Source: a virus
Lineage: Duplodnaviria; Caudoviricetes
Length of the DNA: 64,000 nucleotides
Strand: one strand, 5' to 3'
IMG/VR virus record: IMGVR_UViG_3300037067_003527
Location: 1 to 64,000 of that record
A program made the position numbers and the translations under genes. The stretch's first letter is position 1. Every line of letters begins with the position of its first letter. Below are positions 1-64,000 of the stretch, piece after piece. The notes under the pieces are model-generated. The model was not told the origin of the DNA, searched no databases, and worked only from the letters and a program-made list of their open reading frames with translations.

Positions 1-277
1 CTTCTGATAATTTTTGATATGCTGAAATACCATACGAATTAACTTTATCTTGAAATTTTTCAATAAATGTTTCTGATAATTTTTGATATGCTGAAATATA
101 TTTCCAATCAACGTTATTTTTAAAATTTTCAATGAATTCTTCTGATAACTTTTGATATGCTGAAATATGTTTCCACTCTAATTCATTTTTAGAATCTTGT
201 ATATAAAAATTAAATTTAAAATCTAAATTCAAATTTTTAATTATTGATTTAATTTCATTTTTCAATTTTTTTGTCAT
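1..277 (-). CDS. Tryptophan-repeat family protein, 5' part (runs off window start); paralog of 953..1810
   Basis: Not in the ORF track. Hand translation from ATG 277: MTKKLKNEIKSIIKNLNLDF...ELEWKHISAYQKLSEEFIENFKNNVDWKYISAYQKLSETFIEKFQDKVNSYGISAYQKLSE. ATGA overlap with the stop of 274..543. Confidence 0.85.
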   Translation of the reverse strand, partial: MTKKLKNEIKSIIKNLNLDFKFNFYIQDSKNELEWKHISAYQKLSEEFIENFKNNVDWKYISAYQKLSETFIEKFQDKVNSYGISAYQKLSE

Positions 278-543
278 TTTATAAATCCTTCATTTATATA
301 TTTTATTATATCTTTCATTTTAAAATGACCAAAATCTCTTGGTTCAGTAACAGATTTTTTATTTCCACATACATCACATATACCATCATGATATGTTGCA
401 ACATATGGTTCTTTAACAGTGCTTTCCCAATTAGGTTTAATATCATTAGCACACTTTCTACAGATCCACGTAGGATACTTATATTTTTTCTTAAATACAT
501 TTAATAAATTAGGTAAATTTTTTAAATCATTAATATTCATCAT
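274..543 (-). CDS. Small putative zinc-binding hypothetical protein
   Basis: CRKC...CDVCG Cys pairs; GAGGAG RBS upstream; tightly packed with neighbours. Confidence 0.7.
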   Translation of the reverse strand: MMNINDLKNLPNLLNVFKKKYKYPTWICRKCANDIKPNWESTVKEPYVATYHDGICDVCGNKKSVTEPRDFGHFKMKDIIKYINEGFIK

Positions 544-546
544 ATA

Positions 547-750
547 TTACTCCTCATTATTATAATAACCGTTTTTATATTTATCTATTTCTTTTAATGC
601 ATCTTCATCTTGCTGTTGTATTTTTTTTAATCTATTATTTTTACACCAATCACAATCTCCGTGATTTCTACATGATGAAGATATACGTTTAGAATCATTA
701 TATTGTTTTCTATGTTCTTTTCCATACTCTATAGCCTTATCAAGAGACAT
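547..750 (-). CDS. Small phage hypothetical protein (CRNHGxCxWC motif)
   Basis: EHRKQY...SCRNHGDCDWCKNNR; GGAGG RBS. Confidence 0.7.
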   Translation of the reverse strand: MSLDKAIEYGKEHRKQYNDSKRISSSCRNHGDCDWCKNNRLKKIQQQDEDALKEIDKYKNGYYNNEE

Positions 751-754
751 TGTG

Positions 755-937
755 TTATTCCTCCATCATTAAAAATTTATCATGTAATGATTGTTCTATA
801 ACATGTAATTGATCAATAACATCATTTTTAGATTCTTCAATGGTATTTCCTGATCCAATCATTATATCATTATCAAAGTGATCTTTTACATGTAAAAATA
901 TCTTATTATCTAAATTATATTGCGTTATAATATACAT
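755..937 (-). CDS. Hypothetical protein
   Basis: 60 aa ORF with AGGAG RBS, operon-like packing. Confidence 0.6.
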   Translation of the reverse strand: MYIITQYNLDNKIFLHVKDHFDNDIMIGSGNTIEESKNDVIDQLHVIEQSLHDKFLMMEE

Positions 938-952
938 TTTTTTTTCTCCTTT

Positions 953-1810
953 TTAATTCAAATCAATAATTTCGAATGCTTTACATCTGCATTTATTTGT
1001 ATTTGGTATCCAAATTCCAAAGTCTTCTATTGATACTTTAACTTTGACATTACCTTTAGAAAAAATACCTAAACCAAAACTATTTTTATTATGTTTATTA
1101 AAATCACAATGCCAATCTTCATATCTTCCTATTTTATCATATGATATATTTTTATTCCATACACCTCTATTCCATTTATTATGTTTTCTAAATGCATATA
1201 AATATTCACCATCAAATTTTAAATTGAATTTTTTAGAATATTTTTTTATATCTTTTATCTTATCTTTTCTTGACGGTTCTGTATGTGTTAATGTTTGTAT
1301 TGTAATATTTATTTTATTTTGAAATTTTTCAATAAATGTTTCTGATAAATTTTGGTATTTTGAAATACCATACCAATCAACTTTATCTTGAAATTTTTTA
1401 ATTAATTCTTCTGATAATTTTTGGTATATTGAAATGTAATCCCAATTTACTTTATTTTTAAATTTTTCAATAAATGTTTCTGATAATTTTTGATATGCTG
1501 AAATGTAATCCCAATCAACTTTATTTTGAAATTTTTCAATAAATGTTTCTGATAAATGTTGGTATTTTGAAATACAAATCCAATCAACGTTATTTTTAAA
1601 TTTTTCAATGAATTCTTCTGATAATTTTTGGTATTTTGAAATATCATACCAATCAACTTTATCTTGAAATTTTTCAATGAATTCTTCTGATAACTTTTGA
1701 TACTGTGAAATACAAATCCAATCAACGTTATCTTTAAATTTTTTAATAGAACAATTTAACTCTAGTTCTTTAATAATTCTTTTAATTTCTTTTTTTAATT
1801 CTTTTGTCAT
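953..1810 (-). CDS. Tryptophan-repeat protein: six 23-aa repeats plus a C-terminal globular domain
   Basis: Repeat KFxxxV(D/N)WxxISxYQxLSExFIE x6; C-terminal domain with HCD...SFGLG...KCRC. Confidence 0.85.
   Translation of the reverse strand: MTKELKKEIKRIIKELELNCSIKKFKDNVDWICISQYQKLSEEFIEKFQDKVDWYDISKYQKLSEEFIEKFKNNVDWICISKYQHLSETFIEKFQNKVDWDYISAYQKLSETFIEKFKNKVNWDYISIYQKLSEELIKKFQDKVDWYGISKYQNLSETFIEKFQNKINITIQTLTHTEPSRKDKIKDIKKYSKKFNLKFDGEYLYAFRKHNKWNRGVWNKNISYDKIGRYEDWHCDFNKHNKNSFGLGIFSKGNVKVKVSIEDFGIWIPNTNKCRCKAFEIIDLN
1313..1741 (-). repeat. Coding tandem repeat, 69-bp unit x ~6
   Basis: TTCTGATAA recurs every 69 bp; the same unit occurs at 1-180. Confidence 0.9.
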
Positions 1811-1822
1811 TTTATAATTCCT

Positions 1823-3790
1823 TTAAAACAATTTATTTACATTACCTTCTTGATTATTTTTAGTATCAGTATATATAGTTTTACCAATCATAGATAAAAA
1901 AGTATTTTCTGTTATAATAGAAATACCTAATTCAATTGCTTTTTTATTTTTAGATGTACCTGTAGACGTATCATTAGTAATTAAATAATTCAATTTTTTA
2001 GATACACCTGTTTTATATTCTCCTCCATATTGTTTTATTATATTTATTGCTTCTTCTCTACTATATAATAATAAATCACCCGTTATACAAAATGACATAC
2101 CTTCTAATATATTTGAAATTTTTTCTGCTTTCTTAATAGTAATAAATTTAAAAAGAGATTTAATAATGTTATTATATTGTAATATTTGATTCATAATTAA
2201 CGATGCTGTATTAGGATTAGAATAACATTGTAAATCAACATATGTATTATTTGTTATTATATTATATGTTTCATTTTCTCCATAAAAATCAATCATTTTA
2301 TTAACATTCATATCACCAAACAAATCTAAACCTAACGATATTAAAAAAATTGATAATGTAGTATTAGTTTTTTCTTTTAATTGTTTTAAAAAATCATTAG
2401 ATATTTTTTCACCAAATCCAGGTATAGTATAAATATCTTCTTGTTGTAATTCAAAAATATCTATTATATTTCGAATTCTATCATATTCATATAATAATTC
2501 AACAAATCTTTCCCCTATATTTTCAACACCTAATACTTCCAAAAAATAATATATAGAAGATATTACACGGTCTTTACACTTTAAATTATCACATATAATA
2601 TATGTATCTTCTTTTTTAGTTACATTACCGCAACTAGGACATAGGGTTGGATATGAAATAAAATTATTATTACTTCTACTAATTACTGATGTTATTTTAG
2701 GTATTATATCACCTTTTCTTTCTATAATTACATTATCACCAATAGATAATCCACCTAATACATCTGTAATATAATTATAATTATGTAATGTTGCTTTAGT
2801 TATTATTGCGCCATCTATTTCAACTGGTGTAATAATTGCTTTAGGGTTAATTCTTCCTGTTCTAGTTACATTCCATTCTACATCTTGTAATATCGAAATC
2901 GCTTGTTTAGAAGGAAATTTTAATGCAATTTCTCCTTTAGGTCTATTATTAACAATTCCTTGTTTTTTACGAATGTATAAATCATTAATTTTAATAACAA
3001 GACCATCTATATCATATGATAAATTTATACGTTTATTATCTATATAATTATTATATATTTTTTCAATTTCTTCTATTGTGTTACATATTGTACTTGTAGT
3101 ATACATCATTGAAATACAATATTCATTTAAATTATGTAAATGTTCAATATCAGTTTGATATTGATAGAATAATGTAGAATCATACATTATAAACATTAAT
3201 TCATTACAAAATCTACCCGACGTATTTCTAACGATACCAGAGGTAGCATTACGTAATGTTGTAAACGGTTTATTATTTTCTTTATTTAATATTAAATTTA
3301 TTTTTTCGAATGATTCTTTACAAAGAAATATTTCACCTCTAATAGTAATAGATTCAGTATACCTTATTTCTTTTGCTATATTTTGTATATTAATAATATT
3401 TTTATATACATCTTCTCCTATTTCTCCATTTCCTCTTGTTATTGCTCGAACTAATTTTCCATTTTCATAATCTAAAGAAATAGATATACCGTCAATTTTC
3501 TCTTGTACTATTATTTGATGTGATGAATAATTATCATACCAATCTTTTAATTCTTCTATATTTTTTGCTTTATTTTGACTACCCATAAAAATAGAATGTT
3601 TATGTTTTTTCCATTCTTTTGTACTAGGTATATTTGTTCCTATTTTAACAAATAATTCATGATTGGGATTAATATCATATAATTGTTGTTTTATAGAATC
3701 ATAAACATCATCATCTACAATTGAGGTACCGTTATAATAAGATTCATTATATTGTTGTATTAAATTGATTATTTCTTTTTCAGTCAACAT
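1823..3790 (-). CDS. ligA: NAD-dependent DNA ligase
   Basis: YYNG...DDVYD N-terminus, EKIDG adenylation motif, TRGNGEIGEDV, DGLVIK, ATLHN, Cys zinc finger (CPSC...C...C), HhH region, C-terminal BRCT (FCITG...GG...VSKKLNYLI). Confidence 0.97.
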   Translation of the reverse strand: MLTEKEIINLIQQYNESYYNGTSIVDDDVYDSIKQQLYDINPNHELFVKIGTNIPSTKEWKKHKHSIFMGSQNKAKNIEELKDWYDNYSSHQIIVQEKIDGISISLDYENGKLVRAITRGNGEIGEDVYKNIINIQNIAKEIRYTESITIRGEIFLCKESFEKINLILNKENNKPFTTLRNATSGIVRNTSGRFCNELMFIMYDSTLFYQYQTDIEHLHNLNEYCISMMYTTSTICNTIEEIEKIYNNYIDNKRINLSYDIDGLVIKINDLYIRKKQGIVNNRPKGEIALKFPSKQAISILQDVEWNVTRTGRINPKAIITPVEIDGAIITKATLHNYNYITDVLGGLSIGDNVIIERKGDIIPKITSVISRSNNNFISYPTLCPSCGNVTKKEDTYIICDNLKCKDRVISSIYYFLEVLGVENIGERFVELLYEYDRIRNIIDIFELQQEDIYTIPGFGEKISNDFLKQLKEKTNTTLSIFLISLGLDLFGDMNVNKMIDFYGENETYNIITNNTYVDLQCYSNPNTASLIMNQILQYNNIIKSLFKFITIKKAEKISNILEGMSFCITGDLLLYSREEAINIIKQYGGEYKTGVSKKLNYLITNDTSTGTSKNKKAIELGISIITENTFLSMIGKTIYTDTKNNQEGNVNKLF

Positions 3791-3983
3791 TGTTAACCTT
3801 CCATAGTTTTTTTACATTGATAAATTTATCAATGGATTCTTTTGATGAAAAAATATTATTGTTTAATCTATAATTCATCACATAATTACAATGATGTAAA
3901 CATTCAAGATATACTTTAGATTTACGATACTTTTTCATATATTTAGAATCCTCTTCATTTAAATAATCATCATTTATTCTCAT
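3780..3983 (-). CDS. Hypothetical protein
   Basis: 67 aa ORF, first gene after the leftward promoter. Confidence 0.55.
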   Translation of the reverse strand: MRINDDYLNEEDSKYMKKYRKSKVYLECLHHCNYVMNYRLNNNIFSSKESIDKFINVKKLWKVNNVD

Positions 3984-4012
3984 GTTATTACTCTCATGTT
4001 TTTATACTTATT

Positions 4013-4040
4013 ATTATATATTATATTTTTAAAAAATCAA
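4013..4040 (-). promoter_or_regulatory. Putative sigma70-type promoter driving the leftward operon
   Basis: Minus strand TTGATT-N16-TATAAT in the divergent intergenic gap; same TTGATT -35 as at 30686, 54556 and 58254. Confidence 0.55.
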
Positions 4041-4107
4041 TAGAAAAAGCAACTTTTTTATAAAAAAAATTACATAAATAATATAAAGACTAATTGTAGT
4101 AAAAAAC

Positions 4108-4115
4108 TATAAATA
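4108..4115 (+). promoter_or_regulatory. T4-type late promoter (TATAAATA) upstream of the sheath gene
   Basis: Exact gp55 consensus in an intergenic position; gp55 is encoded at 57728. Confidence 0.7.
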
Positions 4116-4148
4116 ATAGATAATGATTTATTTTTCAGGAGATAATAT

Positions 4149-5810
4149 ATGGCAAATGCTATACCATCAGTTAATATAACAGAAGTAAGTATAAAATCAA
4201 ATGTTGTAAATGAAGCTACAGGTGTTGTAGCATATGTATTAGAATGTGAAAAAGGTAGATTAGATGATTTTATAGATATTGCAACAGATAAAGAATTTAT
4301 AGATACATGTGGTGCTCCAACTACAACAACATTAGCACAACACTATGAAATATGTAAGAGTTTTTTAAGTTATGGTAATCAATTAAAAATAAGAAGAGTT
4401 GTTAATGAAGATACCGCTAAATTAGGACGTATTGGTATTATTGGTGCTAATCAAAGTCAATCAGGTTGGAGTGGTGATGCAATTAATCAAACAGGTAATG
4501 AAATATTTTTTAAAACTTCAGTAGAACATACTGTCGATACTGGATTTGATTTAGAATTTTTTGCACAATCACCATATGATAATATAGATTTACAAATAGC
4601 AATGTGTAAACCAGTTGTATCTAATTGGGCTGCTGATGTTCAAACATATGATGGTACTAATAAATTTTCTGATGTGTTTGAATTTGGTCCAGATTCTTCT
4701 AAAAAAGAAGTTGCTATTATGGTGTTTGATGGTGATGGAAATATATTAGAACAATTTATTGTATCTTTAGAAGAAGGATATAAAAATTCATTTAATGAAA
4801 ATGAATATATTACTGATTATTTAAATGCTAAATCTTCATATATTTGGGGATATGCTGAAACTGGTGCATATGACAACATTGAAACATTTGAACAAATTTC
4901 TCTATTAGATGGTGCAAGAGGTGATTCACCTACTTTATTAGAAGTAACAAATGCATATGCAGAATTTATTAATAAAGATGCTGTTACTTTTGATTATATT
5001 TTAGATGGTATGAATTATTTAAATAGAACTCAAATAATTAATGACATAGTAGAAATAAGAAAAGATTCTGTTGCAATTATAGGTTGTAAATATACAGATA
5101 TTTTCAACGGTACTATACCTATATCAAGCAACACTACTATTAAAGAAAATATTATAACTGATATTTCTGCACTACCATATTCTTCATGGGCTGTATATTA
5201 TGCTAACTGGCATGAAAAATATAACGTTTATTTAGATAAAAGAATATGGGTTCCTATTGTTGGTGATATTGCTGGTAATAAGGTGAATTTAAATACTAAT
5301 GCATATGAATGGACTCCTAATGCTGGAACAAATAATGCTATTTTACGTACAGTGTCTAAAATAGCGTGGAACCCAACAGAGTCGCAACAAAACGATTTAT
5401 ATAAATATGCTGCAAATGTTGTTATAAGTAAACGTGGAAAAGGTATTTGTCCTTGGACACAAAAAACTATGACTAATGAAAATATTGGTGTAAGTAGATG
5501 GAATATAAGAGAATTATTTAGAAAAATTGAAATTAATATTGGAAGTATAGCAGAAGATTATATACACGAATTTAATGATTCAATTTCAAGAAATAATTTT
5601 ATTGCTAGATGTACTCCGATATTAGACGATATGGTACAAAAACGAGGTATAGTAGATTATTTAATTCAAGATTTAACTACTGATAATGATGTAGATAACT
5701 ATACAGCCTTATTTGTATTTTATATAAAAGGAAATAAACCCATTGAAAATATGACATTGAAATTTTATGATACTCCTGTTGGTATCTCTTTCGATGAAGT
5801 TATTGGTTAA
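4149..5810 (+). CDS. Tail sheath protein (T4 gp18-like)
   Basis: P(S)VNITE start, FLSYGNQLKIRRV, GDIAG, WTPNAG, WTQKT, NIRELF, HEFND, RGIVDY: sheath motifs. Confidence 0.93.
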   Translation: MANAIPSVNITEVSIKSNVVNEATGVVAYVLECEKGRLDDFIDIATDKEFIDTCGAPTTTTLAQHYEICKSFLSYGNQLKIRRVVNEDTAKLGRIGIIGANQSQSGWSGDAINQTGNEIFFKTSVEHTVDTGFDLEFFAQSPYDNIDLQIAMCKPVVSNWAADVQTYDGTNKFSDVFEFGPDSSKKEVAIMVFDGDGNILEQFIVSLEEGYKNSFNENEYITDYLNAKSSYIWGYAETGAYDNIETFEQISLLDGARGDSPTLLEVTNAYAEFINKDAVTFDYILDGMNYLNRTQIINDIVEIRKDSVAIIGCKYTDIFNGTIPISSNTTIKENIITDISALPYSSWAVYYANWHEKYNVYLDKRIWVPIVGDIAGNKVNLNTNAYEWTPNAGTNNAILRTVSKIAWNPTESQQNDLYKYAANVVISKRGKGICPWTQKTMTNENIGVSRWNIRELFRKIEINIGSIAEDYIHEFNDSISRNNFIARCTPILDDMVQKRGIVDYLIQDLTTDNDVDNYTALFVFYIKGNKPIENMTLKFYDTPVGISFDEVIG

Positions 5811-5839
5811 GTTATATACATATTATAGGAGAATAATAT

Positions 5840-6367
5840 ATGCCTAATATTGACGATTATAAAGCTAAATTTGGATATGGTAATAGAAAAAACCTATACA
5901 ACATTTTATTTACATTACCTACTATTATAAAAAATATACAAGCTGAAGAACATTTTAACGGCATGGTTCAAGAGGTTGCCATGCCGTGGGCTAGGGAAAT
6001 AGAAACAGAAACTATTAATGTTGCTGGTGATTATTTTAATGTAGCTAAAGATAAAAACGCAGAAGAAGATATTACTGTTAAATTTAGAGATACAGAAAAT
6101 TTAATATTACGTAATATTATAGAATTATGGATAGATGTTATACAACAAGATATAACGGGTGTTCGTACAATACCCGATGAATATAAATCACCATATTTTA
6201 TAGTTGAACAATTAAATCATTTAAAAGAAGTAACAAGACGTGTTCAAATTATAGGAGCCTTTCCTCAAAAAATGGATAGAATAGAATATAATATGTCCGA
6301 AGGTGGAATATCTGAATGTAGTATTGTTATGAAAATTGATGCACATAAAATTTTACCGTTAACATAA
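5840..6367 (+). CDS. Tail tube protein (T4 gp19-like)
   Basis: 175 aa directly after the sheath; RKNLY, FRDTENLILRNIIELW, VEQL, GAFP. Confidence 0.88.
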   Translation: MPNIDDYKAKFGYGNRKNLYNILFTLPTIIKNIQAEEHFNGMVQEVAMPWAREIETETINVAGDYFNVAKDKNAEEDITVKFRDTENLILRNIIELWIDVIQQDITGVRTIPDEYKSPYFIVEQLNHLKEVTRRVQIIGAFPQKMDRIEYNMSEGGISECSIVMKIDAHKILPLT

Positions 6368-6382
6368 AAATAAAAGGAAAGT

Positions 6383-7327
6383 ATGGCGTTATTAAATAAT
6401 ATACAAACAAATGTTGAAAACGCTCTTACTGGAATTCATGATGGTGTTAAAAGTACATCTGTATATAAAGCTGCAGTAAGTATAGCAGGACAATCATTAC
6501 CAGAAGACCATCAATCAACTATTGATAGATTTAAAACTGCATATGGTACTGGATTTAAATCAAATTTATTTTTAGTTAAATTTAATTTTTTAAATACCAG
6601 TACAAAAAGCGTATTATATAAAATAATGAATTCATCTAAAAACATAAAATTATTTGATTTTAATTTAAATTCATTAGGATCACAAAGTGCTATACGTCAT
6701 AGTTATGGTATATGGTATGGTTTATGTACTGGTTTTCAATTACCAGAATTAGGTTTAGAATCATCTGAAGAAATAGATAGATATAAAACAGTTGCTACTA
6801 GAAAAACAAGAGGGTCAATAAACGCTTCTTTTTTAGACGATCAATGGAATAATAATAGAGAATTTTGGAGATTATACATTGATAATATAGAAAATTATGG
6901 TAAAATGATGTATCCTCAAAATTATTATTTTAATGTAGAACTTACTATTATGACACCATATGATAATGTATTAACAAAATATACATTTGTTAATTGTTAC
7001 GCAACTAAAGTACCTGATCAAAATTTATCATATGATAGTAAAACTGAATCTGGATTTTCAATTGATATTAAGTATACTACATATTATAAAACAAATGCAA
7101 CCATAGTTACTACAAATATATTAGGTGTTAAATCTATACCAGAAGAATTAGCAAAAGTTGGTTTATTAATTGGCGAAAGAGTTATTAATAATTTTATATC
7201 ACCATATTTGAGTAAACTAATTCAAGATGATATTAAAGAAAAAATTAATAATAAACTTGGAATGCAAGCATTAACATTAGCAGATAATAAAGAAGTTGAA
7301 GAATTTATAGCGTCAAGAAAAATATAA
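6383..7327 (+). CDS. Tail tube initiator / second tube paralog (gp54-like)
   Basis: Tube-fold motifs (KSNLFLV, FLDDQ, YPQNY, YTFVNCY) and synteny. Confidence 0.65.
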   Translation: MALLNNIQTNVENALTGIHDGVKSTSVYKAAVSIAGQSLPEDHQSTIDRFKTAYGTGFKSNLFLVKFNFLNTSTKSVLYKIMNSSKNIKLFDFNLNSLGSQSAIRHSYGIWYGLCTGFQLPELGLESSEEIDRYKTVATRKTRGSINASFLDDQWNNNREFWRLYIDNIENYGKMMYPQNYYFNVELTIMTPYDNVLTKYTFVNCYATKVPDQNLSYDSKTESGFSIDIKYTTYYKTNATIVTTNILGVKSIPEELAKVGLLIGERVINNFISPYLSKLIQDDIKEKINNKLGMQALTLADNKEVEEFIASRKI

Positions 7328-7330
7328 ATA
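7323..7330 (+). promoter_or_regulatory. T4-type late promoter
   Basis: TATAAATA(ATA) immediately upstream of the RBS of 7358. Confidence 0.6.
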
Positions 7331-7357
7331 ATAGGTAATATTTTTAAGGAGTTTATA

Positions 7358-8074
7358 ATGTCAAATTTACCTCAATTACAACATAAATATCATATCACAT
7401 ATTTAGCGGATACAAACGCTGAAATTAGATTTAGACCTTTTACTGTTGGTCAACAAAAACAAATTATGTTGATAAAAAATGAAAAGAAAAAAGATGTTGA
7501 TGTATATAAAGCTATTATACAGATGATACAAGATTGTATACAAGGTAAAATTGTTATTGAAGAGTTATATCCAGCGGTATTTGAAAAATTATATTATGAC
7601 ATAAAAACAATATCAAATGGTAATAAGGTTGAATTTAAATGTAAATGTCCTCATTGTAAAGAAGAACATGAATACATTATAGACACTCAAAAAGATTTAA
7701 TTATAAATAATCCAAAATATGAATTATTAGTTGACATATCAAAAGAAGAACAGATAAAAGCAAAATTTATACATGTAAATATTAAAAATTTAATGACAAT
7801 TGAAAATAAGAAATATAAATCTGATGAGTATAAAACTCTTGATACTATAGCATATTGTTTACATGCGGTGTATGTTAAAGATAAAGTAATTACAGAATTT
7901 ACACATGAAGAAGCAGTTGAATTTATAGATAATATTGAAGAAGGTACATTTAAAACAATTGCAAATTTCTTTGCAAGTATGCCAGCTTTATCAACAACAA
8001 AAGAATTTGAATGTGAATCATGCAAAAAGAAATTTACATTAACAGAAGAAGAGGTACGAGGTTTTTTATCCTAA
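7358..8074 (+). CDS. Baseplate hub assembly protein (T4 gp26/gp51 family); probable tail-assembly chaperone, short form
   Basis: LP...IRFRPFTVGQQK, SNG, CPHC and CESC zinc-ribbon pairs, FFASMP. Confidence 0.85.
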   Translation: MSNLPQLQHKYHITYLADTNAEIRFRPFTVGQQKQIMLIKNEKKKDVDVYKAIIQMIQDCIQGKIVIEELYPAVFEKLYYDIKTISNGNKVEFKCKCPHCKEEHEYIIDTQKDLIINNPKYELLVDISKEEQIKAKFIHVNIKNLMTIENKKYKSDEYKTLDTIAYCLHAVYVKDKVITEFTHEEAVEFIDNIEEGTFKTIANFFASMPALSTTKEFECESCKKKFTLTEEEVRGFLS

Positions 8075-8126
8075 CTGCATCCGGTTTTGACTTTGAAACA
8101 TACTATCAAATTGAATATCGGATGCA
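8062..8126 (+). promoter_or_regulatory. Predicted programmed -1 ribosomal frameshift signal (slippery heptamer plus stem-loop)
   Basis: In-frame T_TTT_TTA at 8062-8068, 7-nt spacer, then stem 8076-8096 pairing with 8106-8126 (TGCATCCG/CGGATGCA base, 18 of 21 pairs including one G-U). Confidence 0.8.
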
Positions 8127-8286
8127 TAAAGATATTGGTTATTCTATAGATGAGTTTGAAAATATGATACCATACGAAGTAATAATTCGTTTAGGATTAC
8201 ATAAAGAACGAGTTGAACAAGAAGAACAAATACAATCTCAATATAGAAAAGAAATTGATAGAGCAATGAGTAAAGTTAAAATATAA
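8068..8286 (+). CDS. gp51-like small hub-assembly ORF; probably the -1 frame extension of 7358..8074
   Basis: YYQIEYRM...YSIDEFENMIPYE motif; -1 frame relative to the upstream gene; the track start ATG 8020 has no RBS. Confidence 0.75.
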   Translation: MLTASGFDFETYYQIEYRMHKDIGYSIDEFENMIPYEVIIRLGLHKERVEQEEQIQSQYRKEIDRAMSKVKI

Positions 8287-8297
8287 GGCTGTTATAA

Positions 8298-10571
8298 ATG
8301 GATGAGGTACAAAAACAAAATCAACAAACAACATTACGCCTTGTAGATGTTGTAAATAAATTAAATAAAAAAATAGATGGTAAAACCTCACCAACAGAAA
8401 AACAAAAATTAGATTATCTTAAATCTATCAATGATAATTTACAACAACAAATAATTGAAGACAGAGAATGGAGACAAGACCAATCTCAACAAGTATCATC
8501 TAGTACTAAAAAAGGTCCTTTAGGATTTGCGTCTAGTCTTAAAATGCCTAAATTTACTCCAGTACAATCTGCATATGTTGGTGTGTTATCTTTTTTAACT
8601 AATGCGGGAAAGGGTGCTGTTGATTTAATAACAGCACCGTTTAGAGGTATATTAGAAGATATATCTACTGTAGTTGAAGGTATATTATCATTTTTTAAAA
8701 ATTTAATAACTAATATTATAAATGCTGTTGTTAATGTTGTATCAAATGCATTAAAAATTGTTAAATCTTTATTTGAAACTGTTGGTGCTGGTATACGTGC
8801 GTTATTAACTGGTATTGGACAAGGATTAATGGCATTTATTCCATTTCTAACATTTTTAATGAATCCTCTTGCAATGGCAGCATTAGCTGTATTTACCGTT
8901 AGTATAATAGGATTAGCAGCAGCACTCAAAATAGCGGAAAAACCATTAATAGCATTTGCTAATGTTATAGGTAATGTATTAGTTACTGCAATCACTGCTA
9001 TATCAAATGTTATAATTAAATTAATAGAAACATTTCCTATGATTATAACTGCTTTTTCTACTCTTAAATTAGAAAATATTGGTGCTATGTTAGCACTAGC
9101 TGCAGCATTACCTGTTTTAACAATGTCATTATTAACATTTGGTCCAGCATTAGCATTAGTATCATTACTATTTTCTAAATTTTCAAAAGTATTAACTAAT
9201 GCTATGCCAACAGAAGGAACTGATTTTTCAAAAATACCTTTAATGAATACTATTATACCTCAACTTATAAAATTAACTATCAATATTTCCTTGCTAGTTG
9301 GATCATTAATAATGTTAACACCATTACTTGGGTTTGCAACAATACTTGCACCATTAATAACTATTGGGTTTGCAACATTATTTTTAGGTATTCATGCATT
9401 AATGAAAGGTATTTATGATGTATTAAAATCCCCTTATTTCATTACGCCAACAGACGCAACTACATTTAATAGTACCTCAATAGCATTAATAAGTATTTTA
9501 AAATCATTAAAAAATATTGTAGCAAATACAATATCAACAGGTGTATTTGGTTTGATTGGTGCTTTTTTAGGTGGTACTCCACTATCTAGATTAACAGCAA
9601 CTTCTAAATTATTTCCTGCTATTAGAGAAATAATAGTATCATTTAATGCAAATCTTTCTAATATTACCCTTAAAGGTAATTATAATCAATTTGGTGTTGC
9701 TATGGAATCATTAGGTAAAGTATTCAAAGCATTACATACCATGATTAGATTTACTCAAGGTGGAGTATTAGGAGATATATCTAAATTTTTAGGTGGAGAT
9801 ACTAAAACTCAATTACAACAATTACCACAATATTTTCCTTTAATAAAAGATGTATTAATATCAGTAGAAAAAGAATTTACTGGATTATCTCTTAATAGTG
9901 CTTTATTTGAATCATTAGGTGTTGCATTAGAAGGATTAGGAAAAGTATTTGATGGTCTTAAAAAAATGTTTACATATGTTTCTGGTGGTGGGTTTTTTGG
10001 AGCATTAGGTACGTTTTTTAGTGGAGATAAAAGAAATCAATTACGTCAACTACCTAAATTATTTCCAGATATTAAAACAATATTAGATTCAATTGTTTCT
10101 AATTTAGGGTCTGGCACAATATCAGATACTCAAGTAAAAAATTTGGAACAGATTTCAACATTTATCAACAAAACAAAAACTATAGTAACTGATTTAATAG
10201 AAATGGATAAACAAGCACAAGGTAATTTTAAAAATATAGCAAATAATGTTTCTCAAGGTATATTATTATTTTTAGATACTCTTAGTAATACAAAAATGTT
10301 GAATTCTGTTGAAGCAAATTTAAATAGATTTGAAGGTGTAATAGATAGAGTTGGTAAACTTACTACTAATATGAAAGGTGGAATGACTATTACACAAAAG
10401 GGTGAATTGTCTATAGATACTAATGCTAAATTAATATCAGAATCAAATGAATGGTTAGCATTGATTGCAAAAATATTATTAGAAAAACCTAGTGGGGTTA
10501 ATCAAATTGATGGTAAGTCTATCACTACTATAATAAATAATAAAATAACTAAACCACAATATATATCATAA
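8298..10571 (+). CDS. Tape measure protein (gp29-like position)
   Basis: 757 aa Ala/Gly/Leu-rich amphipathic and hydrophobic protein with internal repeats, between the chaperone and gp48-like genes. Confidence 0.8.
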   Translation: MDEVQKQNQQTTLRLVDVVNKLNKKIDGKTSPTEKQKLDYLKSINDNLQQQIIEDREWRQDQSQQVSSSTKKGPLGFASSLKMPKFTPVQSAYVGVLSFLTNAGKGAVDLITAPFRGILEDISTVVEGILSFFKNLITNIINAVVNVVSNALKIVKSLFETVGAGIRALLTGIGQGLMAFIPFLTFLMNPLAMAALAVFTVSIIGLAAALKIAEKPLIAFANVIGNVLVTAITAISNVIIKLIETFPMIITAFSTLKLENIGAMLALAAALPVLTMSLLTFGPALALVSLLFSKFSKVLTNAMPTEGTDFSKIPLMNTIIPQLIKLTINISLLVGSLIMLTPLLGFATILAPLITIGFATLFLGIHALMKGIYDVLKSPYFITPTDATTFNSTSIALISILKSLKNIVANTISTGVFGLIGAFLGGTPLSRLTATSKLFPAIREIIVSFNANLSNITLKGNYNQFGVAMESLGKVFKALHTMIRFTQGGVLGDISKFLGGDTKTQLQQLPQYFPLIKDVLISVEKEFTGLSLNSALFESLGVALEGLGKVFDGLKKMFTYVSGGGFFGALGTFFSGDKRNQLRQLPKLFPDIKTILDSIVSNLGSGTISDTQVKNLEQISTFINKTKTIVTDLIEMDKQAQGNFKNIANNVSQGILLFLDTLSNTKMLNSVEANLNRFEGVIDRVGKLTTNMKGGMTITQKGELSIDTNAKLISESNEWLALIAKILLEKPSGVNQIDGKSITTIINNKITKPQYIS

Positions 10572-10579
10572 GGTAACAT

Positions 10580-11617
10580 ATGGCATTAACAATTTTAACA
10601 TATCCAAATAATAGAACAGGTTCTTATGATAAAAATTTTTCAAATAACGACTTAATAAATTTAGAAGAAAATGAAACTATTATATTTCAACCTAAATATT
10701 TTAACAAATTACAATCCGTAGGTAGTTCAGTTAATCAATTATTAAGTGATGCAAATAATTTAGAATCTAAAAATAAATCTATACAAACAAAATTAGAAAA
10801 TACAGCAAGTAGTGTTAGTAAAACTTTAAATGATACATTAGATGCTCTTGTTTCATCAAAAGAAAGTTTTGTTGACCCAAAACAATTTGAACATGAATTA
10901 TCACCTATTGATGGTGGTTTATATATTGGATTGCCATTAAAACCAGAATTTTTAAAAATAAATGAAAAACATAATTATGAATCAAGCGAATCTTTATCCG
11001 CATCTAAAATAGATTTATTACAAGGAATTCGAAGTTTAATTAAAGGAAATATAGGAGAGGCTGCAAGTAATTTTGTTTCTGCTGGTGCTTCTGCTGGTGT
11101 AAAAAAATTATTAGAAGGATTACAATCCCCATTATCACAATTAGGTGGAAATGTATATAAACCTAAAAGACAAACATACACTGGTTCTGATACTATATCA
11201 TTAAAATTCGATTGGTTGTTATCACCAACAACACCAGAAGAATCTAAAGTTATAAAAAAAATAATATCAGCATTTAGATATTTATCATACCCAAAAGGAA
11301 TACTAAGCGATAATAATAAATATGCATTTTTACGTTCTAACCCAGCTCTTTGGGAAATACAATTTCCTAATAATGGTGCTATGAAAAATATAATATCAGA
11401 AGGAAATAGATTTCCTATTATGGTATGTACTGGAGTAGAAACTAATTTTGGTGATGGTGAATGGTTTAATACATTTGAAGGAAATTTTCCAGTAACAATT
11501 AAATTAAGTATATCCTTTGAAGAATATTTTTCAATATTTGATTCATCTACTCGTTTTGGATACAAAAGTTTATCTGAACTAATGAGTGATATAAATTCTC
11601 AAAAATTTGAGGAATAA
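10580..11617 (+). CDS. Baseplate tail tube cap (gp48-like)
   Basis: LTYP start, FDWLLSPTTPEESKVIKKIISAFRYLSYP, PVTIKLSISFEE. Confidence 0.85.
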   Translation: MALTILTYPNNRTGSYDKNFSNNDLINLEENETIIFQPKYFNKLQSVGSSVNQLLSDANNLESKNKSIQTKLENTASSVSKTLNDTLDALVSSKESFVDPKQFEHELSPIDGGLYIGLPLKPEFLKINEKHNYESSESLSASKIDLLQGIRSLIKGNIGEAASNFVSAGASAGVKKLLEGLQSPLSQLGGNVYKPKRQTYTGSDTISLKFDWLLSPTTPEESKVIKKIISAFRYLSYPKGILSDNNKYAFLRSNPALWEIQFPNNGAMKNIISEGNRFPIMVCTGVETNFGDGEWFNTFEGNFPVTIKLSISFEEYFSIFDSSTRFGYKSLSELMSDINSQKFEE

Positions 11618-11627
11618 GGAGAGATAA

Positions 11628-12050
11628 ATGGCGTATTCATATTTTTCGTTTTTTCCTAATGTAACTATAGGTAATACTGTAATTAAAGATATATTTAATT
11701 CTATTAATATAAACAATATATTTTTAAATAACCCTGATTATTTCGACATTTATCATGTTAAAGATGGGGAACATATTGAAGATTTAGCAGATAGGTGGTA
11801 TAGTGATAAATCATTATTTTGGATAATAATGATTGTAAATGAATATAAAGATATATTGTATGATTATCCATTACAACAAAAAGATTTATCTAATTTAGCT
11901 CAAAAAATATTTGATGAACAAGACCCAATAACATTAACATATGACCAAATATTTCAACAATTATATGAAGATAATGAAATTAAAAAAGATATAAAATATT
12001 TAAAACCTCAATACTTAGATAAATTTATTTATCTAATGATAACTAGGTAA
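11628..12050 (+). CDS. Baseplate wedge subunit (gp53-like, LysM-type)
   Basis: YFSFFP, YHVKDGE..EDLADRWY....FWIIMIVN, IKYLKPQYL. Confidence 0.9.
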   Translation: MAYSYFSFFPNVTIGNTVIKDIFNSININNIFLNNPDYFDIYHVKDGEHIEDLADRWYSDKSLFWIIMIVNEYKDILYDYPLQQKDLSNLAQKIFDEQDPITLTYDQIFQQLYEDNEIKKDIKYLKPQYLDKFIYLMITR

Positions 12051-12054
12051 TTCA

Positions 12055-13290
12055 ATGGAAAGAAATTTTGATGTAACTACTAATATAACATATGACCATA
12101 TATTTTTAAAAAAAGAAATAAACAATGTTGTTAAAAGTATAAATTTAGAAGAATCATTACAAGAAATTGAAATACACGAATCTATATTATCTAAATTATT
12201 ATTAGGACATATTATATTCAAAGATATAGATAGAAAATTTCAACAGTTTTTATTAACTGGAGATGAAACTATTGAAATATCATTAATAAGTTCTCAAAAA
12301 TTTAGATTTTTAATTGAGTTGTCAATAACAAGTGTTGAATATATTTTTGATGAAAATATACCAGAACAATTAGTAAAATTAACTCTTAAATCCCCACAAT
12401 ATAAATTATTTACTCAAGAATATTCTTTTGCTATACGAAAACCAACTCTTATATCAACAGCAGTAAAAACATTTGCCAATGATAATTTAAATATCGCATT
12501 ACCATTATCTAATATTGAATCAACAGTATATAGTGATACTGTACCTAATCATATAGTAATACCATATTTAAAACCTCATTACATTTTTGAATATTTAAAT
12601 AAATATTGTAATAATAAAAATCATTATTTGTGGTTATTTTTTGCAACATTATTTGATTTTAATTATAAATCATTATCATATTTATACGAAGGATCTGTAA
12701 TAGATGAATATGAAGAAGTCAATAAATCTAAATCTACATATCATCCAAACTATTTTTCTGATTGGTCATTTATAAACCCTATTGATTTTGAAACTATTAT
12801 GTTAAGTAGAGGGTTTGGTTCCACTGGATATTATTTTGATGTAGAAAATAAAGAAATCATATCAAAAGAAACAACATATGATACCATTATTTCAAATACA
12901 AAAGGTCTTGGAGTGTATGCTCCATTTACAAAAAATATGGTTTTAAAAGACAATTATTCTTCAGTTAATACATTACATACTTCAATAGCATATAATAATT
13001 TTCAACCTGAAGTATATGTATTATTAAAAGAATTAGAAGACGGTATAAATATAAATATCAATTTAACAGGTATATTAGGTAGAAGATGTGGTCAAATAGT
13101 TTTTTTAAAATTTATAAGTTATTTCATACCAGAAAACAATTTCAATACTGAATTAACAGGTAATTATTTAATAACAGGAATAACTCATAAATTTTATCCA
13201 GGAAAATATTATCAATCATTATTATTACATAAAACAGGAATATTTAATAAATATGCTGATAGTATTAAATTCAATACTATAAATAAATAA
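12055..13290 (+). CDS. Baseplate hub / tail protein (gp27 or gpD-like)
   Basis: IHESI, LLTGDETIEI, C-terminal G..GRRCGQIV...GNYLITGITH. Confidence 0.75.
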   Translation: MERNFDVTTNITYDHIFLKKEINNVVKSINLEESLQEIEIHESILSKLLLGHIIFKDIDRKFQQFLLTGDETIEISLISSQKFRFLIELSITSVEYIFDENIPEQLVKLTLKSPQYKLFTQEYSFAIRKPTLISTAVKTFANDNLNIALPLSNIESTVYSDTVPNHIVIPYLKPHYIFEYLNKYCNNKNHYLWLFFATLFDFNYKSLSYLYEGSVIDEYEEVNKSKSTYHPNYFSDWSFINPIDFETIMLSRGFGSTGYYFDVENKEIISKETTYDTIISNTKGLGVYAPFTKNMVLKDNYSSVNTLHTSIAYNNFQPEVYVLLKELEDGINININLTGILGRRCGQIVFLKFISYFIPENNFNTELTGNYLITGITHKFYPGKYYQSLLLHKTGIFNKYADSIKFNTINK

Positions 13291-13303
13291 AGAGGTAATT
13301 ATA

Positions 13304-13687
13304 ATGAGTACTACTATTGTATATAAAGGACTTGATATTTCATTAGAAAAGAATATATATAATGATGTACCATCTGTAGAAAATTTTGATAGTATTAAAA
13401 CTACTCTATATAATAATTTACTAATACAATCATCATATATACCTTTTTATGAAAAAGATAAATTAGATATTAATGATGTTATTAATATGACTAATGATGT
13501 TATTACTCAAAAATTTATACAGGATTGTATTCAACAAGCTGTTAATTTAGATCAAAGAATAAAACAAATAGAAACATTAGAAATTACACAATTAGAAAAT
13601 GATGAATATTCATGGAAAATAGAATTAGAAGTATCATTAAATAATAATACTTTAACACAATCATTACCTATTACTTTGTTAATATAG
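13304..13687 (+). CDS. Baseplate wedge / sheath initiator (gp25-like)
   Basis: YKGLDISL...SIK..LYN, DQRI; size and synteny. Confidence 0.75.
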   Translation: MSTTIVYKGLDISLEKNIYNDVPSVENFDSIKTTLYNNLLIQSSYIPFYEKDKLDINDVINMTNDVITQKFIQDCIQQAVNLDQRIKQIETLEITQLENDEYSWKIELEVSLNNNTLTQSLPITLLI

Positions 13688-13694
13688 AGGATAT

Positions 13695-14540
13695 ATGAAT
13701 TTTAATGAAGATAATACAACTACATTTAATGGTTTATATAGAGGAATAGTTGTAAATAATGGTTATCAATCATCTGGTGAAAAACAAACAGAAAAAAATT
13801 TAATAGATTCTTTTGAAACAGGTAGAGTACAAATAAGAATACCTTCTATGCATTCTAATGATATTAAAGATGAAGATTTACCGTGGGCAGAAATAAATGA
13901 ATCGTTTTTATTTGGTGGTTTTTCTAATGAAGGTATAGGTATAAATCATATATTATCAATTAATATGATGGTTTGGATTATGTTTGAAGACGGAGATCCT
14001 AATAAACCAATAATAATTGGATCTATCAAAGGTAAAAATGATATTAATGCAGATGTAAAATCTAATTCAAATTGTATAATAATAGAAACACCATTCGGAT
14101 TAAAAATAACAATTGATGGAACAACAGATGAACATTCTTATACATGGATAGACCCTAATAATAATACGTATACTATTAATAAAGATGGTATACATATAAT
14201 AGATGTTAATGAAAATGATATTACATGTGATAGTAATGGAATTATTATACAAGACACTAATGGTAAAAAAATAACATTATCATCATCAGGAATAGAATTA
14301 AAAAGTAGTGGTTCTACTGAAAAAATGGTATTAGGTGAAAAGTTGAATGATTGTTTAGAAAAAATAGTTACTGCTATGGACGCTTTATTAACCGTGTTAC
14401 AAACATCTACATATATTGCCCCAGCTATTCCAGCATCTCCAGTTCCTCTTGTTGTAATATCAGCACCATATGAAGCAGCTAAACAAGCAGTAAATGCTGC
14501 TAAATCATTAATTCTTTCTTCATCAAATAAAAATGATTAG
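13695..14540 (+). CDS. Baseplate central spike (gp5/VgrG-like OB fold plus beta-helix; no lysozyme domain)
   Basis: YRGIVVNN, GRVQIRIP, LPWA, VWIMFEDGDPNKPIIIG, followed by beta-repeats. Confidence 0.9.
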   Translation: MNFNEDNTTTFNGLYRGIVVNNGYQSSGEKQTEKNLIDSFETGRVQIRIPSMHSNDIKDEDLPWAEINESFLFGGFSNEGIGINHILSINMMVWIMFEDGDPNKPIIIGSIKGKNDINADVKSNSNCIIIETPFGLKITIDGTTDEHSYTWIDPNNNTYTINKDGIHIIDVNENDITCDSNGIIIQDTNGKKITLSSSGIELKSSGSTEKMVLGEKLNDCLEKIVTAMDALLTVLQTSTYIAPAIPASPVPLVVISAPYEAAKQAVNAAKSLILSSSNKND

Positions 14541-14549
14541 AGGTATAAT

Positions 14550-14834
14550 ATGGCATTAACAGATAAAAAAATGAATAGTAATATCAGTAATTGGAATACA
14601 TGCTTTGGAAAAACATTAGCAGATTCTGTAAATGCAGATGTAACAGAAAGTGAAATAAAATTACGTATGGGTGCTATGGGTGATGCTATTATAGATTTAA
14701 TATTATCATTGAATGTAGATGAAACATCAGCAACTCATACATTAGGATTAAATAGTGTTGATGTCACATCTATTAATCCACATGCACATACTCCTACTAT
14801 AACACCAACACCACATACTCATACTATATCATAA
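14550..14834 (+). CDS. Putative spike-tip protein, His/Thr/Pro-rich C-terminus
   Basis: Directly downstream of the spike gene; ends PHAHTPTITPTPHTHTIS. Confidence 0.55.
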   Translation: MALTDKKMNSNISNWNTCFGKTLADSVNADVTESEIKLRMGAMGDAIIDLILSLNVDETSATHTLGLNSVDVTSINPHAHTPTITPTPHTHTIS

Positions 14835-14838
14835 TTTT

Positions 14839-14846
14839 TATAAATA
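14839..14846 (+). promoter_or_regulatory. T4-type late promoter
   Basis: TATAAATA(ATA) in the intergenic gap before the gp6-like gene. Confidence 0.65.
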
Positions 14847-14884
14847 ATATTAAGTAACAACTTCCCAATAAGTGAGTATTTATA

Positions 14885-17281
14885 ATGGCTATAATTGATT
14901 ATACATCAGTTGATTTTGATACATTAAAAGCAGATTTACAAAATTATATAAGTAATACAACAACATTTAATGATTATAATATTGAAGGGTCAAATTTAGA
15001 TTTTTTAATACGAATATTAACATACATAACTAATATATTATCTATTAATCAAAACCTAGCAATATCAGAATCTTTTTTACCCACTGTTCAATTAAGAAAA
15101 AATGTTTTAAGTATTATTAAAACATTAAACTATACTCCATATACAACATCATCTTCAAAAGTTGAAGTTGATTTATCAAATATAACATTAACAGGAACTT
15201 CAGGATCTGGTAATTTACTTAAATATGATAAAATCAAAGGAAATAATTTAAATTTTTATTATGTTGGAGATAGAAAACAAGTATTTAATAATACAGTATC
15301 TACTGCAATGTTTTATGAAGGAACATTACATGTAAATACTTCGTCATATACAGGAGACGACACATCATATCAATCTTTTATAATAGAAAATACAAGATTA
15401 GGTGATTATTTAAAAATATTTACTATAGATGAACTAGGTAGTAGAACATATTGGGAACAATTTGATGAAGGAACAGTATATTCAAGTCCTGGTACTGAAT
15501 ATATTTATTTCTTTACTGAAGTTGAAAATGGTTATCAAATATCATTTGGTAATAATATGTTGGGTAGAATTGTATCTTTAAATGAAATTATAGGTTATGA
15601 ATATATTGAACCTACCGAAGATAATAATGATGTAACTGAATTTACATGGGAAGGTGGCGGTGCAGATGAAGAAATAAATTCTAGTTATACTGGTAAAATA
15701 ATATCAGATGCTACAATAACAATATCTTCTACTAATACATTAGGTTCATATGGATATACAGAAAAAGAAACAATTGAAGAAATTAAATTCACTGCTCCTA
15801 AATTTTGGAGTACACATGGTAGAGCAGTAACTGATGATGATTATTATGCTATAGCATTACGTCATTCTTGGATAGGTAAAGCAAAAGTAATTGGTGGTGA
15901 GAACGTAACTAATTATGCTGGTACTATTCAATTAGGAAAAGTATTTATTTATGTTGTACCTGATTCTAATAATTATCAATTAGTTGAATTTACAGATAAT
16001 GATTTATCAACATTAGAAGAATATTTTGATGAATATAAAGTAATTACTATAACACCAATATGTTATAATGCACAACGTATTTATATTCGTTCAACATCAA
16101 CATTACGACACATTACAGATGAAGCACCAGATACAGAATCTGTTAGAACAGCATTAATTAATTTTATTAATGAAGAAAATTCAAATTTTGGAGAATATTT
16201 AGAATATTCAAAATACATAGAAACTATTAATAATTCTGATGATTTAATAACATCACATCTTACAACAAGAGAAATATATACTAAAATAAATTCAACTAAT
16301 AAAACATATGATGTATACGGAGATGAAATATATGGTGTATATAGAATACAATTATCTAAAAATTTATTAGATACATTATTATCATCAACACAAAAAACAA
16401 AAATAGAAACCTTTAACTATTATACAAAATTACCATATGTGTATGAAGAAGATGTTGATTATACTATTTCATATGATGATTTTGATACATCAGGTACTAG
16501 AACATCAAATACTGGATATGTAACTATTACATTTATAGAATCTGGTACAGGTTTAGATTTAGACACAAGTACTACTGGAAATGTAAATGTAAGAAGTATA
16601 TATACTAATGGTAGTAATGATAATAGATTATATATACTAGGTGATAATAAAGCATCACTTACAATAACAGATGTAGAAGGAAATTATATATATTATGGTA
16701 CTACTACAAGTACAGAAGCAATAACAGGTAATTATATTCACATAACATCAGGTGAATCTAAGAATCAAATATTTAGAATAACAAATATTGGTTCATATAT
16801 TCCATCTGGAGAAGATGAAACGTTTTATATTGAAGTTACACCTGTAACTCCAGATGCTGATATTACTGATTTAGTATTAGATGATACTTTTGATATTTAT
16901 GAACCAGCACCTGATGTTACATCAACTGGATATAATTTACAACCAGATTCTTTAATTAATATCACTGATGTTCCAACATCATATGTTGGATATTATAAAG
17001 TTGATGCTACTAATCCTATATATTATGATGATAGTAACAATATTTATTTAAAATTAAATACTACATATAAGGAATTACCAACAACAACTCAATCTATATT
17101 AAAAACATTAAATATAGAAGACGGAGTAATTTATACATCATCTCAATATATGTATAAATTATTTTTTCATACTCAAGATAATGACGTATTTTTACAAGAT
17201 AGTCAAGTATTTGCAATTGAAACTGATGAAAATTATGATGATTATGATATATCATTTACAACGGAAAAAGTTACAATATGA
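14885..17281 (+). CDS. Baseplate wedge subunit (gp6-like)
   Basis: DFDTLK..L, FNDYNIEGS, ESFL.T.QLR, LNYTP, FGNN, ETIEEIK..AP, RAVT.DDY, GGE, GKVFI. Confidence 0.93.
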   Translation: MAIIDYTSVDFDTLKADLQNYISNTTTFNDYNIEGSNLDFLIRILTYITNILSINQNLAISESFLPTVQLRKNVLSIIKTLNYTPYTTSSSKVEVDLSNITLTGTSGSGNLLKYDKIKGNNLNFYYVGDRKQVFNNTVSTAMFYEGTLHVNTSSYTGDDTSYQSFIIENTRLGDYLKIFTIDELGSRTYWEQFDEGTVYSSPGTEYIYFFTEVENGYQISFGNNMLGRIVSLNEIIGYEYIEPTEDNNDVTEFTWEGGGADEEINSSYTGKIISDATITISSTNTLGSYGYTEKETIEEIKFTAPKFWSTHGRAVTDDDYYAIALRHSWIGKAKVIGGENVTNYAGTIQLGKVFIYVVPDSNNYQLVEFTDNDLSTLEEYFDEYKVITITPICYNAQRIYIRSTSTLRHITDEAPDTESVRTALINFINEENSNFGEYLEYSKYIETINNSDDLITSHLTTREIYTKINSTNKTYDVYGDEIYGVYRIQLSKNLLDTLLSSTQKTKIETFNYYTKLPYVYEEDVDYTISYDDFDTSGTRTSNTGYVTITFIESGTGLDLDTSTTGNVNVRSIYTNGSNDNRLYILGDNKASLTITDVEGNYIYYGTTTSTEAITGNYIHITSGESKNQIFRITNIGSYIPSGEDETFYIEVTPVTPDADITDLVLDDTFDIYEPAPDVTSTGYNLQPDSLINITDVPTSYVGYYKVDATNPIYYDDSNNIYLKLNTTYKELPTTTQSILKTLNIEDGVIYTSSQYMYKLFFHTQDNDVFLQDSQVFAIETDENYDDYDISFTTEKVTI

Positions 17282-18324
17282 GTAGTACAATAAATTCAAA
17301 ATATTTAAGTATATTTATAGATAGATTTATACCACCATTTTGGATAAATAGATATCCAAAATTATATCTATTTATAGAATATTTTTTAAAATATTTAGAA
17401 TCAAGTACTATATTTGACACCACTCATAATTTTGTAAAATTTCGTGATTTAGATTATATAGCATCTTTATTAAACTCTACAGATACAACGGAACAACAAC
17501 TAGGTAATCAATTAATTAATAATATTTATGAAGAATTTTTAGGTGATGTTCAATATAGATATATTTCAGAAATGTTGGATGAAATATTATATCTTAAAAA
17601 TCAAAAATCAATAATACAAAGAAAAGGAACTAAAAACTCATTTCTATTTTTATTTTTAATAATATTAGGTGGGTATTTTAGAATACTTGATAGTACTAAC
17701 TTAATTAAAAAACATAATGGACAATTTCAATATAATGGAGTAATAACATATAATAGCACTGGTGTTGCTACTGAACCTTTTATATATTTAATAGTAAGTG
17801 AATTTTATCCTGCACAATATGAACGAATACTTAAAACAGTAAATCCAGCAGGAATGAAACCATACTATATATTTAATAAACTTCAATATTATAATAATGA
17901 TACAACAGGTAGCAGTATAGAAGATATTTTTAATAAACCTTATATATATGCTATAATATATAATGAGACTGAAAATTTAGGAATGATTAAAATTCCATCA
18001 ATTTATTATTTTGAACAAGTATATAATACAACAGATTATGATTATGAAATGTCCGATAGTACTTTATGGAGAAAATATAGCGATTTTCAAACAGGTGTAA
18101 CAAGTATTTTTTATAATGTATTTTTTAATCAATCTTTTTTAGGAGATACTGATTTTACAAAAATAACATTAATATCAAATCCAACAACTAAATCTTCATA
18201 CTTTTATAATCCAGATGAACAAGATTTAACAGGATGTGAATATTTGTATGATATATATATTACTGGTGGTTCACAACCTGTTATTAATAATACCAATATT
18301 AATATAATAATTAATTTCAATTAA
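17278..18324 (+). CDS. Baseplate wedge subunit (gp7 / P2 gpI-like)
   Basis: IPPF....YP....FIEYFLKYLE, RKGT..S, VNPAGMK; follows the gp6-like gene. Confidence 0.7.
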   Translation: MSSTINSKYLSIFIDRFIPPFWINRYPKLYLFIEYFLKYLESSTIFDTTHNFVKFRDLDYIASLLNSTDTTEQQLGNQLINNIYEEFLGDVQYRYISEMLDEILYLKNQKSIIQRKGTKNSFLFLFLIILGGYFRILDSTNLIKKHNGQFQYNGVITYNSTGVATEPFIYLIVSEFYPAQYERILKTVNPAGMKPYYIFNKLQYYNNDTTGSSIEDIFNKPYIYAIIYNETENLGMIKIPSIYYFEQVYNTTDYDYEMSDSTLWRKYSDFQTGVTSIFYNVFFNQSFLGDTDFTKITLISNPTTKSSYFYNPDEQDLTGCEYLYDIYITGGSQPVINNTNINIIINFN

Positions 18325-18333
18325 AGGATATAC

Positions 18334-18597
18334 ATGAAAATTAGATTTTTACAATTATTAGAAAAAATAACATATTCTATAGGAGATTTAGTATACATAA
18401 ATATAACATCATTAAAAAAATCAAATAAAGATGTTAAATATATTTCATTGATTTCTAAAATATTAAAAAACGGTTATAATAATACTGTATTTGTTAAAAA
18501 AGTATGTGATGATGATACTGTTGTTATATGTAATGATAGTAATGTAGAAATAACGGTGCCTATTACGGCATTAATAAAACCAAAAACGGATAATTAA
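18334..18597 (+). CDS. Small protein with capsid-targeting-like N-terminus; paralog of 36524..36790
   Basis: MKIRFLQLLE start; GDLVYI...VPITAL shared with the paralog. Confidence 0.7.
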   Translation: MKIRFLQLLEKITYSIGDLVYINITSLKKSNKDVKYISLISKILKNGYNNTVFVKKVCDDDTVVICNDSNVEITVPITALIKPKTDN

Positions 18598-18599
18598 AA

Positions 18600-19865
18600 A
18601 TGAGTAAACAATTAGAACCATCATTTAATGATGTTCATTTAATTGAATATGAAGACCCTATACAATCAGGTGTAACTGGTGTAGATTCTATACCTAATAT
18701 TCAATTAGGAAATAGAAGTATATATATAAAAGATTTAAAATCATATATTTATATTGGTATTGGTGAACCATCTGGTAATTTAGGAACAATATTTATTTCT
18801 GGATATGATAATTATTTTTATATTGATTCAACATGTAATTGTATATGGAAATATAACGGTACAATATGGGAACAAATATCTAAAGAATTTGAATTAAATG
18901 TTTCTGGTTTAAAAATAAATATAAACGGAAACGATTCTATATATACTAATTTAACATATGATACAGATAGAATAACAGTAACTGATTATTATGGAAAACT
19001 TTGCAACTTTAAAGGTAATAAATTATATTTTGAAAAAGCTAATGCAAATACAGATGTTATTACTCTTATAAACAATAATGAATTAATAATTAATTGTAAA
19101 GTAATACAACAATCTCATAATAGTAATGGTTATTATAAAGTAAATTCATATGGACCAGATACAGGTACATATCAAAATTCAATATCAATAATGTGGGATG
19201 AAACAAATGGTTGGTGGTCTTTAAAAGATGATGATGGTAATTATTATTCAATACAAGCAACATTTATAATAAATGGAAAAGAAGTAGAAACAGAAAGTAC
19301 TAGATTTATTTCATCTCAATCTGAATTAGATACTGCATTAGAAAATACATATCAAACTGAAGATGGGTTATGGTTTATATATGGTGATACTTTTAATATT
19401 ACTTCATATATTATAGTTAATGCTAAAAGAAATATTATTATACACCCATCTGCTACTCTTCATATAGATGATTCATTTATAGGTGGTGGTATAGGAAACG
19501 GTATTATTGAATTATCAGATAATGCTGAATTAATTATTAATGGAAATATAACAGGTAATAATGGAAGTATATATGATAATTTAATTTATTTAAATGATAA
19601 TTGTACATTAACATCTTCTATTATTATTAATGATGGTACATTTCCAAATATAATATATAATTCATCTACAACATCAACTGTTGTATCAAATAATATATTA
19701 GATAGTAATGTTGTATGTTCAAATGCTATGTATACTGGGTTACAACAATCTATTATAAATAATGATATAAATAGTATAAATGGTGTATTATTTAATACGT
19801 GTACTGATGTTATTTTAGATTGTAGAAAAGATAAAATATCTACATTATCAACTGGAGATTATTAA
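18600..19865 (+). CDS. Tail fibre / tailspike protein 1
   Basis: Fibre-anchor N-terminus (EDPIQSG..G...P..QLGNRSIYIK); beta-helix-like C-terminal half. Confidence 0.75.
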   Translation: MSKQLEPSFNDVHLIEYEDPIQSGVTGVDSIPNIQLGNRSIYIKDLKSYIYIGIGEPSGNLGTIFISGYDNYFYIDSTCNCIWKYNGTIWEQISKEFELNVSGLKININGNDSIYTNLTYDTDRITVTDYYGKLCNFKGNKLYFEKANANTDVITLINNNELIINCKVIQQSHNSNGYYKVNSYGPDTGTYQNSISIMWDETNGWWSLKDDDGNYYSIQATFIINGKEVETESTRFISSQSELDTALENTYQTEDGLWFIYGDTFNITSYIIVNAKRNIIIHPSATLHIDDSFIGGGIGNGIIELSDNAELIINGNITGNNGSIYDNLIYLNDNCTLTSSIIINDGTFPNIIYNSSTTSTVVSNNILDSNVVCSNAMYTGLQQSIINNDINSINGVLFNTCTDVILDCRKDKISTLSTGDY

Positions 19866-20158
19866 TGACATTTAAAAAAATATTACAAGAATTATTTGTA
19901 GATAATGTTGAAACTACAAATGAAAAAGAAATGTTACGTTTATCGATTATAGCTGAATTAGATGCTGCTAATTTATATGAAAAATTTTCAAAACAAACTA
20001 ATAATATATCAATTAAAAAAGTTATGCTTGATATTGCTAAAGAAGAAAAAGTACATGCTGGTGAATTCAGAGCATTATTACAAGCAATAGATAAAGATGC
20101 AATACAAACAGAAATACAAGGTAAAAATGAAGTTGATGAATTAATAAATAGGACATAA
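19865..20158 (+). CDS. Ferritin-like (encapsulin-cargo / short rubrerythrin type) protein with capsid-targeting-like N-terminus
   Basis: LRLSIIAELDAANLYE...LDIAKEEKVHAGEF di-iron motifs; MTFKKILQE start. Confidence 0.85.
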   Translation: MTFKKILQELFVDNVETTNEKEMLRLSIIAELDAANLYEKFSKQTNNISIKKVMLDIAKEEKVHAGEFRALLQAIDKDAIQTEIQGKNEVDELINRT

Positions 20159-20160
20159 GC

Positions 20161-23109
20161 ATGATTACAAATTATACACCAGTTGATAATACATTTAATA
20201 CTGAAGTATATATATTTAGTAGTGAAGATTTTGTATTAGGTGAATTAGATGGTACTTCTAATATACCATTAAAACAAATAGCAGAAAATACTGCATATCT
20301 TAAACGGTTTAAAGGAAGAATAATTTATGGAACGGGCACACCATCCACAGGTTCTATTCCTACTGATATGGTATTAGATAGTTATTCTATTTATAATGTA
20401 TTATATTTAGATGAAACAACTGGTTCATTTTGGAAATTAACTTCAATATCTCCAATTACTTGGTCAAACATTACTAAATCTACAGTATTAAATGTTGCTG
20501 GGTTAAAAATTAATAATGCTGGTAATGATGCAGAATATTTTGAATTTAAATATAATTCAACAACCAATACTTTAGAATTATTAGATAGTTATGGAAATTA
20601 TGGAAATGTAAAAGTAGGTACTGTTTATTATAATACTATAGATTCTAGAACAATTACAGATATTGAATTTGTTAATATAGTTGATTCTGAATTATTATTA
20701 TTAGCTAATATAGAAGATGAATCTCAAAATCAAGATGCTTTTTTTAGCGTTAAACGTCTAGAAGATATATCAGAAATAACTGTTACTTCTTTTTATAGAA
20801 AAGATGAATCCGTTTATGTTGATGATACATGGTATGTTTCTGTATCATCAGGTACTGTATTAAGTGATTATATATCTGATGGAGATTATGTTGAAATTCA
20901 AGGAATTGATGAGGAATCAGGTGAAGAAATTAATGGCTATTATAAAGTATCATATGTTAATGACGCTTTAAATTATTTTAGAACATCGTCTGATTTTAGG
21001 TCTGCTTTTGCATTCAATGATTATACTGGATTATCTGGTACTATGAGTAAAGATAATTCCGCACAAATAAGATGGAATGCAACAGATGTTAGATGGGAAT
21101 TAAAAACAAGAAACGGTAATTTACTTCCTTTACAAATATCAAATTTTATAAATGAATCTGGTATACCTGTTGGATTTATAGCAGATAGAGTTATTAGTAC
21201 AACATCTCAATTTGATGCTTTATTTAATAATGTAGTAACTGGTGAAGATGTTTGTTATTTAAGAAAACCTGAAACTAATTATACTGAAGATATTGAAAAT
21301 GAATTTATATATATTAAACCAAATTCAGATGTGGGTTCAAATGGTGAATATACTTTAAATAATATGGTTCAAATAATGGGTAGTAATATAAAAATTGAAA
21401 CCACAAAAGGAACCAAAATAAATACCGTGTCAGGTGCTGGGTTTAGAATGAGAAATGAAGCACCAATGATAGTTAATCCAAATGTTTCATATACATCTAC
21501 AATAATTGAAATACAAGCAGAAAATGCTAGATTAAATTCTGAAGCAGGAAACCGTGAAGGTGATTTAGTTGTTATGGAAACGGGAGATACTATAACATTA
21601 TTTTCTGAAACATCAAACGTAAATGGAAAATATCATACTACATCTATAGATAAAAGATTTTCTAGTGATATAGATGGAAATTATGATCAAATTACAATAG
21701 GTGGAACTACTAGTGATCAACATGTTGTAAAATATGAAGATGAATTATTTCATACATATGTTGATAGTGGATTAATATATGTAAGAAAATATGTATATAA
21801 TAATACAACAAAACAATATGATATAGATATATTATTAGGATCATCTACATCTGGTACATTTTCACATCCTAAATTATTTGTTGATAATATAAACGTTTAC
21901 TTATGTTATTTTGATGGAAGTAATAGTATTAGATTTGTTTACTTTGATAAAAATACAGCAGGAAGTGCTAATATATCAACGTCAAATCAAGCTATAAATA
22001 GTTCAGGTACATATGATTACCCTAAATTTATAGTAAGTAGTGGATATGCATATGTATTAGGATATTCTTCAACTCCAAATATTACATTATATAAATATAA
22101 TATTTATACACATGCTGTATCATCTATTTCATCTAATGTTGGTGATGTTAATAACTATGTTATATGTGATAATGATGATGATGTTGTATTTATTACTAGT
22201 TTATCTGGTACATATAATATACGTTCTGTAAATAAATCCACTTTTACTACAGTTGTAAATCATGATAGTATATCAGCTGGTAATTTTTATGAAATGTATT
22301 TAATACCGTATAGCACCTCAATATATGGGTGTTATAGAGATACTTCATTTAATATTCATTTTATTTCATTTACAACAGCATATAGTAGTTTTAATGATGA
22401 TACATTAACTAGTACTATAGCATCTTCTCCTATTTCAATGGTTATAAATACTGAAAATACATATCCAGAAGAAGATACTGTTGAAATAATAATTTCATAT
22501 AGTAATGGTTTAGGAATACTACTTACTCGTATTACAAATGATTATGGAAATACGTGGATATCAACTTCAACTGATTGTAGTTTTTTAATGGGTGAAAATT
22601 ATATAAGTACATTACAATATGGAAACGCAAAAGATGATTATATATATTTAATAATTGAAAATGGAGTATTTAATATAACATATTTATTAAAAATACATAG
22701 AGTATTTTATATACAATTAGCATCATCAATACCAACATTAAGTTTAAGTGATTTAATAGTATCACATGATTATTTAGAAAATATTGAATTAAAATTAAAT
22801 ATAGATAATAGTACAAATTCAAATATATATGATATTAGATTGTCTAATTCTATATATAGTTTATTTAATTGTATTATAGAAGGATCTTTTTTTACAGTAT
22901 TAGGAGAACAAACATATTCAAATACAATTAAAATTATAGATGAATTAACAACAGAAACATATATAGATACTGTATTACATTCATCATTTAGAGACTGTAA
23001 TGTACATAGTACATATTCTGGTGGTACCTTAAATAATTGTTTAAATTGTAATTTTATTGGATTTATAAATAATGAAGCAAATATTATAAACGGTGATATA
23101 AATGAATAG
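20161..23109 (+). CDS. Tail fibre / tailspike protein 2 (N-terminus paralogous to 18600)
   Basis: EDFVLGELDGTSNIPLKQIAENTAYLK anchor; shared LNV(A/S)GLKIN..GND; propeller-like region with a DYGNTW Asp-box. Confidence 0.78.
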   Translation: MITNYTPVDNTFNTEVYIFSSEDFVLGELDGTSNIPLKQIAENTAYLKRFKGRIIYGTGTPSTGSIPTDMVLDSYSIYNVLYLDETTGSFWKLTSISPITWSNITKSTVLNVAGLKINNAGNDAEYFEFKYNSTTNTLELLDSYGNYGNVKVGTVYYNTIDSRTITDIEFVNIVDSELLLLANIEDESQNQDAFFSVKRLEDISEITVTSFYRKDESVYVDDTWYVSVSSGTVLSDYISDGDYVEIQGIDEESGEEINGYYKVSYVNDALNYFRTSSDFRSAFAFNDYTGLSGTMSKDNSAQIRWNATDVRWELKTRNGNLLPLQISNFINESGIPVGFIADRVISTTSQFDALFNNVVTGEDVCYLRKPETNYTEDIENEFIYIKPNSDVGSNGEYTLNNMVQIMGSNIKIETTKGTKINTVSGAGFRMRNEAPMIVNPNVSYTSTIIEIQAENARLNSEAGNREGDLVVMETGDTITLFSETSNVNGKYHTTSIDKRFSSDIDGNYDQITIGGTTSDQHVVKYEDELFHTYVDSGLIYVRKYVYNNTTKQYDIDILLGSSTSGTFSHPKLFVDNINVYLCYFDGSNSIRFVYFDKNTAGSANISTSNQAINSSGTYDYPKFIVSSGYAYVLGYSSTPNITLYKYNIYTHAVSSISSNVGDVNNYVICDNDDDVVFITSLSGTYNIRSVNKSTFTTVVNHDSISAGNFYEMYLIPYSTSIYGCYRDTSFNIHFISFTTAYSSFNDDTLTSTIASSPISMVINTENTYPEEDTVEIIISYSNGLGILLTRITNDYGNTWISTSTDCSFLMGENYISTLQYGNAKDDYIYLIIENGVFNITYLLKIHRVFYIQLASSIPTLSLSDLIVSHDYLENIELKLNIDNSTNSNIYDIRLSNSIYSLFNCIIEGSFFTVLGEQTYSNTIKIIDELTTETYIDTVLHSSFRDCNVHSTYSGGTLNNCLNCNFIGFINNEANIINGDINE

Positions 23110-23674
23110 AGGATTTAAACAATTTATAAAAGAAATGTATAAACCATTTACTACTCTTATACAAGGAAAAACATCAAAAGAATGGTATGAAGAATATACC
23201 GTTCCAAATAATTGGTGGGTTCATGGAAGAAAAGGTTCTCAAATTTTAAATAACGATTATCCAACAGAATGTACTAAAAAATGGAAAATAGCAGAACAAT
23301 ATTCTGGTAATAATGGTTCAATGTGGATGATAACATATAAAAATAAATCTTCAATTATAGATGTAACTAATACAACAACACAAAATAAAATTTATAAACA
23401 ATTTATTGATGATTATGATGATAATAATTTAAACTATGGTGATTTATATGATATAGAAAAATATGAAAGAATAGAATATAACGAAGTAGAAAGAAAGAAA
23501 AGATTTATAGAATCATTAAATCCGCATGATATTGTTGATAGTGCTGGGTTTTGGGATAATATGGATTTTATTACGTGGTTTTATGATAGATTTACAAAAG
23601 GATTTATTATAACACATGATGGAGTAGTAGTAATAGATTTAGATTCATGTATTGCTATAAAGGTTGAAATATGA
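23102..23674 (+). CDS. Putative ADP-ribosyltransferase-fold protein (His-Tyr type) with capsid-targeting-like N-terminus
   Basis: VHG...T....AEQY...DG.VVI pattern; MNRGFKQFIKE start. Confidence 0.5.
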   Translation: MNRGFKQFIKEMYKPFTTLIQGKTSKEWYEEYTVPNNWWVHGRKGSQILNNDYPTECTKKWKIAEQYSGNNGSMWMITYKNKSSIIDVTNTTTQNKIYKQFIDDYDDNNLNYGDLYDIEKYERIEYNEVERKKRFIESLNPHDIVDSAGFWDNMDFITWFYDRFTKGFIITHDGVVVIDLDSCIAIKVEI

Positions 23675-24387
23675 TTACTTTCAAACAATTTTTAATTGAA
23701 GAATTAAATTCAAAATCAACAAAACAAGAAATAGTTGATGTTATTAAAAAAGAATTGTTTGGTTCATTTGATGGAAAAGAAAAAGATACGTATCCTGAAG
23801 AGGTTGAATTATTTTCATATTTAGAACAATGGATAGGACAAGGTGGAGAATCAGATAATCTTTTTAAAATATATGAATTATTTAAAATATTATATAAGGT
23901 AAAAGACACATATCCTCAAAAATTAAAACCAAATTTATCATCATATATATTATATAGAGGTGTTTATTTAGATAACAACATACTAAATATAGAAAATATT
24001 AAAAATAGTATATACAATAAAAATACTAAATGCTTAGAATTTAAAAATACAATTAAATATATATGTGAATATGAATTTGAATCGTGGTCTACTAAAATTA
24101 ATTCTGTTAAATTATTTTTAAAAGACATCCATAAATCGTATCCTTTTTATAAAATTCCTATTATACTCAAATATGATTTTAAATCAGATAAAGATTTATT
24201 ATTTAATCCTAATTTTATGAATAAAGTTAATAGAAATATAGGCATAGATTTTTATGAATATGAAGTAATTAGATTAAGAAATTTGAAAACACCTATTTTA
24301 TGTAATTGGTATATACCTGTATATTTATTAAATAATGTTGTTAATATTAATATTAAACAAGAAATACTTAAAAAACAGAGTGAATAA
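23671..24387 (+). CDS. Putative R-S-E ADP-ribosyltransferase (Alt/Mod-like) with capsid-targeting-like N-terminus
   Basis: LYRGV...ESWST...EYEVI triad; MITFKQFLIE start. Confidence 0.7.
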   Translation: MITFKQFLIEELNSKSTKQEIVDVIKKELFGSFDGKEKDTYPEEVELFSYLEQWIGQGGESDNLFKIYELFKILYKVKDTYPQKLKPNLSSYILYRGVYLDNNILNIENIKNSIYNKNTKCLEFKNTIKYICEYEFESWSTKINSVKLFLKDIHKSYPFYKIPIILKYDFKSDKDLLFNPNFMNKVNRNIGIDFYEYEVIRLRNLKTPILCNWYIPVYLLNNVVNINIKQEILKKQSE

Positions 24388-24390
24388 CAC

Positions 24391-24687
24391 ATGGATAAAA
24401 TAACATTTCAAAACGGACAAGTATTAGATGTAAATGATGATGTAATATTTGACATTAAAAACATGCATTCTGAAACAATTACATCATGGACATATAATGT
24501 AGAATTACAATGTTATGAAAAAACAATTACTCATAATTTAAATACATTAGATATTTCATTACAATCATATGATAATATTAATTTAGATTATATACTATTA
24601 GATTACTACCCAGTTACTAACAATACATGCACTATACTATCTAATTATAATAATTCAACATCTATAACGATAACAAGGAAAATATAA
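24391..24687 (+). CDS. Small beta-rich virion scaffold domain protein
   Basis: WTY...YEKTITHNLN motif shared with the N-terminus of 25827. Confidence 0.65.
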   Translation: MDKITFQNGQVLDVNDDVIFDIKNMHSETITSWTYNVELQCYEKTITHNLNTLDISLQSYDNINLDYILLDYYPVTNNTCTILSNYNNSTSITITRKI

Positions 24688-24691
24688 TAGT

Positions 24692-25825
24692 ATGTCTCAA
24701 TTAAGTATAAAATCAAACGGTATACATGTTAATAACGAACATATTGTATTAAGTAAAAATTTTTATGAAATACCATTATCTTCATCTGATTTTAATGGTT
24801 ATCAAGAACCATATGTAGCAATAATAAATAAAAATGATTTAGATGATAATTTTTATAATAATTTTAATAAATTTGAAGTTTATAAAATTGAAACATATTA
24901 TGATATTATAATAGCAACAATAGTAGTTGGAAGTAATCCTATTGATATTGTTGAAAAAAGCGGATATGTATGGGTAACAAATAATTTTTCTGATACAGTA
25001 TCAAAAATAGATATAGATACAAATATTGTGGTAGCAACAATTACTACAGGTATAAATCCACGTTATATTGATGGTGGAAATGGATTTATGTTTGTTACCA
25101 ATGAAACAAGTACAACATTAACTAAAATTAATATTGATACAAATAACACTGAAACTATTACATTAAGTAGTGGTTCTATGAAATGTAAATATATTGATAA
25201 CTACATATGGGTTAGTTTATTAAATTCAAATTTATTAAAAATAAATATTAACGATAATACTATTATAACAACTATTACATTAGATGATGTTTCATACGCA
25301 ATGGATTATGATGGTACTACTTATCTTTGGATATCTACAAGTAACGGTAGTATGTATAAAATAAACGTAGAAACAAATACTATTGAACAATCTTTGTCTA
25401 TAGGTAATACTCCAAGAGGATTAGTATATGCAGAAAATTATGTATGGTGTACTAATTTAGGTGACGATACAATTTATAAAATCAATGCAACTACTGGTAT
25501 AATATCTGCTACAATTACGTTAGATTCTCTTTCATATCCATTTGGAATATGTTATAAAAACGGATATATTTGGACTGTACTATTTACAAATAATAAGATA
25601 ATAAAAATTAATACAGATACGTTATTAATAGTAAATACTATAACATTAGATACAGTAAATATTTACGCAGGAGAAATATTTTTATGGACACAAAACGTTA
25701 ATAAAATAGTTAATAGTTTAAATAATGAACAATATACATATAAATACTATAAAGACAAAATTTATATTTATTCAAATGAAAAAAAGGATATATTAGTAAC
25801 ATTATCTTCAAGAGCTGGTATATAA
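24692..25825 (+). CDS. YVTN/YncE-type beta-propeller protein (putative receptor-binding or appendage protein)
   Basis: ~40-aa repeats: ATI.VG.NP...YVWVTN..SDTVSKID. Confidence 0.88.
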   Translation: MSQLSIKSNGIHVNNEHIVLSKNFYEIPLSSSDFNGYQEPYVAIINKNDLDDNFYNNFNKFEVYKIETYYDIIIATIVVGSNPIDIVEKSGYVWVTNNFSDTVSKIDIDTNIVVATITTGINPRYIDGGNGFMFVTNETSTTLTKINIDTNNTETITLSSGSMKCKYIDNYIWVSLLNSNLLKININDNTIITTITLDDVSYAMDYDGTTYLWISTSNGSMYKINVETNTIEQSLSIGNTPRGLVYAENYVWCTNLGDDTIYKINATTGIISATITLDSLSYPFGICYKNGYIWTVLFTNNKIIKINTDTLLIVNTITLDTVNIYAGEIFLWTQNVNKIVNSLNNEQYTYKYYKDKIYIYSNEKKDILVTLSSRAGI

Positions 25826-25826
25826 T

Positions 25827-28673
25827 ATGGGAAAGTTTAAAATAATAAATTCAAAAGCATATGATAACAATGAAGATATTGTTATAACTGATGATGGATA
25901 TTCATATGAACAATTATTTTCTCAATCAGATTGGACATATTCTTCTACATATAATAATTATACATTAACAATACCACATAATTTAAATATTAATAACTTA
26001 AAATATAAATATGAAATTATAGATTTTACATCTATATTAAATAAAACAATATATGACTTAGAATTAACAGGTTTAACTATTAATAATATTAAATTTGATG
26101 GTTATTATTTTATTCTAACATCATCTGGTTGTTTTATATTAGATCCAATTACAACAACATATTATAAATTATTAAATTCAGATACTGTATATTCTGATGT
26201 AAGTTATTTAGACGGTTATTTTTATTGTATTATTAGTGCAAGTAATGTAATAGTTAAAATAGATTCAAATACAAACACAATATCAACAACAATTACTATT
26301 ACTAGTGTTACTAATCCAACATATATTGAAAATGATGGTACATATTTATTTGTTGGTGGAAATACATCATTAAAAAAAATAACTACAGATGGAAGTACAT
26401 TTAATACGGAAATAGACGTATCAAAACCATGTTATACTATGGTTGGTGTTGACGATTATATTTGGTGTTCTTTTAGTAGTTATCCAACTACTAATATAAT
26501 TAAAATAGATTCAAATACCGACACCATAACGACTACTATAGCAATGAATTCTAGAGATTCATGGGCATTATCTTATAATGATGAATATATATTTAATGTA
26601 TCATCTGAAAGTGGAGTTAACGGGTCATTACAACAAATAAATGCAACTACTAATGCTATCATAACTCATATAACAATACCAGAAGGTATTATATCTTTAG
26701 AGTCAACAGCAACACAATTATTTATGGGTCGTAACGTAGATAATACAATATTAAAGTATTCTATATCACCATTAATGGTTGTTACAACAATTACAGTATC
26801 TAGTGTACCTCAATATATAATAGATAATGGAATATATGGTTCTATTTGGGTATCGTGTTCTGGTGGAACACTTAATAAAATATCTCGTTCAACTGGATTA
26901 ATTCAAGCAACAGTAACAGTTAATACACCACATAATTTAATATTTATAGAATCTGACGTAAGTGTTTGGGTTACAAATTACAGTAATGGTACAATATGTA
27001 AAATAGATCCTGGTAGTAATACAATAGTTCAAACTATAACAGTTGGAACTAATCCACAATCTATAGCATATGATGGTACATATTTATGGGTAACAAATTA
27101 TGGAGATGCAACTGTTTCAAAAATAAATTATTCTACTTCTTTAGTAGAACAAACTATTCCAGTAGCATCTAATCCATTTACAATAGTATATCATAATAAT
27201 TATGTTTGGGTTGGTCATTATATAGAACCAGGAACAAATATAATATCTAAAATTGATACTACTTTAAATGTTGTTACTACGTTATCTGGTACTGTAAATA
27301 ATATACGTTCTTATAATAATAATATATGGGCTTCTACTGCATCATCATATGTAGATGTAGTAGATACATCAAATATGACAAAAGAAAGTGTAAATGTTGG
27401 AATACAACAAAAAGATGTATTTCCTAATTGTAACGGTAGTTTAGTGTTAGAATCATCATTAACTGAAGTATACGCAACTGTTACTGTAGAACAAGCACCC
27501 GAGGGTATCGCATTTGATGGTACGTATATATGGTGTGCTAGTAGAAACGGTACTGGAATATCTAAAGTTAACCCTACAAGCATGACAAAAGTAAGTCGAG
27601 TTACAACAGGTACAAGTACTTCAAATTTAGTATATGATGGAACATATTTATGGGTAACTGAAAATGATAATACTAGTATAATAAAAGTTGATCCAACAAC
27701 TGAAATAATACAAGCAACATATAATATGGGTGCAGGGTCTGGTCCGTATGATATAACAGTAGATTCTAACGGATATATATGGGTTGCTGATATTTCATTA
27801 TCTAAAATATATAAAGTTAATCCAAATACTGGAATAATACTTGTAACAATACAAGTAGGTGGAAGAAATATATATTTTGATGGTACATATATTTGGGGAC
27901 ATAGTAATAGTTCTCCTGATTATAGAATAATCAAAATAGATATTAATACAAATACTATTTTATCTACAGTTACAATTACAAATGATCCTCAACAAATGGT
28001 ATCAGATGGTACAAATTTATGGGTTGTTAATTATGGTATTGGTTCAATAGATAAAATAAATATATCTTCAATGACCATAACAGGTAATATTGCTACTGGT
28101 TTAAGTGGTAGAGGTATAGCATTTGATGATGAATATATATATTATGTTACATCAAATGACTTCGTAGTATTAAAAATAAATCCAACAACAACATCTGTAG
28201 TAGCAACAATAACTATTAATTCAAGTGATGCATATAGTGGATTTTATTTAAATAATAATATTTGGGTTTCTGATTTAGGAAATGATACTTTATATAAATT
28301 AAATAATATATCATCTAACATACTAAAAATATCTACAACACTACAGGTATCTACTGTTATACACGATTCTATAAATACACATAATTCAATATATGCAGAT
28401 AATAAAAAATCTATGATAGTACGAAATGATGGATTAGTAAAAATAATGAATAATGATTATACTACAATATTATCTACTATTACAGTTTCAAGTAATACTA
28501 AAAGTAATATTGATTATAATAATGTATTATTATACAATTCATCTACTCAATTTGAACAATGGAATGAATATAATAAATCTAATATAAAAACAACATATAC
28601 TGATGTAGATAATTTACAATTAACTTCAACTACACCATTTAACGGTAAAATATTAATTAAGAGAGTGTTTTAA
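25827..28673 (+). CDS. Multi-propeller YVTN/YncE-type protein
   Basis: About 20 repeats of the (F/Y)DGTY(L/I)WV...KI(D/N) type. Confidence 0.88.
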   Translation: MGKFKIINSKAYDNNEDIVITDDGYSYEQLFSQSDWTYSSTYNNYTLTIPHNLNINNLKYKYEIIDFTSILNKTIYDLELTGLTINNIKFDGYYFILTSSGCFILDPITTTYYKLLNSDTVYSDVSYLDGYFYCIISASNVIVKIDSNTNTISTTITITSVTNPTYIENDGTYLFVGGNTSLKKITTDGSTFNTEIDVSKPCYTMVGVDDYIWCSFSSYPTTNIIKIDSNTDTITTTIAMNSRDSWALSYNDEYIFNVSSESGVNGSLQQINATTNAIITHITIPEGIISLESTATQLFMGRNVDNTILKYSISPLMVVTTITVSSVPQYIIDNGIYGSIWVSCSGGTLNKISRSTGLIQATVTVNTPHNLIFIESDVSVWVTNYSNGTICKIDPGSNTIVQTITVGTNPQSIAYDGTYLWVTNYGDATVSKINYSTSLVEQTIPVASNPFTIVYHNNYVWVGHYIEPGTNIISKIDTTLNVVTTLSGTVNNIRSYNNNIWASTASSYVDVVDTSNMTKESVNVGIQQKDVFPNCNGSLVLESSLTEVYATVTVEQAPEGIAFDGTYIWCASRNGTGISKVNPTSMTKVSRVTTGTSTSNLVYDGTYLWVTENDNTSIIKVDPTTEIIQATYNMGAGSGPYDITVDSNGYIWVADISLSKIYKVNPNTGIILVTIQVGGRNIYFDGTYIWGHSNSSPDYRIIKIDINTNTILSTVTITNDPQQMVSDGTNLWVVNYGIGSIDKINISSMTITGNIATGLSGRGIAFDDEYIYYVTSNDFVVLKINPTTTSVVATITINSSDAYSGFYLNNNIWVSDLGNDTLYKLNNISSNILKISTTLQVSTVIHDSINTHNSIYADNKKSMIVRNDGLVKIMNNDYTTILSTITVSSNTKSNIDYNNVLLYNSSTQFEQWNEYNKSNIKTTYTDVDNLQLTSTTPFNGKILIKRVF

Positions 28674-29672
28674 ATGCATGAAGATATTACTACTATAAAA
28701 TCTGGTGGCATTGTAAATACAAATGTAACAGGAGTTCCTTTTATAAAAATAAATAGTAATTTAAGAAAAATACCTCAATATAATTATATATTTGAAACTA
28801 ATTATATCACTAGAGGAAATACAGAAGTTGTAGTAGCAACAATAACACTTGCTGGTGGTAACGGAGCATATGCTGCAACCGTAGATTCAAAACATAAAAT
28901 GATTTGGGCTACTAATTATGATTCTAATAAAGTGTATAAAATAAACCCAGTAACAAACATAATTGAAGCAACAGTAACACTAGTAGCAGGTGGTAATGCA
29001 AGAAATATATGTTTTGATGGTAATTATGTTTGGGTGTGTAATTATGGTGTATCTTATTTAACTAAAATAAATACTAATACTAATACAATAGATTCTCATG
29101 TTACATTAACTACTACAACACCTTATGGAATATTTTTTGATGGAGATTATATTTGGTCTTGTGAATTTACTAGAGTATCAAAAATTAATCCATCAACAAA
29201 TGCAATAATAACAACCTTTTCTTTATCTACTAATTCATATAACGGATGCTTTGATGGTTATTATATTTGGGTTGCTAATTTTTCTCAAAATTAAATAACT
29301 AAAATTAATAAAAATACAAATGCTGTTACTGCAACAGTTGTTGTTGGACAAAACCCAATGAATATAATATTTGATGGTAATTTTTTATGGGTTTCATGTA
29401 ATAATGGTGGATATGCAGTAAAAGTAAATCCATATACTAATACTATTATTACTACAATAACAATAGGAGCAGCTAGAGGTATTACATTTGATGGTGAAAA
29501 TATTTGGATAGCAAATCAAGGTGTTTCAACTGTAACTAAAATAAATACTGTATCTCACGTATATAACACTATTACTGTTGGTACTAATTCATATGGTGTA
29601 TTATATTATAATGGTTATATATGGGCTTCTAATACAGGTAATGGAACAATTTCAAAAATAAAGGTTTTTTAA
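28674..29672 (+). pseudogene. YVTN beta-propeller gene interrupted by one in-frame TAA (29292-29294)
   Basis: WVANFSQN*ITKINKNTNAVTATVVVGQNPMNIIFDG continues in frame; joined length is 332 codons versus 331 and 329 aa for its paralogs. Confidence 0.85.
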
Positions 29673-29674
29673 TT

Positions 29675-30670
29675 ATGGAATATAACAACTTAAATGTAAA
29701 TAAATTACAATATTCAGATACTACAAAAGTTGATAGAAGATATGCTATACAAATTAACCCAGCGTGGAAAAAAGTACCTCAATTATGTGATTTATTTAAT
29801 TTAGAAAAAGTACAATCAAATACATATGATGTAGTTGTTGCTACTATTACAGTTGGAACAGGACCAAGAAAAGCAATATTAGAAAATGGTTATCTTTGGG
29901 TTGCTAATTATACTTCTAACACTGTATCTAAAGTTGATATTATTAATAATTCTGTTGTTGATACTATTACCGTTGGTACTAATCCTATTAGATTAACTTT
30001 TACCGATAATAGATATCTTTGGGTTGCTAATTTTACTTCTAACACAGTATATAAAATTGATACATATGATAATACTATTACTTCAATAACGGTAGGTACT
30101 AATCCAATAGGCGTTTTTTATTTAGCTAATTATATATGGGTAACAAATGTAAATAGTAGTAGTGTAAGTAAAATTGATCCATCTACAAATGTTGTTATTG
30201 CTACCCTAACATCATTTGCTAATCCAACAGATATGACATATGATGGTACGTATATTTGGATGACAGCACAAGGTAGCACCTCTGTGTATAAAATTAATCC
30301 AATCTCTAATTCAACTATTGGTACAGTTCTTGTATCTGGAAGTACTCCATACGGATTATTTTTTGATGGTTATTATATATGGGTGTGTAATAGCGGAGGC
30401 GGTTTTATATCTGGAATTAATCCTTTAAATAATTCTGTTTCAATTGCTGGAACAGTAAATCTACCTTGGTTTATTACTACAGATGGAAATTTTTTATATA
30501 CTTCTGCATATACTTCTGGTATTATATTAAAAATTAACCCTAAAACAGCTTCTGTTATTACTACTATTACAGTCGGCTCTTATCCATATGGTATTACTTT
30601 TAGTGAAAATCACTGCTGGGTATGTAATTCTGGAAGTAATACAATATCAAAAGTAAAAATTTTAAAATAA
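29675..30670 (+). CDS. YVTN-type 7-bladed beta-propeller protein
   Basis: Seven TITVGTNP...YLWVANY-type repeats after a ~55-aa leader. Confidence 0.9.
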   Translation: MEYNNLNVNKLQYSDTTKVDRRYAIQINPAWKKVPQLCDLFNLEKVQSNTYDVVVATITVGTGPRKAILENGYLWVANYTSNTVSKVDIINNSVVDTITVGTNPIRLTFTDNRYLWVANFTSNTVYKIDTYDNTITSITVGTNPIGVFYLANYIWVTNVNSSSVSKIDPSTNVVIATLTSFANPTDMTYDGTYIWMTAQGSTSVYKINPISNSTIGTVLVSGSTPYGLFFDGYYIWVCNSGGGFISGINPLNNSVSIAGTVNLPWFITTDGNFLYTSAYTSGIILKINPKTASVITTITVGSYPYGITFSENHCWVCNSGSNTISKVKILK

Positions 30671-30685
30671 AATATATAAATTTAC

Positions 30686-30713
30686 TTGATTTTTTTATAA
30701 AATATATTATATT
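30686..30713 (+). promoter_or_regulatory. Putative sigma70-type promoter for the peptidase gene
   Basis: TTGATT-N16-TATATT in the intergenic gap; GAAGGAG RBS downstream. Confidence 0.45.
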
Positions 30714-30744
30714 ATATAAGTAAAATAATTGAAGGAGTTTAATA

Positions 30745-31185
30745 ATGAAAAACATAGGATATTTAATTCTAGTAATCATTACAATAATCATTACTCAATC
30801 TTGTTCTAATATAAAATATAAAATATATATAGATGATTGTTTACCTAGAGAAGGTATTATAGCATGGAATGAAGAAATAGAATTTGTAGACGATATAGGA
30901 ACAGCAAACGTAAAAATATATTACGATCCTAAAACAGTAACAAACATTAATAAATATTATGCAGGTTTTGAATTAACTCATTATAGTCCATTTAAATCCC
31001 CAAATGGAACATCATATTGGGAAAGTAGTGATATATATATAGCAGTTATAAGTGATAATGTTATAGCACATGAATTTGGACATGTATTAGGATATGAACA
31101 TTCTACTAATACAAATTCTATAATGTATAGATATATAAATTTTGATAAAGATTTGAATTCATTTGATGAATTTAAAACAAATTAA
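30745..31185 (+). CDS. Lipoprotein zinc metallopeptidase (matrixin/metzincin)
   Basis: Signal peptide ending ITQS-C20; HEFGHVLGYEH zinc motif; SIMY Met-turn. Confidence 0.88.
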   Translation: MKNIGYLILVIITIIITQSCSNIKYKIYIDDCLPREGIIAWNEEIEFVDDIGTANVKIYYDPKTVTNINKYYAGFELTHYSPFKSPNGTSYWESSDIYIAVISDNVIAHEFGHVLGYEHSTNTNSIMYRYINFDKDLNSFDEFKTN

Positions 31186-31205
31186 AAACATATTGAAAAT
31201 AAATT

Positions 31206-31213
31206 TATAAATA
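31206..31213 (+). promoter_or_regulatory. T4-type late promoter at the start of the glycosylation island
   Basis: TATAAATA(ATA) in the intergenic gap upstream of 31243. Confidence 0.6.
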
Positions 31214-31242
31214 ATAAATAATTATATTTGAAGGACAATACA

Positions 31243-32595
31243 ATGAAATTATCAGTTTGTTTAATAGTAAAAAATGAAGAAAGATTTTTAAAACAATGTC
31301 TTGAACGTATAGAACCATATGCATATGAAATTATTATAGTTGATACTGGTTCAACAGATAACACTATTGAAATAGCAAAATCATTTTCAAAAGTTAGATT
31401 AAAACATTTTACGTGGATAAATGATTTTTCTGCAGCTAGAAATTACTGTCATTCATTTGCTACAGGAGACTGGATATTATATATAGATGCCGATGAAATG
31501 TTTGAATATCATGAAGATTTTTCTAATATTGAACCAGCAATTTATAACGCAAAATTTTATAATGTAACAGGTGAATTATTTGATACATTTAATAATGATG
31601 AAAATACTAAAACATATGTAAGAAACAATGCTGTTATTTCATACTCACCTAGATTATTTCCAAACGATTCATATTTAAAATTATCAGGTGTTATACACGA
31701 AACAGTACAAGACCCTGAACATAAATATAAATTATATCAAATGGAAAAATTTGATTTATTACATTTTGGATATACCGATCAAATTAAAAAAGAAAAAGAA
31801 AAAGATGATAGAAATTTACCATTATTATTAGAAGAATATAATAAGAATCCAGAAGCAATAGGTACATGTCATTGTTTAGGACAACAATACCATTTACTTA
31901 AAAAATATACTGAAGCAAGAAAATATTTAGAAAAAGGTATATCATTATTTAAAGAAAATGATGCTGCTACTAATACATTTAAACCTTTATTATTAACAAC
32001 ATACTCAGCTACATTATCTGAATTAGATGATTATGATAAAATGTTGGAATTATCTAAAGAGAATGTATTGTCACCAGATTTTTATTTAAATCTATCAAAA
32101 TATTTTTCAAGTAAACATAACGAAAAAGAAATGTTAAAGTGTGCTATTAATGCAATGTCGTTTCAAAGTGTACGTCATTTTTTACCAATATCATATGACC
32201 AAGGTTCACTTACATGGAAACCATGCACTATACTTGCAGATTATTATTCTGATATTGATAGGAAAAATGCTTTATTTTGGTATGAAATGTCAGTTGCTCA
32301 AGGATGTGGTGATATACGAGTGTTTAAGAATATTGCTACATTACATGTACAAGTTAAAAATCCATCAGCCGCTATTGAAGTAGGAAAAAAAATATTTGAA
32401 TCTACAAAAGATCCAAATGATGAACTATTTTTAGCAAATTGTATGTTTAATTCAAACATGAAAAAAGAAGCAATTGAAATATTTAATAGATTAGCAGATG
32501 ATAAATCATTAGAACAAATTAAAAACTTTCTTATAGATTCTAATGATGAAAATATTAAATATGTTCGCGGAATAAAAAAATACGAAAGAAAATAG
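31243..32595 (+). CDS. GT2 glycosyltransferase with TPR-like C-terminus (protein glycosyltransferase type)
   Basis: LSVCLIVKNEE, DTGSTDNT, DFSAARN, IDADE, IHE, HFGY, then helical repeats. Start moved to ATG 31243 after the AAGGA RBS. Confidence 0.92.
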   Translation: MKLSVCLIVKNEERFLKQCLERIEPYAYEIIIVDTGSTDNTIEIAKSFSKVRLKHFTWINDFSAARNYCHSFATGDWILYIDADEMFEYHEDFSNIEPAIYNAKFYNVTGELFDTFNNDENTKTYVRNNAVISYSPRLFPNDSYLKLSGVIHETVQDPEHKYKLYQMEKFDLLHFGYTDQIKKEKEKDDRNLPLLLEEYNKNPEAIGTCHCLGQQYHLLKKYTEARKYLEKGISLFKENDAATNTFKPLLLTTYSATLSELDDYDKMLELSKENVLSPDFYLNLSKYFSSKHNEKEMLKCAINAMSFQSVRHFLPISYDQGSLTWKPCTILADYYSDIDRKNALFWYEMSVAQGCGDIRVFKNIATLHVQVKNPSAAIEVGKKIFESTKDPNDELFLANCMFNSNMKKEAIEIFNRLADDKSLEQIKNFLIDSNDENIKYVRGIKKYERK

Positions 32596-32604
32596 AGTAA
32601 TATA

Positions 32605-34665
32605 ATGTTATCAGTTATAATACCAACACTTAAAAAATCTAAACCAGAAATTTTTTGGAATTTAATAAAAACGTTAAATTCATGTTCTGTAGTAGGTGAA
32701 ATAATTGTTTTAAATAATTCTAATATTGGATTTGATAATGATTCGTTTGAAAAAGTAACTTTTTATAATACAAATACATCTGTAAATAAATCATGGAATA
32801 TTGGTGTTCAGAAATCTAAATATGAACATGTATTACTATTAAATGATGATATATCAGTATCTAATAATGTTATTATAGATACTGATATATTACTTAAAGA
32901 CGAAACAATTGGAGTAGTTACTGCACATACAACACCAACAATACATGAATCAAATGAAATATATATTAATACAATACAATCATTTGAATTTTTAAATGGT
33001 TGGTTTATTGGTATAAGAAAAAACGAATGGGTAGATATACCTGAATATATAGATACTTTTTTTGGTGATATATTTATACATGATCAAATTATTAATAAAA
33101 AACTTGATGCTGTTATGATTATTAATAATACTATAACACATGATTGCTCTTCTACTGTAAACAAAATTTTTACTGCAGAAGAAAAAATGAATATTTTAAT
33201 TAAAGAAAAAAAGAAATATTTTAATCATATGTATGGTAAAATACATGATGTATTTTTATATAATGGTGAAAATGATATTTTAAATTTGAGATTATTACAA
33301 TTATATGACTTTGTTGATTATTTCCATATTGTTGAATTTGATACTACGTTTACAGGAAAAGAAAAAAAAATAAATTCTTTACTTATACAACCAAAATATA
33401 AAGATAAAATTAAATATCATATATTACATCAATCAGAAATATATGATAATCCATGGGATAATGAAGAATATCAACGTAATCAATTAAAAACAACAGTATC
33501 AAATTGTAATGATAATGATGTTATAATACTATCAGATGTTGATGAAATACCAGACGTTAGAACATTAAATACAAAAATGTATAATAGTCCATACGTATGT
33601 ATTCAGGAATTAAGACAATATTATCTTAATTGGAAATCCGAACAACAATGGATGGGTAGTGTTATAGCATTATGGAAAGATGTTAAAAATATAAATTTTG
33701 AAGAGGTTAGAAAAAAAAGAGCAACATATAATCAATTATATTCTGGGTGGCATACAACATATATAGGATTACAAACCAAAGAAGATATTAAAAATAAACT
33801 ATCTGATATTTCACATCAAGAATTAAATAATGATAAATCTATATGCAATATAATTAATAATAAACAACAAATGAAGGGTATATATGGAGATTCCTTATCA
33901 TTATCAACACCAAATTTTAGATTTATTGATATAGTATATGATGATTTTTATAAATTTATTTTTAAACAAAATGTACATGTAGTAATACCAACAATGTTAC
34001 AATGTGATATAGAGATGTTCAAAAATAATATAATAAAATTATTACAATGTAATATTATAAAAGAAATATGTATAATAGATAATAGTAATACAACTACTTT
34101 TAATGAAATAATAACGTCTATAAACGAACAATATGATACAAATAAAATACGAATCATAAGTAATGATAATAATATAGGTGTTAATCCTGCATGGAATGAG
34201 GGAATGAAATATAATAATAGTGAATTTTATTTATTATTAAATGATGATATTGATTTTGATATTCAAATATTATATGACAGTATTAATATTATGAATAAAC
34301 ATGATAAAGTAGATGTAGTTGCAATACCTGAAAAAAATATTATTACTAAATCAGAAGATATTCAGTATAATATTTATAAACCAGATGAATTTACATTTAC
34401 AGAAAAAGACGGTAAATCATATAAATTTACATGGGGTTGGTTTATATTTGGAAGAAGTTATCAGTGGAAAGATATACCCTATGATTTAATATACTTTTTT
34501 GGTGATAATGTAATATATGATTACATAGAAAAAAGACATAATTTTTATGCTATAATTAAAAATAGATTTGTTAATCATCAAGTATCTAAAACAATATCAA
34601 CGTTTAACAATAAAAACGAATTATATGATATAGATAGAAAACAATATGATAAAATAATTATTTAA
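32605..34665 (+). CDS. Three-domain glycosyltransferase (GT2 - GT17-like - GT2)
   Basis: Two paralogous VIPT...WN.G...LLLNDDI...FFGD domains flank DVFLYNGE.DIL..RL...VDYF.IVE...TFTG..K, E.YQRN, SDVDEIP, GWH. Confidence 0.85.
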   Translation: MLSVIIPTLKKSKPEIFWNLIKTLNSCSVVGEIIVLNNSNIGFDNDSFEKVTFYNTNTSVNKSWNIGVQKSKYEHVLLLNDDISVSNNVIIDTDILLKDETIGVVTAHTTPTIHESNEIYINTIQSFEFLNGWFIGIRKNEWVDIPEYIDTFFGDIFIHDQIINKKLDAVMIINNTITHDCSSTVNKIFTAEEKMNILIKEKKKYFNHMYGKIHDVFLYNGENDILNLRLLQLYDFVDYFHIVEFDTTFTGKEKKINSLLIQPKYKDKIKYHILHQSEIYDNPWDNEEYQRNQLKTTVSNCNDNDVIILSDVDEIPDVRTLNTKMYNSPYVCIQELRQYYLNWKSEQQWMGSVIALWKDVKNINFEEVRKKRATYNQLYSGWHTTYIGLQTKEDIKNKLSDISHQELNNDKSICNIINNKQQMKGIYGDSLSLSTPNFRFIDIVYDDFYKFIFKQNVHVVIPTMLQCDIEMFKNNIIKLLQCNIIKEICIIDNSNTTTFNEIITSINEQYDTNKIRIISNDNNIGVNPAWNEGMKYNNSEFYLLLNDDIDFDIQILYDSINIMNKHDKVDVVAIPEKNIITKSEDIQYNIYKPDEFTFTEKDGKSYKFTWGWFIFGRSYQWKDIPYDLIYFFGDNVIYDYIEKRHNFYAIIKNRFVNHQVSKTISTFNNKNELYDIDRKQYDKIII

Positions 34666-34684
34666 AACAATCATAAATAATTAT

Positions 34685-35674
34685 ATGAAAATAGATACAA
34701 TTATAACAGATAAAATAAATACATCATCAGAATCTAGAGTATTTGTAGATGGAATAATACCAAATGAAGGTATGTTTTATTCTCCTGAATTATGTAAAAT
34801 ATTTAAATTAAATCAAATTAATACTTCAACAGTAAATCAAATAATAACAACTATTACAGTTGGAACTTCTCCAGAAATGTGTACATATGCAAATGGATTT
34901 TTATGGGTATCTAATACCGATGATGGTACTGTTTCTAAAATAAATACATATACATCATCTGTTGTTCAAACATTTACATTATCATCTGGTACTAGAGTAA
35001 TAACACAAGTAGGATCTCACATATATATAAGTAATTCAGGTAGTGGTCTTTTATCAAGAATAAATTGTAATACTAATGTATTAGGTCCAACATTAACGTT
35101 ATCACAAGTTTTTGGTACTTTTTTTGATGGTTCATATTTATGGGTGAGTTGTTATAATGGTGGTACATCGTTATTAATAAAAATAAATCCAACAACAAAT
35201 GTACCAATATTTACAATAACAACAGCATCTAATAATTGGGGTAATATAACATCAGATGGACAATATATATGGATAAATACAGATTCTTATTTAATTAAAA
35301 TTAATCCAGATACTAAAGCTCTTGTTACTACCATAACAATTGATGGATATAATATTTTTTATGATGGAGAAGGAATATGGATAAGAACAAACTCTTCACC
35401 TCGTTTTTTAAAATACAACATATCTTCTTATCAAATAATGAATACTATATATATTGGGGCTTCTGTTAACGAAAAAAATTGTTTTGATGGTAGATATATA
35501 TGGATTGGAAATCTATCATCAAGTCAATTAATTAAAATAGACACTAAATTCAATATAAATGTTATGACAATTTCACTTGTAAATGCATTTGGATCATGTA
35601 TAGATATTGACGGATATTTATGGGTATGTAATAGAACTACTCCTGGAACTATAACTAAATTTAAAATATTTTAA
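34685..35674 (+). CDS. YVTN-type beta-propeller protein
   Basis: Seven FDG..(L/I)W repeats; leader similar to 28674 and 29675. Confidence 0.88.
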   Translation: MKIDTIITDKINTSSESRVFVDGIIPNEGMFYSPELCKIFKLNQINTSTVNQIITTITVGTSPEMCTYANGFLWVSNTDDGTVSKINTYTSSVVQTFTLSSGTRVITQVGSHIYISNSGSGLLSRINCNTNVLGPTLTLSQVFGTFFDGSYLWVSCYNGGTSLLIKINPTTNVPIFTITTASNNWGNITSDGQYIWINTDSYLIKINPDTKALVTTITIDGYNIFYDGEGIWIRTNSSPRFLKYNISSYQIMNTIYIGASVNEKNCFDGRYIWIGNLSSSQLIKIDTKFNINVMTISLVNAFGSCIDIDGYLWVCNRTTPGTITKFKIF

Positions 35675-35683
35675 GAGGTACAT

Positions 35684-36508
35684 ATGATACAATTAAACAA
35701 TAAAACAAAAAAATTTCTTTTACAAACAATATTTAATTCTTATGAAGGAAATCATGGTAAAGTAGATTGGTCTATATATAAAAAAGATTCGATTAATAAA
35801 TGGAACGTATCAGCTAGTCAAGGGTTTACAGCAGAAATACAAAATCATTCTATTTTAGGAAATGCATTAATAATTTGTTTTAGAGGTAGTGATGAAGGTG
35901 AAATAATAGATACTAAAAAAAGAAAAGATGATGATGATTGGGGGTACAATTTTGATTTTAAACAAGTACAAATTAAATTAGAAGACGGAAAAGAACTTAT
36001 TATTCCATATGGTAATAACACATCTAAAATATTAATGCATCATGGTTTTATTAAACATTATAATTTAGTAAGAAATAAAATTCGTACTGCTGTAAAAGAT
36101 GCTATAAATAAAAATCTAAATATAATTATAACAGGTCATTCTTTAGGTGGTGCTGTTACTACAGTTTGTACGGCTGATATACATTATATGATTACAGATG
36201 AGATGAAATTAAAAACAAATTGTACTGATGGTATTAATCTTATAGGATATGCCGCTAGTTCTCCTAAAGTAGGTAATAAAGCATTTGTTGAATCATTTAA
36301 TAAAAGAATGAGTGGTTTCTTTTATAATGAACGTTTTTCAGATGACCCTGTTTCAAAAGTACCATTAGGATGCATGGATTATTATCATGTTGCAAATGAA
36401 AAAACATATGAAAATGTGTTATCTATACTAAGTAAACCAGTATTTGGATTTTTACCATTAGCAGTATGGTATCATCATCCAATGTTTATATATAATAGTT
36501 TAAAATAA
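35684..36508 (+). CDS. Class 3 lipase (alpha/beta hydrolase)
   Basis: ICFRGS, HHGF, ITGHSLGGA nucleophile elbow, SPKVGN, DPVSKVP. Confidence 0.92.
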   Translation: MIQLNNKTKKFLLQTIFNSYEGNHGKVDWSIYKKDSINKWNVSASQGFTAEIQNHSILGNALIICFRGSDEGEIIDTKKRKDDDDWGYNFDFKQVQIKLEDGKELIIPYGNNTSKILMHHGFIKHYNLVRNKIRTAVKDAINKNLNIIITGHSLGGAVTTVCTADIHYMITDEMKLKTNCTDGINLIGYAASSPKVGNKAFVESFNKRMSGFFYNERFSDDPVSKVPLGCMDYYHVANEKTYENVLSILSKPVFGFLPLAVWYHHPMFIYNSLK

Positions 36509-36523
36509 AAAGGAAAAAATGAA

Positions 36524-36790
36524 ATGAAATTTAAAGAATTATTTGAAAACAAAAATATTAAAAAAGGTGATTATGTTAGTATTGATTTAAATATAGTAAA
36601 AAAAATTAAAAACGAATCAAACTATTTAAATTTAGTAAATAAAGTAATAAGAAACGCAGAAAAAAATATGCCATATGTAGTCAGTGTTAATAATGATTAT
36701 ATTATGATTAGAACATGGGAATTAGATTTAATGGGTGATGTTATGGTACCAATTGAAGCAATAACAAAAGTAAAAGAATATATAAATTGA
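36524..36790 (+). CDS. Small protein with capsid-targeting-like N-terminus; paralog of 18334..18597
   Basis: MKFKELFE start; KGDYVSI...VPIEAITK. Confidence 0.7.
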   Translation: MKFKELFENKNIKKGDYVSIDLNIVKKIKNESNYLNLVNKVIRNAEKNMPYVVSVNNDYIMIRTWELDLMGDVMVPIEAITKVKEYIN

Positions 36791-36799
36791 GTTAAAAAA

Positions 36800-37858
36800 A
36801 TGAAAATTAAATTCACATCGTTATTAGAGAAGAAGGATCATTTGATAAAGAAGATACCAAAACTTACACAGGATGAGAAGGATGAATTAATAAATTTCTT
36901 TAATAAGAAACCAAATCTTGAGAATAAGATTGATTGGAATAATTATGCAAATCTAACATTTAAAGATTTCGAATCAGTTATGAATGAAACAAAAACTGAA
37001 AAAATTAAAAAAGTAAAAAGTCAAGGAATTAGTGGCTTAAAAGAAGGAACTGATTATTTTAAAATAAAAGGAGAATATGAAGGATATATTCCGTTATCAT
37101 GGGAAGCATCTAAATTCTTAGCTTCTAAATATGTTGGTGATTGTGAAGGTAAATGGTGCGTAGCTTATCAAAAAAATAAAGAATCTTGGCTTGAATATAT
37201 TTTTGATGAAAAACCAATGATATTTATATATTTACTTATAGGCGATACTAAGTATGCTATTGGTGTTTATCCTACATTAAAAACTGAAATTTATGATGCT
37301 GATGATAATAAAATTTCTAAAATTTCTAATGTTGATGTTAAACAAATTGTTAATGATAATAAAAATTTAATTGATAATGCTAAACAAATTATTTATAATA
37401 ATGAACTAAATGATTTAATAAATACAAAAAATGGAGAAGATATTTATTGGTTTGGATTACATGCAGATAGTAACGTGTTTAATTATGAAAAAGCATTAGA
37501 TGTTTTAATTGATTTAAAAGATACTGAACATATAGAAGATGCAGGAATATATTGGAAAAAATTTAATTATGAAAAAGCATTAGATGCGTTAATTGATTTA
37601 AAAGACAATCAAAGAATTTATTATGCAGGAATACATTGGAAAAAATTTAATTATAAAAAAGGTTTAGAGGCTCTTATTAAATTAAACGATGTATATAACA
37701 TTTATAATGCTCTTTCTTATTGGAAAATTATTGATAAAAATAAATTATTAAATTTTTTAAATACATATAAAATAAGAAAAAATACGGATGATGAATTACA
37801 TATTAAATGGATTAAAGATAAAATTAAAATTTTTAATAATTTATATAATAAAAAATAA
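36800..37858 (+). CDS. Hypothetical protein with capsid-targeting-like N-terminus, KWC motif and 28-aa repeats
   Basis: MKIKFTSLLE; PLSWEAS...GKWCVA; FNYEKAL repeats. Confidence 0.75.
   Translation: MKIKFTSLLEKKDHLIKKIPKLTQDEKDELINFFNKKPNLENKIDWNNYANLTFKDFESVMNETKTEKIKKVKSQGISGLKEGTDYFKIKGEYEGYIPLSWEASKFLASKYVGDCEGKWCVAYQKNKESWLEYIFDEKPMIFIYLLIGDTKYAIGVYPTLKTEIYDADDNKISKISNVDVKQIVNDNKNLIDNAKQIIYNNELNDLINTKNGEDIYWFGLHADSNVFNYEKALDVLIDLKDTEHIEDAGIYWKKFNYEKALDALIDLKDNQRIYYAGIHWKKFNYKKGLEALIKLNDVYNIYNALSYWKIIDKNKLLNFLNTYKIRKNTDDELHIKWIKDKIKIFNNLYNKK
37478..37729 (+). repeat. Coding tandem repeat, 84-bp unit x3
   Basis: TTTAATTAT(G/A)AAAAAG at 37478, 37562 and 37646. Confidence 0.85.
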
Positions 37859-37884
37859 TATAAACGATAAATTAAAAAATTAAA

Positions 37885-38505
37885 ATGAAAACTCTTAATA
37901 TAACAAAACCAATTATATCTATATTTGCAAGTGGATTATCTATTAATTCATTATCATTACAACAAATAGAAGATATACATAATAACTCATATACTTTCTT
38001 CTTAAATTACGCTCCATGTAAATTTGATGACCGTCATATAGATTGTCTTATGTGGTCTGACAAATGTGTTACAAAATGGTTAGATGAATATTATAAAGAA
38101 AAACCTAAGTATACTCTTCTTACGAGACAAACAGCATTTCATCCAACAATTAAATATAATATAAAAGATTGGATTAACCATTGGTTTTACTTACCAGAAG
38201 AAAGATTAAAAGGAAGATATACCTTAGTATGGTTATTACAATTATTGCAATTATACTATCCTAATATTCCTATATATTTATATGGACATGATTGTAATGG
38301 AAATGGAAAATGGTATGATGAATACATACAAACAGATATTATAAAAAGAGGAAATAACTTTAATATAATTAAAAAAACAATTGAATGTGATGTTGAAATT
38401 AAAAAATACGTATCAATACAAACTATAAAACAAATAAAAAACTGTAATTTAAACTCAAAATCAATTTTATTTAAAAATAATATAAATAATAATATACAAG
38501 AGTAA
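37885..38505 (+). CDS. MAF/sialyltransferase-like Rossmannoid transferase; paralog of 42527
   Basis: IFASGLSI...LN...WSD...IYLYGHD. Confidence 0.6.
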   Translation: MKTLNITKPIISIFASGLSINSLSLQQIEDIHNNSYTFFLNYAPCKFDDRHIDCLMWSDKCVTKWLDEYYKEKPKYTLLTRQTAFHPTIKYNIKDWINHWFYLPEERLKGRYTLVWLLQLLQLYYPNIPIYLYGHDCNGNGKWYDEYIQTDIIKRGNNFNIIKKTIECDVEIKKYVSIQTIKQIKNCNLNSKSILFKNNINNNIQE

Positions 38506-38519
38506 CTGTATTAAAGGAA

Positions 38520-38527
38520 TATAAATA
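38520..38527 (+). promoter_or_regulatory. T4-type late promoter, 5 nt before ATG 38533
   Basis: TATAAATA-ATAAC-ATG. Confidence 0.5.
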
Positions 38528-38532
38528 ATAAC

Positions 38533-39063
38533 ATGAAAATAATATCTTATTATACTAAAGGAACACCATACGAACTTGATGGTTTATCATTAAAAAAAAC
38601 ATTAACTCAATTTCAATTAGATTTTGAAATAAAAAACGTATCATCACTTAGTTCAACAAAAGAAAATAGAAAACAAAAAAGTAAAATAATATTAGATGAA
38701 ATGTATAATTTATCAAACGGAAATATATTAGTATATTTAGATATAAACGCTAGATTAACAAATATTCCAACGTTATTAACATCCGTTAATTATGATATAT
38801 CATATCATTATATTGAACCGTTACAAAAGATATTAACTAATACATTATATTTTAATATAAATGAAACAACTAAAAATATTGTAAAACAATGGGTAACATT
38901 AAATGAGGATAATGATTTAAGTGAACAATTTAATTTTCAAACAGTTATTAAAAATAATACAAATTTAAACTCATATATATTACCATCTAATTATTGTTTT
39001 ATTAATAATAATTGGCAAAAAAAACAACTTAATAATACGTTACCTATTATATCATATATATAA
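38533..39063 (+). CDS. GT-A-like nucleotide-diphospho-sugar transferase (DxD degenerate)
   Basis: IISYYT..TPYE, K.KII, VYLDINA in place of DxD, SEQ.NFQ, LPSNYCFI. Confidence 0.6.
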   Translation: MKIISYYTKGTPYELDGLSLKKTLTQFQLDFEIKNVSSLSSTKENRKQKSKIILDEMYNLSNGNILVYLDINARLTNIPTLLTSVNYDISYHYIEPLQKILTNTLYFNINETTKNIVKQWVTLNEDNDLSEQFNFQTVIKNNTNLNSYILPSNYCFINNNWQKKQLNNTLPIISYI

Positions 39064-39066
39064 ATA
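39059..39066 (+). promoter_or_regulatory. T4-type late promoter upstream of the lysis cassette
   Basis: TATAAATA(ATA) followed by an AAGGA RBS. Confidence 0.6.
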
Positions 39067-39086
39067 ATAAATAAAGGATAAATCAT

Positions 39087-39437
39087 ATGCTTACTAAACA
39101 TTGGAATATATCATCAACTGGGTCTACCATAATATCAGTAACTAAATCAATAGGTGATTATAATGCTATTTTTTCACCAACAGCATTAATTATTAATGTT
39201 GGTGGGAGTGCAGATATATATTTTAAAATGTTATCTGAAAATGATACGGTAGATGAAAGTTTATCTGATGGAATATTATTAGTTCACGGAAAAGAATATC
39301 AATTTGATATATTAAAAGACCCTATTTATAGTATCAATATAACATCAAGTGGTACTCCTTCAGTTACACTTAGTGCATATAGGTATATTAAAACAAGAGA
39401 AATTAATTATAACGGTATTCCTACAAATGGAATTTAA
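39087..39437 (+). CDS. Small beta-rich hypothetical (possible virion) protein
   Basis: Ser/Thr-rich 116 aa ORF with RBS. Confidence 0.65.
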   Translation: MLTKHWNISSTGSTIISVTKSIGDYNAIFSPTALIINVGGSADIYFKMLSENDTVDESLSDGILLVHGKEYQFDILKDPIYSINITSSGTPSVTLSAYRYIKTREINYNGIPTNGI

Positions 39438-39439
39438 GA

Positions 39440-39715
39440 ATGAGAAAAAAGAAGATTAAATTTCAAGACGTTCATCAAGTTGAATTACAAATAAAAAAAG
39501 ATGATGAGGTAAGAAAACGTATAGAAATTTGGTTTAATTGGGGTATTAAAAATTTACCTATTATTGGATTATTAATAATTTTAAGTTTTGCTGTAATAGG
39601 ATCTGGTATTTGGGGTTTTAATAAACTTAAAAATAATCCAGAAGAATTAATCAATTTAATAACTGGTAAAAACACAGCGCATAAAACATATATACACCCT
39701 AAAGGAGCACACTAA
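39440..39715 (+). CDS. Single-TM membrane protein (lysis cassette)
   Basis: Hydrophobic stretch LPIIGLLIILSFAVIGSGIWGF. Confidence 0.7.
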   Translation: MRKKKIKFQDVHQVELQIKKDDEVRKRIEIWFNWGIKNLPIIGLLIILSFAVIGSGIWGFNKLKNNPEELINLITGKNTAHKTYIHPKGAH

Positions 39716-39954
39716 TGAAAAAATTTTCATTAGAAAAACTAACTACTCCTATATTAGCGTTTATAACAATACTAGCAGTGTTTATTATATTTTGGAAAAT
39801 AATGTCTAATCAAATTAATCCTGAAAATAAAGATATTATAATTTATTTACTTGGTGTATTATCTGGTGTACTAACTATGATAATTAGTTATTATTTTGGA
39901 AGTAGTAATCAATTTAACGAAAATACTGATAAAAACGAGAAAAACAATGATTGA
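39715..39954 (+). CDS. Putative holin (2 TM)
   Basis: Two TM helices, IISYYFGSS motif, charged tail; overlaps the endolysin start. Confidence 0.7.
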   Translation: MKKFSLEKLTTPILAFITILAVFIIFWKIMSNQINPENKDIIIYLLGVLSGVLTMIISYYFGSSNQFNENTDKNEKNND

Positions 39955-40543
39955 AAAAATTAAACAATTATTCAAACAAAAAAATTATTCATTATTTGAA
40001 AATGATTCAAAACCTTTTAATTTAAATATTATAGGAATTAGAAATTTAGATAAAGTAAATTCATTTGATGATACATTACTAGTAACATGGAAATATAATA
40101 ATAAGTGGTCTGAATTACAATTTTCTATTACAACAGAACCTGGATTATATTGGTTACAAAATCCTGAAAATAATAAAGGTACTGCTATATTAAAAGAAGG
40201 TCAATATAAAGGATTATGGGAATTAGGATTACATAAAGGTAAATATAAAGCATTAGTTCAAAAATCATCTTGTACAGTATTAAGAGATTCAAATAAAGAT
40301 GATAAATTTGATACTGATAAAGTTGTTGAAGATACTGGATTATTTGGAATAAATTGTCATAGAGCAAATGAAAAACAAGAATCAACTCAAGTTGAAAAAT
40401 GGTCTGCTGGTTGTCAAGTATTTGCAAATCCATTTGAATTTGAATTATTTATAAACATATGCGAACAATCTATAAATAATAGTAAATTTAATAATAGTTT
40501 TACATATACACTTATTAATATAAAAGACATACAAGGAATTTAA
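39947..40543 (+). CDS. Putative endolysin (HRA...WSAGCQV, L,D-transpeptidase-like Cys/His)
   Basis: LNIIGIR, FDD, TTEPG, GTAILKEGQY, GINCHRA, WSAGCQV; lies between holin-like genes. Start moved to ATG 39947. Confidence 0.78.
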   Translation: MIEKIKQLFKQKNYSLFENDSKPFNLNIIGIRNLDKVNSFDDTLLVTWKYNNKWSELQFSITTEPGLYWLQNPENNKGTAILKEGQYKGLWELGLHKGKYKALVQKSSCTVLRDSNKDDKFDTDKVVEDTGLFGINCHRANEKQESTQVEKWSAGCQVFANPFEFELFINICEQSINNSKFNNSFTYTLINIKDIQGI

Positions 40544-40549
40544 TAAAAA

Positions 40550-40978
40550 ATGTCGTCTACTGCAATTACTATAATAACAATATTAGCAACATCTGTAGCT
40601 GGATTAGTAGTTAAAATAATTTGGGATTGGCTTAATTCAGCTAAAAAAAATTCTAGAAGTGATTTCAAAGAACTTAAAGATGAAATTTCTAAACTAGCTG
40701 AACGTTTTGAAAAATCTGTATCTAAAATTGAAGAAAAATTTGAAAATCTAATAAAAGAATACGTTAGAGATACTAAATCAAATATAGATGATATATATGA
40801 AAAAGTAAGTGAATTAGATAAACATATAATAAAATTACAAACAGAAGTAACAATGTCAACATCTCAATTATCAGAAGTTGTTAAAAGAACAAATGAATTA
40901 GAAATTGCTACATCTATTTCTAAAAATAATACAAATAGAATTGATACATTAGAAAAAGAAATTCGGAGTAAACAATAA
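40550..40978 (+). CDS. N-terminal TM plus coiled-coil protein (holin accessory or spanin-like)
   Basis: One TM helix then heptad-rich sequence; directly after the endolysin. Confidence 0.65.
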   Translation: MSSTAITIITILATSVAGLVVKIIWDWLNSAKKNSRSDFKELKDEISKLAERFEKSVSKIEEKFENLIKEYVRDTKSNIDDIYEKVSELDKHIIKLQTEVTMSTSQLSEVVKRTNELEIATSISKNNTNRIDTLEKEIRSKQ

Positions 40979-41397
40979 TGATTTCTGTTCTTATCATTGA
41001 AGATTCTAAAAATATAGCTACTATTTATCATGATATAATTGAAGATATATTAAAAAATAAACAAGAACAATATATTATAAATATGGTAAGTAATTCAAAT
41101 GATTATAATAATAAATTTTTACATACAACTTATAATTTAATAATATCTGATTGGTTTATAGACAATAATGAAACTGCTGATACTATTTTACTAAATATAA
41201 AATATAAACCACATGTTATTTTAATATCAGGTTTTATTAATAAAATGAATGATAAAATTTCGTTGTTAAAAAAAATGAATATAATTAACGAACTTTATCA
41301 AAAACCAGTACTTGTATATGGGGACAATGGATTAGAACAAATTTTTACAACAGCTATTAATACCATTATCACAGGTACGACATGTGAAAAAACTTAA
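40978..41397 (+). CDS. Stand-alone response-regulator receiver (CheY-like) protein
   Basis: VLIIED, LIISD (phosphoacceptor Asp), VILISG, QKP. Confidence 0.85.
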   Translation: MISVLIIEDSKNIATIYHDIIEDILKNKQEQYIINMVSNSNDYNNKFLHTTYNLIISDWFIDNNETADTILLNIKYKPHVILISGFINKMNDKISLLKKMNIINELYQKPVLVYGDNGLEQIFTTAINTIITGTTCEKT

Positions 41398-42214
41398 ATA
41401 TTTTTTATTAACAATATTTGAAAAAAACATTATAATAATAAAAATAATACTAGACATATTCATATATGTATATATATTTAAATGGTTTAGTATCATATAC
41501 ATGATACCAAATATTGTAATATTAATAATGATATTACGTAATAAAGACCACATAAATAAATTTTTAAAAGACGTATCAAAAGAAGAAAAAGATTTTAAAA
41601 AAATTATTTATGATAGTAGATTTATTCAATTAGAAAATGAAATTAAAATTCTACAAGAATTTACTGGTTTTAGACCAATATATATATTTAAAATTTTATT
41701 TATGATAATAGGTATAATATTAATATCATTATTAAGCATACTACTATATAGCATAATAAACAATTCAATTTTTATATATAATACAATATTTATTATAATT
41801 AGTATATTAATATTTGGATATATAGTAATTATGATATGTATATATCTATTCATTTGGGGAAAAAAGAAAAACGAATTTTGTTTATCTTGTAATAGAATAA
41901 AAATATCAGATAATGTATATGATAATGAAGGACATATTATTAAAAAAGCACAATGGAAATCATTAAATGAATTTGGTAATTTTTCACATGGGTTGTGTGA
42001 TGAATGTGCTAATGCTTTTATGGATAAAAACGTTATGGTTAAATCTGTAAAAATAGGTATGTTGCTTGTAAATAAAAATTTAATAACTAAAGAACAATTA
42101 GATGCTGCTATTAACTATCAAAAATCATTAAGAAATAAACGTATAGGTGATATATTAGTTGATAAGAAATTTATTGATAGATATGAGTTAGAAAAAGCTA
42201 TAAATAATATATAA
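41384..42214 (+). CDS. Membrane protein (about 4 TM) with Cys/His metal site and C-terminal MshEN-like domain
   Basis: CLSC.RIK...W...FSHGLCDEC; KIGMLLVNKNLITKEQLDAAINYQ + KSLRNK + RIGDILVDKKFIDRYELEKAI. GTG start. Confidence 0.8.
   Translation: MKKLKYFLLTIFEKNIIIIKIILDIFIYVYIFKWFSIIYMIPNIVILIMILRNKDHINKFLKDVSKEEKDFKKIIYDSRFIQLENEIKILQEFTGFRPIYIFKILFMIIGIILISLLSILLYSIINNSIFIYNTIFIIISILIFGYIVIMICIYLFIWGKKKNEFCLSCNRIKISDNVYDNEGHIIKKAQWKSLNEFGNFSHGLCDECANAFMDKNVMVKSVKIGMLLVNKNLITKEQLDAAINYQKSLRNKRIGDILVDKKFIDRYELEKAINNI
42199..42206 (+). promoter_or_regulatory. T4-type late promoter
   Basis: TATAAATA(ATA) upstream of the AGGAG RBS of 42240. Confidence 0.5.
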
Positions 42215-42239
42215 TATAATTTTTTGTTAGGAGTACATA

Positions 42240-42530
42240 ATGAATCAAGTAAAACCTTTTTTCAAAAAGTTCAAAGTACAAGTAGCTACTATAGGTATAG
42301 TAATAGAAGTAATTCTTGCTGTAATATCTGCTTTCGTATCACCAGAAATAACTGCTACTATTAAAAGTTTAATGATTGGAATTGTAACTATCATTTCAGT
42401 TGTAATTGGTGGACATACAGTTACTGATGTTGCAACTCAATTAAAATCAGGTGAAGATAAAGGAAAAGAATTAGCAAACGTAGTATCTTCAACAATAGAA
42501 GACGGAAAGAAACTAACTTCTAAAAAATGA
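42240..42530 (+). CDS. Second holin-like protein (2 TM)
   Basis: KPFFKK basic start, two TM helices, GG..VTD, charged tail. Confidence 0.65.
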   Translation: MNQVKPFFKKFKVQVATIGIVIEVILAVISAFVSPEITATIKSLMIGIVTIISVVIGGHTVTDVATQLKSGEDKGKELANVVSSTIEDGKKLTSKK

Positions 42531-43159
42531 ACATTAGTAAGTTAAAAATAGACGTTCCTGAAATAACTATAATTGCTTCAGGAACATCTATTAATACTAT
42601 ACCAAAATCATTTTTCGAGTATATGAAATCTAGAAGTTATGTTATAGGATTAAATTATTCATCATGCTACTTTACAGAAAAAGAATTACATGCTATATGG
42701 TGGAGTGATATTAACGTATCTTCTTGGTTAGATACATATCATACTAATAAACCTAACCTTGTATTAATAAGTAGAGAAGAAGCGTTTTTAGTAAATCATT
42801 TTACAAAATTATATGATTGGGTTGATTATTTTTTTAATACAGATGAATCAAATATAAATTATACAATTGCTTGGGTATTACAAAATGTAAGAAAATTAAA
42901 TCCTTTATCTACTATTAATATTTTTGGATTAGATGGATATGGTAATGGTAAATGGTATGATACATATATTAGTTGGGATGAACATAGACGAGGAAAAACA
43001 TATAACATACAAAAAAATATACAACAATCTTTTAATAATATTATAAAAACAATTTCACCAAAAAATATTATCAATTATAATATTCATAGTACATTAGATT
43101 ATTTTTCTAAAAGAGATTGGAAGGAATTAGAAAATGAATATATTACATTTATCAAATAG
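42527..43159 (+). CDS. MAF/sialyltransferase-like Rossmannoid transferase; paralog of 37885
   Basis: IIASGTSI...GLN...WSD...INIFGLDG.GNGKWYD. Confidence 0.6.
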   Translation: MNISKLKIDVPEITIIASGTSINTIPKSFFEYMKSRSYVIGLNYSSCYFTEKELHAIWWSDINVSSWLDTYHTNKPNLVLISREEAFLVNHFTKLYDWVDYFFNTDESNINYTIAWVLQNVRKLNPLSTINIFGLDGYGNGKWYDTYISWDEHRRGKTYNIQKNIQQSFNNIIKTISPKNIINYNIHSTLDYFSKRDWKELENEYITFIK

Positions 43160-44066
43160 TTTAATGGCGGGCGCGCCATCTAATTTATCATCAATTATAA
43201 ACAAGTATACAGAACATAAATCATGTTGTATATGTGAAAGAACATTTCCAAATAAAGATTTAAATAAATTATATTGGAATTATGATTATATACATCCAAC
43301 TGATAATATTTTACAAGAAAAAATAGAATGGTCTGATATTATACATTTTCATAATAAACCAACATTTAGAAATATAAAAACATATCATAAAAAAACATGT
43401 TTACAATTTCATTCTCAACCAGAACATCACGGAACATATATTCCATATCAAACATATAAAGAATTCAATAACAAAAAATTAGTAGTAGGTAATTATCAAA
43501 CTAGATATTATACAGATGCAATTATAGTTCCTAATATGATTGATATATGGGATGAACTATATACACCAGAAATAAAAGATAAAGATACAATATCTATAAT
43601 ATTTAGTTATGCATGGGAACAAATAAATTCTTGGAGTGATAAAGGAAGTAGATTTATAATACCAATACTTGAAAAATTACAAAAAGAATTTTCAAACGTA
43701 AAAACATATTGTATAACAAATACGCCATTTAATGAATTAATGAAAATTAAGAAAACATGCGATATAGTAATTGATGATATAATAACAGGGGCTGCTCATT
43801 TATCTTCATTTGAAGGATTATCAGTTGGGTCAGTTGTGTTTAATAATATAGATATATACACTAAACAAACAATTTCTTCTTTATCTTCACCTGACATACC
43901 ATTCATAAAATCATCACCATCAACATTATACAACTATTTACAATGTTGTTGTAGAGATATACAACATTGTAAACAAAACGGTATAAATAATAGAGAATGG
44001 ATAGAAAAACATTTTGATCCTAAAAAATTAGTTGATTACTATATTAAGTTTTACAATACATTATAA
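43134..44066 (+). CDS. GT-B (GT4-like) glycosyltransferase
   Basis: MNILHL, DIIHFH, DKGS, CDIVIDD, SFEGLSVG. Confidence 0.75.
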   Translation: MNILHLSNSLMAGAPSNLSSIINKYTEHKSCCICERTFPNKDLNKLYWNYDYIHPTDNILQEKIEWSDIIHFHNKPTFRNIKTYHKKTCLQFHSQPEHHGTYIPYQTYKEFNNKKLVVGNYQTRYYTDAIIVPNMIDIWDELYTPEIKDKDTISIIFSYAWEQINSWSDKGSRFIIPILEKLQKEFSNVKTYCITNTPFNELMKIKKTCDIVIDDIITGAAHLSSFEGLSVGSVVFNNIDIYTKQTISSLSSPDIPFIKSSPSTLYNYLQCCCRDIQHCKQNGINNREWIEKHFDPKKLVDYYIKFYNTL

Positions 44067-44082
44067 GGATATAAATAATTTC

Positions 44083-44898
44083 ATGAATATAAAATTTCCA
44101 TTTAAAAAAGATCAACGATATTATGATTTACATTATAAATATATATTAAATATTTTACTATATGATAAAAATAATGTAATAACATTTACAGACGAAACAC
44201 CAATATCAAATACAGCCTTTATATGTTATATGAATAATAATAAAGTAATTTTTGATTTTTCAGATAGTAGTGATTTATGTATAAATACTACAATATATCC
44301 TATTTTTAAATTTCATTATGAGTATAATAAAAACTATACAAAAAATGTATATCCTATCACGCCTATTTCTTTTTATAATTGGAGTGAATTTTTTATTAAT
44401 AGTAAACAAATAATATACAACCATAAAAATACTGTATTACATAATCAACGTTCATATGGTAATGCTATAGAAAGAAGAAATTTAGTAAAAAACATATTAC
44501 AAAACAGTATATATTCTAATATTATAGATACTACTATAACTAATCAACAACAATATTGGAATAAAATAAATATAGCATTAGTATCTATTTGTGTTCCTGG
44601 ATTTTGTAATAATATGTTGGATAGAGGTCAATTACAATATATAGGATTTGGTTGTCCAACTATATCTCCATATATACCAGAAATATTTTCATATACTAGT
44701 TGTTTAATTCCAGACGTTCATTATATAAAATGTAACAATGATTATTCTGATATATTAGAAAAAATAGATTGGTGTATTCATCACACTCAAAAATGTATTC
44801 AAATTGGAGATAATGCTAAAGAATGGTTTAATAATACTAGTACTCCAGATAAATTAAATAATTGGATATATAATGTAGTAAATGAATTCTATAAATAA
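44083..44898 (+). CDS. Glycosyltransferase (GT90 / exostosin-like)
   Basis: RR.LV, ICVPGF, DRGQLQYIGFGCP, LIPDVHYIKC..DYSDILEKIDW...IG.NA. Start moved to ATG 44083. Confidence 0.7.
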   Translation: MNIKFPFKKDQRYYDLHYKYILNILLYDKNNVITFTDETPISNTAFICYMNNNKVIFDFSDSSDLCINTTIYPIFKFHYEYNKNYTKNVYPITPISFYNWSEFFINSKQIIYNHKNTVLHNQRSYGNAIERRNLVKNILQNSIYSNIIDTTITNQQQYWNKINIALVSICVPGFCNNMLDRGQLQYIGFGCPTISPYIPEIFSYTSCLIPDVHYIKCNNDYSDILEKIDWCIHHTQKCIQIGDNAKEWFNNTSTPDKLNNWIYNVVNEFYK

Positions 44899-44921
44899 CA
44901 ATAAAAGACAGAGGATATTAT

Positions 44922-45566
44922 ATGTTAATAAGTATTACAATACCAACATTAAAAACAAAAGAACAACTTAAATCATTAATACAAGAAATAACTAATAATA
45001 CACATGATGTTGAATATGAATTAATATATTCATGTATACAACAATCAGCGGCAAAAAATAGAAATTGGTGCATAGATAATTCTAAAGGAGATATCATCAT
45101 TCAAATGGATGATGATATGACAGGATTTTATGAAGGATGGTGTTCATCATTAATTAAACCGTTAATAGATACTCCAGAAAAATATTCTATAGTTGCATCT
45201 AGATTACTTGATAAAAATAAAAATATAGGACCAATGTTAGGAGATGGTAATAATAAATTAAACATAAATGAACCATATGTAAAAGCTATACACACCAAAG
45301 AAACAGGATTAAATTTAGTATGTTCTGCTTGTATTGCTTTTAAACGATGTAATGTTAGATTCTGTGAAGACTTTTTAGGTGCAACATACGAAGATTCTTA
45401 TTTTGCTTTTGAAATGAATAAAGCATTTCCAGATAAAATTGTGATTATAAATAATTTATGTAAACTAATTCATTTAGGTGAAAGTAAAGGTAGACAAGTA
45501 GGAGGAGTTAATGCTTGGGCTCATAATAGAAAATTATTTCATAAATTAACAGGAATTTATATATAA
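44922..45566 (+). CDS. GT2 glycosyltransferase
   Basis: ISITIPT, SAAKNRN, QMDDD, YEDS; TATAAATA at 44890 and GAGG RBS upstream. Confidence 0.85.
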   Translation: MLISITIPTLKTKEQLKSLIQEITNNTHDVEYELIYSCIQQSAAKNRNWCIDNSKGDIIIQMDDDMTGFYEGWCSSLIKPLIDTPEKYSIVASRLLDKNKNIGPMLGDGNNKLNINEPYVKAIHTKETGLNLVCSACIAFKRCNVRFCEDFLGATYEDSYFAFEMNKAFPDKIVIINNLCKLIHLGESKGRQVGGVNAWAHNRKLFHKLTGIYI

Positions 45567-45568
45567 TA

Positions 45569-46510
45569 ATGAATATAACATCTAAAATATACGTAGCAGG
45601 ACATACTGGTCTTGTTGGTAGTGCTTTAATAAGAAAACTTATCAAATATGGTTATACAAATATAATAACTAAAACACATAAAGAATTAGATTTAATAAAT
45701 CAACAAGATGTAGATAATTTTTTTAATACAGAAAAACCAGAATACGTATTTTTATCAGCTGCTATGGTTGGTGGTATATTAGCAAATAATACATATAAAG
45801 CAGATTTTATATATAATAATCTTATGATAGAATCTAATGTATTATTTAGTTCTTATAAACATAATGTTGAGAAATTAATTTTCTTAGGTTCGTCTTGTAT
45901 TTATCCTAAAAACTGTTCTCAACCTATAAAAGAAGAATATTTATTAACAGGTGAATTAGAATCAACTAATGAACCATATGCAGTATCTAAAATAGCAGGT
46001 ATTAAATTATGTGAAAGTTTTAATTATCAATATAATACTAAATTTATACCTGTAATGCCAACTAATTTATATGGTATAAATGATAATTTTGATTTACAAA
46101 ACAGTCATGTATTACCAGCATTAATTAGAAAAATACACGAAGCAAAATGTAATAATACAAACGTTACTATATGGGGAGATGGTTCAGCATTACGAGAATT
46201 TTTATATGTAGATGATTTAGCAGATGCTTTAATATTTATAATGGAAAAATATAATGATACATCTATTATTAATATAGGAACAGGAAAAGAAATTTCTATA
46301 AAAAATTTAGTACATATGATTAGTTATATTATTAATTACGATTGTGAAATTATATTTGATACTACTAAACCAAATGGTACACTTAGAAAAATATTAGATG
46401 TTACTAAATTAACAAATTTAGGATGGAATTGTACAACAGATATAATAACAGGTATTGAACAAACATATACTTGGTTTAAAAATAATTATAATACAATAAG
46501 GGGTAAGTAA
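45569..46510 (+). CDS. fcl: GDP-L-fucose synthase
   Basis: AGHTGLVGSA, VGGILAN, LGSSCIYPK, NEPYAVSK, PTNLYG, SHVLPAL, REFLYVDD. Confidence 0.97.
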   Translation: MNITSKIYVAGHTGLVGSALIRKLIKYGYTNIITKTHKELDLINQQDVDNFFNTEKPEYVFLSAAMVGGILANNTYKADFIYNNLMIESNVLFSSYKHNVEKLIFLGSSCIYPKNCSQPIKEEYLLTGELESTNEPYAVSKIAGIKLCESFNYQYNTKFIPVMPTNLYGINDNFDLQNSHVLPALIRKIHEAKCNNTNVTIWGDGSALREFLYVDDLADALIFIMEKYNDTSIINIGTGKEISIKNLVHMISYIINYDCEIIFDTTKPNGTLRKILDVTKLTNLGWNCTTDIITGIEQTYTWFKNNYNTIRGK

Positions 46511-47364
46511 TGAAAATTGGTTTATTTTATAAAATGCCTAATAGAATGGTAGGATGTTGGAAGGTTGCTAATAATTTAATTAGAGGATTACAACAACTTA
46601 ATATTCAAGTTTCTGAAAATAAAATTGAAGAATATAATGGGTCTATACATGGTAGTATAACAGAATTTGAAAATAGAACATTACCAAAAAATACTTTAAT
46701 TGGACCAGAAATAATGGTGTTACCAACTGATATGTCATGGGTATGGCAAACATGGAATAATTTAGTACAACCATCTCAATGGGTAGTAGATTATATGAGA
46801 ACATTTCCTATTACTAAAAATAATAAATTATGGGTATGGTCAGTTGGTATAGATACAAATCAATTTAATGATGATAATAAGAACATAACTACAGATTGTT
46901 TTATATATTATAAAAATGTAACTCATCAAACTCCTATATCTAAACTAAATAATGTTACTAATGTATTAAAATCAAAAAATATATCATATAAAGTAATTGA
47001 ATATGGTAATTATAATGAAGACCAATTAAAACAATTATGTAAAACATGTAAATTTTGTATTATGCTTTGTGGTACTGAAAGTCAAGGTATTGCTTATATG
47101 GAAATATTATCTTCAGGTGTACCAATGTATGTTATAGATGAAAAAACATTCAAATATTCTTCATTCACATTTACAAATGATAATGTATCTTCTGCTCCAT
47201 ATTTTAATAATGAATGTGGTATAAAAACAACTGATATTAACAGTCTAGATTTATTTATAAATAATTTAGACAAGTATAATCCAAGAAAATATATACTTGA
47301 AAATCATACATTAAAAATTGGTGCTCAAAAATATGTAGATATACTACTTCAAATAGGGAAATAA
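46510..47364 (+). CDS. GT-B-like glycosyltransferase
   Basis: PSQWV, VGIDT, IYYK, YGNY, ESQGIAYMEILSSGVP. Confidence 0.75.
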   Translation: MKIGLFYKMPNRMVGCWKVANNLIRGLQQLNIQVSENKIEEYNGSIHGSITEFENRTLPKNTLIGPEIMVLPTDMSWVWQTWNNLVQPSQWVVDYMRTFPITKNNKLWVWSVGIDTNQFNDDNKNITTDCFIYYKNVTHQTPISKLNNVTNVLKSKNISYKVIEYGNYNEDQLKQLCKTCKFCIMLCGTESQGIAYMEILSSGVPMYVIDEKTFKYSSFTFTNDNVSSAPYFNNECGIKTTDINSLDLFINNLDKYNPRKYILENHTLKIGAQKYVDILLQIGK

Positions 47365-47369
47365 AAATA

Positions 47370-48341
47370 ATGTTAGATTGGAATAATCCAGATAAAATAA
47401 CTACAGAAACATCAATAATAGTTAAAGATGATTTCATATATAAACACGGGTGTTCTAAATATATAGACAGAGAATATACGTGTTTAAATATGTTAAAATA
47501 TTCTGGATATGTACCTAAAGTAAAAAGACTTGATAAAAATACATTAGAAATAGAAAAAATAAATCAAACACTAATAACAAATGAAGAAGAATGGTTTAAT
47601 CATTATGAAAAAGTATTATTAGTTTTAAATGATTCAAATATTATACACGGTGATTTAACAATGTATAATATTATACCTAATAATAACAAACCATACATTA
47701 TTGATTTTAGTGAAGCAATATTTAATACAGAAAACAAAAATCCTAAACGACCAGAACCTGATTCAATATTATTATTTAGAAATATGATTTATCATTTTGA
47801 AAATAAAAAATATCCTGTTTTCTATAATAGTAGAGTACCAGAAATTTGGTATCACATTAAAAAAACACTATCTAAAAATAATAAATTAACATTTATAGAT
47901 TTAGGTTGTGGTATGGGTGATTTATCTATTAGAACTATGATTGATTATAATTATACTGGAATATTAGTTGAAAAAGAGTTAATGTTAATTAATGATATTA
48001 TTAAAAAAACACAAAATTTAAGTTTACCATATATCATGGAAAATATGGATATTTTAAATTTCATTAAACAAAATAAAAAAGCAAATATTATGTATTGTTG
48101 TTCAGTATTACCATATTTCACTAAAGAAGAACAACAATCGATATTAAAATATATGTGTAATAATAGTGATGTATCATATATTGAAATTCAATATTATTTA
48201 GATGGACCAGGAACTATAAAAAATGACGATGAATGTAAAACAGTATTACATCAAAGTGGTTTTAATAGTATAGAAGATATAGGTTCAACATATATTGATT
48301 ATAGAAATATGTATAGAAAAATTTGGAAGTGTACAAAATGA
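47370..48341 (+). CDS. Kinase (RIO/Kdo-kinase-like) - class I SAM methyltransferase fusion
   Basis: IIHGDLTMYNII and IIDFSEA kinase motifs; FIDLGCGMG SAM motif. Confidence 0.82.
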   Translation: MLDWNNPDKITTETSIIVKDDFIYKHGCSKYIDREYTCLNMLKYSGYVPKVKRLDKNTLEIEKINQTLITNEEEWFNHYEKVLLVLNDSNIIHGDLTMYNIIPNNNKPYIIDFSEAIFNTENKNPKRPEPDSILLFRNMIYHFENKKYPVFYNSRVPEIWYHIKKTLSKNNKLTFIDLGCGMGDLSIRTMIDYNYTGILVEKELMLINDIIKKTQNLSLPYIMENMDILNFIKQNKKANIMYCCSVLPYFTKEEQQSILKYMCNNSDVSYIEIQYYLDGPGTIKNDDECKTVLHQSGFNSIEDIGSTYIDYRNMYRKIWKCTK

Positions 48342-49162
48342 TTAATATTGTAATTTTTTCTAAAGATAGAGCGTGTCAATTAGAATTATGTATTAGAACA
48401 GTAATAGAAAAATTACATATACCATTTAAAATATATGTTCAATATATTACATCTTCATCTTTATTTGAAGATGGATATATAAAATTAATACAGTCACATA
48501 CAGATATTATTTTTATAAAAGAAAAGTATGTTAAACAAACATTAATTTGTTTATTACAATCACTACAAAATAAACACGTTTTGTTTTTAACAGATGATGA
48601 TGTTTTTATTAATGATGTAACACAAACAGAATTTGATACCGTATTTACAAAATATGAAATGGATATTAACATACACTCATTATCATTTAGAATGAATCCG
48701 ACTATTGATTATTGTTATCCTGCTAAAAAACATATGAAAAAACCAGACTGTTTTTTAGAACAAGAAAAATATTTAGTATGGGATTGGACAAAATGTGAAT
48801 TACATATGTGTTGGGGATACCCAATGGCTATTAATTCTCATTTATATAGAATACATGAAATATTACCGATAATAGAACGAAACGAATTCAAAAACATAAA
48901 TGAATTAGAAGCCAGAATTAATAGTAATAGATTTAGAAATAAACCATTATTATTATCATTTACAGAATCAAAACTATTTAATATACAAAACAATTTTGTA
49001 AAAGAATTTAATAATCATAATGATGTATCATTATCACAATATAATGTTAATACGTTAAATAATAAATTTTTAAATGATTATATAATATCAACAGAAAATA
49101 TTTACGGTATAAAAAGAAATATGGCTCACGGACAACTTGATTATATTTTTGTAAGGAAATAA
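48338..49162 (+). CDS. GT-A (GT2-like) glycosyltransferase
   Basis: IVIFSKDRACQL, FLTDDDVF, WGYPM. Start moved to ATG 48338. Confidence 0.75.
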   Translation: MINIVIFSKDRACQLELCIRTVIEKLHIPFKIYVQYITSSSLFEDGYIKLIQSHTDIIFIKEKYVKQTLICLLQSLQNKHVLFLTDDDVFINDVTQTEFDTVFTKYEMDINIHSLSFRMNPTIDYCYPAKKHMKKPDCFLEQEKYLVWDWTKCELHMCWGYPMAINSHLYRIHEILPIIERNEFKNINELEARINSNRFRNKPLLLSFTESKLFNIQNNFVKEFNNHNDVSLSQYNVNTLNNKFLNDYIISTENIYGIKRNMAHGQLDYIFVRK

Positions 49163-49164
49163 TT

Positions 49165-50568
49165 ATGATTAAATGTGTAATTTTTGATTTAGATGGTGTA
49201 TTAGTAGATACAAAACCTTTTCATTTTGAAGCATTAAATGTAGCTCTTAGTAAAATTGATGATAAATATGTTATTACATATAATGAACATATTAATAAAT
49301 ATGATGGATTATCTACAAACAAAAAACTAGAAATGCTTACCTTAGATAAAGGATTACCTAAAGAATATTATAAACAAATATGGGAAGATAAACAAGAATT
49401 AACTTTTAAATTTCTTGAACAAAATATTACATTTAATCCTTCATTATATGAACTATTTAAAAAATTGAAAGAAGATGGATACTATGTATGTGTTGCTTCT
49501 AATTCTATTTCTAAAACTATAAAAATATGTTTACAAAATTTAAATTTATTTATGTTGGTTGATTACTACTTATCAAATGAAGATGTATTACAACCTAAAC
49601 CGAATCCAGAAATATATTTAAAATGTATGATTTCAAAATCATATTCACCAAAAGAAACAATGATTGTTGAAGATTCACATGTTGGTAGAATAGGTGCATA
49701 TAATTCAGGTGCAAATGTTTGTCCAGTTAAAGATTGTTCAGAGGTAACTATGAAAAAAATATATAATAGCATACAAGAATTTAATACAAAACAAGAAACA
49801 TCTAAACCAGAACAAAAATGGAAAGATGATAATCTTACTGTACTTATACCTATGGCAGGTGAAGGAAGTAGATTCGTTAAAGCTGGATATACGTTTCCTA
49901 AACCATTAATTGAAATATATGGTAAACCAATGATTCAAATTGTAGTAGAAAATTTAAATATAGACGCTCAATACGTATATATAATTCAAAAAAAACATGA
50001 TGAAAAATATAACTTACATAGCGTATTAAATGTAATTACTCCAGGTTGTAAAATAGTAACAGTAGATTCTTTAACTGATGGTGCTGCATGTACTACATTA
50101 CTTGCAAAAGAATATATAGATAATGATAAGCAATTACTAATAGCAAATTCTGATCAATATATAAAATGGAATTCATGTGAATACATGTATTATATGACTA
50201 CTCATAAACAACAAGATGGTAATATATTAACATTTACTAATACACATCCTAAATGGTCATATATTAGATATGATGAAAATAATTATGTAACAGATGTTAA
50301 AGAAAAAGAAGTTATATCAGATAAAGCAACTATTGGTATATACTATTGGAGAAAAGGATCTGATTATGTAAAATATGCACAACAAATGATTAATAAAAAT
50401 ATACGATATGGAACCAACTTTAACGGTAAAGGAGAATTTTACGTAGCTCCTACTTATAATGAAGCAATAAAAGATAATAAAAAAATAGGATTTTATGATA
50501 TACAAGATATGTGGGGTTTAGGTACTCCAGAAGATTTAAATTATTTTTTATCTAAAAAGGAATTATAA
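49165..50568 (+). CDS. HAD phosphatase - sugar-phosphate nucleotidyltransferase fusion
   Basis: FDLDGVLVD, KPNPEIY, VEDS; IPMAGEGSRF...PKPLI, GAACT, ANSDQ, KEK, GLGTPEDL. Confidence 0.92.
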   Translation: MIKCVIFDLDGVLVDTKPFHFEALNVALSKIDDKYVITYNEHINKYDGLSTNKKLEMLTLDKGLPKEYYKQIWEDKQELTFKFLEQNITFNPSLYELFKKLKEDGYYVCVASNSISKTIKICLQNLNLFMLVDYYLSNEDVLQPKPNPEIYLKCMISKSYSPKETMIVEDSHVGRIGAYNSGANVCPVKDCSEVTMKKIYNSIQEFNTKQETSKPEQKWKDDNLTVLIPMAGEGSRFVKAGYTFPKPLIEIYGKPMIQIVVENLNIDAQYVYIIQKKHDEKYNLHSVLNVITPGCKIVTVDSLTDGAACTTLLAKEYIDNDKQLLIANSDQYIKWNSCEYMYYMTTHKQQDGNILTFTNTHPKWSYIRYDENNYVTDVKEKEVISDKATIGIYYWRKGSDYVKYAQQMINKNIRYGTNFNGKGEFYVAPTYNEAIKDNKKIGFYDIQDMWGLGTPEDLNYFLSKKEL

Positions 50569-50570
50569 AA

Positions 50571-51215
50571 ATGAATATACACTGTATAGGTAATAGTCAT
50601 TTAAATACTTTTTCGTATACTAGCGGATTTACTAATTTTCAATTTTCAAATAATCCTATATTTCGTTTTCATTGGTTAGGACCAGTTATAGCATATAATT
50701 ATTATGAACATTATTTACAAAAAACAAAAGAATATTTAAAAACTATTAATAAAGAAAACGATTATGTTATTATTGTAGTTGGTGAGGTTGATTGTAGATT
50801 ACATTTACCAAAACAAGCAGATGAACAACATAAATCAGATGATACTATAGTTAAAGAATGTATTGATAGATTATCACGAGTATTTAATGAATTAAAACAA
50901 GAATATAAATTAATAATATTTGGAACTCATCCAACAACACCAGAACAACATAATATGTCAAATATAGATAGACCTATTTATGGAGATATGAAAAGAAGAA
51001 ATAATATTTGTGTGTTATGGAATAATTATTTACAACAATACTCAAAAGACAATAATATATCATATATATCTATATATGAATATTTAGTAGATGAACATAA
51101 TAATACTAAAACAGAATACTTTTTTGATTACTGTCATTTAAATGGAATTAAAGTAATACCATTTATACAACAAGAATTTTTAAAAATAGGAATAACATTA
51201 CATGAACCCAAATAA
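50571..51215 (+). CDS. SGNH/GDSL hydrolase-family protein (esterase or acyltransferase)
   Basis: IGNSH, GEVDCR, DYCH. Confidence 0.8.
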   Translation: MNIHCIGNSHLNTFSYTSGFTNFQFSNNPIFRFHWLGPVIAYNYYEHYLQKTKEYLKTINKENDYVIIVVGEVDCRLHLPKQADEQHKSDDTIVKECIDRLSRVFNELKQEYKLIIFGTHPTTPEQHNMSNIDRPIYGDMKRRNNICVLWNNYLQQYSKDNNISYISIYEYLVDEHNNTKTEYFFDYCHLNGIKVIPFIQQEFLKIGITLHEPK

Positions 51216-51939
51216 TTATATAACATGGAAAAAATTTATATCAATAGCAAAATCAAAATGTGATTTAACTTTTTATGATGATAAATGTCATCCATTACAT
51301 TACGGGTTATCATTAAATGGTAAATTACCTTTTTCTGTTAATGAATATGAATTCAACTATATGAAAGATTTTATAATAAAACATAATCTACAATTAGGAT
51401 ATGAATTAGCAACTGGAATTGGAGTATCAACTGTTGGTATAGGATTAGGTTTTAAACAAACAGATGGTATGCTATTAACATTAGATTCATATATTGAAGA
51501 AAAGAATCAAAATATTGTAGATAATAAATATGACTTTAATATGGTAGTAAATAGTAAAGGATACAACAATAATAAAAAACTATTACAAGCATTTGAAGTA
51601 GATAAAAATGTTGTATTAAAACAAGGTTGGAGCCCAGTAGATTCTATAAAATATCTTAATTCATATTTCAATGATAAAAAATTAGATTTTGTATTTTTAG
51701 ACTGTCCTAAATTTATTGATGAATATGATAGAGACGTAAAGTATTTAAAAGATTATATTAACAAAGAAAAATTTGCAATTTTTGTTCATGATACTCATTG
51801 TATGAGAAATGATTATATTGTGTTATCAGAAAAATATTTTGATATAACACCTATATTCATAAATACATACATGATTAATAATACTGAAATAAAAGTTGAA
51901 TTTCCTATTAGCTTAATAACAAATATACAAGGATACTAA
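51202..51939 (+). CDS. Class I SAM-dependent methyltransferase (probable sugar O-methyltransferase)
   Basis: YELATGIGVST, LDS, GWS, LDFVFLD, VHD. Confidence 0.78.
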   Translation: MNPNNYITWKKFISIAKSKCDLTFYDDKCHPLHYGLSLNGKLPFSVNEYEFNYMKDFIIKHNLQLGYELATGIGVSTVGIGLGFKQTDGMLLTLDSYIEEKNQNIVDNKYDFNMVVNSKGYNNNKKLLQAFEVDKNVVLKQGWSPVDSIKYLNSYFNDKKLDFVFLDCPKFIDEYDRDVKYLKDYINKEKFAIFVHDTHCMRNDYIVLSEKYFDITPIFINTYMINNTEIKVEFPISLITNIQGY

Positions 51940-51941
51940 AA

Positions 51942-52670
51942 ATGGAATTTACTTTTGGTATAATAACAGCTCCAACAGGTGAACATTTTGTTGATAGTGC
52001 TATAAATTCTATTTTAATGTTAAACATACCTTCTGATAAATTTGAAATTATTATAGTTGGTGCTCAAAATAGATTTAATCATCCAAATATAAGACATATT
52101 AAATTTAAAGAACATGAAAAAGGTGCATGGATAACAAAAAAGAAAAATATAATAGTACAAAATGCAAAATTTAATAACATAGTATTACAACATGATTATA
52201 TAATATATGATAAACATTGGTATCAAAATTTTATAATTTTTGGTAATGATTTTGATGTATGTATTAACAAAATTATTAATACAGATGGAAAACGTTTTAG
52301 AGATTGGACATTCTACGCTGGATTTATACCTAATTTAAAAATTAATGACGATATTAAAAAAGAAATGTTTGCTAGTGGAAATTGGTTAATACCATATCAT
52401 ATTAAAAATAAAAATTTAAAAGATTACATGTATATATCAGGAGCGTATTGGATTGCTAAAAAACATGTTATGGAAGAATTTCCTTTAAATGAACAATTAT
52501 TTTGGGGAGAATCTGAAGATATAGAATGGACTTCTCGTGTTGTTAAAAAATATGATTTATCTTTGAATGATACATCTATTGTTAGATTGTTGAAAAATAA
52601 AGGACCAGAATTTTGTGAAGTAGAAGAACGTTTTTATAAATATTTAGAAGAATATGGTAATGACATATGA
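51942..52670 (+). CDS. GT2-like glycosyltransferase
   Basis: FTFGIIT, EIIIVG, WITKKKN, HDY, WGESEDIEW. Confidence 0.8.
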   Translation: MEFTFGIITAPTGEHFVDSAINSILMLNIPSDKFEIIIVGAQNRFNHPNIRHIKFKEHEKGAWITKKKNIIVQNAKFNNIVLQHDYIIYDKHWYQNFIIFGNDFDVCINKIINTDGKRFRDWTFYAGFIPNLKINDDIKKEMFASGNWLIPYHIKNKNLKDYMYISGAYWIAKKHVMEEFPLNEQLFWGESEDIEWTSRVVKKYDLSLNDTSIVRLLKNKGPEFCEVEERFYKYLEEYGNDI

Positions 52671-52987
52671 AAAAATATAATATACAAGATATGATTAAAG
52701 GTTGGTTTGTAGGTGGATTTGAACCAACAGTATTTAAAACAACAAATTGTGAAGTTGGATATAAAGAATATAATAGTGGAGATAATGAACCAAAACATTA
52801 TCATAAAATAGCAACAGAAATAACAGTTATAATAGAAGGTTCAGTTAAAATGAATAATGTAATATATAAAAAAGGTGATATTATAGTGATAGAACCAAAT
52901 GAATCTACAGATTTTATATCATTAGAAAATTCTAAAACTATAGTAGTTAAAATTCCAGGAGCTTTAAATGATAAATATATCTCATAG
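52667..52987 (+). CDS. Cupin domain protein
   Basis: GWFVGGFEP, HYHKIATE, GDIIVIEPNE. Confidence 0.85.
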   Translation: MKKYNIQDMIKGWFVGGFEPTVFKTTNCEVGYKEYNSGDNEPKHYHKIATEITVIIEGSVKMNNVIYKKGDIIVIEPNESTDFISLENSKTIVVKIPGALNDKYIS

Positions 52988-53429
52988 AGGAAATATAAAC
53001 GGTAGAAATCCCGAAAAAGAAAACACAAAAAAATATATTGAAAAAGCATTAAAATATGGTTTTGATTGTGAAATAGATTTATGGCTTATAAATAATAATT
53101 TTTTCTTAGGACATGATGAACCTAAAGAAAAATGTAAGTTTGAATGGTTATATAAACATAGAAAAAAATTATGGATACATTGTAAAAATATATCATGTTT
53201 AGAAATATTAAATAAAGAAGAATTTAATTGTTTTTTTCATAATACAGATGATGTTGTTTTAACATCTAAAAATTATTTATGGACATATCCAGGTAAACAA
53301 TTAACATATAATTCTATTGGATTATTTTTTGATAAAAAACCAGAAAACTTTAATTATCCTTGTGCTGGAATATGTAGTGATTATATAGAATCTTATTATA
53401 TTAAACCATATTACTACTTAGAGGTATAA
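52968..53429 (+). CDS. Glycerophosphodiester phosphodiesterase-like protein
   Basis: ISHRGN, EN, EIDLW, LGHD, WIHCKN, GICSD. Confidence 0.8.
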
Positions 53430-54463
53430 TGAAAAAAGCATTAATAACTGGTATAACAGGACAAGACGGTTCATATCTTGCGGAATTACTATTAGAAAAA
53501 GGATATGAAGTTCATGGTATTATACGCCGTTCATCATCTTTTAATACTGGGAGAATAGAACATTTATTTAAAGATATACATAATGATGATATTAAAATGT
53601 TTTTACATTATGGTGATTTAAGTGATAGTGCTAATATTCATTCATTGATAGAAAAAATACAACCTGATGAAATTTATAATTTAGGTGCTCAATCCCATGT
53701 TAAAGTATCTTTTGATATTCCAGAATATACTAGTGATATTACAGGATTAGGAACATTAAGAATACTTGAAGCAATTAGAAATATAAATCCATTTATAAAA
53801 TTTTATCAAGCATCATCATCTGAATTATATGGAAAAGTACAAGAAATACCACAAACAGAAAATACACCTTTTTACCCGCGTTCACCATATGGTGTATCTA
53901 AATTATATTCATATTGGATAACTAGAAATTATAGAGAATCATACAACATATTTGCTTGTAATGGAATTTTATTTAATCACGAATCTCCTAGAAGAGGTAA
54001 AACGTTTGTTACAAAAAAAATAACAGAAGGTGTTGCTAAAATTTATCATAATACACAACAGTGTATATATTTAGGTAATTTAGATGCAAAGAGAGATTGG
54101 GGATATGCTAAAGATTATGTAAATGGTATGTGGTTAATGTTACAGCAAGAATATCCAGATGATTATATATTAGCAACAAACGAAACTCATACTATTAGAG
54201 AATTTTGCGAATTGGCATTTTCTTATATTCAAATGAATATAACATGGAAAGGATATGGTATTGATGAAATAGGATATGATAATAATGGAATTGCTAGAAT
54301 AAAAATAGATAAACAATATTTTAGACCATCTGAAGTTGATATATTATTAGGGGATTACTCTAAAGCTAAATCTAAATTAGGATGGAAACCAAATACAACT
54401 TTTAATGAACTTGTAAAATACATGGTTGAATATGATATACAACACACTGGAGAAATAACGTGA
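53429..54463 (+). CDS. gmd: GDP-mannose 4,6-dehydratase
   Basis: [51 protein letters not shown]. Confidence 0.98.
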
Positions 54464-54555
54464 AAATAGAAAAACTGACAACAGCAACAATATTATCTAT
54501 TATAAAAAAAGCTAGAGAAACATATATTAAACCTAAAAACAATGATAAAAAGTAG

Positions 54556-54584
54556 TTGATTTTTTTAAGGATATAGTGTATAAT
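54556..54584 (+). promoter_or_regulatory. Sigma70-type promoter, probably giving a leaderless helicase mRNA
   Basis: TTGATT-N17-TATAAT, then 6 nt to ATG 54591. Confidence 0.7.
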
Positions 54585-54590
54585 AATTGT

Positions 54591-56222
54591 ATGAGTGTAA
54601 CGTATAATGATTTAATCAAATTTTTTCCTCATCAAAATATAAGGGAAATACAACAACAAGCATTGTATAAATGTGCTGAATTTTTAAATAATGATAAAAA
54701 ATATCTTATTTTAGAATTACCTCCTGGAGTTGGGAAAAGTGCTATAGGTATGACTATAGCACGTTATTTTAAAAATAAAAATAAATCTACATATTATATT
54801 ACACCACAAAAAATATTACAAGATCAATATGCAAATGAATTTAAAGATATAGCAATAATAAAAGGTAAAAAAAATTATAGATGTCTACATGATCCATTTT
54901 TAACTTGTGATTATGGAGCATGTGAAAAATCATCTAAACAATTAATAAAACCAGAACTTACATATGATACAGATAATAAAGAAAATAATATAAAAAATAA
55001 AAAATCTAAACAAAAATGTATTAATTGTCCATATAAAATAGCAGTAGAAGATGCTTTTAATTCATCAATATCATTATTTAATTTTGATGGTTATTATTTA
55101 CATACAAATTTTTCAAAATTTTCTTCTCAAGAAAGAAATTTATTAATAATAGATGAATGTCATAAAATAGAAAATAAAATGATTAATTTATATTCATTAT
55201 CTTTATCTAAAAAAGAACATTCTGATTTACCTGAATATAAAAATATACATCAATATCAACCATATTTAATTAAACTAAGAATGATGTTGGAACAAAATAT
55301 TAATGATAATAATCAACAATTAAATCTTGTTACTATAGATAATACATTATTAGATAGACTATTAAAAGAAAGAGATAAAAATATAGACAAGATTTCAAAA
55401 ATAGAAAAAATACTAAATAATATAGAACATGACTGGGTAATAAATACTGAGTATAATTTTGATAAAACATTTAAAGGAATAGAAATAAAAAAATTATACG
55501 TTAATGATGTTATACCGTCTTATATATTTAAAAAGACACCTAAAATTATTTTAATGTCAGCAACTATTATTAATCCAAAAGAATTTTGTACATATAATGG
55601 AATACCGTATAACTCTGCAATGTATTTTAATGCGGGTTCTCCATTTAATATTAATAATAGAAAGATATATATAATAGGTAGCGGATCAATGTCTATGAAA
55701 AATTTTGATTTTTCTAAAAAAATGTTGGTAGAAGATATTAAAAGAATTATTAATCATCATAAAAATGATAGAGGTATTATACACACATACTCTAATAAAA
55801 TAGCAAACTTTATTAGAGATACTATTATTGATGATAGAATTATAGTAAAAGATGATAAACATTCTATAGAATATTGTTTGAATAAATTAAAAGAATCTAA
55901 AAATGGTATTATAGTTGGGTCTGCTATGGAAGAAGGGTTAGATTTAAAAGATGATTTATCTAGATTTCAAATAATTTCAAAAATACCATACCCTAATTTA
56001 GGTGATAATCAAATACGTATTCGTAAAGATAATGATAAAGAATATTATCAATATTTAACAATATTAACATTATGTCAAGCATATGGACGTTCAATTCGTA
56101 CACATACTGATTATGCTAATACATATATATTAGATAGTGATTTTAGTAGACTAACAAGAAATTGTATGCCTAAATGGTTTAATGAAGCAATAACTTTAGA
56201 TAGTAGTTTTTTATACACATGA
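54591..56222 (+). CDS. DinG/Rad3/XPD-family helicase
   Basis: Q motif (REIQ), PPGVGKS, Cys cluster ending CPY, DECH, MSAT, EGLDLKDD, QAYGRSIR. Confidence 0.92.
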   Translation: MSVTYNDLIKFFPHQNIREIQQQALYKCAEFLNNDKKYLILELPPGVGKSAIGMTIARYFKNKNKSTYYITPQKILQDQYANEFKDIAIIKGKKNYRCLHDPFLTCDYGACEKSSKQLIKPELTYDTDNKENNIKNKKSKQKCINCPYKIAVEDAFNSSISLFNFDGYYLHTNFSKFSSQERNLLIIDECHKIENKMINLYSLSLSKKEHSDLPEYKNIHQYQPYLIKLRMMLEQNINDNNQQLNLVTIDNTLLDRLLKERDKNIDKISKIEKILNNIEHDWVINTEYNFDKTFKGIEIKKLYVNDVIPSYIFKKTPKIILMSATIINPKEFCTYNGIPYNSAMYFNAGSPFNINNRKIYIIGSGSMSMKNFDFSKKMLVEDIKRIINHHKNDRGIIHTYSNKIANFIRDTIIDDRIIVKDDKHSIEYCLNKLKESKNGIIVGSAMEEGLDLKDDLSRFQIISKIPYPNLGDNQIRIRKDNDKEYYQYLTILTLCQAYGRSIRTHTDYANTYILDSDFSRLTRNCMPKWFNEAITLDSSFLYT

Positions 56223-57496
56223 CAAAAAATTTATTAAATAATAACAAATATTCCGCTCTTGGTATAATGGAAGGTGTTAGTGGTTTTGGTAAATGTGTGT
56301 CTAGTGTATTTAATACTATAAACGGTATTAGATATACTAAAACTACATCTAAAGAAATTATTTTAAAACAAAAAGTAGAACAATATATTATAGATGAATA
56401 CATCAAAGAATGGGAAAATGAAGAAAAAGAAAAAATAAACAAAAAATTAATACAAAAAAATAAATCAAAATCATTATCACATAACGGTACACGAAGATTT
56501 TCATTATATAAAATTTTAGAATTATTAAAAATCATATCAGATACTGATATGATAATATTGTTATTCATTTATTTCAATAAACCATCATTACAATCAACTA
56601 AAAAATTATTACATACAATACCATATTCAACAATTCAAAAATCATTTAAAAAATTACAAAAATTAAATTTAATAGAAAAACAAAATACTAATTTTTCAAT
56701 AACACAAAAAATATTTAACTATCTAAAATCAAATTCATCTGAACCGAGTGTATTAATATCAAATAATGATGTAATTAATAAAAACAAACAATATATAGAT
56801 ATATTATACTATCAATACTTATGGTTATTACAAGAAGAACAAGAAACAACAATGATAAATTATTCATTATTATATGAAAAAGGTATAACTAAAACAAGAC
56901 TAAAAAAATTATCAAAATTAGGAATGATTGAAATAAACTATAAAACACCTATAAATAAATTAGATAAAATAAATTTTCAAGATAAAAATCTTTTCTATAG
57001 AAAACTTAGTTGTAAAACACCAAATATATTCTTTTTTCCAAACTTAACTAATACTACATGTAATATTAAATGTACACCTAAACAAAAAATACATCATATA
57101 CAACAATTTTTTCATGTAGACATTAATACAACTACAACTACTACAACTATTAAATGTTGGAATGAAAAAATATTTAATGAAATAATAAATGATAATTCTT
57201 TAAATATAGACGAAATTGAGTTTAAATATGATAAGAATCTCGTTGTAACAAAAGTAGAAAATAAAATAACTACTTTGCGGAAAAACTTAGCATCTCAAAA
57301 TCAAATTAATTATTTAAAAGGATTATCTTTATTTGATAAACATTGTTACTCTGTTTGTAAGGTAAAAGAGTCGTTAGCAAGAGCTATACGATCTAATGAA
57401 TTAAAAAGAAGATGGATTGTAAATAGAAATCATGAATACGAATTTAATCCAGATCGTATTAATGAATTATTACAATCTAATTTCTTTACAAAATAA
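56219..57496 (+). CDS. Hypothetical basic protein, possible winged-helix DNA-binding domains
   Basis: YSTIQKSFKKLQKLNLIEK and LKKLSKLGMIEI recognition-helix-like segments. Confidence 0.6.
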   Translation: MTKNLLNNNKYSALGIMEGVSGFGKCVSSVFNTINGIRYTKTTSKEIILKQKVEQYIIDEYIKEWENEEKEKINKKLIQKNKSKSLSHNGTRRFSLYKILELLKIISDTDMIILLFIYFNKPSLQSTKKLLHTIPYSTIQKSFKKLQKLNLIEKQNTNFSITQKIFNYLKSNSSEPSVLISNNDVINKNKQYIDILYYQYLWLLQEEQETTMINYSLLYEKGITKTRLKKLSKLGMIEINYKTPINKLDKINFQDKNLFYRKLSCKTPNIFFFPNLTNTTCNIKCTPKQKIHHIQQFFHVDINTTTTTTTIKCWNEKIFNEIINDNSLNIDEIEFKYDKNLVVTKVENKITTLRKNLASQNQINYLKGLSLFDKHCYSVCKVKESLARAIRSNELKRRWIVNRNHEYEFNPDRINELLQSNFFTK

Positions 57497-57727
57497 TTTT
57501 TTACTATATTTTTTTGTTATAAAAAATATTTTTTATTAGATATAAGTAGTACTATATCGTAACGAAATAATATTTGTTTTAATATAATAAAAATTACATT
57601 TATATACATTATATAGCAGTTGACTTATTATTATAAATATATATATTATAATACATATATAAAAAAACTAGTTTAAAAAATAACTTTACTTTTTTATTAA
57701 AGCCGTGTATTATAAGGAGATACAAAT

Positions 57728-58246
57728 ATGTCATTAATTAATATGAAACGAACTGTTGTTAACAATGAGGAATTCTATAATGAATTAAAACAATATTTAA
57801 AAGAAAAAAATAAAAATCCAGAACTACATATACCAGAACATTTAAGTGAACTTATATATATATTAATATATAATTTAACATTTAATAGAAAATTTATTAA
57901 TTATACATTTAAAGATTTGTTTATATCAGAAGCTATGTATACATGTTTACGATATATAGATAAATTTGATGTTACAAAATATACTAATCCTTTTGCTTAT
58001 TTTACACAAATAGCATATAATTGTTTTCTAACTATAATAATAAATGAAAAAAAACAATCAAAAATAAAAGATAAATTATGGAGTAATAATACTTTTTATC
58101 AACCTTGTAAAAAAATATTTGTAGAAGGTTGTGAAAAAAAAGCAAATTTTGCTCCTATAACTCTTACTGAAAATAATATAACAATTGAATTTAAAACTCA
58201 ACAAGAATGGGATGAATATGTACAATCATTAAAACAAAACAAATAA
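57728..58246 (+). CDS. Late-transcription sigma factor (T4 gp55-like)
   Basis: VNNEEF, FINYTFKD, NPFAYFTQIAYNCF...EKKQ. Confidence 0.93.
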   Translation: MSLINMKRTVVNNEEFYNELKQYLKEKNKNPELHIPEHLSELIYILIYNLTFNRKFINYTFKDLFISEAMYTCLRYIDKFDVTKYTNPFAYFTQIAYNCFLTIIINEKKQSKIKDKLWSNNTFYQPCKKIFVEGCEKKANFAPITLTENNITIEFKTQQEWDEYVQSLKQNK

Positions 58247-58253
58247 TACAGAC

Positions 58254-58282
58254 TTGATTTATTATAAAATATAGTTTATAAT
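58254..58282 (+). promoter_or_regulatory. Sigma70-type promoter upstream of gp47/gp46
   Basis: TTGATT-N17-TATAAT in the intergenic gap. Confidence 0.7.
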
Positions 58283-58310
58283 ATTATAAAAACAAAGTGT
58301 GAGAATAACA

Positions 58311-59363
58311 ATGAAATTATGTATATTAACTGATATTCATTTTGGTATAAAAAATGATGATGAAAAATATTTAACTCAATATCAATTACCAATACTAAAT
58401 AAAATATTACAATATTGTTGTGATAATAATATTACAACAATTATACATTTAGGAGATTTATTTAATTCAAGAAAAAAAATTGATATAAGAACTTGGAAAA
58501 CAATAAAAACTAATTTTTTTGACATATTAAAAAAACATCATATTAATTTTATTACAATAACAGGAAATCATGATTTATATTATACATCAGATTCTAGTGT
58601 TTCTTCTTATTCTATTTTAGAAGAATATAATAATATAAAAATAATTAATACTATTGAAACTATTAAATTTGATAATTGTTCATTTTGTTTTGTTCCTTGG
58701 CTTTCTAATGAACAAGAAAAAAAAGAATTTTTACAAACTATTAATACTACGTCTTTCAATATTTTAGCAGGACATTTTGATATTCAAGACTTTGAAATAA
58801 CAAAAGGTATAATATCAACAAATGGATTTAACAAACAAATATTTTCTAATATAGAATTAGTATTATCTGGACATTATCATACTAAACAACAACAAGAAAA
58901 TATTTTATATTTAGGTACTCAATATGAATTAAACTGGAATGATTATAATCAACAAAAAGGGTATTACGTTTTTGATACTATAAATCATTCTATAGAATTT
59001 AATGAATTAGATACTGAATTACATATGAAAATATTATATACAGATGATTTTTATAATTCAATTAATGATGATTATTTTTATAAATTTAATAATAAACCTC
59101 TTATTATAAGAATAATTGTTCAACAATGTTCTAATGAAAAACAATTACAAGATTTTATTTCAAAACTTGAACAAACAAAAGTATGGGAAATAAATATTAT
59201 AGATAATACAACATATCATACCATTCTTAAAAATATTGAATATAATAATGATAATCAAAATTTAATAGAAATAATAAAAGAATATTTAGTTATTACTAAA
59301 CAGTATAATGATACATTATTTAAAATTATAAGTAAAATATATTTAGAATCTCAGGAGATATAA
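58311..59363 (+). CDS. Recombination nuclease subunit (T4 gp47 / Mre11-SbcD-like)
   Basis: TDIHFG, GDLF, GNHD, VPW, SGHYH. Start moved to ATG 58311. Confidence 0.95.
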   Translation: MKLCILTDIHFGIKNDDEKYLTQYQLPILNKILQYCCDNNITTIIHLGDLFNSRKKIDIRTWKTIKTNFFDILKKHHINFITITGNHDLYYTSDSSVSSYSILEEYNNIKIINTIETIKFDNCSFCFVPWLSNEQEKKEFLQTINTTSFNILAGHFDIQDFEITKGIISTNGFNKQIFSNIELVLSGHYHTKQQQENILYLGTQYELNWNDYNQQKGYYVFDTINHSIEFNELDTELHMKILYTDDFYNSINDDYFYKFNNKPLIIRIIVQQCSNEKQLQDFISKLEQTKVWEINIIDNTTYHTILKNIEYNNDNQNLIEIIKEYLVITKQYNDTLFKIISKIYLESQEI

Positions 59364-61703
59364 ATGTTTGAAATTGAAAAAATAGAATTCAAAAATATAC
59401 TCCGTTATGGAAATGAAATAACAACAATTGATTTTAATGATTTTAATTCTGTATCTATTATTGGTAAAAATGGTTCTGGTAAAACATCATCAATTGTTGA
59501 ACCATTATTTTTTGGTCTATATGGAAAACCATATAGAAAAGGAATGAAAAAAGATAAATTAATTAATAAAATAAATAAAAAAGATTGTTATGTTAAAATA
59601 ACATGTAAACAATATGGTAATTCATATACAATTGAAAGAGGTATAAAACCTTCAATTTTAAAAGTAAGTAAAAACGGTGAAGAATTAAAAGAATCTGTTT
59701 CAAAAACAGATTTTCAAAAAGATGTTATTGAAAAAATAATAGGAGTTGATTATAAAACATTTAAACAAATGATTATAATTGACAATAAATTTTATACACC
59801 TTTTATGTGTTTAAATAGTGAAGAGAAAAAACAAATAGTTGATAAATTATTTAGTCTTATTGATATTACAATAATGAATGATATATCTAAAAAATATAAA
59901 ATAAAATCTAATGAAAGAATAACAGAATTTCAAAATGAAATATCTTTATTAAAAGAAAAAATTACTATTAATAAACAATTAGAATTAGAAAATAATAATC
60001 AAAAAATATTAGATTTAACTAATAATATTAATTCCAATACACTTTCATTACAAGAAATAAATAATACATATAATATAATTATACAATCTATTGATAAAAT
60101 GTTAATTCAAGAAAAACAAATAACTAATGATTTAAATAAATATGAATTACAACAATCATATACACAAGCATATGAAAATAAACAACAATATGAACAAGAA
60201 TTAAAACAATATAAATCACAATATTCAATAATAAAAGAACAATATAATAATACAATAAAACAATTATCAGATATTATAAAATATGAAGAATATATCACTA
60301 TACAAAAAAAATTAGATTTATTACATAAAGATAATATAACAAATAAAGAATATATTGATAAATATACTATTATTACTAATAGATGTAATAATATGCTTGA
60401 TGAAGCATATAAAGAAAAAGATAGTTTAATTAATATCATTAATACTATTAAACAAAGTATTAATGATATTAATTATGATATTAATAAAAATAATGAAAAA
60501 ATAAATTTATTATTATTAGGTAAATGTGATAAATGTGGACATGTATTTGAAAATAAAGATGAAGATATTAAACATATAATAATACATAACGAAGAGTTAA
60601 TTAAAAAAATAACTAATTTAGAACAACAAATAGTATTAAATAATACTAATAAATCAATATATGAAAAATATATTAAAAAATTAACTGTAATTAAAACTAA
60701 TTCAAATTCAAATTATATATCATATAATACAATTATAGATAAAAATAAAAATGAAATTTCAGATATAGAAAAAAAATTATCAACATATACTAATACTATT
60801 AATACTAATATTATTAATACTAATACTATTAATAAAACAAAAGAAGAATTACATGAAATTATAAATAATTTAGCAGTTGATATGACTACTATACATGGTT
60901 CTATTTTACATTATGAAAGTCTTATTATAAATATAGATAAACAGTTTGATTTTTCAAAACAACAAGAATATATTGAATATAATGTAGATGAACTAAAAAC
61001 TAAAAAACAAAAATTAAAACAACAATATGAAGAAAATTGTATACAAAAAAAAGTATTAGAACAAAATATTAATACATTAAAACAAAATATACAAAAAGAT
61101 TCTGATAAAGTAGAAGAATTAAAAAGAAAACCTATTGGAACTATTAATATTATATTATTAGATTCTAAATTAAAACAGTTAGAAAATAAAAAAATTAATG
61201 AACAAGGAATGTTTAACTGCTTTAAACAAGCAGAAGAAATATTAGGTAAAGATGGTGTTAAAACGTTTGCTATAAAAAAATATTTACCTACATTTAACGC
61301 TTTAATTTCTAAATATCTTGAAATACTAGGTTCTAGATATATATTTTCTCTTAATGAAAATATGGAAGAAGAAATTAATGAAAAATTTAGAAATGTAGAA
61401 GAATATACTTCTATGTCAGCAGGTGAACAAGCTAGAGTAGATTTAGCCATATTATTTGCTATGATTGATTTTTCAGAAATAAAAAATCAATGTAAAACTA
61501 ATTTTTTAATACTTGATGAATTTTTGGGTGCTAGTGGTTCACTTGATAGTGAAGGTAAAGAAACAATAGTTCAATTATTACAAACTAAAATTAATAAAAA
61601 ATTACTTGTCATAACACATGATGAAGAAATTAAAAATATGTTTGAAAAACATTATGAAGCAATTAGAGATGGTATTTTTTCTACTTTAAAAAAAGGATGG
61701 TAA
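59364..61703 (+). CDS. Recombination ATPase subunit (T4 gp46 / Rad50-SbcC-like)
   Basis: GKNGSGKT, coiled coils with CDKC hook, SAGE signature, LILDE, ITH. Confidence 0.95.
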   Translation: MFEIEKIEFKNILRYGNEITTIDFNDFNSVSIIGKNGSGKTSSIVEPLFFGLYGKPYRKGMKKDKLINKINKKDCYVKITCKQYGNSYTIERGIKPSILKVSKNGEELKESVSKTDFQKDVIEKIIGVDYKTFKQMIIIDNKFYTPFMCLNSEEKKQIVDKLFSLIDITIMNDISKKYKIKSNERITEFQNEISLLKEKITINKQLELENNNQKILDLTNNINSNTLSLQEINNTYNIIIQSIDKMLIQEKQITNDLNKYELQQSYTQAYENKQQYEQELKQYKSQYSIIKEQYNNTIKQLSDIIKYEEYITIQKKLDLLHKDNITNKEYIDKYTIITNRCNNMLDEAYKEKDSLINIINTIKQSINDINYDINKNNEKINLLLLGKCDKCGHVFENKDEDIKHIIIHNEELIKKITNLEQQIVLNNTNKSIYEKYIKKLTVIKTNSNSNYISYNTIIDKNKNEISDIEKKLSTYTNTINTNIINTNTINKTKEELHEIINNLAVDMTTIHGSILHYESLIINIDKQFDFSKQQEYIEYNVDELKTKKQKLKQQYEENCIQKKVLEQNINTLKQNIQKDSDKVEELKRKPIGTINIILLDSKLKQLENKKINEQGMFNCFKQAEEILGKDGVKTFAIKKYLPTFNALISKYLEILGSRYIFSLNENMEEEINEKFRNVEEYTSMSAGEQARVDLAILFAMIDFSEIKNQCKTNFLILDEFLGASGSLDSEGKETIVQLLQTKINKKLLVITHDEEIKNMFEKHYEAIRDGIFSTLKKGW

Positions 61704-61754
61704 TATGATTATAACACTTTTTATGGTAATATGATTATAATATTAACAATTATA
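61664..61754 (+). repeat. Direct repeat copy 1 (~90 bp) flanking the methyltransferase
   Basis: TAGAGATGGTATTTTTTCTACTTTAAAAAAAGGATGGTAATATGATTATAACA...ATTATAATATTAACAATTATA. Confidence 0.88.
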
Positions 61755-61796
61755 AGAGATTAAAACAAACAAAAAATTATTTAAAAGAGATAAAAT

Positions 61797-62432
61797 ATGA
61801 AAAATAAACCATACTATGATAAAAATGGAATAACGATATACAACGGAGATTGTATAGAAATAATGAAGCAATTTAATGACAAAAGTTTTGACATTGTACT
61901 GACTGATCCACCATATGGAATTAATTTTCAAAGCAATTATAGAAAAATAAAACATGATAAAATTGTCAATGATGATGTGTTTAATATTGAAGCTGTAAAT
62001 GAATTTTTTAGATTAGCAATTAATGCAGTATATGTTTTTTGCAGATGGGATAATTTGATAACATTACCAAAGCCAAAATCATTTATTGTTTGGGTAAAAA
62101 ATAACTGGTCTATGGGAGACTTAAAACATGAACACGGTAGACAATGGGAAGGAATTGCTTTTTATCCTCAAGAAAAGCATAAATTTATTAAAAGAATACC
62201 AGATGTAATAAATGCAAAAAGAACGAAAAATAATTTACATCCTACAGAAAAACCAGTAGAATTAATTGAAGAATTAATTAAAAATAATGAAGGAGATCTA
62301 ATAATTGATCCATTTATGGGAAGTGGAACAACACTTGTTGCAGCTCGTAATCTTGGAAGAAAAGCAATAGGTATAGAATTATCAGAAAAATATTGTGAAA
62401 TAGCTGTAAAGAGACTAAATGAAAATATATAA
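61797..62432 (+). CDS. Orphan N6-adenine/N4-cytosine DNA methyltransferase (beta class)
   Basis: GDC, TDPPYG, HPTEKP, DPFMGSGTT, GIEL. Confidence 0.95.
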   Translation: MKNKPYYDKNGITIYNGDCIEIMKQFNDKSFDIVLTDPPYGINFQSNYRKIKHDKIVNDDVFNIEAVNEFFRLAINAVYVFCRWDNLITLPKPKSFIVWVKNNWSMGDLKHEHGRQWEGIAFYPQEKHKFIKRIPDVINAKRTKNNLHPTEKPVELIEELIKNNEGDLIIDPFMGSGTTLVAARNLGRKAIGIELSEKYCEIAVKRLNENI

Positions 62433-62457
62433 AATAATTATTAGATTATTAAGTAAC

Positions 62458-62549
62458 TAGAGACGGCTTTTTTCTATTTAAAAAAAAAGGATGGTAATAT
62501 GATTATAACATTTTTTACGGTAATTTGTATTATAATATTAACAATTATA
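62458..62549 (+). repeat. Direct repeat copy 2 (~90 bp) flanking the methyltransferase
   Basis: TAGAGACGGCTTTTTTCTATTTAAAAAAAAAGGATGGTAATATGATTATAACA...ATTATAATATTAACAATTATA. Confidence 0.88.
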
Positions 62550-62696
62550 TTTAATAAATTATTTGTTATGTTTCAACTAAATGAAAATGAACAAGAAAAG
62601 CCGGAATTTAATAGTAAAGATATTTTACGTATAATTTTTACTATAGTTGAATTTATATGTATTGGTATTATTATTTATATCAATAGAGGTTTATAA
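62499..62696 (+). CDS. Small 2-TM membrane protein
   Basis: Two hydrophobic segments; AAGGA RBS. Confidence 0.65.
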   Translation: MIITFFTVICIIILTIIFNKLFVMFQLNENEQEKPEFNSKDILRIIFTIVEFICIGIIIYINRGL

Positions 62697-62872
62697 TGGA
62701 ATCAATTAGACATTATTCATTAACAGAAGATAGTAAATATATTATGATGGAATCTACCCAAAAAGTAATAGATGGTAATGGATTATCTGTTGGTGATAAA
62801 ATTAACGTTGTATATTTTTCTAAAGAAGAGGTAGAATATATGTATAATTTATTTTCTAAAAATAAAAATTAA
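62696..62872 (+). CDS. Hypothetical protein (58 aa, below track cutoff)
   Basis: MESIRHYSLTEDSKYIMM...; GAGG RBS; TAATG overlaps at both ends. Confidence 0.6.
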   Translation: MESIRHYSLTEDSKYIMMESTQKVIDGNGLSVGDKINVVYFSKEEVEYMYNLFSKNKN

Positions 62873-63492
62873 TGAAAATAGGTATAGATTCTTCTTTTAC
62901 GTCTCCTGGTATAACTGTAGAGGTAGATAATATGTTGTATTTTTATTTTTTTTCAAATAAAAAAAAATATGAAAATTTTTTTTATAAAGAAAAAAATATA
63001 ATGATTACCTGTTTTAAAAAACCTGAGTTTGAATATAGAATTCAAGATATGAAATATTATGTTAATATAATAATTAAATCTATATTAAATATTATTAATG
63101 ATACTAATACTAATAATAATATAAACGTTGGTATTGAAGGATATTCTTATAATAGTGCTTTATCTCAAGGTGCTTCTAAATTATATGAATTAGGAGGTAT
63201 TTTACGATATGAGTTATTCAACAATTTTAATATTATACCACAAGAATTTCCACCAACTACTATAAAAAAATATTTTACTGGTTCTGGAACATCTACAAAA
63301 TTTTCTATGGTACATCAATTTATATCTTGTACTAATTTAGATTGGTTTAACATTTTAAATATAAAACAAGATATACAAGATTTATCTCCGTTATCAGATA
63401 TTGCTGATAGTTATGCTGTAATGAAATATATAACACAGGAAAAAATAAATCAAATAAATATAGTTGATAATATTATACAACTATTTGAATAA
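62872..63492 (+). CDS. RuvC-like (RNase H fold) Holliday junction resolvase
   Basis: IGIDSSFTSPG, IEGYSY, ELGGIL, PPTTIKK..TGSG..TK, DIADS. Confidence 0.85.
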   Translation: MKIGIDSSFTSPGITVEVDNMLYFYFFSNKKKYENFFYKEKNIMITCFKKPEFEYRIQDMKYYVNIIIKSILNIINDTNTNNNINVGIEGYSYNSALSQGASKLYELGGILRYELFNNFNIIPQEFPPTTIKKYFTGSGTSTKFSMVHQFISCTNLDWFNILNIKQDIQDLSPLSDIADSYAVMKYITQEKINQINIVDNIIQLFE

Positions 63493-63517
63493 ATATAAAT
63501 AATAGACGAGGAATAAA

Positions 63518-63766
63518 ATGCAATTATCTATAATATCAAATGATTTATCACAATTTATAGTTGATTATAAAGACACTAAAAATTTTACTACATTTAAAGA
63601 AACAATTGAGGATATATTAGAAACTAAAATATTTAATTTTTTAACATATTCTAATATATCTAAATTTCTAACTCATTCATTAAAAGAGCAATTATTTAAT
63701 GAATATAAACAATGTAATTTAATTAAAAAAGAATATGTTGATGATTCTGTAAAACCTTTATTCTAA
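63518..63766 (+). CDS. Hypothetical protein (possible gp33-like late coactivator)
   Basis: 82 aa with RBS; ISKFLTHSLKEQL...E...NLIK pattern is weakly reminiscent of gp33; TATAAATA at 63494. Confidence 0.5.
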   Translation: MQLSIISNDLSQFIVDYKDTKNFTTFKETIEDILETKIFNFLTYSNISKFLTHSLKEQLFNEYKQCNLIKKEYVDDSVKPLF

Positions 63767-63780
63767 GGAGTGTACATAAT

Positions 63781-64000
63781 ATGGATTTTAATCTAAAGTA
63801 TAAAAACGGTATTTTAATTGATGAAACAATAGTTGCTGATATTAAAGAAAAATTAGATGAATATGAAATTACAGATGAAGACATACATAAATTAATTAAA
63901 AAAATTAATTATAATGATGAACATTATCAGTTTGTATATAATTTAGGTTTATTTATAGGGTCGGTAATGCAAAAAGAATATTCTAAATATGAAATTAAAA
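63781..64000 (+). CDS. Hypothetical protein, runs off window end
   Basis: AAGGAG RBS, ATG 63781, frame open to 64000. Confidence 0.6.
   Translation, partial: MDFNLKYKNGILIDETIVADIKEKLDEYEITDEDIHKLIKKINYNDEHYQFVYNLGLFIGSVMQKEYSKYEIK

Follow-up and report, generated by a model that had tools for sequence, protein, structure and literature searches.

A probable programmed -1 frameshift joins gp26-like and gp51-like reading frames into one tail assembly chaperone gene in an AT-rich phage genome

Two overlapping reading frames in front of the tape measure gene, a slippery heptamer late in the first frame, and a short plus a long product, all of which are found in or predicted for the locus described here, characterize the gpG/gpGT system of phage lambda, the heptamer of which is G_GGA_AAG. 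The -1 frameshift in these tail assembly chaperone (TAC) genes is reportedly conserved, as is said to have been described by Levin in 1993 and by Xu, Hendrix, and Duda in 2004. According to a 2016 recoding review, conservation of G-T frameshifting is general among phages with long tails, 'except T4' (PMC5009743). In T4, gp26 and gp51 are known as non-virion hub or tail assembly factors (PMC3004832), and their genes are separate and divergently transcribed. T4 gp51 (249 aa) consists of PF12322 over residues 1–201 (E 4e-52) followed by a C-terminal phrog_634 module, and T4 gp26 and gp51 match each other by BLASTP (E 2e-6). Because gp51 is therefore a gp26-like domain plus an additional module, T4 has a short and a long form encoded by two genes. 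In cyanophages, gp51 was found to be only ~20% of the length of T4 gp51 and to lack the first ~200 residues, a difference that was left unexplained (Sullivan et al. 2010; PMC3037559).

A T4-like chaperone pair is described in a passage of the PRFect paper that cites Vladimirov, Gautam, and Davidson (Virology 2022), and the same passage states that some T4-like phages have a short gene and a longer fused gene instead of frameshifting (PMC10885494). Similarly, a 2025 paper cites the 2022 study where it calls the poly-T runs of TAC-N genes from T4-like phages 'known -1 frameshift signals' (PMC12846349). Our search of the open literature found no paper that describes the frameshift directly, and it led to the 2022 study by way of the PRFect paper. 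Judging from these citing passages, the core idea of a chaperone frameshift in T4-like phages was very probably already published in 2022. The first-pass annotation of the DNA studied here, which did not regard such a frameshift as an accepted feature of T4-like phages, has to be corrected on this point.

The sequence that we analyzed (hereafter, the window) comprises 64,000 nt (positions 1–64,000) of the IMG/VR virus record IMGVR_UViG_3300037067_003527, and all features discussed below lie on its + strand. The gp26-like ORF in frame 0 (7358–8074; 238 aa), the ATG start of which is preceded by the Shine-Dalgarno sequence AAGGAG, has the 3' end GGT TTT TTA TCC TAA. This end contains the slippery heptamer T_TTT_TTA (8062–8068) in the X_XXY_YYZ phase, one codon ahead of the stop. 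The -1 frame is free of stop codons between 8017 and 8286 and includes an annotatable ORF of 88 aa (8020–8286). When read from the slip site, the -1 frame begins with ILTASGFDFETYYQIEYR... and continues for 72 codons plus a stop (8068–8286), which would add 72 residues to the first 237 and give a 309-aa fusion. The in-frame U_UUU_UUA at the end of the gp26-like gene, the downstream ORF in the -1 frame, and the pairing of a 238-aa protein with a fusion of ~309 aa had all been noticed in the first-pass annotation, and the coordinates and frames agree with our computation. As far as the sequence can tell, the correct annotation of the locus is a single gene with a -1 frameshift at 8062–8068.

To identify the encoded proteins, both frames were compared to profile and sequence collections. 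The 0-frame protein matched PF12322 (T4_baseplate) with 118.2 bits (cut-off 24.5; E 5e-34; profile positions 3–210 of 219) and phrog_150 (E 5e-35; positions 7–227 of 282), and the -1 ORF matched phrog_634, 'baseplate hub assembly catalyst', over the C-terminal half of that profile (E 4e-10). A read-through sequence (P0151), an approximate query that is one residue short and has one residue changed at the junction, extended the phrog_150 match of the short form to positions 7–275 of 282 in a single stretch (E 4e-40). The same query aligned to residues 15–236 of T4 gp51 in a single BLASTP HSP that spans the junction. The predicted long form (TAC-NC, 309 aa; 7358–8068 joined to 8068–8286) would thus resemble T4 gp51 in combining the PF12322 domain of the short form (TAC-N) with the same C-terminal module. 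Unlike T4, which uses two divergent genes, the window phage reaches the extension only via the -1 frame, and a single PF12322 gene was found in its 118.8-kb record (estimated 41% complete). Public records and PHROG names give the two frames separate labels ('baseplate hub subunit' for one, 'baseplate hub assembly catalyst' for the other), with the result that many phage proteomes lack the long form.

To determine if the junction is conserved, we compared 112 loci, including 80 from IMG/VR, 27 from metagenomes, four from named phages (the cyanophages P-RSM6 and S-SKS1, Sinorhizobium phage phiM12, and Methylophilales phage Melnitz), and the window. These loci represent 107 unique genes, which are mutually related, so that the counts given here are of non-independent events; protein identities among them extend down to ~20%. 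An in-frame T_TTT_TTN located 0–6 nt ahead of the stop is present in all 107 unique genes (seventh base: 102 C, 3 A, 2 T), and the -1 phase of the following frame is fixed in every one of them. T is the third base of the codon 5' of the heptamer in every case (AGT 39, TCT 31, AAT 27, GCT 7, GGT 3), compared to T-ending shares of 0.54–0.79 for the Ser, Asn, and Gly codons elsewhere in these genes. Phe-Phe pairs elsewhere in the same genes are mostly encoded by TTCTTT, and T4 gene 26, for which no shift is required, likewise encodes its terminal Phe-Phe with the non-slippery TTC TTT. The terminal Phe-Phe or Phe-Leu could partly be a protein-level constraint.

The -1 extensions (42–72 aa) of 42 diverse sequences, including that of the window, were aligned without gaps from the first codon onward, with P35 and E37 as invariant residues. 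P-RSM6, S-SKS1, phiM12, Melnitz, and many IMG/VR contigs resemble the window in that gp26 closes with an in-frame T run and is followed by a -1 extension of ~60–70 aa, and the register of cyanophage-type gp26/gp51 pairs is the same down to the invariant P..E motif. In contrast, start codons for the second frame vary. Among the 107 unique loci, only the window contains an ATG, GTG, or TTG in the -1 frame 5' of the slip site, and a Shine-Dalgarno sequence for the -1 ORF is found in almost none. By sequence comparison, then, conservation applies to the signal and its phase and does not extend to a start codon for the second frame.

Based on a HMMER scan of 1.84 billion representatives, the protein of the window is most closely affiliated with a clade (P0002–P0019) at 30–42% identity, nearly all members of which end in ...FL(S), not in ...FF. 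DNA from three loci of this nearest clade contains TTTTTTA (L088 and L089) or TTTTTTC (L090) at the junction, and their extensions begin with I(I/L)(T/A/G)ASG..., comparable to ILTASGF in the window, with no start codon on the 5' side. The occurrence of TTTTTTA in L088, L089, and the window identifies U_UUU_UUA as a variant of this clade. Cyanophage-type pairs nearly always use U_UUU_UUC; U_UUU_UUA and an FL(S) ending set the window and its nearest clade apart from them. The closest relatives with DNA share only about 40% protein identity, and no phage in the INPHARED/GenBank collection exceeds 28%. The junction DNA had no match among phage records, a word-based homologue search recovered the query alone, and no close relatives were found in IMG/VR when the gp26-like protein, the sheath, P0002, and P0004 were used as queries. 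The window is a divergent member of the family, with UUUUUUA and a strong hairpin.

This hairpin lies downstream of the heptamer, where a stimulator of frameshifting would be expected to act. The 76-nt region 8060–8135 folds with a minimum free energy of -19.5 kcal/mol (z -4.1), which none of 200 dinucleotide shuffles equaled, and the hairpin by itself (8076–8126) accounts for -17.6 kcal/mol. A 21-bp helix beginning 7 nt past the heptamer had been proposed in the first-pass annotation; the hairpin and its position hold, but the stem is imperfect, with 18 pairs interrupted by three single mismatches, and encloses a loop of 9 nt. It is uninterrupted only in its lower 10 bp (8076–8085 with 8117–8126, including one G-U pair). 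Hairpins that begin 3–7 nt past the heptamer were also found in loci L088, L089, and L090 and in P-RSM6, phiM12, and S-SKS1, and were absent in one marine clade among the relatives examined. Downstream hairpins are thus frequent, though not universal, in gp26/gp51-type pairs. Across 101 unique loci, the downstream structure has a mean z of -1.70, compared to -0.62 in control regions inside the gene (p 1e-5). The hairpin at 8076–8126 is probably the downstream stimulator of the slip.

On the upstream side, GGAG or GAGG occurs within 24 nt 5' of the heptamer in 68 of 99 unique contexts, mostly 10–11 nt away, compared to 10% of control windows, an enrichment that is confounded by conserved LEG codons. 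The window has two GAGG motifs of this Shine-Dalgarno-like type (8051–8061), which lie 7 and 0 nt 5' of the heptamer, in contrast to the 10–11 nt of most relatives; they are a possible upstream stimulator. In E. coli, U_UU.U_UU.Y ranks among the best -1 heptamers, whereas U_UUA is a weak A-site motif that reaches only 1.8–3.6 times background (PMC4066793). These motif strengths are E. coli values and may differ in the phage's own host. If they do apply, the weakness of U_UUA may be the reason for the strong hairpin beside the signal here. A passage of a paper on HIV-1 gag-pol describes the identical heptamer, U_UUU_UUA, with a stem-loop after a short spacer (PMC4373837), and the likeness to this eukaryotic, unrelated system is one of mechanism only.

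The same arrangement might arise by coincidence, if one gene of an AT-rich genome happened to terminate in a T run with an overlapping ORF behind it. The window, with a GC content of 23.4%, holds 171 copies of TTTTTTA (131 expected), and in-frame slippery heptamers occur within the last 10 codons of 10 of its 56 + strand ORFs with a length of 100 aa or more. A similar pattern accidentally occurs at the helicase gene (54591–56222), which ends with ...AGT TTT TTA; the -1 ORF behind it, 427 codons in length, starts at an ordinary ATGA overlap. Given these many heptamers and the helicase coincidence, the window by itself is no proof of a signal: the heptamer taken alone is not beyond chance, and the hairpin and, above all, the relatives carry the case. 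Coincidence is nevertheless untenable, and its probability close to nil, because the comparative data contradict it; the pattern is kept in all 107 unique relatives, including the Sinorhizobium phage and cyanophages that are far less AT-rich, and the -1 product is homologous to the C-terminus of gp51. Public records annotate the pair as two genes, in which case the gp51-like peptide would start at ATG 8020, at ATG 8122, or by termination-reinitiation, and no fusion would be made. An ATG 3–6 codons past the slip site, near the upstream stop, is present in 69 of the 107 relatives, and some lineages could make a small peptide by re-initiation as well. Neither ATG 8020 nor ATG 8122 has a Shine-Dalgarno sequence. 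ATG 8020 (8020–8022), which opens the 88-aa ORF and for which the first-pass annotation had already noted the lack of a ribosome binding site, is one of a kind: the 106 other unique loci have no start codon there, and it is probably fortuitous. The first ATG of 36 loci is located 18–32 codons past the slip site, inside conserved sequence, and starting there would cut off these 18–32 conserved residues; conservation begins directly behind the heptamer, although no start codon precedes these residues. Two independent genes, which we consider highly improbable, would also leave unexplained why the T run is invariant and fixed in phase, why the wobble position before it is always T, and why a gp26-like domain is fused in front of T4 gp51.

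Transcriptional slippage, in which RNA polymerase adds one U within the T6–T7 run, would yield the same fusion from a fraction of the mRNAs at a homopolymer signal, and the protein outcome would be nearly identical. Bacterial transcriptional slippage usually needs longer runs, and the run here is limited to six T in 105 of the 107 genes, with the seventh base held as C or A. The strict X_XXY_YYZ phase, the structure 3–7 nt downstream, and the Shine-Dalgarno-like motif 10–11 nt upstream are features of a ribosomal signal, which makes an origin at the level of transcription very unlikely, even though UUUUUUU is avoided in all frames of E. coli genes, possibly owing to slippage of this type (PMC4066793). 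Based on sequence evidence, we therefore hold with good confidence that the gp26-like and gp51-like frames are joined by a programmed ribosomal -1 frameshift. The proposal in the first-pass annotation that the two frames form a G/GT-type chaperone pair before the tape measure gene is supported by the conservation of the signal, the colinearity with gp51, and the gene order.

To assess whether the short form is chaperone-like in structure, an AlphaFold2 model (pLDDT 95.3) was compared to 48,161 PDB chains, and the top four hits cover residues 1 to 89 or 97. For residues 1–89, the best matches are YqbN (3klu; Z 7.1) and the tail assembly chaperone of HK97 (2ob9; Z 7.0, rmsd 3.6 over 83 residues), both below the caution line of 8 for the tool used, followed by 3fgx (Z 6.4) and 5ir0 (Z 5.7), with the next best hit at Z 4.5. 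At Z 3.0, the comparison also retrieved ORF12 of lactococcal phage p2 (3d8l), which we take to be the tail chaperone of that phage. Foldseek assigned 2ob9 a probability of only 0.63 and returned no significant PDB match for the whole model, and no chaperone was among the matches when PDB sequences were searched with a profile. These comparisons are suggestive of a chaperone-like fold in the modeled N-terminal domain, which may resemble that of the HK97 chaperone. The remainder of the short form carries a 4-Cys zinc ribbon with nearly invariant cysteines. In addition to this extra part, the gp26-like protein differs from lambda-type chaperones in having roughly double their length, and no sequence similarity to them was detectable.

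The neighborhood of the gene agrees with a function in tail assembly. Upstream are genes for the tail sheath (4149–5810; phrog_23, E 3e-41), the tail tube (5840–6367; phrog_45, E 2e-21), and a tube-like paralogue (6383–7327; phrog_45, E 1.5e-7). The chaperone gene (7358–8286) is followed by a gene for a probable tape measure protein (8298–10571; 757 aa), a gp48-like baseplate tail tube cap (10580–11617; PF11091, E 4e-6; phrog_230, E 1e-18), and then baseplate genes. The tape measure assignment is based on weak matches to PHROG tape measure families (E about 1e-5), position, and size; the candidate was recognized by neither Pfam nor NCBIfam, and BLASTP detected no similarity between it and T4 gp29. 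The location of the chaperone between the tube genes and the probable tape measure gene is the classical position of a tail chaperone. In the window, the chaperone abuts the probable tape measure gene, whereas phiM12, Melnitz, and S-SKS1 have a small gene inserted at this point.

The sequence comparisons establish the signal, its phase and conservation, and the homology of both parts, and from these we infer how ribosomes would shift, in what proportion the two forms would be made, which elements would stimulate the slip, and what the products would bind. Most ribosomes would stop at the end of the 0-frame ORF (7358–8074) and release the short TAC-N form, and a minority would slip back by one base on U_UUU_UUA, with tRNA-Phe on UUU in the P site and tRNA-Leu on UUA in the A site. 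The hairpin 7 nt downstream would probably aid this slip, as would perhaps the upstream GAGG motifs. Slipped ribosomes would bypass the stop codon at 8072 and append 72 residues, resulting in a 309-aa TAC-NC protein with the architecture of T4 gp51. By analogy with lambda G/GT, many short and few long copies may coat the tape measure protein, and the extension may tie the coated tape measure to another part of the tail or hub. Binding of the tape measure and the role of the extension are modeled on lambda and T4, and, on the same analogy, both forms of the chaperone would be left out of the virion.

A programmed frameshift in T4-related phages would remove the apparent 'except T4' exception to the two-form chaperone rule (PMC5009743). 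The gp51 part would be reached via a -1 extension of gp26, which would explain why cyanophages appear to encode 'gp51' stubs of 50–70 aa. To judge from the papers that cite it, the 2022 study seems to have published the principle, and the discovery value of the present locus is modest. It is unlikely, though conceivable, that the 2022 study covers only the two-gene solution of T4 and its close kin and that a citing passage misreads it, in which case the gp26/gp51 frameshift across cyanophages, rhizobiophages, and uncultured lineages would be unreported. The window would then add a distinct branch, in which U_UUU_UUA and a strong hairpin occur in a genome with 23% GC. The chaperone gene of this branch would occupy its ancestral site directly before the tape measure gene, which suggests that a single gene with a frameshift came first and that duplication and fusion later gave rise to the pair found in T4.

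Public sequences that overlap the locus cover different parts of it. Contigs from an RNA library cover only 7300–7769 and are evidence of neither transcription nor slippage, and the coverage of a public relative that is ~10% divergent from the window ends at 8075. A public contig from a landfill (7759–8228) differs from the window at a single position (7862) and contains the identical heptamer and stem.

The gp26-like protein encoded by the chaperone gene (7358-8074) contains two CxxC pairs (Cys at residues 96, 99, 219, and 222) that are spaced about 120 residues apart and are nearly invariant across the family. In the predicted model, the two pairs meet and form a zinc-ribbon-like part similar to the LysW and ZitP zinc fingers (Z about 3). 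The 3' end of T4 gene 26 (3803-3830 of the T4 locus, - strand) retains the family's terminal ...EFFELL motif, with TTC TTT as the Phe-Phe codons, a codon pair that is consistent with loss of the slippery site after a separate, fused gene 51 arose.

An in-frame TTTTTTA is also present at 56207, near the 3' end (AGT TTT TTA TAC ACA TGA) of the DNA helicase gene (54591-56222; phrog_2488), followed by a -1 ORF of 427 codons (56219-57496) that starts in an ATGA overlap. In such very AT-rich DNA, this arrangement is most likely a chance mimic of a frameshift site, and it makes a useful negative control.

Adjoining the chaperone gene on its upstream side is a gene for a second tube-like protein (6383-7327; 314 aa; phrog_45). 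At the equivalent position, phiM12 carries a gene whose annotation reads tail tube monomer gp19.2 (2001-2786 of its locus), and P-RSM6 (4186-4968), Melnitz (2577-3467), and S-SKS1 (2003-2725) each carry a hypothetical gene of 240-296 aa. The tube-like gene and those at the same place in these relatives may encode the counterpart of the T4 tube initiator gp54. Just ahead of the tail module, the opposite (-) strand carries a full-length NAD-dependent DNA ligase gene (1823-3790; phrog_3869, E 5e-149).

Near-identical DNA to region 6400-9400 of the window was found on contigs from one groundwater metagenome, which is the likely source, and from landfill metagenomes. Two runs, from a biogas fermenter and from sludge, yielded relatives with about 10% divergence; one of the two is an RNA library. 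These matches point to a habitat that is anaerobic and either engineered or subsurface, and to a low-GC host.

Follow-up and report, generated by a model that had tools for sequence, protein, structure and literature searches.

Encapsulins and phage capsids are both built on the HK97 fold, and the route that leads from one to the other is debated. The Family 1 encapsulin of P. furiosus carries a half-ferritin, EncFtn, in association with such a shell. The internal proteins of phage T4 (IPI, IPII, IPIII, and Alt) reach the head interior by another device, a short N-terminal leader that ends in L/I-x-E (PMC9026906, PMC3012670). The T4 capsid targeting sequence comprises residues 1 to 10 of IPIII, of which residues 4 and 7 dominate targeting and residues 8 and 10 govern processing, and cleavage follows L/I-x-E through gp21, a protease counted in the conserved head core of T4-type phages (PMC9026906). 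Further head proteins are fused to portal or MuF domains, but a survey of such polyvalent proteins mentions neither ferritin nor rubrerythrin domains, nor fusion architectures that include them (PMC5512222). Cargo-like proteins that are coassembled in procapsids were raised as an open possibility in 2026 (PMC13669383).

EncFtn and T4-type head targeting are each already known; no description of a phage-encoded EncFtn was found in the literature searched. Here, we describe a gene of an uncultured phage that encodes an EncFtn-type half-ferritin preceded by a leader with T4 spacing, and we compare it with its cellular and viral relatives.

Genomic context of the phage ferritin gene

The DNA comes from an IMG/VR viral record 118,766 bp long (23% G+C; 41% complete according to CheckV), which derives from an uncultured phage in a groundwater metagenome run; the first 64,000 nucleotides of this record form the window analyzed here. 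The contig encodes T4-type sheath, tube, baseplate hub, and gp6-like wedge proteins, together with a gp20-type portal, gp2, gp4, gp32, and RegA. This gene set and the portal, which is about 37% identical to cyanophage gp20, identify the phage as a distant member of the T4 superfamily. No gene for a capsid protein (PF07068), prohead protease (PF03420), or scaffold was detected on the contig, which represents about 41% of the genome; the protease and its specificity are therefore assumed from kinship.

Short contigs with 0 to 1 differences from positions 18600 to 24387 were present in two landfill metagenomes from separate studies, indicating that the phage is not restricted to one sample. Isolated phages yielded no DNA match for a 7-kb region of the contig, and tblastn searches of 50,697 isolated-phage records with the window ferritin and with a second viral ferritin (L031) yielded no match. 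The T4 late-promoter motif TATAAATA was uninformative, with 61 matches against 61 expected, and no tRNA genes were found in the 64-kb window. At 953 to 1810 (−) and at genome positions 104028 to 104897 (+), the contig has a pair of paralogs, each about 285 aa long and with near-identical N termini, which lie about 100 kb apart in opposite orientation.

The initial annotation had recognized a 97-aa ferritin-like ORF with both half-site motifs and the N terminus MTFKKILQE. This ORF is present at exactly 19865 to 20158 (+), and the sequence agrees with both motifs and with the N terminus (Table 1). The ATG at its start shares bases with the stop codon of the preceding ORF and has a ribosome-binding-like site 7 nt before it, both of which support the long start that includes the leader. 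The downstream ORF begins 3 nt past the ferritin stop. This spacing and the overlapping start place the gene within a compact series of virion genes that share its orientation. The two flanking ORFs are paralogous (E = 4e-18) and lie downstream of the gp6-like baseplate wedge gene.

Table 1. Positions of the ferritin gene, its parts, and neighboring ORFs in the window
Feature	Position	Strand	Basis or remark
421-aa ORF, putative tail appendage	18600-19865	+	Paralog of the downstream 982-aa ORF
GGAG, ribosome-binding-like site	19854-19857	+	Direct sequence reading
97-aa ORF, EncFtn-type half-ferritin gene	19865-20158	+
T4-CTS-like leader, codons 1-9, ending L-x-E	19865-19891	+	Spacing of F3, I6, L7, E9
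Flexible linker, codons 10-19	19892-19921	+	AlphaFold model and viral homolog comparison
EncFtn core, three helices, codons 20-95	19922-20149	+	Homology, invariance, model, Foldseek
Ferroxidase residue E31	19955-19957	+
Ferroxidase residue Y38	19976-19978	+
Ferroxidase residue E61	20045-20047	+
Ferroxidase residue H64	20054-20056	+
982-aa ORF	20161-23109	+	N-terminal region of about 250 aa in common with the 421-aa ORF
190-aa ORF, ferritin-type leader, unrelated body	23102-23674	+	Pattern match
238-aa orphan ORF, leader in exact T4 register	23671-24387	+	Pattern match; ART-like by ESM Atlas

Sequence and fold identify the protein as an EncFtn

Pfam Rubrerythrin was the sole family model to pass its cutoff with the 97-aa protein (2.4e-11). 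NCBIfam EncB_fam (3e-16) and TIGR04535 (1.6e-12) matched under their curated cutoffs, and no EncFtn model reached its threshold score (PF22277, 21.2 against 27; NF058679, 59.5 against 90; TIGR04535, 47.4 against 125). Among solved structures, the closest were 5n5e, the EncFtn domain of P. furiosus, and 2e0z, the PfV fusion in which that domain is joined to an HK97-fold encapsulin shell (E about 3e-17). An AlphaFold model built on an alignment of 65 sequences reached a pLDDT of 89.6 overall and of 96 to 99 for the helices at residues 20 to 44, 48 to 75, and 77 to 95; residues 3 to 10 form a low-confidence short helix and residues 11 to 19 a flexible linker. The model and Foldseek both reveal the half-ferritin architecture of two helices followed by a short C-terminal helix. 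The best Foldseek match was again 5n5e, with an rmsd of 0.9 A across 76 columns; EncC, EncB, and the EncFtn proteins of R. rubrum and H. ochraceum came next, so that the top matches were all encapsulated ferritins.

The residues of the ferroxidase center are equally well preserved. E31, Y38, E60, E61, and H64 do not vary among 65 sequences of viral and cellular origin, and those assigned to the ferroxidase center (E31, Y38, E61, and H64) align to P. furiosus EncFtn. Foldseek matches also included R. rubrum mutants at the equivalent positions E32, E62, and H65. Prediction of a homodimer with iron scored 0.40, against a mark of 0.42, and is given no weight here. The matches to 5n5e and 2e0z, the EncFtn-only top Foldseek matches, and the invariant center residues all bear out the original identification of the protein as a ferritin.

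The phage protein thus shares with P. furiosus EncFtn the half-ferritin fold, a core identity of about 46 to 55%, and the Glu/Glu/His set with its nearby Tyr; association with an HK97-fold shell would be a further likeness. It differs from P. furiosus EncFtn and other EncFtn proteins in its scores, which fall under the EncFtn cutoffs, in the leader that stands in place of the conserved cellular N-terminal arm, and in its lack of any encapsulin address. The chain stops two residues past the last helix, leaving no C-terminal encapsulin localization sequence and no fused shell, and a search for an encapsulin shell gene (PF04454) across the 118.8-kb contig (about 41% complete) returned no match.

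Cellular relatives are free-standing and have a different N terminus

A scan of GTDB genomes recovered at least 575 cellular relatives of the ferritin. The best 80 of these were almost all about 93 residues long and began with a different conserved N terminus of about 28 residues. The outcome that the initial annotation had named as refuting its idea, a common N terminus in cellular homologs, was thus not observed among them. One exception among the 80 (L166) comes from a 2.6-kb MAG-binned fragment that looks viral. Free-standing half-ferritins of Bathyarchaeia, Woesearchaeota, Methanofastidiosum, Desulfobacterota, Nitrospirota, and CPR share 50 to 60% core identity with the phage protein, equal it in length, and likewise have no C-terminal extension; in contrast to the phage copy with its leader, they have the conserved cellular N terminus and housekeeping or DNA-repair surroundings.

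At nine cellular loci we inspected the directly downstream gene, and at one of them the upstream gene as well. None of the nine had an adjoining shell gene. The adjoining genes encode alanine racemase, MGMT, DNA ligase (twice), a tRNA synthetase, PFOR, isochorismatase, a Rad50-like ATPase, and a protein of no family. The name "encapsulin-cargo-type" that the initial annotation had given the protein therefore fits its fold and sequence but not its missing C-terminal address, nor the sampled nearest cellular relatives with no adjoining shell genes. As a separate observation, cellular half-ferritins often adjoin DNA-repair genes (L106, L110, L134, and others), namely those for MGMT, ATP-dependent DNA ligase, and Rad50-like ATPase, which hints at a DNA-protection role for the nonencapsulated cellular form.

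The leader follows the T4 rule and recurs in unrelated ORFs

Residues F3, I6, L7, and E9 of the ferritin are spaced as residues 4, 7, 8, and 10 of T4 IPIII, with an offset of one residue. From T4 genetics, independently of this genome, we set a pattern (an aromatic residue, any two residues, a hydrophobic residue, L or I, any residue, and E, starting at residues 2 to 6) and derived its expectation from its internal frequency within the same proteins. The pattern opens 6 of the 167 ORFs of the contig against 0.53 expected (P about 2e-5), an enrichment to be read with the caveat that AT-rich genomes promote N termini rich in K, F, I, L, and E. The six are the ferritin and the ORFs at 23102, 23671, 71396, 111841, and 117285; beyond the leader these proteins are unrelated, and three of the ORFs lie within 4.5 kb. 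The strict pattern was also enriched in a related viral record of 81 kb, G033 (5 against 0.21 expected; P about 3e-6), and was not significant in another, G028 (2 against 0.81 expected). Only 5 of 56 stand-alone viral ferritins carry it, and none of the closest 80 of the at least 575 cellular homologs does. A looser leader pattern, defined post hoc after inspection of the data, agrees with the strict one. Pfam and PHROGs searches with ten further leader-bearing proteins returned no family.

The leader is peculiar to phage ferritins and common to unrelated ORFs of the same phage. Its hydrophobic spacing and its L/I-x-E end are those of T4 IPI, IPII, IPIII, and Alt, and the T4 internal proteins likewise share their leader among unrelated, often orphan proteins of one phage. 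The capsid-targeting leader that the initial annotation proposed is supported by its T4 spacing, its enrichment over chance, and its absence from the 80 cellular homologs; packaging into the head and cleavage would be its putative consequences. T4 internal proteins are small, basic, and directed against restriction, whereas the cargo here would be a metalloenzyme from a family of cellular nanocompartments.

The 238-aa ORF that carries the leader in exact T4 register is an orphan, a search of 5.8 billion proteins having returned no homolog. In the ESM Atlas it falls close to clusters of phage ADP-ribosyltransferases of the Mod/Alt type (feature score, 0.91; TM, 0.44 to 0.52). As a lead only, it may be a packaged ADP-ribosyltransferase resembling Alt, which in T4 is packaged and cleaved by gp21 (PMC9026906).

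Codons 10 to 19 belong to a phage-specific motif that follows L-x-E in a subfamily of viral homologs, and in longer viral homologs the motif L-x-E-L-F-V sits 30 to 70 residues inside the protein, behind a variable extension that often has a further leader-like start. Given this internal position, L-x-E-L-F-V could belong to the mature protein instead of a removable tag. Alternatively, the short ferritin of the contig may have retained just the last L-x-E site of the longer homologs.

Viral relatives link the ferritin domain to the head interior

A scan of IMG/VR detected the ferritin domain in 82 viral contigs, many of 100 to 466 kb, none of which is an isolated phage. Of 50 related ferritin-bearing viral records, 13 encode a gp21-type protease, and four related records (those of L006, L057, L063, and L067) are classified as proviruses. 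One of the protease-bearing records is G033, whose gp21-type protease (E = 5e-32) is accompanied by 11 ORFs with one leader type, its own ferritin included. Five of these form a tandem cluster (L091:3083-6961) and six lie elsewhere in the record; none matched a Pfam family. By this arrangement, the cluster resembles a hypervariable internal-protein locus of the T4 type. Separately, the gp21-like protease matches of records G021, G028, and G029 each contain one in-frame TGA, which could mean that this phage group uses recoding, some programmed event, or a different genetic code.

In other viral relatives, the ferritin is a module of long portal, Mu-F, or NUDIX proteins. The fusions join it to Phage_portal_3 (L023); to a portal and topoisomerase IB (L030:5980-8634); to an intein-bearing portal, DUF7218, and Mu-F (L037:907-5568); to DUF2213 (L050); and, in two cases, to NUDIX and DUF6496 (L047:8204-10249 and L053:8840-11614). 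These architectures are those of proteins delivered with DNA, as in the polyvalent portal- and MuF-fused head proteins (PMC5512222), whereas the ferritin of the window stands alone. A 393-aa protein (L016:9992-11170) has an N-terminal ferritin, behind which a high-potential iron-sulfur protein domain is weakly matched (E = 5.6e-4, below cutoff). Stand-alone ferritins also occur within the head module of non-T4 phages, in the gene orders portal, ferritin, and Mu-F-like gene (L060); terminase, portal, several small ORFs, ferritin, two ORFs, and Mu-F-like gene (L065); and portal, 104-aa ORF, and ferritin (L055). The ferritin domain is tied to head-interior proteins in other phages.

A tree of 133 ferritin cores, based on too few alignment columns, places the window protein in a polytomy from which neither donor nor direction of transfer can be named.

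Discussion

The likeliest reading of this locus, and one that we consider fairly probable, is a ferroxidase inside the head that is loaded by means of a T4-type leader. Four independent lines give it partial support: the T4 spacing of the leader and its recurrence in unrelated ORFs, the 11 leaders of G033 alongside its gp21-type protease, the different N terminus of the 80 closest cellular homologs, and the fusion or adjacency of the domain to portal and Mu-F-like proteins in other phages. The location of the gene among co-oriented virion genes and the gp20-type portal of the contig also speak for it. Packaging, cleavage, enzyme activity, and biological role are what we infer for the ferritin, as follows. 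As an EncFtn-type half-ferritin, the protein would be a di-iron ferroxidase with its active site between two subunits, which the phage would address to the interior of its own head and not to an encapsulin. Leader residues 1 to 9 would bind the prohead scaffolding core, as the T4 capsid targeting sequence does, and a gp21-type prohead protease would cut after L7-Q8-E9, leaving a mature enzyme of 88 residues among the packaged DNA. There it could oxidize Fe(II) and so shield the genome from Fenton damage. Alternatively, it may be ejected with the DNA and act at an early stage of infection on iron or peroxide. Several observations speak against head targeting: the contig (about 41% complete) has no prohead protease, scaffold, or capsid gene, the leader is one residue shorter than that of T4, its second targeting position has Ile where T4 has Phe, L-x-E-L-F-V is internal in longer viral homologs, AT-rich genomes promote such N termini, the enrichment in G028 is not significant, only 5 of 56 stand-alone viral ferritins fit the strict pattern, and the gene is surrounded by tail genes and not by head genes.

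It is considerably less probable, albeit a reading with some weight, that the protein is an auxiliary half-ferritin of the cytoplasm that reduces stress from free Fe(II) or peroxide during replication and whose N terminus is no targeting signal. The closest cellular homologs are free-standing proteins of about 93 aa among housekeeping and DNA-repair genes, with no adjoining shell gene at the nine loci inspected, and so the fold works with no compartment. The groundwater and landfill habitats, where Fe(II) is presumably abundant, fit such a role, as does a contig (about 41% complete) that carries no capsid, scaffold, or prohead protease gene. However, a cytoplasmic ferritin leaves unexplained why the conserved cellular N terminus has been exchanged for leaders common to unrelated phage ORFs, why the domain is recurrently fused or adjacent to portal and Mu-F-like proteins, and why the gene is part of a block of late structural genes.

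We judge it unlikely that the ferritin works with the flanking tail appendages, for instance as an assembly factor or iron donor. The tip of the T4 long tail fiber binds iron ions, and the gene lies between, and translationally near, two paralogous large ORFs downstream of baseplate genes. The initial annotation had called these ORFs fiber genes; the ferritin does lie between two large paralogous ORFs, but their fiber identity found no family match, and no His-x-His iron-binding repeats appeared on reading the flanking proteins. Moreover, the ferritin neighbors in other phages include portal and Mu-F-like genes, an ATPase, and others, but never this pair.

That the domain is packaged but serves inside the head in a structural or scaffolding capacity and not as an enzyme is very improbable: the fusions to portal and scaffold-associated proteins and the helical hairpins common to encapsulin cargo and phage scaffolds (PMC13669383, 2026) would suit it, but the ferroxidase-center residues are invariant in 65 sequences, which indicates selection on catalysis.

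Beyond this phage, we raise with considerable doubt the idea that several lineages of tailed phages routinely carry EncFtn as internal capsid cargo, by means of a CTS-like leader or of fusion to portal, Mu-F, or scaffold proteins, with the capsid serving as an iron-handling compartment. Because the viral copies vary more than the closest cellular sequences, which form a shallow cluster, the ferritin cargo of encapsulins may descend from phage internal proteins.

If a head-internal ferritin is borne out, it would give the first example from nature of a true virus head with encapsulin-type enzyme cargo, and it would make the relation between capsids and encapsulins testable. It would also give phages a route to guard their packaged DNA against damage caused by iron, or to bring an enzyme that handles iron into the host. 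The short leader itself could function as a tag for packaging in T4-like phages other than T4.
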